A stretch of 18,768 nt of DNA from Candidatus Aenigmatarchaeota archaeon. GTDB lineage: Archaea > Aenigmatarchaeota > Aenigmatarchaeia > Aenigmatarchaeales > JACQIB01. Where the stretch lies: the NCBI GenBank assembly GCA_038999215.1, contig JAWABM010000014.1:1-18768 (forward strand), given 5' to 3'. This document shows positions 1-18,768 of this stretch, one piece after another (within the stretch, counting starts at the first letter, position 1; every line of letters starts with the position of its first letter). The position numbers were made by a program, and so were the translations under genes. The notes under the pieces were generated by a model, which was not told the origin of the DNA, ran no database searches, and saw nothing but the letters and a program-made list of their open reading frames with translations.

Positions 1-429
1 GAAAGTGAGCGGGGTCCAGAATTTCAGCCTGTAATCATCATATGTCTGGAGGAAATCAAGCATGTTCTGCCCCTTGGTGTCGAAAAGCCGCCTGTTCCTG
101 ATAGCCTCCTCCATGACAGTCTCGCAGTTCTTGACGGCAATCCATTCACTTATGGCCTTCTTGACTTGCTCCTCGCTGTCATGTTCAGGCACGTACAGGA
201 GCGGCTCGTCGAGGAAGGCTTCGGCGACCTCGATGTAACCTTCCCTGATAGCGGCGTCTATCTGTTCCTCGTACACGCCGGCAGATTTCGCAGCCTTTAT
301 CGCCTGCTCCCTCGTCATGGCCTCGCCCTCAACAACCTTTATTGCTGCGACGATCTCGTCATCGGCAGGCAAGCCCGCAATTCCTACGTATATGTTTCCG
401 ACATCGGACCTGAATTGCCTGTTTTCCAT
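1..429 (-). CDS. hypothetical protein (3' end runs off the window)
   Basis: Manual translation: ATG at 429, open for 143 codons to position 1 (MENRQFRSDVGNIYVGIAGLPADDE...). GGTGAT ribosome-binding site at 433-438 on the minus strand, AT-rich upstream. Absent from the ORF track because no stop falls in the window. Confidence 0.75.
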   Translation of the reverse strand, partial: MENRQFRSDVGNIYVGIAGLPADDEIVAAIKVVEGEAMTREQAIKAAKSAGVYEEQIDAAIREGYIEVAEAFLDEPLLYVPEHDSEEQVKKAISEWIAVKNCETVMEEAIRNRRLFDTKGQNMLDFLQTYDDYRLKFWTPLTF

Positions 430-489
430 GCTATCACCATTAACTACTTTATAATAATTAATAAAAGCTTATAAATCCTTCAAAAGGCG

Positions 490-1278
490 CTACTTGATTA
501 TCTTGACATCGGCCACGAAGCAGCCATCTTCGTTGCAGAACACGGGATTGAGGTCCATCTCCTTGAACTTGTGGCTTATCATGAACCTGCTGACCTTGGA
601 AATGAGGTCGTATAGCGCTGCGAAATTTATGGGTTTCGCCCCTCTTGCGCCGTTGAGTATTTCGTATCCTTTCAGCTCCTTAATCATGGCGTCTGCCGTC
701 GCTATGTCCACAGGGCACACCCTGAAGACGACGTCCTTCAGCAGCTCGGCGTAGATTCCGCCCATGCCGGCCGAGACGACATAGCCGAAGCGCTCGTCCG
801 CCTTCGACGCCACTATGACCTCGAAACCCGTCATCTTCTTCTGCATGAGCACTCCTTCGGCGTTCCTGATTTTCATGAGCTTCGCGAACGCGGCCTCCGC
901 CTCCTCTGGGGTATTGACGTTGATTATGCCGCCCAGCTCGGTGCGGTGCATTATCTTAGTGCCGGAGACCTTCATGACAGCCGGAAATCCGACCTTCTTT
1001 ACGGCCTCTTCGAGGCGCTTCTCTGTCCTGCAATAAACAGTCCTTGCAACAGGTATCTTCGCCTCCCTCAGCAGGTCGTATGCCCTGTCCTCGGCCATCT
1101 TCTCCACGAGAACCGGTTTCGGAGGCGCCTTCTCAGCAGGCCGGACTTTGGGCTTCGGTTTGGCCGCAGGCTTCTTCGGAACAGGCCTTGCCTTACGGTG
1201 CGGCTTCGGATTATGGGCAGCCTTTCTGGCTGCAGCTGGCGCTTTCTTGCCCTTCAGAAGACCCCCAAGCAATGCCAT
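490..1278 (-). CDS. acdB: acetate/acyl-CoA ligase (ADP-forming) beta subunit, ATP-grasp family, with Lys/Pro/Ala-rich N-terminal extension
   Basis: Motifs GFPAVMKVSG..IMHRTELGGI, VVSAGMGGIYAELLKDVVFR and EMDLNPVF...VADVKI are typical of ACD beta / ATP-grasp_5. Confidence 0.85.
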   Translation of the reverse strand: MALLGGLLKGKKAPAAARKAAHNPKPHRKARPVPKKPAAKPKPKVRPAEKAPPKPVLVEKMAEDRAYDLLREAKIPVARTVYCRTEKRLEEAVKKVGFPAVMKVSGTKIMHRTELGGIINVNTPEEAEAAFAKLMKIRNAEGVLMQKKMTGFEVIVASKADERFGYVVSAGMGGIYAELLKDVVFRVCPVDIATADAMIKELKGYEILNGARGAKPINFAALYDLISKVSRFMISHKFKEMDLNPVFCNEDGCFVADVKIIK

Positions 1279-1331
1279 GCCTATCTATTGGCAGATGCCA
1301 TTTTTAAAATTGATGTACGGAATATTGTGTT

Positions 1332-2075
1332 ATGGATTTCGCATTGCTGGGGCTGCGCTTTGACAAGACCCAGACACTCAGGAAAGGCGCCGGCGAAGCG
1401 CCCAAAATCATAAGGGCGGTGTTTCCGAAGCTCGAAAACTACATATTCGGCGTCGACCTGTCGGAGAGCTTCATAGAGGACATGGGCGACATAGGCGGAA
1501 AGGACATCGAGGAGCTCACAGCAATGGCCCGGGCCAAGCTCGGCAGCACAAAAAGGTTCCCTATATTAATAGGGGGCGAGCACACCGTCACGCTGGCAGG
1601 CGTCAGGGCAGTGAAGCCGGACTTCGTGGTCGTGATGGACGCGCATGCGGACTGCGAGAAATCGGACGGCCATGACGGCATCGTGCGCAAACTTGTGGAA
1701 GAGCTGGGACCAGACAATGTCGTGTTGTACGGCGTGCGCGTGGCCTCGTTCAAGGAGAGCGAATACATCAAAAGCAGGGGCATAAGGATAATTCACAATC
1801 CTGCGGAGCTGAAAAAGCTCAGGGGCAGGGTCTATCTTTCCATAGATTACGACGTTCTTGACCCGTCGGTGATCCTCACTGTCGGGAATCCCGAGCCAAT
1901 GGGGCTCCAGTACCAAGAGGTCTCGGAAGCGGTAAAGGCGATAGCGGACAGGCTCGTCGCCGTGGATTTCGTCGAGTTCACGCCGATGAAGAGCGACGTT
2001 ACAGGAATATACGCGTTGGTGGCAGGAAAGCTGATATATTCGACGATGGCTTCGGTAGTGAAGGCCAAAAAATAA
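1332..2075 (+). CDS. speB: agmatinase / arginase (ureohydrolase) family protein
   Basis: Metal-binding motifs GGEHT, DAHAD, SIDYDVLDPS, EPMGL and DFVEFTP. Confidence 0.85.
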   Translation: MDFALLGLRFDKTQTLRKGAGEAPKIIRAVFPKLENYIFGVDLSESFIEDMGDIGGKDIEELTAMARAKLGSTKRFPILIGGEHTVTLAGVRAVKPDFVVVMDAHADCEKSDGHDGIVRKLVEELGPDNVVLYGVRVASFKESEYIKSRGIRIIHNPAELKKLRGRVYLSIDYDVLDPSVILTVGNPEPMGLQYQEVSEAVKAIADRLVAVDFVEFTPMKSDVTGIYALVAGKLIYSTMASVVKAKK

Positions 2076-2127
2076 GCGCAGCTATGCCTAGAAACTTCTG
2101 AAAATGCCGAAACGAGGGCCGCAAACC

Positions 2128-2436
2128 TTACAATATGCTTGTCGTGGCGCTCTCCTTCTCTTCGGCAGGCGCGTCATCGGCAACAGGCGTGGAGATGTGC
2201 TTGATTATTATCACGTCGCCGACGCTGTCCACGTACTGGTAAGGCACTATTATGCCCTTCTTTCCTCCGATTATTCCTGAAAGGAAGCTGCCCTTCGCCA
2301 CGTCGAGCACGAGCGACTGCATCCTGAACTTCTCCATGTTTATCTTGAGATCCGAGACCCTTCCGCAGTAGGCGCCCTTGTTCGTGAAGACATCCTTGCC
2401 GAACATCTCTGACGAGTTCTTTACTGTGATTGCCAT
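2128..2436 (-). CDS. PRC-barrel domain protein (possibly CdpB-like archaeal cell-division protein)
   Basis: Start MAITVKN at 2436 with GGAGGT RBS at 2446-2451. Pattern SEMFGKDVFTNKGAYCGRVSDL...IVPYQYVDSVGDVIII fits a PRC-barrel. The longer ORF-track version overlaps tRNA-Ser. Confidence 0.8.
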   Translation of the reverse strand: MAITVKNSSEMFGKDVFTNKGAYCGRVSDLKINMEKFRMQSLVLDVAKGSFLSGIIGGKKGIIVPYQYVDSVGDVIIIKHISTPVADDAPAEEKESATTSIL

Positions 2437-2519
2437 AACTAAAAACCTCCTTGGTATTTTGACTATCATTAAATACTGCGGCGTAAATATATAAAGTTGA
2501 TTACGAAGTTTAGGTATGG

Positions 2520-2606
2520 GCTGGGGTCGCCTAGCGGTAGGGCGCAGGCCTGCTAAGTCTGTTTCCCTTCGGGGATCCGGGGGTTCGAATCCCCTCCCCA
2601 GCGCCA
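2520..2606 (+). tRNA. tRNA-Ser(GCT)
   Basis: Acceptor GCTGGGG/CCCCAGC, discriminator G, encoded CCA. Anticodon arm CAGGC-CTGCTAA-GTCTG, long variable arm TCCC-TTCG-GGGA, T-loop TTCGAAT. TATA-like AAATATATAAA at about 2485-2495. Confidence 0.96.
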
Positions 2607-2650
2607 TTTTAAAAGTTTTTATACCTTGTCGGGGGCTATTCTTATTCAGG

Positions 2651-2724
2651 GGGCCTGTGGTCTAGCGGCATGACACAACCCTCACACGGTTGGAGATCAG
2701 GTTCGACTCCTGGCAGGCCCACCA
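2651..2724 (+). tRNA. tRNA-Val(CAC)
   Basis: Acceptor GGGCCTG/CAGGCCC plus ACCA. Anticodon arm CAACC-CTCACAC-GGTTG, T-loop TTCGACT. TTTTTATA box at about 2616-2623. Confidence 0.96.
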
Positions 2725-2797
2725 AAACTTCTTTAGCAAAGAAGTTTTATCAAGAAAGGACAATAAGCTTCTTTAACAAAGAAGCTCAATCAAGAAA
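2724..2797. repeat. tandem pair (40-bp period) of palindromic units downstream of tRNA-Val
   Basis: AAAACTTCTTT-AGC-AAAGAAGTTTT (2724-2748) and AGCTTCTTT-AAC-AAAGAAGCT (2766-2786), each followed by ATCAAGAAA. Confidence 0.9.
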
Positions 2798-2806
2798 TGA
2801 GGCGGA

Positions 2807-2927
2807 GCCCCCGTCGTCTAGCCCGGTCAAGGATCTAGGCCTTTCGGCATTGCGCCGAAAGGGTCGAGCCCCTTTGGGCAGTGAAAGAAAGCCTATGACA
2901 TGGGTCCAAATCCCATCGGGGGCACCA
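2807..2927 (+). tRNA. tRNA-Glu(TTC) with 43-nt intron (2847-2889) at the canonical 37/38 position
   Basis: Acceptor GCCCCCG/CGGGGGC plus ACCA, anticodon stem TAGGC/GCCTA. BHB: central helix CTTT/AAAG, bulges CG|G and AA|A, intron stem CATTGC/GCAGTG. Confidence 0.93.
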
Positions 2928-2960
2928 TCTTCTCAATCAGTAAAACTTCTCTTTAGGCAT

Positions 2961-3000
2961 CGTGAATTCCGCCGCTATGTGTGATATAGCGGAATTCACG
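2961..3000. repeat. 12-bp perfect inverted repeat upstream of the integrase
   Basis: CGTGAATTCCGC (2961-2972) and GCGGAATTCACG (2989-3000). Confidence 0.85.
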
Positions 3001-3065
3001 TGTGCTCAAGGACACACCAACGGAACGGTGGTCCTTTACATGGCCGCTCGAAAGAGGTGCTGAAC

Positions 3066-4307
3066 ATGGAAGAGAAGATGGACATACACAACTACGGGCA
3101 CAAGCTCGACCTTGCGATAGGAAGCGTCAAGAGGTCGGCCATGCTTGAGGAGAACAAGAAGCATATCTTGGGCTTCTACAACAGCCTTATTCTGCGGGGC
3201 GTGAGCCAGCCGTGCACCTGCAAGTACATCTACGAGATAAGGAACATGGCTCTTTGGCTGAACAAGGACCTGGACAAGACGACCAAAGAAGACATTATTT
3301 CAGTTATCCAGAAGGTTGAGACCGAGCCAGCCTATACGGAGTGCACAAAGCACAACTACAAAGTCACCCTTAAGCTGTTCTACCGTTGGCTCAAAAACAG
3401 CCCAAGAAAGCAATACCCGCCCGAAGTGGACTGGATAACGAGCGGCATCAGGAACAGCCGCCACAAATTGCCCGAAGAGCTTTGGACCGAAGAGGACGTG
3501 ATGAAGCTAATCAATGCGGCTGATAATCCGCGCGACAAGGCTCTGATAGCAAGCCTCTACGAGTCTGGTTGCAGAGTTGGGGAGCTTGCCAGCCGCAGGA
3601 TAAAGCACGCGCAGTTCGACAAGTACGGCGCGGTTGTTATTGTAGAGGGCAAGACCGGAATGCGGCGTATAAGGCTGGTCAGTTCCGTTCCCTACGTTGC
3701 CGCATGGCTGTCCAACCACCCCGACAAGGACAACCCCGATGCCCCGCTCTGGATATGCATAGGCACAAAGCACAAGGGTCAGCCCCTGACCTACAACGCC
3801 ATAGGCAGGGTATTCAGCGATAACGCCCAAAAGGCAGGCGTCAAGAAGCGGCCCAATCCGCACATGTTTCGCCACAGCCGGGCAACATTCCTAGCAAACC
3901 ACCTTACAGAAGCCCAGCTAAAGCAGATGTTCGGCTGGACGCAGGGCTCGAACATGGCCGCGATATATGTCCACATGAGCGGCAGGGATACGGACAACGC
4001 CATATTGAAGCTGAACGGCTTAGGAGGCGACGAGCGCAAGAACGAGGAAAGCGCCCTAAAGCCCGTCAAATGTCCCCGTTGCGAGTTCGTGAACGGAGCG
4101 ACCTCGAAGTTCTGCAACCGCTGTGCTGCCCCGTTGGACATACGGACAGCCCTTTCAATCGAGGAAAAGACGAACAACCTGGCGCAGAGCTTCGCGGAGG
4201 CGGTCGGGAGCGGAGCAGGACTGGCGGAGATAGCAAGGCGGCCAGAAATGAGCCAGCAGGACTTGGAGAGGTTGGCGAGGCTGGTGGTGGGATATATGAA
4301 GAGGTGA
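3066..4307 (+). CDS. tyrosine recombinase/integrase with C-terminal zinc ribbon
   Basis: Catalytic set YESGCRVGE (R), GKTG (K), HMFRH (HxxR), FGW and YVH (Y). CPRC...CNRC ribbon at the C-terminus. GAGGTG RBS just before ATG 3066. Confidence 0.93.
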   Translation: MEEKMDIHNYGHKLDLAIGSVKRSAMLEENKKHILGFYNSLILRGVSQPCTCKYIYEIRNMALWLNKDLDKTTKEDIISVIQKVETEPAYTECTKHNYKVTLKLFYRWLKNSPRKQYPPEVDWITSGIRNSRHKLPEELWTEEDVMKLINAADNPRDKALIASLYESGCRVGELASRRIKHAQFDKYGAVVIVEGKTGMRRIRLVSSVPYVAAWLSNHPDKDNPDAPLWICIGTKHKGQPLTYNAIGRVFSDNAQKAGVKKRPNPHMFRHSRATFLANHLTEAQLKQMFGWTQGSNMAAIYVHMSGRDTDNAILKLNGLGGDERKNEESALKPVKCPRCEFVNGATSKFCNRCAAPLDIRTALSIEEKTNNLAQSFAEAVGSGAGLAEIARRPEMSQQDLERLARLVVGYMKR

Positions 4308-4320
4308 GGTGTGCGATAGC

Positions 4321-4328
4321 TTTAAATA
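4321..4328 (+). promoter_or_regulatory. putative archaeal TATA box for the DGR target gene
   Basis: TTTAAATA ends about 22 nt before ATG 4351, consistent with a leaderless transcript. Confidence 0.55.
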
Positions 4329-4350
4329 TCTTCACTATAGAGTAGTTAGT

Positions 4351-5079
4351 ATGAGCAAAGCGCAACCAGTATACGATGTTCTGGACAGGATAGATGCGCC
4401 CACGGGCAAGGAAAAGGTATTCTTTCCCGGAAGCACACACCTGCCCGAAGGGAACCGTGACTATAAATCCAAGAAGTTTGTGGCCAACCTTGACCACAGG
4501 CAGATGACGCTTCTCGGGCAAGAGATATCCAAAAGGTATGGTGAGCGCTATACGCTGCTTCCGTTGCAGACGAGCTGCGACCTTGCCCACAAGGACAAAG
4601 AGTTCAAGAAAATGAATGTTGATTATTGGCTTCACAACGAGCCGGTCATTCTCGAGGTCGGCGAAATAATCGCCCATCCGATCGTCAAGGAAGTTGACGG
4701 TGAACTCAAATACGATTATACACCAAGCAAAATGATAAAGACCGAAATAAACGAGTCTGATGTTTTTGATACCCTGATGAAAGCAGGGCTTCTCAAGGAA
4801 CCCAAAAAGAAAGTCTATCGCGGTGGTATTGATTTTGAAGATGGTGAAGCTTCCGTCAGGTCGAATTGGTACTCCGACGGGGGGTGCTTCTCTGCGTATG
4901 CGTACAGGCCCTCGTACAGGGATGACCACGGGGTTGCCGCGTTCGTGAAAACGGGCGAAGCCGTTGAGAAGCCGAAAATGCGCGTGATCGCAGAGAGCGA
5001 ATATCAGGAGTTTATCAGGATAAAGAAGGAGCATGAGGCTCTTCTGAAGGAACTCGCGCCCGTGAAGAAGTATTTCTAA
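4351..5079 (+). CDS. DGR target (variable) protein, probable C-type-lectin-like fold
   Basis: Contains the VR (RGG...SVRSNWYSDGGCFSAYAYRPSYRDDHGVAAF), which matches the downstream TR and resembles the CLec-type RGG...R....P..R...G pattern. ATG 4351 preferred over GTG 4309 because of the TATA position. Confidence 0.88.
   Translation: MSKAQPVYDVLDRIDAPTGKEKVFFPGSTHLPEGNRDYKSKKFVANLDHRQMTLLGQEISKRYGERYTLLPLQTSCDLAHKDKEFKKMNVDYWLHNEPVILEVGEIIAHPIVKEVDGELKYDYTPSKMIKTEINESDVFDTLMKAGLLKEPKKKVYRGGIDFEDGEASVRSNWYSDGGCFSAYAYRPSYRDDHGVAAFVKTGEAVEKPKMRVIAESEYQEFIRIKKEHEALLKELAPVKKYF
4850..4940 (+). repeat. DGR variable repeat (VR), 91 bp
   Basis: Identical to the intron-removed TR except at 4870, 4880, 4891, 4892, 4897, 4903, 4915, 4921 and 4927, all opposite TR adenines. 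Confidence 0.95.
4950..4965 (+). promoter_or_regulatory. putative DGR homing hairpin downstream of the VR
   Basis: AACGG-(G)C-GAA-G-CCGTT stem-loop about 10 nt after the VR. No counterpart follows the TR. Confidence 0.55.
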
Positions 5080-5326
5080 GGGATAAATCCCTTAACGTTC
5101 TGAATTTGGACATGCCAAAGCTCTTTCCTTCTCCCAGACGGGGGGGGGGCAAAATTTCAATTCTCCCGGCAAAGGCCCGCGCTATACGCCTTTCCATAGA
5201 GCACGCAAAGTGCCGTTAAATACAGCGGCGACAGTTGGTAGGCTTCCGAAAACTGGAGCCGCGGTGTATCTTTGGTGGAGAGGCTACCGAAACCCTTCCG
5301 TCAGGTCGAATTGGAACTCCGACGAG

Positions 5327-5343
5327 AGCCGCAAGGTCGTCAA
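5327..5343 (+). other. TR intron 1 (17 nt), strict BHB motif
   Basis: Central helix GACG(5321-24)/CGTC(5338-41), bulges AG|A and AA|G, inner stem GCC-GCAA-GGT, outer pairs CC(5319-20)/GG(5345-46). Confidence 0.85.
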
Positions 5344-5359
5344 GGGTGCTTCAATGCGA

Positions 5360-5390
5360 ACGGTTGGAAGGAAACGTCCCGCCGGCATAA
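5360..5390 (+). other. TR intron 2 (31 nt), strict BHB motif
   Basis: Central helix ATGC(5354-57)/GCAT(5385-88), bulges GA|A and AA|A, inner stem CGGT..GGA.G-GAAA-C.TCC.GCCG, outer pairs CA(5352-53)/TG(5392-93). Confidence 0.85.
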
Positions 5391-5415
5391 ATGCGAACAG
5401 GCCCTCGAACAGGAA

Positions 5416-5448
5416 ACTTTCTTGCCGCCTTTTGGCTGGAAGCCTGAA
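5416..5448 (+). other. TR intron 3 (33 nt), relaxed BHB (bulge-helix-loop) motif
   Basis: Central helix CAGG(5410-13)/CCTG(5443-46), bulges AA|A and AA|T, inner stem CTTTC/GGAAG plus GCC-TTTT-GGC. The immediate exon-exon pair is missing. Confidence 0.8.
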
Positions 5449-5496
5449 TGACAACGGGGTTGCCGCAATAGCGCGGACTGCCGATAGGGGATATTG

Positions 5497-6570
5497 ATGA
5501 AGACCTATGGCAACCTTTACGGAAAGGTCTGCTCGTTCGAGAACCTTTTGCTGGCCTTCAGGAAGGCCAGAAAGGGCAAATCGGATAAATGGTATGTCAA
5601 AAGGTTCGAGGCGGACCTTGATAACGAATTATTGCGGTTGAAGCGCGAATTGGAAGAGCAGGCATATGAGCCGCGCCCACTGAAGAGGTTCATAATCAGG
5701 GACCCGAAAACGAGGGTCATACACGCCTCGCATTTCAGGGACCGCGTTGTCCATCATGCGCTCTGCAACGTGCTCGAGCCCATTTTTGACAGGACGTTCA
5801 TTTATGACAGCTACGCCAACAGGAAAGGGAAGGGCGGCCTGGCCGCCCAAGACAGGTTCGACGAATTCAAGCGTAAGGCTTCGCAGAACGGCCGTTTGGT
5901 GCGCGGCGCGAAGGACGACAACATGGTGGTCGGCTATGTCCTGAAGGCCGACATAAGGCATTACTTTCCGAGCGTTAACCATGAAATCCTGACGGGCATT
6001 ATAGGAAGAAAAATAAGGGATGAAAACATTCTTTGGCTGATAGGCAGGATTTTGTCGAACAACGACCCCGCCCTGCCGAAGGGCATGCCCATAGGCAACC
6101 AGACCAGCCAGTTCTTCGCAAACGTCTACCTGAACGAGCTTGACTACTTCGTGAAGCATGTGCTGAAGGCGAGGTTCTATTTGCGGTATGTTGACGACTT
6201 TGTGATATTGGACAGGTCGGAAGCAAAACTCATGCTGTTCAGGAGCGAGATAAACGGATTCCTGAAACACGCCCTGAAGCTGGAACTGCACGAGGAAAAA
6301 TCGCAGGTCTATCCTTTGCACAAGGGAATATCGCTGCTCGGCTTCAGGATGTTCTACCATTACAGGGTTCCTAAAAGAAGGAACCTGCTGAAGCTGGAAA
6401 AGCGGATGTTGAAACTCAAACGTTTGTATGAATCGGGCGAAGTTTCCGCCGAAGAGGTTGCGAAATGCCTTGAAGGTTGGCTGGCATATGCGAAGCAGGG
6501 CGACACTTTCAAATTAAGAAAAACGCTCGTTGAAAAATATGGCAACATGTTCAGTATTACATTTTCTTAA
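5497..6570 (+). CDS. DGR-type reverse transcriptase
   Basis: Motifs DPKTRVI..SHFRDRVVHHAL, DSYANRKGKG, KADIRHYFPSVNH, GMPIGNQTSQFFANVYLNELD and RYVDDF. About 357 aa with no maturase or endonuclease domain. Adjacent to a TR/VR pair. Confidence 0.95.
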   Translation: MKTYGNLYGKVCSFENLLLAFRKARKGKSDKWYVKRFEADLDNELLRLKRELEEQAYEPRPLKRFIIRDPKTRVIHASHFRDRVVHHALCNVLEPIFDRTFIYDSYANRKGKGGLAAQDRFDEFKRKASQNGRLVRGAKDDNMVVGYVLKADIRHYFPSVNHEILTGIIGRKIRDENILWLIGRILSNNDPALPKGMPIGNQTSQFFANVYLNELDYFVKHVLKARFYLRYVDDFVILDRSEAKLMLFRSEINGFLKHALKLELHEEKSQVYPLHKGISLLGFRMFYHYRVPKRRNLLKLEKRMLKLKRLYESGEVSAEEVAKCLEGWLAYAKQGDTFKLRKTLVEKYGNMFSITFS

Positions 6571-6594
6571 CTCCTTGTGGAATTAATCCTCTGG

Positions 6595-6613
6595 AAGGCG
6601 CAGTTAGCGCCTT
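6595..6613 (+). terminator. GC hairpin after the RT gene (possible terminator)
   Basis: AAGGCGC-AGTTA-GCGCCTT, 25 nt after the RT stop. Confidence 0.35.
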
Positions 6614-6858
6614 TCTAATAAGTGGTTGACGGCTAACTCAACTAACACCTGTCAATGTGCTCTCTTGGCTCAGAAACGCTGCTTGTGCCATATTCCAACT
6701 CGACGGGCATTAAAACCGCCCGCTTTCCGGTTTCATCCTGCGGGAGCCCGTCATTCAAGGGCATGAAAATCGGGAGGAGTTAGAATTGGGGGCTAACTCG
6801 GCCGGGAACGACGGCTAACTCGACCACCTTATTTCGAGCGGACCTCCCGCACCAGTTC

Positions 6859-7977
6859 TCACGCGCCCATCGCGCCGTAAGCAAGGCCCGCGGCGGTCGA
6901 GTAAAGGATGACCAGCAGAACATAGACGGCCGTCTTTTTCGTGCCCAGTATTTTTCTTATGACCAGCATGTTCGGCAGGCTCAGGCTTGGCCCTGCTAGG
7001 AGCAGCGCCAACGCAGGCCCGCCTGCCATGCCCTTCAACATCAGTGCCTGCACTATCGGTATCTCGGTCAGCGTGGAAAAGTACATGAATGCCCCGAACA
7101 CCGAGGCTATGAGGTTGCCTGCCACGTCGTTGCGTCCGACCGTGCTCTCTATCAGCGCCTGCGGGAGAAGCGGCATAATGAAGCCGGCTATGAAGACCCC
7201 GATGAATAGCAGCGGCAGCAGGACCTTTGCGAAGCTCCATGTCTCCCCGAGCCAGGCCTTGGTGGCGTGGTCCCTGAACTTGAACAGCACTGTGCCTATG
7301 ACAACCAGCGTGAACGCGACCATGAGCGAGTATTTGAGGAACATGCCTATCTGCAGCCCGTTCACGACAAGTATGCCCACAAGGGAGGCAAAAAACACGG
7401 CAAGCGCGGCATTTGAAATTTTTGATTCCTCGGTCTCCTGAACGACAATTTTTTCCTTGTCCGGCTTTTCCCTGAAAATCATCTGCATGCTCAGGCCTGC
7501 GATTATCGACAGGACGATTGCGCTGACCGCCCTTGCAAGCCCGAGCCCCGCCCCGAGGACCGAGAACGTGAGGAATATGGCTGCTATGTTTATCGCTGGT
7601 CCCGCGAAAAGCAGCGTCACTGCGGGCCCCAGCCCAGCCCCTCTTTTCCTTATGCCCGCGAACAGCGGCAGTATGGTGCACGAGCACACTGCAAGTATCG
7701 CCCCCGCGACCGATGCCACGCCGTAGGAAACCCATTTGTTCGCCTCATGACCGAGGTATTTCATCACCCTTTCCTTCCGTATGAAAACGGATATAGCGCC
7801 GGCAATGAACAGCGCTGGCACCAGGCAGGTCAGCACGTGCTGCTTCGCGTATTCGCCAAGGAGGCCTATGCCGCTGAGGACGGACGCCTCGAACCATGCG
7901 CTGCCCTGCGGGACAAAATAGAACACGGCAAACACGAGGGCTATCCCGAACAGCAGCATCCGGTCGTTTTTATCCAT
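6859..7977 (-). CDS. DUF318/ArsP-family permease (organoarsenical efflux-like)
   Basis: Multi-TM protein with CLVPALFIAGAI, AVCSCTILPLFAGI, GPAINI and MYFSTLTEIP...LLAGPSLSLP motifs, in an ArsR operon. Confidence 0.82.
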   Translation of the reverse strand: MDKNDRMLLFGIALVFAVFYFVPQGSAWFEASVLSGIGLLGEYAKQHVLTCLVPALFIAGAISVFIRKERVMKYLGHEANKWVSYGVASVAGAILAVCSCTILPLFAGIRKRGAGLGPAVTLLFAGPAINIAAIFLTFSVLGAGLGLARAVSAIVLSIIAGLSMQMIFREKPDKEKIVVQETEESKISNAALAVFFASLVGILVVNGLQIGMFLKYSLMVAFTLVVIGTVLFKFRDHATKAWLGETWSFAKVLLPLLFIGVFIAGFIMPLLPQALIESTVGRNDVAGNLIASVFGAFMYFSTLTEIPIVQALMLKGMAGGPALALLLAGPSLSLPNMLVIRKILGTKKTAVYVLLVILYSTAAGLAYGAMGA

Positions 7978-7978
7978 A

Positions 7979-8689
7979 TTACAGCACCATTACTCCGATA
8001 TAGTATGCTCCTATAATCACGAACATTATTCCGACGATCTTCCTCATCCATGCTTCAAGTGTCTGCACCTTATTCGTAATTACACCAAGCTTATTTACGC
8101 TTTTTACCAAAATTATTGAAAATATTATCACGGGCAGACCTGTTGCAAACGCAAATACGGATGGTATCAACAATCCGTCACCGGCAGCTATTGCAATTGG
8201 TATCATCATGCCAAAGAACAAAACGGCGCTGAACGGACAGAACGCAAGGGCGAAAATGACACCGAGCAAAAATGCCCCGATAAATCCTTTGTTTGCAAGG
8301 CGTTCCTTTAACTTGTTTATTTTTTCACTGCCTTTTATGATATTTAATTTTATTAAATCCAGCATCAGAATTCCGGCAATGATTAGGAACGGCCCTAATA
8401 ATCTTTCCCCGTATCTTTGCAAAAACAATGATATTGTTTGTGTCTGGATTCCGATGTAAACAATAAGCGACGCTAATCCGACATAAGTAAACATCCTTCC
8501 AAGCGTATAGATAAATCCGACCGATATCGTATGCCTGCTGTTATCAATTTTTTTGCTGGTGTATGCTATTGCTGTTATGTTCGTGGCCAAGGGGCACGGG
8601 CTGATAGCTGTCATCAATCCTATGAAAAATGCGGCAACTACGGCTATGTTGCTTGCTCCCATCGCTTCCATGAAGGCCATTATGTCCAT
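7979..8689 (-). CDS. ArsG-like / DsbD_2 (CcdA-type) membrane thiol transporter
   Basis: GLMTAISPCPLATNITAI and ALAFCPFSAVLFFG motifs, about 6 TM helices. Confidence 0.8.
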   Translation of the reverse strand: MDIMAFMEAMGASNIAVVAAFFIGLMTAISPCPLATNITAIAYTSKKIDNSRHTISVGFIYTLGRMFTYVGLASLIVYIGIQTQTISLFLQRYGERLLGPFLIIAGILMLDLIKLNIIKGSEKINKLKERLANKGFIGAFLLGVIFALAFCPFSAVLFFGMMIPIAIAAGDGLLIPSVFAFATGLPVIIFSIILVKSVNKLGVITNKVQTLEAWMRKIVGIMFVIIGAYYIGVMVL

Positions 8690-8692
8690 TTT

Positions 8693-9163
8693 TTACACCT
8701 GCAATTTACTTTCAATTACGCTTTTCAGGTAATTCATGTAGTCCTGTTTGTTGTTGATTTTATACCAGACATTTATGTTCTGTTCGGCGGAAAAGCTGCC
8801 GTCCTTATGGTAGCTGCCTATCCACAATGAAGCGCCCGTTACGCCGTATTTATTCACGAGTTCATAATTTTCTGAGAGCTCCCCGTTGACATGCCGAAAG
8901 CTTATTTTTCCTGATTTTAGCTCATCTTTAAAGTATGTATTAACGGTCTCTTCGGCGTAGTCCCCGACCGTTATGCAGGCATAGCATTGATGAGTCCCGT
9001 GAAAATGAATGACTTCCAGTTTTTCAATTTCATCATGCTGCCCTGCGGCAGCAGACCCGGAAACCGAACCGCTTTCGTTTTTTGTGCACCCGGACACCAG
9101 CAGCACTGAAAACAGCAGTGCAAAAATCACGGTTTTTTGTCCGATTCTCATTCTCAAAGCCAC
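8693..9163 (-). CDS. ArsF-like exported thioredoxin-fold lipoprotein (start may be ATG 9151)
   Basis: Signal peptide with lipobox-like LVSGC, then IHFHGTHQCYACITV (CxxC). Directly upstream of the ArsG-like gene. Confidence 0.75.
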   Translation of the reverse strand: MALRMRIGQKTVIFALLFSVLLVSGCTKNESGSVSGSAAAGQHDEIEKLEVIHFHGTHQCYACITVGDYAEETVNTYFKDELKSGKISFRHVNGELSENYELVNKYGVTGASLWIGSYHKDGSFSAEQNINVWYKINNKQDYMNYLKSVIESKLQV

Positions 9164-9381
9164 GTCCTTATCTCTTCCGCGTCGGGAACCCTGCCGTACG
9201 CCTTCACTTTCCCGTCGATGACTATCGCGGGCGTGGCCATTATTCCGCGGTTCACTATCTCGGTTATGTCCGTGACCTTGACTATTTCGGCCTTTTTGCC
9301 TGCAGCTTCCATGGCCTTCCTTGCGTTCGCCTCAAGCTGCCTGCACTTCGGGCAGCCTGAACCCAGAATTTCTATTTTCAT
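9154..9381 (-). CDS. small redox-active disulfide protein (MTH895/ArsE-like thioredoxin family)
   Basis: MKIEILGSGCPKC...GIMATPAIVIDGKVKAYGRVP. Confidence 0.9.
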   Translation of the reverse strand: MKIEILGSGCPKCRQLEANARKAMEAAGKKAEIVKVTDITEIVNRGIMATPAIVIDGKVKAYGRVPDAEEIRTWL

Positions 9382-9390
9382 TTTATCGCC

Positions 9391-10512
9391 TCACACCATT
9401 CCGAGGGCCACTATCGCGCCCAGCGCTATCATCACTATTCCCGTGATGAGGTGCAGCAGCCTGATGTTTTTCTCCTTCCATTCGGTCATCTTTTCCGTGC
9501 TTGACAGGCCGAAATACATGAGCAGCGTTATCGCGAGCAGCGGCACCACGAAGAACACGTTGTAAAGCAGGAGTATGGGGACCGCCGCCATTGCGGTCGC
9601 CCTTTCGGCGAGCAGCCCGAGAATGAAGATGTACGGCCCGCCAGTGCAGGGCAGCTCGAAAAGGCAAACCACGAAGCCCATCAGGAAAGCGCCGAGCGGC
9701 GACGTCACTTTTCCGAGCATTCCCTTCAATGCCGGCCTCCAGCTGCGCGGTATCTCCATCACGAACCCGCCACCCCCGTACCAGAAGTAATCCTTGATGT
9801 TGGCCAATCCGATGACAATTGCCAGCACGCCTATGAACCTGTAAAACAGATAGGAAAGGCCCGACACCTGCAGCGCGGAAAGCAGGCCCATGCCGAAAAG
9901 GAAGTAGCTTATGTATATCGAGGCTGTGAACGCCAGCCCTGCTTTGAGTGCCCTTGTCCTGTCGCCTGCCGCCAGCAGCGCGGTCAGGAGTATGAGGAGA
10001 ACGGCTATTGCGCACGGATTTATGGAGTCGACGAGCGCCGCCCCTATCACCGTGATTATGGAAAGCGAGCCGAGCGCCTCCATCGGGGAGGCAGCGCCTG
10101 AAGTTCCTGTTGCCTCGATGCCGTTCGGCGCAGGGCACGCCGCGCCGCGGTTTTTCATTATCGCGTCTTCAAGGCCCGCTATTATGGGCGTGTCGCCGAC
10201 CATGTATCGGTCCGAAATGAAGGCCGCAGGAACGCCCCTTTCATCGTTAGGAACGCCGTAGGCGCCGAAATACTCGTTCAGTAGTACGGCATTCGTCCTG
10301 TTCCTGTATATTTCGAACCTGTGTATTTCGACGCCTTCGTACGCCGATTCCACATTGTCGATGAACGGCTCCACCCTTGCGCAGTGCGGGCAGCCATCCC
10401 CGTAAAAGAAATAAACGCACGTCGCGCCTGGCGCTTCCTGCGCTTGCGCCGCGCCCGGGACAACCGCCAGGAAAAGCGGAACCAGCAGAATCAGGAAAAG
10501 CTTCGCCTTCAT
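9391..10512 (-). CDS. glutaredoxin/thioredoxin domain fused to a CcdA/DsbD-type membrane domain
   Basis: Signal peptide from MKAKLF (ATG 10512, overlapping the arsR stop), FFYGDGCPHC, and membrane domain with DSINPCA and ELPCTGGPY. Confidence 0.85.
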   Translation of the reverse strand: MKAKLFLILLVPLFLAVVPGAAQAQEAPGATCVYFFYGDGCPHCARVEPFIDNVESAYEGVEIHRFEIYRNRTNAVLLNEYFGAYGVPNDERGVPAAFISDRYMVGDTPIIAGLEDAIMKNRGAACPAPNGIEATGTSGAASPMEALGSLSIITVIGAALVDSINPCAIAVLLILLTALLAAGDRTRALKAGLAFTASIYISYFLFGMGLLSALQVSGLSYLFYRFIGVLAIVIGLANIKDYFWYGGGGFVMEIPRSWRPALKGMLGKVTSPLGAFLMGFVVCLFELPCTGGPYIFILGLLAERATAMAAVPILLLYNVFFVVPLLAITLLMYFGLSSTEKMTEWKEKNIRLLHLITGIVMIALGAIVALGMV

Positions 10513-10811
10513 TTCCTTCCCCCCATGCAGCACGACCTTTTCAGTATTTTGCCTTTAGGGTTGCCAAGCGCCTTGAACATATCGCACACGCGGCGGTCGG
10601 CTATGCTGTAAAACACCTTCTTGCCCTCCCTGCGCGGTTTCACGATTCCCGCCTTTTCGAGCAGGGAAAGCTGTACGGAGACCGTTGACTGCGTCCTTCC
10701 GACATGCGGAAATATCTCGCAAACGCATTTTTCCCCGCCAAGCAGGAATTCCAGCATTTTCATCCTCGTCTCGTCAGCCATGGCCTTCAGGAAAACGATG
10801 CCGTTCTTCAT
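10509..10811 (-). CDS. arsR: ArsR/SmtB-family transcriptional repressor
   Basis: KAMADETR...EKCVCEI...TQSTVSVQLSLLEKAGIV...REGKKVFYSI helix-turn-helix. Start at ATG 10811, just downstream of the TATA box and operator. Confidence 0.88.
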   Translation of the reverse strand: MKNGIVFLKAMADETRMKMLEFLLGGEKCVCEIFPHVGRTQSTVSVQLSLLEKAGIVKPRREGKKVFYSIADRRVCDMFKALGNPKGKILKRSCCMGGRK

Positions 10812-10842
10812 CAAAACATATTGATGAATATCAATATTTAAA
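10810..10842 (-). promoter_or_regulatory. ArsR operator and TATA box
   Basis: ATCAA-AACATA-TTGAT (10810-10825) overlaps ATATTGAT-GAAT-ATCAATAT (10818-10837). TTTAAATA on the minus strand at 10835-10842. Confidence 0.75.
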
Positions 10843-10963
10843 GCTTGCCTAACGATTGCCTTGCCATACGCATGCGATAGCAATATATTCAACCTCGCAC
10901 AATAATGTAAAAGAGACGGTCAAAATCAAGGGAAATCTTCTCTGATTGAACGGGATGGCCCTG

Positions 10964-10974
10964 CGGGGGCACCA
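10964..10974 (+). repeat. putative attR: copy of the last 11 nt of tRNA-Glu
   Basis: CGGGGGCACCA is identical to 2917-2927. Confidence 0.7.
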
Positions 10975-11078
10975 CAAAACCATTTTTAGCAAAAAGGTTT
11001 TTACCGAAAAAATGGGAAACTACGCAAAAGAAAGCAAACAAAGGCACCTTTTTAAACAGACCTGCCGAATAGTTCTGA

Positions 11079-13010
11079 ATGAAATATGCGCTCCTGGCCG
11101 CGGTTCTTGCGGTAGTTCTAATATGCGGCTGCACAGGCCAGGGCGGGCAAGCAGTCTCGCCGATAACCTATACGGACGCAGACGGGAAAAGCCTGACAAC
11201 CGAGGGCTACCCAGGATATGTATATCTCTTTTCAGACCTAGGCGCTGACAGGACGGCTGTCGAGAATGCGATAAAGGCGGCGGGAGGAACGATAACGGAC
11301 TCGGTTCCGGACGCAGGAATGTACCTGGTGAAGGTCAATGCGGGGCAGGAAAGCACGTTCCTTTCAGCCATGTACGGGAAGGACTGGTTCCTTGACGGTT
11401 CGCCGGCTTTCGCGATCGGCCAGGACGACGTCCTGCTTTACGACATATACAGCGGCTCCGGCACAGGCGATTCCTGCTACGCACAGCATGGAGCATTCAC
11501 TGAAATACTGGCTGGAAAGTTGGGCGCCCCGACATCGCATGTGGACTTCGGGGCAATGAGCGGCTTCCCTGAACTTATAAGGGATGCGATGGGCAAGGCA
11601 GACGCAGCAGCCGCCGCAGGCGAAACAAAGGTAATAAGCATCTCGCTGGGGCCGGGAACGACTGGAACGATAACAGACGAGGACAGGGCGAGCGGGTGCC
11701 TGAGTGACGTATGCAGGATGGTCAAGAGCGAGAGAAGGGTGTTCTGGAGGATGTTCTACCAGGCGCTGGAGGCGAAGTTCAGGAGCAACCCCGACGCAGC
11801 GAACAGCATCATGTTCGTCATGAGCGCGGGAAATCTGGGCGCACCGCTTGACTCGGAGATGAAGTACCTGAAGACATTCTACCCGAACGCCTACAAGAGG
11901 ATAAAGATAGTCGGGGCCACGGACGAGGGCGGAAACGTGTACCGCGGCTTCAACCACGTGAGGGACAACTCGGAGGGGCTGATGGCTTACGCACAGGGAA
12001 TAAACGTCCCGATAACGACGCCGGACGGCACTACAACGTACTGCCACGGCACGTCCTTTGCCACGCCGCAGGTGGCGGCCGTGCTGGAATACATCTGGGC
12101 CATGAACCCGGACCTGACCTCGGACCAAGTGATGGATGCTTTCAACAAGGCTCTAGAACAGCAGAGCAACGGCGGCATACTGCCTGTCGACGAAAACGGC
12201 GAGGTCACCCAGGAGTTCCTTGACGCTGCAGCCAGCGGAAAAACCGGCGGCAGCGATATCTTCTTCACAGCCCCGTCGACGCTGACAGCGACCGTGAACA
12301 AGGAGTTCGGATTCCAGCTGTGCACACCGGCGTCAGCAGCGTCAGCAGCGACATGCGGCGGTCTCACGCCGTCGACGAACCCGGCCGGAGGAAAGCCGCC
12401 CTATTCGTTCCATGTCGGGATGAGCGGGGGGTTCCCACCGACAGGGATATCGCTCAACCTCAACGGGCTGCTGCACGGGACGCCGACCATCACCGGAACG
12501 TACACCTTCCCGGTCTGCGCAAGGGACGGGTTCGGGAACGAGAACTGCGATGACGTCACAATAGACGTGCGGCCTGAAGAGCCCGCAGAGCCAACCGAGG
12601 CGACCTACAGGGGCGGTTTCAGCCTGAGCGGGACCTATGGAAGGCCGTTCCCGGAGTACGGAACGACCTGCATGTTCGACGACACGTTCTCCGGGACAAT
12701 CACGCTCACCATCACTGACGGCAGCGGAACCGCGGAAGTGGCAGGAACCTTCACATCAAACGCGGTCTCCGGCAGCGTGCCGGGCTTCGACTGCCTCAGC
12801 AGCAGCTCCGACATGGGAGACATAACTTCGGTTTCCATATCCGGCAGCAGCGTCGAGTTCACGACGCACTTCTACACGGCCGGCGGAAGCGACTACGCGG
12901 GACACTTCTCAGGCACGCTGAGCGGTGACACGATAACAGGCACTTTCATCGAAACGTCAACCTGCTGCTCGGGCAGCGCGTCAACCAGCGTGACGCTCGC
13001 CAGGCAATAG
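11079..13010 (+). CDS. secreted or lipid-anchored subtilisin-like (S8) protease with putative Ig domain
   Basis: Hydrophobic signal ending LICGC. Candidate Asp (LLYD), His (QHG), oxyanion Asn (SAGN) and Ser (HGTSFATPQVA). GGKPPYSF...PTGISL..NGLLHGTPTITGTYTF resembles a He_PIG Ig domain. Confidence 0.8.
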   Translation: MKYALLAAVLAVVLICGCTGQGGQAVSPITYTDADGKSLTTEGYPGYVYLFSDLGADRTAVENAIKAAGGTITDSVPDAGMYLVKVNAGQESTFLSAMYGKDWFLDGSPAFAIGQDDVLLYDIYSGSGTGDSCYAQHGAFTEILAGKLGAPTSHVDFGAMSGFPELIRDAMGKADAAAAAGETKVISISLGPGTTGTITDEDRASGCLSDVCRMVKSERRVFWRMFYQALEAKFRSNPDAANSIMFVMSAGNLGAPLDSEMKYLKTFYPNAYKRIKIVGATDEGGNVYRGFNHVRDNSEGLMAYAQGINVPITTPDGTTTYCHGTSFATPQVAAVLEYIWAMNPDLTSDQVMDAFNKALEQQSNGGILPVDENGEVTQEFLDAAASGKTGGSDIFFTAPSTLTATVNKEFGFQLCTPASAASAATCGGLTPSTNPAGGKPPYSFHVGMSGGFPPTGISLNLNGLLHGTPTITGTYTFPVCARDGFGNENCDDVTIDVRPEEPAEPTEATYRGGFSLSGTYGRPFPEYGTTCMFDDTFSGTITLTITDGSGTAEVAGTFTSNAVSGSVPGFDCLSSSSDMGDITSVSISGSSVEFTTHFYTAGGSDYAGHFSGTLSGDTITGTFIETSTCCSGSASTSVTLARQ

Positions 13011-13171
13011 AAGCGTTACGCTGCCGGCGATACAGAGCAACGTACAGGAGCTCGGCCTAACCTTCTTAAAACAGCAGCAGCAGGCGAAATGGCGCATTTT
13101 ACAGAACCTTTAAGAACTGCCAGCCACAGCTATTTTTAGGGGGTTTACGAACCCGAATGAGGTGAATTTGA

Positions 13172-13348
13172 ATGGCAAAGAAATCAATGGCTGTAAAGAG
13201 CGCGGTCAAGAGCTCGCTCCCGAAGGGACTGCGAGTTTCGGGCGACTTCTTCGCGGCGCTTGACACCGTGATAGCGCACAAAATCGAGATGGCCGTCAAG
13301 AGGGCGAAGGCGAACGGAAGGAAGACGCTCAGACCGGCGGACCTGTAG
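13172..13348 (+). CDS. small archaeal histone-fold protein (58 aa)
   Basis: Manual translation MAKKSMAVKSAVKSSLPKGLRVSGDFFAALDTVIAHKIEMAVKRAKANGRKTLRPADL with RVS and RKTxxxxD histone motifs. GAGGTGA RBS at 13159-13165. Below the ORF-track length cutoff. Confidence 0.9.
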   Translation: MAKKSMAVKSAVKSSLPKGLRVSGDFFAALDTVIAHKIEMAVKRAKANGRKTLRPADL

Positions 13349-13417
13349 GATTTTTCAAATGGGGCCCTTTGCCCCATCATTTTATTATTTAAACTCTCCA
13401 CCCTCTTTTCTATCTGG

Positions 13418-13539
13418 GCGGGAGTGGCCAAGCCTGGTCCAAGGCGCAGGACTCAAGCCATGCTTGAGTTTCGAGCGAAAGCTGTGAGAGATCCTGTGGG
13501 TTAGTCCCATCGCAGGTTCGAATCCTGCCTCCCGCACCA
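13418..13539 (+). tRNA. tRNA-Leu(CAA) with 33-nt intron (13458-13490) at 37/38
   Basis: Acceptor GCGGGAG/CTCCCGC plus ACCA, anticodon stem CAGGA/TCCTG. BHB helix CTCA/TGAG with bulges AG|C and AG|A. Variable arm TGGG-TTAGT-CCCA, T-loop TTCGAAT. Confidence 0.94.
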
Positions 13540-13569
13540 TTTTAATCCTTTCGTTTTCTACCATTTCTC

Positions 13570-13857
13570 ATGGACATAGACGAGATATTCGAGACGTTCG
13601 GCGTGGAAACGGAAAGGGCGATAGTGATAGACAGGGTCTACGTCCCGAACAGCGTTACGATATCGGAGCTTACAAACTACAGCCGCAGAAAGGGAAAAGC
13701 CATTAACATGGTAAGGAGGGGGCTCTATATTTCTATAATAAACAGCGTGGGTTGGATGAAAAAGGAGCACCGCCATCTGAGCAAAGAGAGCAAAAAGCTG
13801 ATTTACGACGCGCTCAGCAAGGCGGACATAAAGAACGCAGGGTATTCCGGACAGTAA
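13570..13857 (+). CDS. hypothetical protein (95 aa)
   Basis: Fills the gap between tRNA-Leu and the permease with host-like codon usage. No recognised motif. Confidence 0.6.
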   Translation: MDIDEIFETFGVETERAIVIDRVYVPNSVTISELTNYSRRKGKAINMVRRGLYISIINSVGWMKKEHRHLSKESKKLIYDALSKADIKNAGYSGQ

Positions 13858-13896
13858 GCAGGCGATTACTTTTATTAGCAGGACGAAAATATTCTT

Positions 13897-15201
13897 ATGG
13901 CGCGACTTAAAAGGCAAGTGACGCTCTGGGAGGCCGTGATGTACGGCCTGTGCGTCATAGTTGGCGCCGGAATATACGCACTGGTCGGCGTTGCGGCGGG
14001 CGAGGCCGGCAACGGGGTGTGGCTTTCGTTCCTTTTTGCGGCCCTGATAGCAGGTTGTACGGGGCTGAGCTATGCCGAGCTCTCTTCGAAGATGCCGCAC
14101 GACGCGGCCGAGTTCGAGTACACGGAAAGGGCCTTCCGCAGCCGAAGGCTGGCTTTCGGGATAACCTGGCTCAAGATGGCCGGGGCAATAATAGCAATGG
14201 CGACGGTGAGCCTGGGTTTCGCAGGGTACTTCTCGAAGCTCTTCGGGCTGCCGCCGCTCTTCGGAGCTCTGCTGATAGTCGGATTGTCGACGCTCCTCAA
14301 CGCGCTGGGCGCAAAAAACACGATGAGAGCCAGCGCCTTCTTCGTCGCCATCACCATCACAGGACTGCTCGTGGTGGTGCTCAGCGGGATTCCGCGCACG
14401 GGCTCAGTGGACTACTTCGACCTCAGCTTCGGCTGGGGAGGCGTTTTCTCCGCAGCGGCCCTGATATTCTTCGCGTTCCTAGGGTTCGAGAACATAGCGG
14501 ACCTCGGAGAAGAGATAAAGAACCCCAGGAAAATGCTGCCGCTGGCGCTGCTGCTTTCCATATTGATATCGACGGTGATATACGTCGCGGTATCGTTCAT
14601 TTCAATAAGCGTGGTACCATGGCAGGAGCTCGCCGCCTCCGCTTCGCCGCTCAGCCTTGTGGCCGAAGCAACACTCGGAGGATACGGCTCCATCCTACTG
14701 ACAATAATAGCCCTGTTCGCGACAGGAAGCACGATATTCGGAATAATGTTCGCGTATTCCAGGCTGCTCTTCGGCATGGCGGAGGACCACTGCCTGCCGA
14801 AGTCCTTCATGAGGCTCTCCAGGAAGGGAGTACCCTACATATCCGTGCTGACAATAGGCGCGGTCACGGGTTTGATGGTGCTCGTTCAGGACATAAGGTT
14901 CGTGGCCATGGTGGCGGATTTCAGCGCCCTCTTCGTGTTCATGGCAATAAACGTCGCGCTCATAGCGCTGAGGTACGAGAAGGACCATCTGCACGGCGAG
15001 TTCAATGTGCCGCTGAACATAGGAAGGTTCCCTGTGCTTCCAGCGCTCGGAGCCGTGTTCTGCCTCTTCATGCTGACGAAGCTCGGCGCGCTGCAGGCCG
15101 TGCTTAGCCTGCTGGCGCTGCTGGCAGGAATACTGGTTTACATGTTCGGGTTCGAGAAAAAGGTGTGCAAGACTAGAATCTCTTCTTACCGACAACCTTG
15201 A
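13897..15201 (+). CDS. APC-family amino acid/polyamine permease
   Basis: IVGAGIY, SYAELSS, FFAFLGFENIADLGEEIKNP and SRLLFGMA motifs, about 12 TM segments. Confidence 0.92.
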   Translation: MARLKRQVTLWEAVMYGLCVIVGAGIYALVGVAAGEAGNGVWLSFLFAALIAGCTGLSYAELSSKMPHDAAEFEYTERAFRSRRLAFGITWLKMAGAIIAMATVSLGFAGYFSKLFGLPPLFGALLIVGLSTLLNALGAKNTMRASAFFVAITITGLLVVVLSGIPRTGSVDYFDLSFGWGGVFSAAALIFFAFLGFENIADLGEEIKNPRKMLPLALLLSILISTVIYVAVSFISISVVPWQELAASASPLSLVAEATLGGYGSILLTIIALFATGSTIFGIMFAYSRLLFGMAEDHCLPKSFMRLSRKGVPYISVLTIGAVTGLMVLVQDIRFVAMVADFSALFVFMAINVALIALRYEKDHLHGEFNVPLNIGRFPVLPALGAVFCLFMLTKLGALQAVLSLLALLAGILVYMFGFEKKVCKTRISSYRQP

Positions 15202-15364
15202 CGATGTAGCCGGCGACCTTGTTGCGCATGAACTTCTCGTCCATGATGTTTATGTCTTTCAGCGCCTGCACGTTGGCCTTGAAGTCAGTCCCGAACTTGT
15301 CAGGATTCTTGGCCACGAGCTGCTTCGCCAGACCCTTGACGAACTTCGTCCTTATCCTTCCCAT
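15173..15364 (-). CDS. rps17e: 30S ribosomal protein S17e
   Basis: MGRIRTKFVK...FGTDFKAN...KFMRNKVAGYIV, 63 aa from ATG 15364. This is the C-terminal part of the 243-aa ORF-track entry. Confidence 0.95.
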   Translation of the reverse strand: MGRIRTKFVKGLAKQLVAKNPDKFGTDFKANVQALKDINIMDEKFMRNKVAGYIVKVVGKKRF

Positions 15365-15427
15365 GTTCACAACCTTTATCTCTTGTAATAATATAACAAA
15401 TATATAGTTATCGGCGAGAGTGTGTTT

Positions 15428-16417
15428 ATGGCAACAGAAATAGGGGCGTGCCTTCTCGGCGCGTTCGCCTTGGAGAACGGCAAGGTAAGGGAAGCCGCGC
15501 TTTTCGAAAGGGACCCCAAGGCAGTCGCGGAAAGGATGAGGGACCACCTTGCGGGCCGGAACATCCCGGAAGTGGAGCGGCTGATGGCAAAGACCGGCGG
15601 GGCAAGGACTGCCGAAGCGGACTGTTTCCTGAGGGAGAACATGAGAAGGATAGCGCTCGAAAAAGGGCTCAGCCAGGAGGAGCTCAACAAGTTCATAGTT
15701 TCCGTATTCACAGAGGCTTCGAAGATGAGGATGACATCTTCCGAGAGAAGGGACAAACTGATAATACAGGCCGTCTCGGCGCTCAGCGACTTGGACAAGA
15801 TACTCAACCTGATGAGCGAGAGGCTCAGGGAATGGTTCGGGCTGCATTATCCCGAACTCAATGTGAGCGAGCACGAGTCCTTTGCGAAGAAGGTGGCCCA
15901 GCACGGCAGCAGGGAGGCCATGGAAGGGTTCACGGAGAGCATGGGCATAGAGTTCAAAGAGAAGGACAAGGCGATAATCAAGGCATATGCCGACGAGCTC
16001 GTGAGGACGTACGGCCTGAAGAAGGCGCTCGAAGACTACCTCAGCAAGGCGGTGCCGGAGGAGATGCCGAACACGAACGCGCTGCTTGGCAGCGTGCTGG
16101 CGGCGAAAGTATTGGCGCTGGCGGGCGGAATAGAGAGGCTGGCTAAGATGCCGTCATCGACCTTGCAGCTGCTCGGCGCGGAGAAGGCGCTGTTCAAGTT
16201 CCTGAAGGAAAAGAAGAAGGGCAAGCCGCCGAAGTTCGGAATACTCTTCACGCACCCGGACATCTCGACCGCGCCCAAGGAGCAGCAGGGCAAGATAGCA
16301 AGGATGCTCTCCTCGAAGGTGACGATAGCGGTCAGAACCGATTTCTATTCGAAGGAGGACAGGTCCAAGGAGATGCTGGAGGACTACAAGGCAAAGATAG
16401 CGGGGCTGAGAAAATGA
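15428..16417 (+). CDS. nop5: box C/D sRNP protein Nop5 (Nop56/58 homolog)
   Basis: DKLIIQAV, ERLREWFGLHYPEL, LAKMPSSTLQLLGAEKALF and PPKFGILFTHP motifs. Overlaps the fibrillarin start. Confidence 0.95.
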   Translation: MATEIGACLLGAFALENGKVREAALFERDPKAVAERMRDHLAGRNIPEVERLMAKTGGARTAEADCFLRENMRRIALEKGLSQEELNKFIVSVFTEASKMRMTSSERRDKLIIQAVSALSDLDKILNLMSERLREWFGLHYPELNVSEHESFAKKVAQHGSREAMEGFTESMGIEFKEKDKAIIKAYADELVRTYGLKKALEDYLSKAVPEEMPNTNALLGSVLAAKVLALAGGIERLAKMPSSTLQLLGAEKALFKFLKEKKKGKPPKFGILFTHPDISTAPKEQQGKIARMLSSKVTIAVRTDFYSKEDRSKEMLEDYKAKIAGLRK

Positions 16418-17064
16418 GCATAAACGAAAAGTTCCCGGGCGTGTTCCTGGTCGACGGGAAGGTGGCTACAAAGGCGACGTTCAAGGAATGGAGGCCCTTT
16501 GACGAGGCAATCATTAGCGGCTACAGGCTCTGGGACCCGAACAGGTCCAAGGCGTCTGCGGCTATAGCCAAGGGCATAAGCACCTTCCCGCTGAAAAGGG
16601 GAGACAAGATACTCTATCTCGGGGCAGCGCACGGGTTCACTGTAAGCTATCTTTCCGACATAATAGGGAAGGAAGGCATCATTTATGCAGTGGAGTTCTC
16701 GGACAGGTGCTTCAAGGAGCTCATGCAGATAACGGCGAAGTACGGCAACATAGCGCCAATACTCTCGGATGCGAGGCTGTTCGAGAACTACGGCTGGGTC
16801 GAAAAAGTCGACGCCGTGTACTGCGACATAGCGGATCCGCAGCAGACCGAGACTGCGATAAGGAACTGCCGGGAGTTCCTGAAGAAGGACGGATACCTCC
16901 TGCTGGCGATAAAGTCCAGGAGCATCGACGTGACAGCCAGCCCGAAGCAGACGGTCCTCAGCGAGATAGATAAGCTGAAGGCGGCCGGGTTCAAGGTGTT
17001 CGACTGGAAGATGCTCGACCCGTTCGAGAAGGACCACGGCTTCGTCGTCGCGATGATGAAGTGA
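16414..17064 (+). CDS. flpA: fibrillarin-like rRNA/tRNA 2'-O-methyltransferase
   Basis: YRLWDPNRSK, ILYLGAAHGFTVSYLSDI, YAVEFS, IKSRSIDVT and LDPFEKDH motifs. Confidence 0.96.
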   Translation: MSINEKFPGVFLVDGKVATKATFKEWRPFDEAIISGYRLWDPNRSKASAAIAKGISTFPLKRGDKILYLGAAHGFTVSYLSDIIGKEGIIYAVEFSDRCFKELMQITAKYGNIAPILSDARLFENYGWVEKVDAVYCDIADPQQTETAIRNCREFLKKDGYLLLAIKSRSIDVTASPKQTVLSEIDKLKAAGFKVFDWKMLDPFEKDHGFVVAMMK

Positions 17065-18000
17065 TCATTTCTTCAGCAGCTTCTCAAGCCGCGCCCTGAA
17101 CAGGCCGAAATCGGTGACAGTGCCGCCGGCCGCAGCAGGATGGCCGCCCGCCCTGCCGATTCCTTTCGCGGCCTTGCCGACAAGCTCGGCCATGTTGTAG
17201 GTCTTGCTCCTGGTGCTGACCTTGTAGATGTCGCCGTCCTTTGAATAGACTATTATCGTTTTCTTCGGATACATGTCAAGGAGCTTTGACGACAATATTG
17301 CCAGCATGCTGTATCTGCTCCTGAGCTCGAAGAAGCACACTTCGCCCGAGCACGTCAGCTCAAAGAGCGCAATCTGCTTCTCCAGCTCATCATTGAGCAT
17401 CTCATTGAGCCTGACATATTTGTCGTTCTTAAGGAACTCGTCCAAGGTCCTGCATGCGCTGAGATACTTGGCAAGGGTCACTAGGCCGGGGTCCTTCCTT
17501 ATTGCCTTGACAGAATTGATCATGCAGGAGGCCTCCTTTTCTTTTTTGCTCCCTTCGAGGGCCCTGTCTCCTACAGCCCCGACCTTCGCGAGCCAGGCGA
17601 ACCCCCTCAATCCGGCCTTCCTGCAGACATCATAGGTCACCAGGGATGCGGAGGTGTAGAGGTCGGGCTTTTCGAAGCGCGGATTGACATGTATGAAACC
17701 CATCTTGTTAAGGTCGTTCCTTATCATATGATGGTCCATTATGAGCACTTTCCTGCCCTTCAGATGGCCAAGCCACTCAGGATAATTGTCAACCGCCAGA
17801 TCGACAATTATGACATTTTCGGCCCTACCAACGCTTCCGAGGGTCTCCTCCTCCACATCGCCGGCGGAAGGCACGGCCTTCACGCCCCTTTGCCTGAGAA
17901 AGGCAAGAACGATGGCGGCAGAGCAGCAGCCGTCGCAATCGGAATGGAAAATGACCCTCACATCGCCATCTATTCCCTTGAGGAAGTCCACAGCGTTCAT
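17065..18000 (-). CDS. DHH/DHHA1 phosphoesterase (RecJ-like)
   Basis: HSDCDG, IIVDL, MDHH, GAVGD and C-terminal GGHPAAAG motifs. Confidence 0.88.
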   Translation of the reverse strand: MNAVDFLKGIDGDVRVIFHSDCDGCCSAAIVLAFLRQRGVKAVPSAGDVEEETLGSVGRAENVIIVDLAVDNYPEWLGHLKGRKVLIMDHHMIRNDLNKMGFIHVNPRFEKPDLYTSASLVTYDVCRKAGLRGFAWLAKVGAVGDRALEGSKKEKEASCMINSVKAIRKDPGLVTLAKYLSACRTLDEFLKNDKYVRLNEMLNDELEKQIALFELTCSGEVCFFELRSRYSMLAILSSKLLDMYPKKTIIVYSKDGDIYKVSTRSKTYNMAELVGKAAKGIGRAGGHPAAAGGTVTDFGLFRARLEKLLKK

Positions 18001-18647
18001 TTCCTTTCACTTTCCGCCTGCGGGTTCAGAAGAAACTGCAGCTGCTGCAGGTTCAGGGACGGATGGAGCACGCTCGATTCGAACTGGGCGTCAAGGTTGT
18101 CGGCCTGAACAAGCAGCCAGGCCTCTATGGTCTTCGGGCTCGCGCTCGCAGCGCCCATGTCGCCTCCGTGCGAGGCCACCATGTGGACGACTTCCTCAGG
18201 GAAGCCGTGCTCGTGCAGCAGGTTCGCGGAAAGCACGGCGTGATCAATCATGAGCCCGGAAAAATCCCATTTCATGCCGAGTTTCTGCTTTTCCTTGTCA
18301 GCCTTCTTGATAATGAACACCTTGCCTATGTCGTGCAGAAGCGCGCCGGCGATAAGATGGTCGTAGTTTACCCCGCCCTTGGCCGCCTTCCCCATCTCCC
18401 TTCCGTAGACCTTCTCAAAGGACTTGGCCATGCTGAGGCAGAGCTCCGTGACGCCGACGGTGTGGTCAACAAAGCCGCCATCATAATCGTGATGGGCTCC
18501 GACCCAGACAGGCATCTTCGAGAGCTCCGAAGGACCGTAACCTTTCAGCGTAGGGCTCTTGCTTTCTGGATTTTTCAGCAGCTTCAGGGTCCTTTCCCTG
18601 AGGTCCTTGTCCCTTATCATCTCGGCAAGCTCAAACAACCTTTTCAT
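17997..18647 (-). CDS. HD-domain phosphohydrolase (YhaM-like HD domain)
   Basis: HHDYDGGFVDHT, ALLHDIGK, DH, SHGG and QADNLDA motifs. Confidence 0.85.
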   Translation of the reverse strand: MKRLFELAEMIRDKDLRERTLKLLKNPESKSPTLKGYGPSELSKMPVWVGAHHDYDGGFVDHTVGVTELCLSMAKSFEKVYGREMGKAAKGGVNYDHLIAGALLHDIGKVFIIKKADKEKQKLGMKWDFSGLMIDHAVLSANLLHEHGFPEEVVHMVASHGGDMGAASASPKTIEAWLLVQADNLDAQFESSVLHPSLNLQQLQFLLNPQAESERK

Positions 18648-18768
18648 GAATTGACACCAAACTCGTACTTTTCGCTCTCGAACTCGAACTCGAACAGCTT
18701 GCCTCCGAGCTTTCCGAAGGAAATCGCGCTGTTGGTCGACTCTTTTATTATTTCTTTCATGCTCTTAA
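18644..18768 (-). CDS. C-terminal fragment of an upstream gene (unknown product)
   Basis: Open frame ...KSMKEIIKESTNSAISFGKLGGKLFEFEFESEKYEFGVNS* with its TGA overlapping the HD gene ATG (ATGA coupling). Confidence 0.6.
   Translation of the reverse strand, partial: KSMKEIIKESTNSAISFGKLGGKLFEFEFESEKYEFGVNS

Follow-up and report, generated by a model that had tools for sequence, protein, structure and literature searches.

A candidate splicing-dependent diversity-generating retroelement in Aenigmatarchaeota, with a template repeat that appears to be split by tRNA-type introns

In the diversity-generating retroelements (DGRs) described from DPANN archaea and Nanoarchaeota (Paul et al. 2015, PMC4372165; the CPR/DPANN set of Wu et al. 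2018, PMC5758913), a target gene carrying the variable repeat (VR) precedes the template repeat (TR) and the reverse transcriptase (RT) gene, the two repeats differ specifically at adenines, the target has a CLec fold, a hairpin follows the VR within the gene and the RT bears the SQ motif, defined for DGR RTs as (I/V/L)GxxxSQ (PMC3521204). The available text of both studies treats the TR as contiguous; the words 'insertion' and 'indel' are absent from the available main text of PMC4372165, and Wu et al. ascribe TR/VR length differences to AAC slippage (PMC5758913). Introns in the TR go unmentioned in the available text of Roux et al. 2021 (PMC8144416) and of Paul and Eren 2022 (PMC8867640). 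The only precedent that we found is engineered: in the Avd-requiring DGR of BPP-1, TR RNA spliced by an artificial, self-splicing td group I intron was reverse-transcribed and mutagenized (Naorem et al. 2017, PMC5703328). The other relevant systems are the archaeal bulge–helix–bulge (BHB) introns of pre-tRNA, pre-rRNA and rare mRNAs (PMC6379350, PMC7714728), in which 3-nt bulges flank a 4-bp helix (PMC6379350) and the splicing endonuclease EndA breaks the phosphate of the third bulge base (PMC12397907). EndA does cleave non-tRNA BHB substrates, and those described there beyond tRNA and rRNA are a few mRNAs (PMC7714728).

The locus described here shares the gene order, adenine-specific differences, target fold, post-VR hairpin and RT motif of the DPANN DGRs, but three candidate introns divide its TR into four exons. 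It resembles the engineered BPP-1 system in that a spliced TR RNA would serve as the mutagenic RT template, whereas its introns are natural, 17–33 nt long and probably spliced by protein, and no Avd was found. With archaeal BHB introns it shares the 4-bp helix, the 3-nt bulge, the cut site, the occurrence of several short hairpin introns per RNA and a two-subunit host EndA with a DPANN L3-like loop; unlike known BHB substrates, the RNA in question is a retroelement template. The literature searched, which left out most subscription papers, contained no account of a natural DGR with introns in its TR, and the novelty claimed for the split TR by an earlier sequence-only reading of this DNA held to that extent.

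The window, meaning the whole 18,768-nt stretch of DNA analyzed, contains an intact-looking DPANN DGR with a CLec-fold target, an SQ-motif RT and an Rfam RT-16 RNA. On the + strand the order is tRNA cluster, tyrosine recombinase, target gene, RT-16 RNA, TR, short spacer and RT, with the following features outside the TR:

4351–5079, + strand: target gene, 242 aa, predicted CLec fold and C-terminal helix, VR near the 3′ end
4850–4945, + strand: VR, without introns, including an IMH-like G-rich end (from the TR/VR alignment)
4950–4965, + strand: small hairpin inside the target gene, just 3′ of the VR (5-bp stem in the DNA fold)
5083–5149, + strand: putative promoter and leader (TATA-like box 5083–5088, ATG at 5112, pyrimidine stretch, G10 run 5140–5149)
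5156–5186, + strand: 5′ strand of a predicted long-range helix that pairs with the post-TR spacer and loops the TR out
5165–5292, + strand: Rfam RT-16 structured RNA directly 5′ of the TR (RF03019, 67.4 bits against a cut-off of 50)
5467–5498, + strand: spacer, 3′ strand of the predicted long-range helix, overlapping the RT ribosome-binding region
5497–6570, + strand: DGR-type RT, 357 aa, uninterrupted, with IGNQTSQ (SQ motif) and YVDD

The target protein has no Pfam or NCBIfam match. Its AF2 model, built from 17 sequences, has a pLDDT of 89, and in a wide structure search most of the 50 matches listed were titled as C-type lectin-domain proteins; the best Z was a middling 8.5, with the DGR targets TvpA (2y3c) and TaqVP (5vf4) at 7.2 and 7.0, and Foldseek returned nothing at E ≤ 0.001 for the same model. 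The VR corresponds to about residues 167–198 of the 242-aa target, in the coding frame, and a single VR copy and a single RT were found in the 571-kb assembly. By likeness to PMC4372165 (a G-rich 3′ end and differences at A), we assign IMH-like and IMH*-like ends and the post-VR hairpin, whose loop can close to a GAA triloop resembling the GRA hairpins known from DUSEL4 DGRs (PMC4372165).

Avd (PF05635, PF22296) was not found in this 88% complete, 571-kb assembly, nor was there an ORF for it between the target and the RT, where the RT-16 RNA occupies its place. RT-16 was found in 11 of 16 related loci scanned and may be the scaffold of Avd-less DPANN DGRs. The duplex between 5156–5186 and 5467–5498 has a z of −4.5 and is present in both the MFE and centroid structures; across the family, the flank–spacer duplex falls below z = −3 in 61 of 104 loci, and the pairing sequences differ between relatives. 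This predicted duplex resembles the avd:Sp duplex around the Bordetella TR (10.1101/2023.10.23.563531). The RT-16 5′ end seems to pair with the post-TR spacer instead of forming the local hairpin of the Rfam model.

The TR itself is longer than the VR by three inserts, giving the following division:

5295–5326, + strand: TR exon 1 (32 nt)
5327–5343, + strand: candidate intron 1 (17 nt; central helix GACG/CGTC, 3-bp intron stem, GNRA loop, 2-bp outer helix)
5344–5359, + strand: TR exon 2 (16 nt)
5360–5390, + strand: candidate intron 2 (31 nt; central helix ATGC/GCAT, 4-bp intron stem, 2-bp outer helix)
5391–5415, + strand: TR exon 3 (25 nt)
5416–5448, + strand: candidate intron 3 (33 nt; central helix CAGG/CCTG, 5-bp intron stem, outer helix absent)
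5449–5471, + strand: TR exon 4, with the IMH*-like end

Removing inserts of 17, 31 and 33 nt (5327–5343, 5360–5390 and 5416–5448) from the 172-nt TR at 5295–5466 leaves 91 nt that align gaplessly with the VR at 4850–4940, with nine mismatches, all nine at TR adenines. They fall at joined-TR positions 21 and 31 (exon 1), 42, 43 and 48 (exon 2), 54, 66 and 72 (exon 3) and 78 (exon 4), affecting all four exons; adenines make up 22 of the 91 positions, and by hand calculation the chance of nine out of nine mismatches at A is (22/91)^9, or about 3e-6. The sequence-only reading had claimed both the three insertions and the adenine-restricted mismatches, and the two claims hold, also under an unbiased gapped aligner with strict scoring and no coordinates supplied, which we used for TR/VR pairs throughout. 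The aligner recovered the 17-, 31- and 33-nt inserts and extended the pair to TR 5471 and VR 4945 (96 columns, 12 mismatches at A and 0 others). From this single locus the exact placement of the inserts is ambiguous by a few nucleotides, with a 3-nt junction microhomology at intron 3; family data fix the cut register. An assembly artifact as the source of the inserts is ruled out by a locus in another genome (L004, RT 83% identical), whose inserts agree in both length (17, 31 and 33 nt) and site, and by a DNA contig from run X3 of another study, which covers the TR including all three inserts.

Each of the three central helices, which join positions −6 to −3 of the 5′ exon to positions −6 to −3 of the intron, has four of four Watson–Crick pairs and a 3-nt bulge before the intron stem, as the BHB geometry claimed earlier would have it. 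That claim was nonetheless slightly overstated, the exon–exon (outer) helices that close the second bulge being weak (2, 2 and 0 bp for introns 1, 2 and 3), and we therefore describe the motifs as relaxed and not as strict BHB. Such weak outer helices fit the relaxed motifs that alpha-beta EndAs cut (PMC6379350); the exon–exon helix is nearly absent here because the exon sequence has to code for protein. A strict motif that was derived post hoc from the three introns matches 151 times in 1.14 million nt of host genome (both strands), a background rate of 0.023 per 172 nt.

A gapped TR/VR search beside archaeal DGR RTs, which the sequence-only reading had proposed, was run on at least 279 RT loci gathered from genomes, metagenomes and viral contigs; these are the best rows of each scan and thus a sample. 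It yielded 187 TR/VR pairs, and 91 of 279 RT loci had no pair. Left out of the counts were the window's own locus (L032), L033 (same TR and VR as L004), L178 (identical to L089), L098 (an 89-nt tail, falsely extended into the RT gene) and L117 (no TR/VR pair); for L160 the second alignment was taken. Inserts present only in the TR, 17–69 nt long, occurred in 34 of the 187 sampled pairs: 21 of 69 archaeal-labeled genome loci and 13 of 38 metagenome loci, with none among 66 viral and 14 bacterial ones. The position of intron 3 is the commonest intron site across the family.

Insert length is read from the VR and is independent of structure, and a BHB motif requires the strands of its 4-bp helix to lie exactly one insert length apart. 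At that offset, a complete exon–intron helix was present in 46 of 54 unique inserts, as against 1–13 at 12 other offsets and a mean of 6.9 ± 2.1 (maximum, 14) in 1,000 shuffles; the central helix of the other eight had three of four pairs. As the eps scan of that test and the junction counts are partly circular, the non-circular test is to place the helix by structure alone. With the helix so placed, 45 of 46 inserts have a 3-nt 5′ bulge, the intron stem averages 4.8 bp at a bulge size of 3 and under 0.9 at other sizes, and for 43 of 46 the best-fitting VR junction lies behind the second base of the bulge (logL −361.9, against −431.2 and −443.6 for the neighboring positions; margin, 69). Outer helices are weak throughout, at 0–2 bp across the 55 inserts. 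In 53 of 54 the intron begins with A, a count that is again partly circular.

These data bear on a mechanism without a nuclease, in which the TR stays unspliced and the inserts are structural elements, stable hairpins that the RT passes over without copying. Each insert does contain a hairpin, intron 3 has its 3-nt junction microhomology, and DGR RTs slip at AAC repeats to give 3–9-nt indels (in our data and in PMC5758913). Simple hairpin geometry, however, would have the insert ends pairing with each other, which they do in only 7 of 54, whereas the conserved exon–intron helix one insert length apart, the 3-nt bulge and the 2-nt cut offset constitute the EndA rule, and none of 80 bacterial or viral pairs has an insert. 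We regard hairpin skipping as very unlikely.

Covariation analysis, another check suggested by the earlier reading, showed compensatory changes in homologous central helices at all three sites: G-C in 4 and A-T in 3 loci at pair 1 of site 1, T-A in 6 and C-G in 4 at pair 2 of site 2, and T-A in 14, A-T in 8 and G-C in 4 at pair 2 of site 3. The loci are kin, so helix-change and insert counts overstate the number of independent events. For a related TR in run X3, seven intron substitutions are among the 34 of 41 differences listed, none of them in a central helix. By all of these sequence tests, the TR is split by relaxed BHB introns. Folding models back the motifs only partly and do not predict them to be thermodynamically dominant: the central-helix probability exceeds 0.5 in 26 of 54 local folds; in the full precursor it is 0.78, 0.06 and 0.52 for introns 1, 2 and 3; and the whole RNA reaches only z = −1.7 against shuffles. 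After removal of intron 1, the model gives 0.59 for the intron 2 helix and 0.93 for that of intron 3.

The host genome (G000) encodes the enzymes that splicing would call for, with a pair of neighboring endA genes (162 and 179 aa; alpha subunit at G000:C9, L001:1264-1800) and an rtcB gene; endA is likewise present in five of five tested relatives with intron-bearing DGRs. Among solved structures, the host EndA is closest to 3iey_A, which we take to be the Nanoarchaeum EndA alpha subunit, and has the same loop before the catalytic His. The L3 loop of DPANN EndA has been described (PMC5829648). The host alpha subunit keeps the catalytic Tyr and His and has Ala at the catalytic Lys column, as do all six alpha subunits compared (the host and five relatives, L284-L288), in each case beside a Lys-rich, L3-like loop. 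A Lys-to-Ala change inactivates other EndAs (PMC12397907); the host carries six tRNAs with canonical BHB introns, which suggests that its EndA still works, and BHB tRNA introns persist in the genomes of this group. Two intron-bearing tRNAs in the window are missed by default ARAGORN, one at 2807–2927 with a 43-nt canonical BHB intron and an anticodon read as Glu-TTC, and one at 13418–13539 (Leu-CAA) with a 33-nt canonical BHB intron. The DGR inserts typically begin with A, a feature in which host tRNA introns differ, and an origin of the inserts from host tRNA introns was considered and set aside, no similarity having been found.

The explanation that we favor, with considerable confidence, is that host EndA cuts the TR RNA, a ligase joins the exons and the RT copies the spliced product, as the sequence-only reading had proposed; in its support stand the cut register, helix covariation, the flow of changes from TR to VR described below, the restriction of inserts to archaeal-type sources and the presence of host EndA and RtcB. 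A precursor RNA would carry the leader, the RT-16 scaffold, the four exons with their three mini-introns and the spacer on one transcript, the promoter role of the TATA-like box at 5083–5088 being likewise putative. The two-subunit, alpha-beta EndA would recognize each BHB-like motif and cut after the second bulge base; the register comes from comparison across loci, and EndA is the probable enzyme. A host ligase, most likely RtcB, would join the exons, and the introns may be removed in order, as hinted by the folding model in which, once intron 1 is gone, the helices of the other two become free to form. The DGR RT, erring at adenines, would then copy the 91–96-nt spliced template into a cDNA that replaces the VR of the lectin-fold target gene; the adenine-specific pattern is observed, and the copying and replacement steps would follow the established DGR mechanism. 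Reverse transcription and mutagenesis of spliced TR RNA have a counterpart in the engineered BPP-1 DGR (PMC5703328). In the RNA run X4, a single short contig matched a conserved RT motif and none matched the TR, which speaks neither for nor against splicing; runs X1 and X2 yielded small pieces. Very probably, then, the template RNA must be spliced by tRNA-splicing enzymes before use.

A variant of this scheme dispenses with the ligase: EndA would excise the introns, the exons would stay unligated and the RT would switch templates across the nicks while the RNP holds the RNA together. Because a switch that leaves one exon at its 5′ end and resumes at the 3′ end of the exon before it produces the same VR junctions as splicing, the helix-register and junction tests cannot separate the two. 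Group II-like RTs do switch templates at RNA ends, and the weak outer helices would hold exon ends poorly for a ligase. Yet template switching usually leaves added or lost bases, and across 55 junction/VR pairs we counted zero non-A mismatches or indels (a partly circular count); the host has RtcB, and three jumps would be needed over exons of 16–32 nt. We consider switching at nicks unlikely and continue with ligation as the preferred reading.

Relationships among the loci were drawn from a quick RT tree of 115 rows. The RT of the window falls in a group of 16 loci with moderate support (SH-aLRT 88), all 16 of which have one to three inserts, whereas loci with a single insert are scattered among Nanoarchaeota and Woesearchaeota loci with insert-free neighbors. 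Two further loci, L040 (three inserts, RT 43% identical) and L200, are placed apart. This distribution suggests that the introns are old and inherited, with losses and more than one gain; in the proposed scheme, they would be vertically kept and at times precisely lost. The inserts of L040 are probably an independent gain. In that locus (G016, TR at about 914–1196 on the RT strand), the BHB inserts are 60, 36 and 69 nt long, an ORF lies between the TR and the RT, and the VR sequence is FGE-like. Loci labeled 'Methanosarcinales' (for example, L046 and L078) have RTs that sit among DPANN RTs on the tree, some with an intron; either mislabeling or transfer of the elements may account for this. 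A pattern scan with the 3′ junction of intron 2 across 301 genomes of the class yielded no independent hold-out set: 19 of 20 new loci had no RT or VR nearby and are attributed to chance, and the remaining one was L008 again.

The same inserts can be recognized in published elements. Two DGRs with archaeal-type TRs in the available supplement of Wu et al. (t053 and t054) carry the same 3′ insert, unrecognized there: in their alignments the TR ends at the 5′ splice site, and everything beyond it, intron and final exon alike, is shown as unalignable. L048, from AAA011-G17, a genome in Paul et al. 2015, has the same 3′ insert as an 18-nt intron.

If the inserts had entered a dead or dying DGR, or had been removed at the DNA level, the VR would stem from an older, intron-free TR. 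Among six three-intron loci, any non-A difference between two TRs recurs in the main VR of the locus concerned, and differences of this kind affect each of the four exons. Because each VR follows non-A changes in its own TR, copying would have gone on after intron gain, and because cDNA copying begins at the TR 3′ end, as established for BPP-1 (PMC5703328), the exon 1 changes would have had to cross three intron sites. We infer past activity after intron gain from these comparisons. Two non-A mismatches in one VR of L004, and degeneracy of exon 1 in another, are what a decaying element might show. Against decay, the RT is intact, the helices covary, the intron sites are common to the 16-locus RT clade with its diverged TRs, and every main VR tracks the TR of its own locus through the four exons. 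An inactive source for the VR is largely refuted, and we judge it highly improbable. No retained introns were found in the VRs of 153 contiguous pairs, two motif matches being long-range chance. In L004 (L004:3297-5552), one TR serves three tandem target genes, and the exon 1 bases of the second VR match the TR of the window and not its own; this VR is a trace of an older, partial conversion.

Intron 2 is absent from two relatives. Its absence from L124 (L124:812-951) is precise, and this locus has four differences within 16 nt of the intron 2 junction relative to L034 or the window, all of them adenine losses. This single locus looks like a mutagenized, intron-free copy that was written back into the TR from cDNA or a VR. 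L126 also lacks intron 2 but has no adenine scars.

Whether the introns amount to a functional layer (a splicing gate, a template shield and recurrent gain and loss) or are passengers is a further matter, and the functional reading is one that we offer tentatively and with some doubt. If it were true, hypermutation would depend on host tRNA-splicing activity; copying starts at the TR 3′ end, the commonest intron lies 16–37 nt from it, and an unspliced RNA would therefore be blocked immediately. Homology between TR and VR and between TR and cDNA would be broken into 16–32-nt pieces, and these breaks would keep mutated copies of the template from overwriting it. Intron loss by write-back would leave adenine scars, as in L124. 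More than one gain would be expected from the separate positions of L040 and L200 on the RT tree, and DGR templates would therefore be a recurring landing site and a traceable model for the birth and loss of BHB introns.

Should splicing be confirmed as the route, a retroelement template would need host tRNA-type splicing before reverse transcription, an extra RNA-maturation step in the DGR cycle and one that would surprise specialists in both DGRs and archaeal splicing. The introns would form a new multi-intron, non-tRNA class of EndA substrates. Published archaeal DGR boundaries would be wrong where the TR was cut at an intron, and finders that use ungapped TR/VR matches would miss or truncate many DPANN DGRs (34 of 107 archaeal-labeled or metagenomic pairs in our sample). 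The VR would be a genomic record of spliced RNA, and splice sites of uncultured archaea would therefore be readable from DNA. As the system is small (precursor RNA, EndA, RtcB and RT), full reconstitution is feasible, and BHB intron gain, loss and function would become testable.

Several smaller features of the locus were also recorded. The unspliced TR is an open frame (5210–5497) in the VR frame, and its stop overlaps the RT start; in L036 this frame continues into the RT, and the feature is not kept in all relatives. Selection for in-frame introns was considered and rejected: insert length is a multiple of 3 in 34 of 54, yet this is not obligatory, since many relatives show stops or net frameshifts. 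A G-run with an upstream ATG occurs in 5 of 106 loci, every one in the subclade of the window, with G6–G10 stretches whose length varies in contigs of runs X2 and X3; the short ORFs of the leader end in Gly-Gly-Gly in all five. An integrative element at the tRNA-Glu gene was likewise rejected, no duplicated tRNA end having been found near the DGR. Between the tRNA cluster and the DGR, window positions 3000–4307 encode a XerA-like tyrosine recombinase with a Cys-rich C-terminal segment. The neighborhood of L004 differs from that of the window, in which, right after the RT, positions 6859–10892 encode an ArsP-like permease and DsbD-like membrane proteins, along with ORFs labeled by sequence reading as thioredoxin-like and as an ArsR-like regulator.
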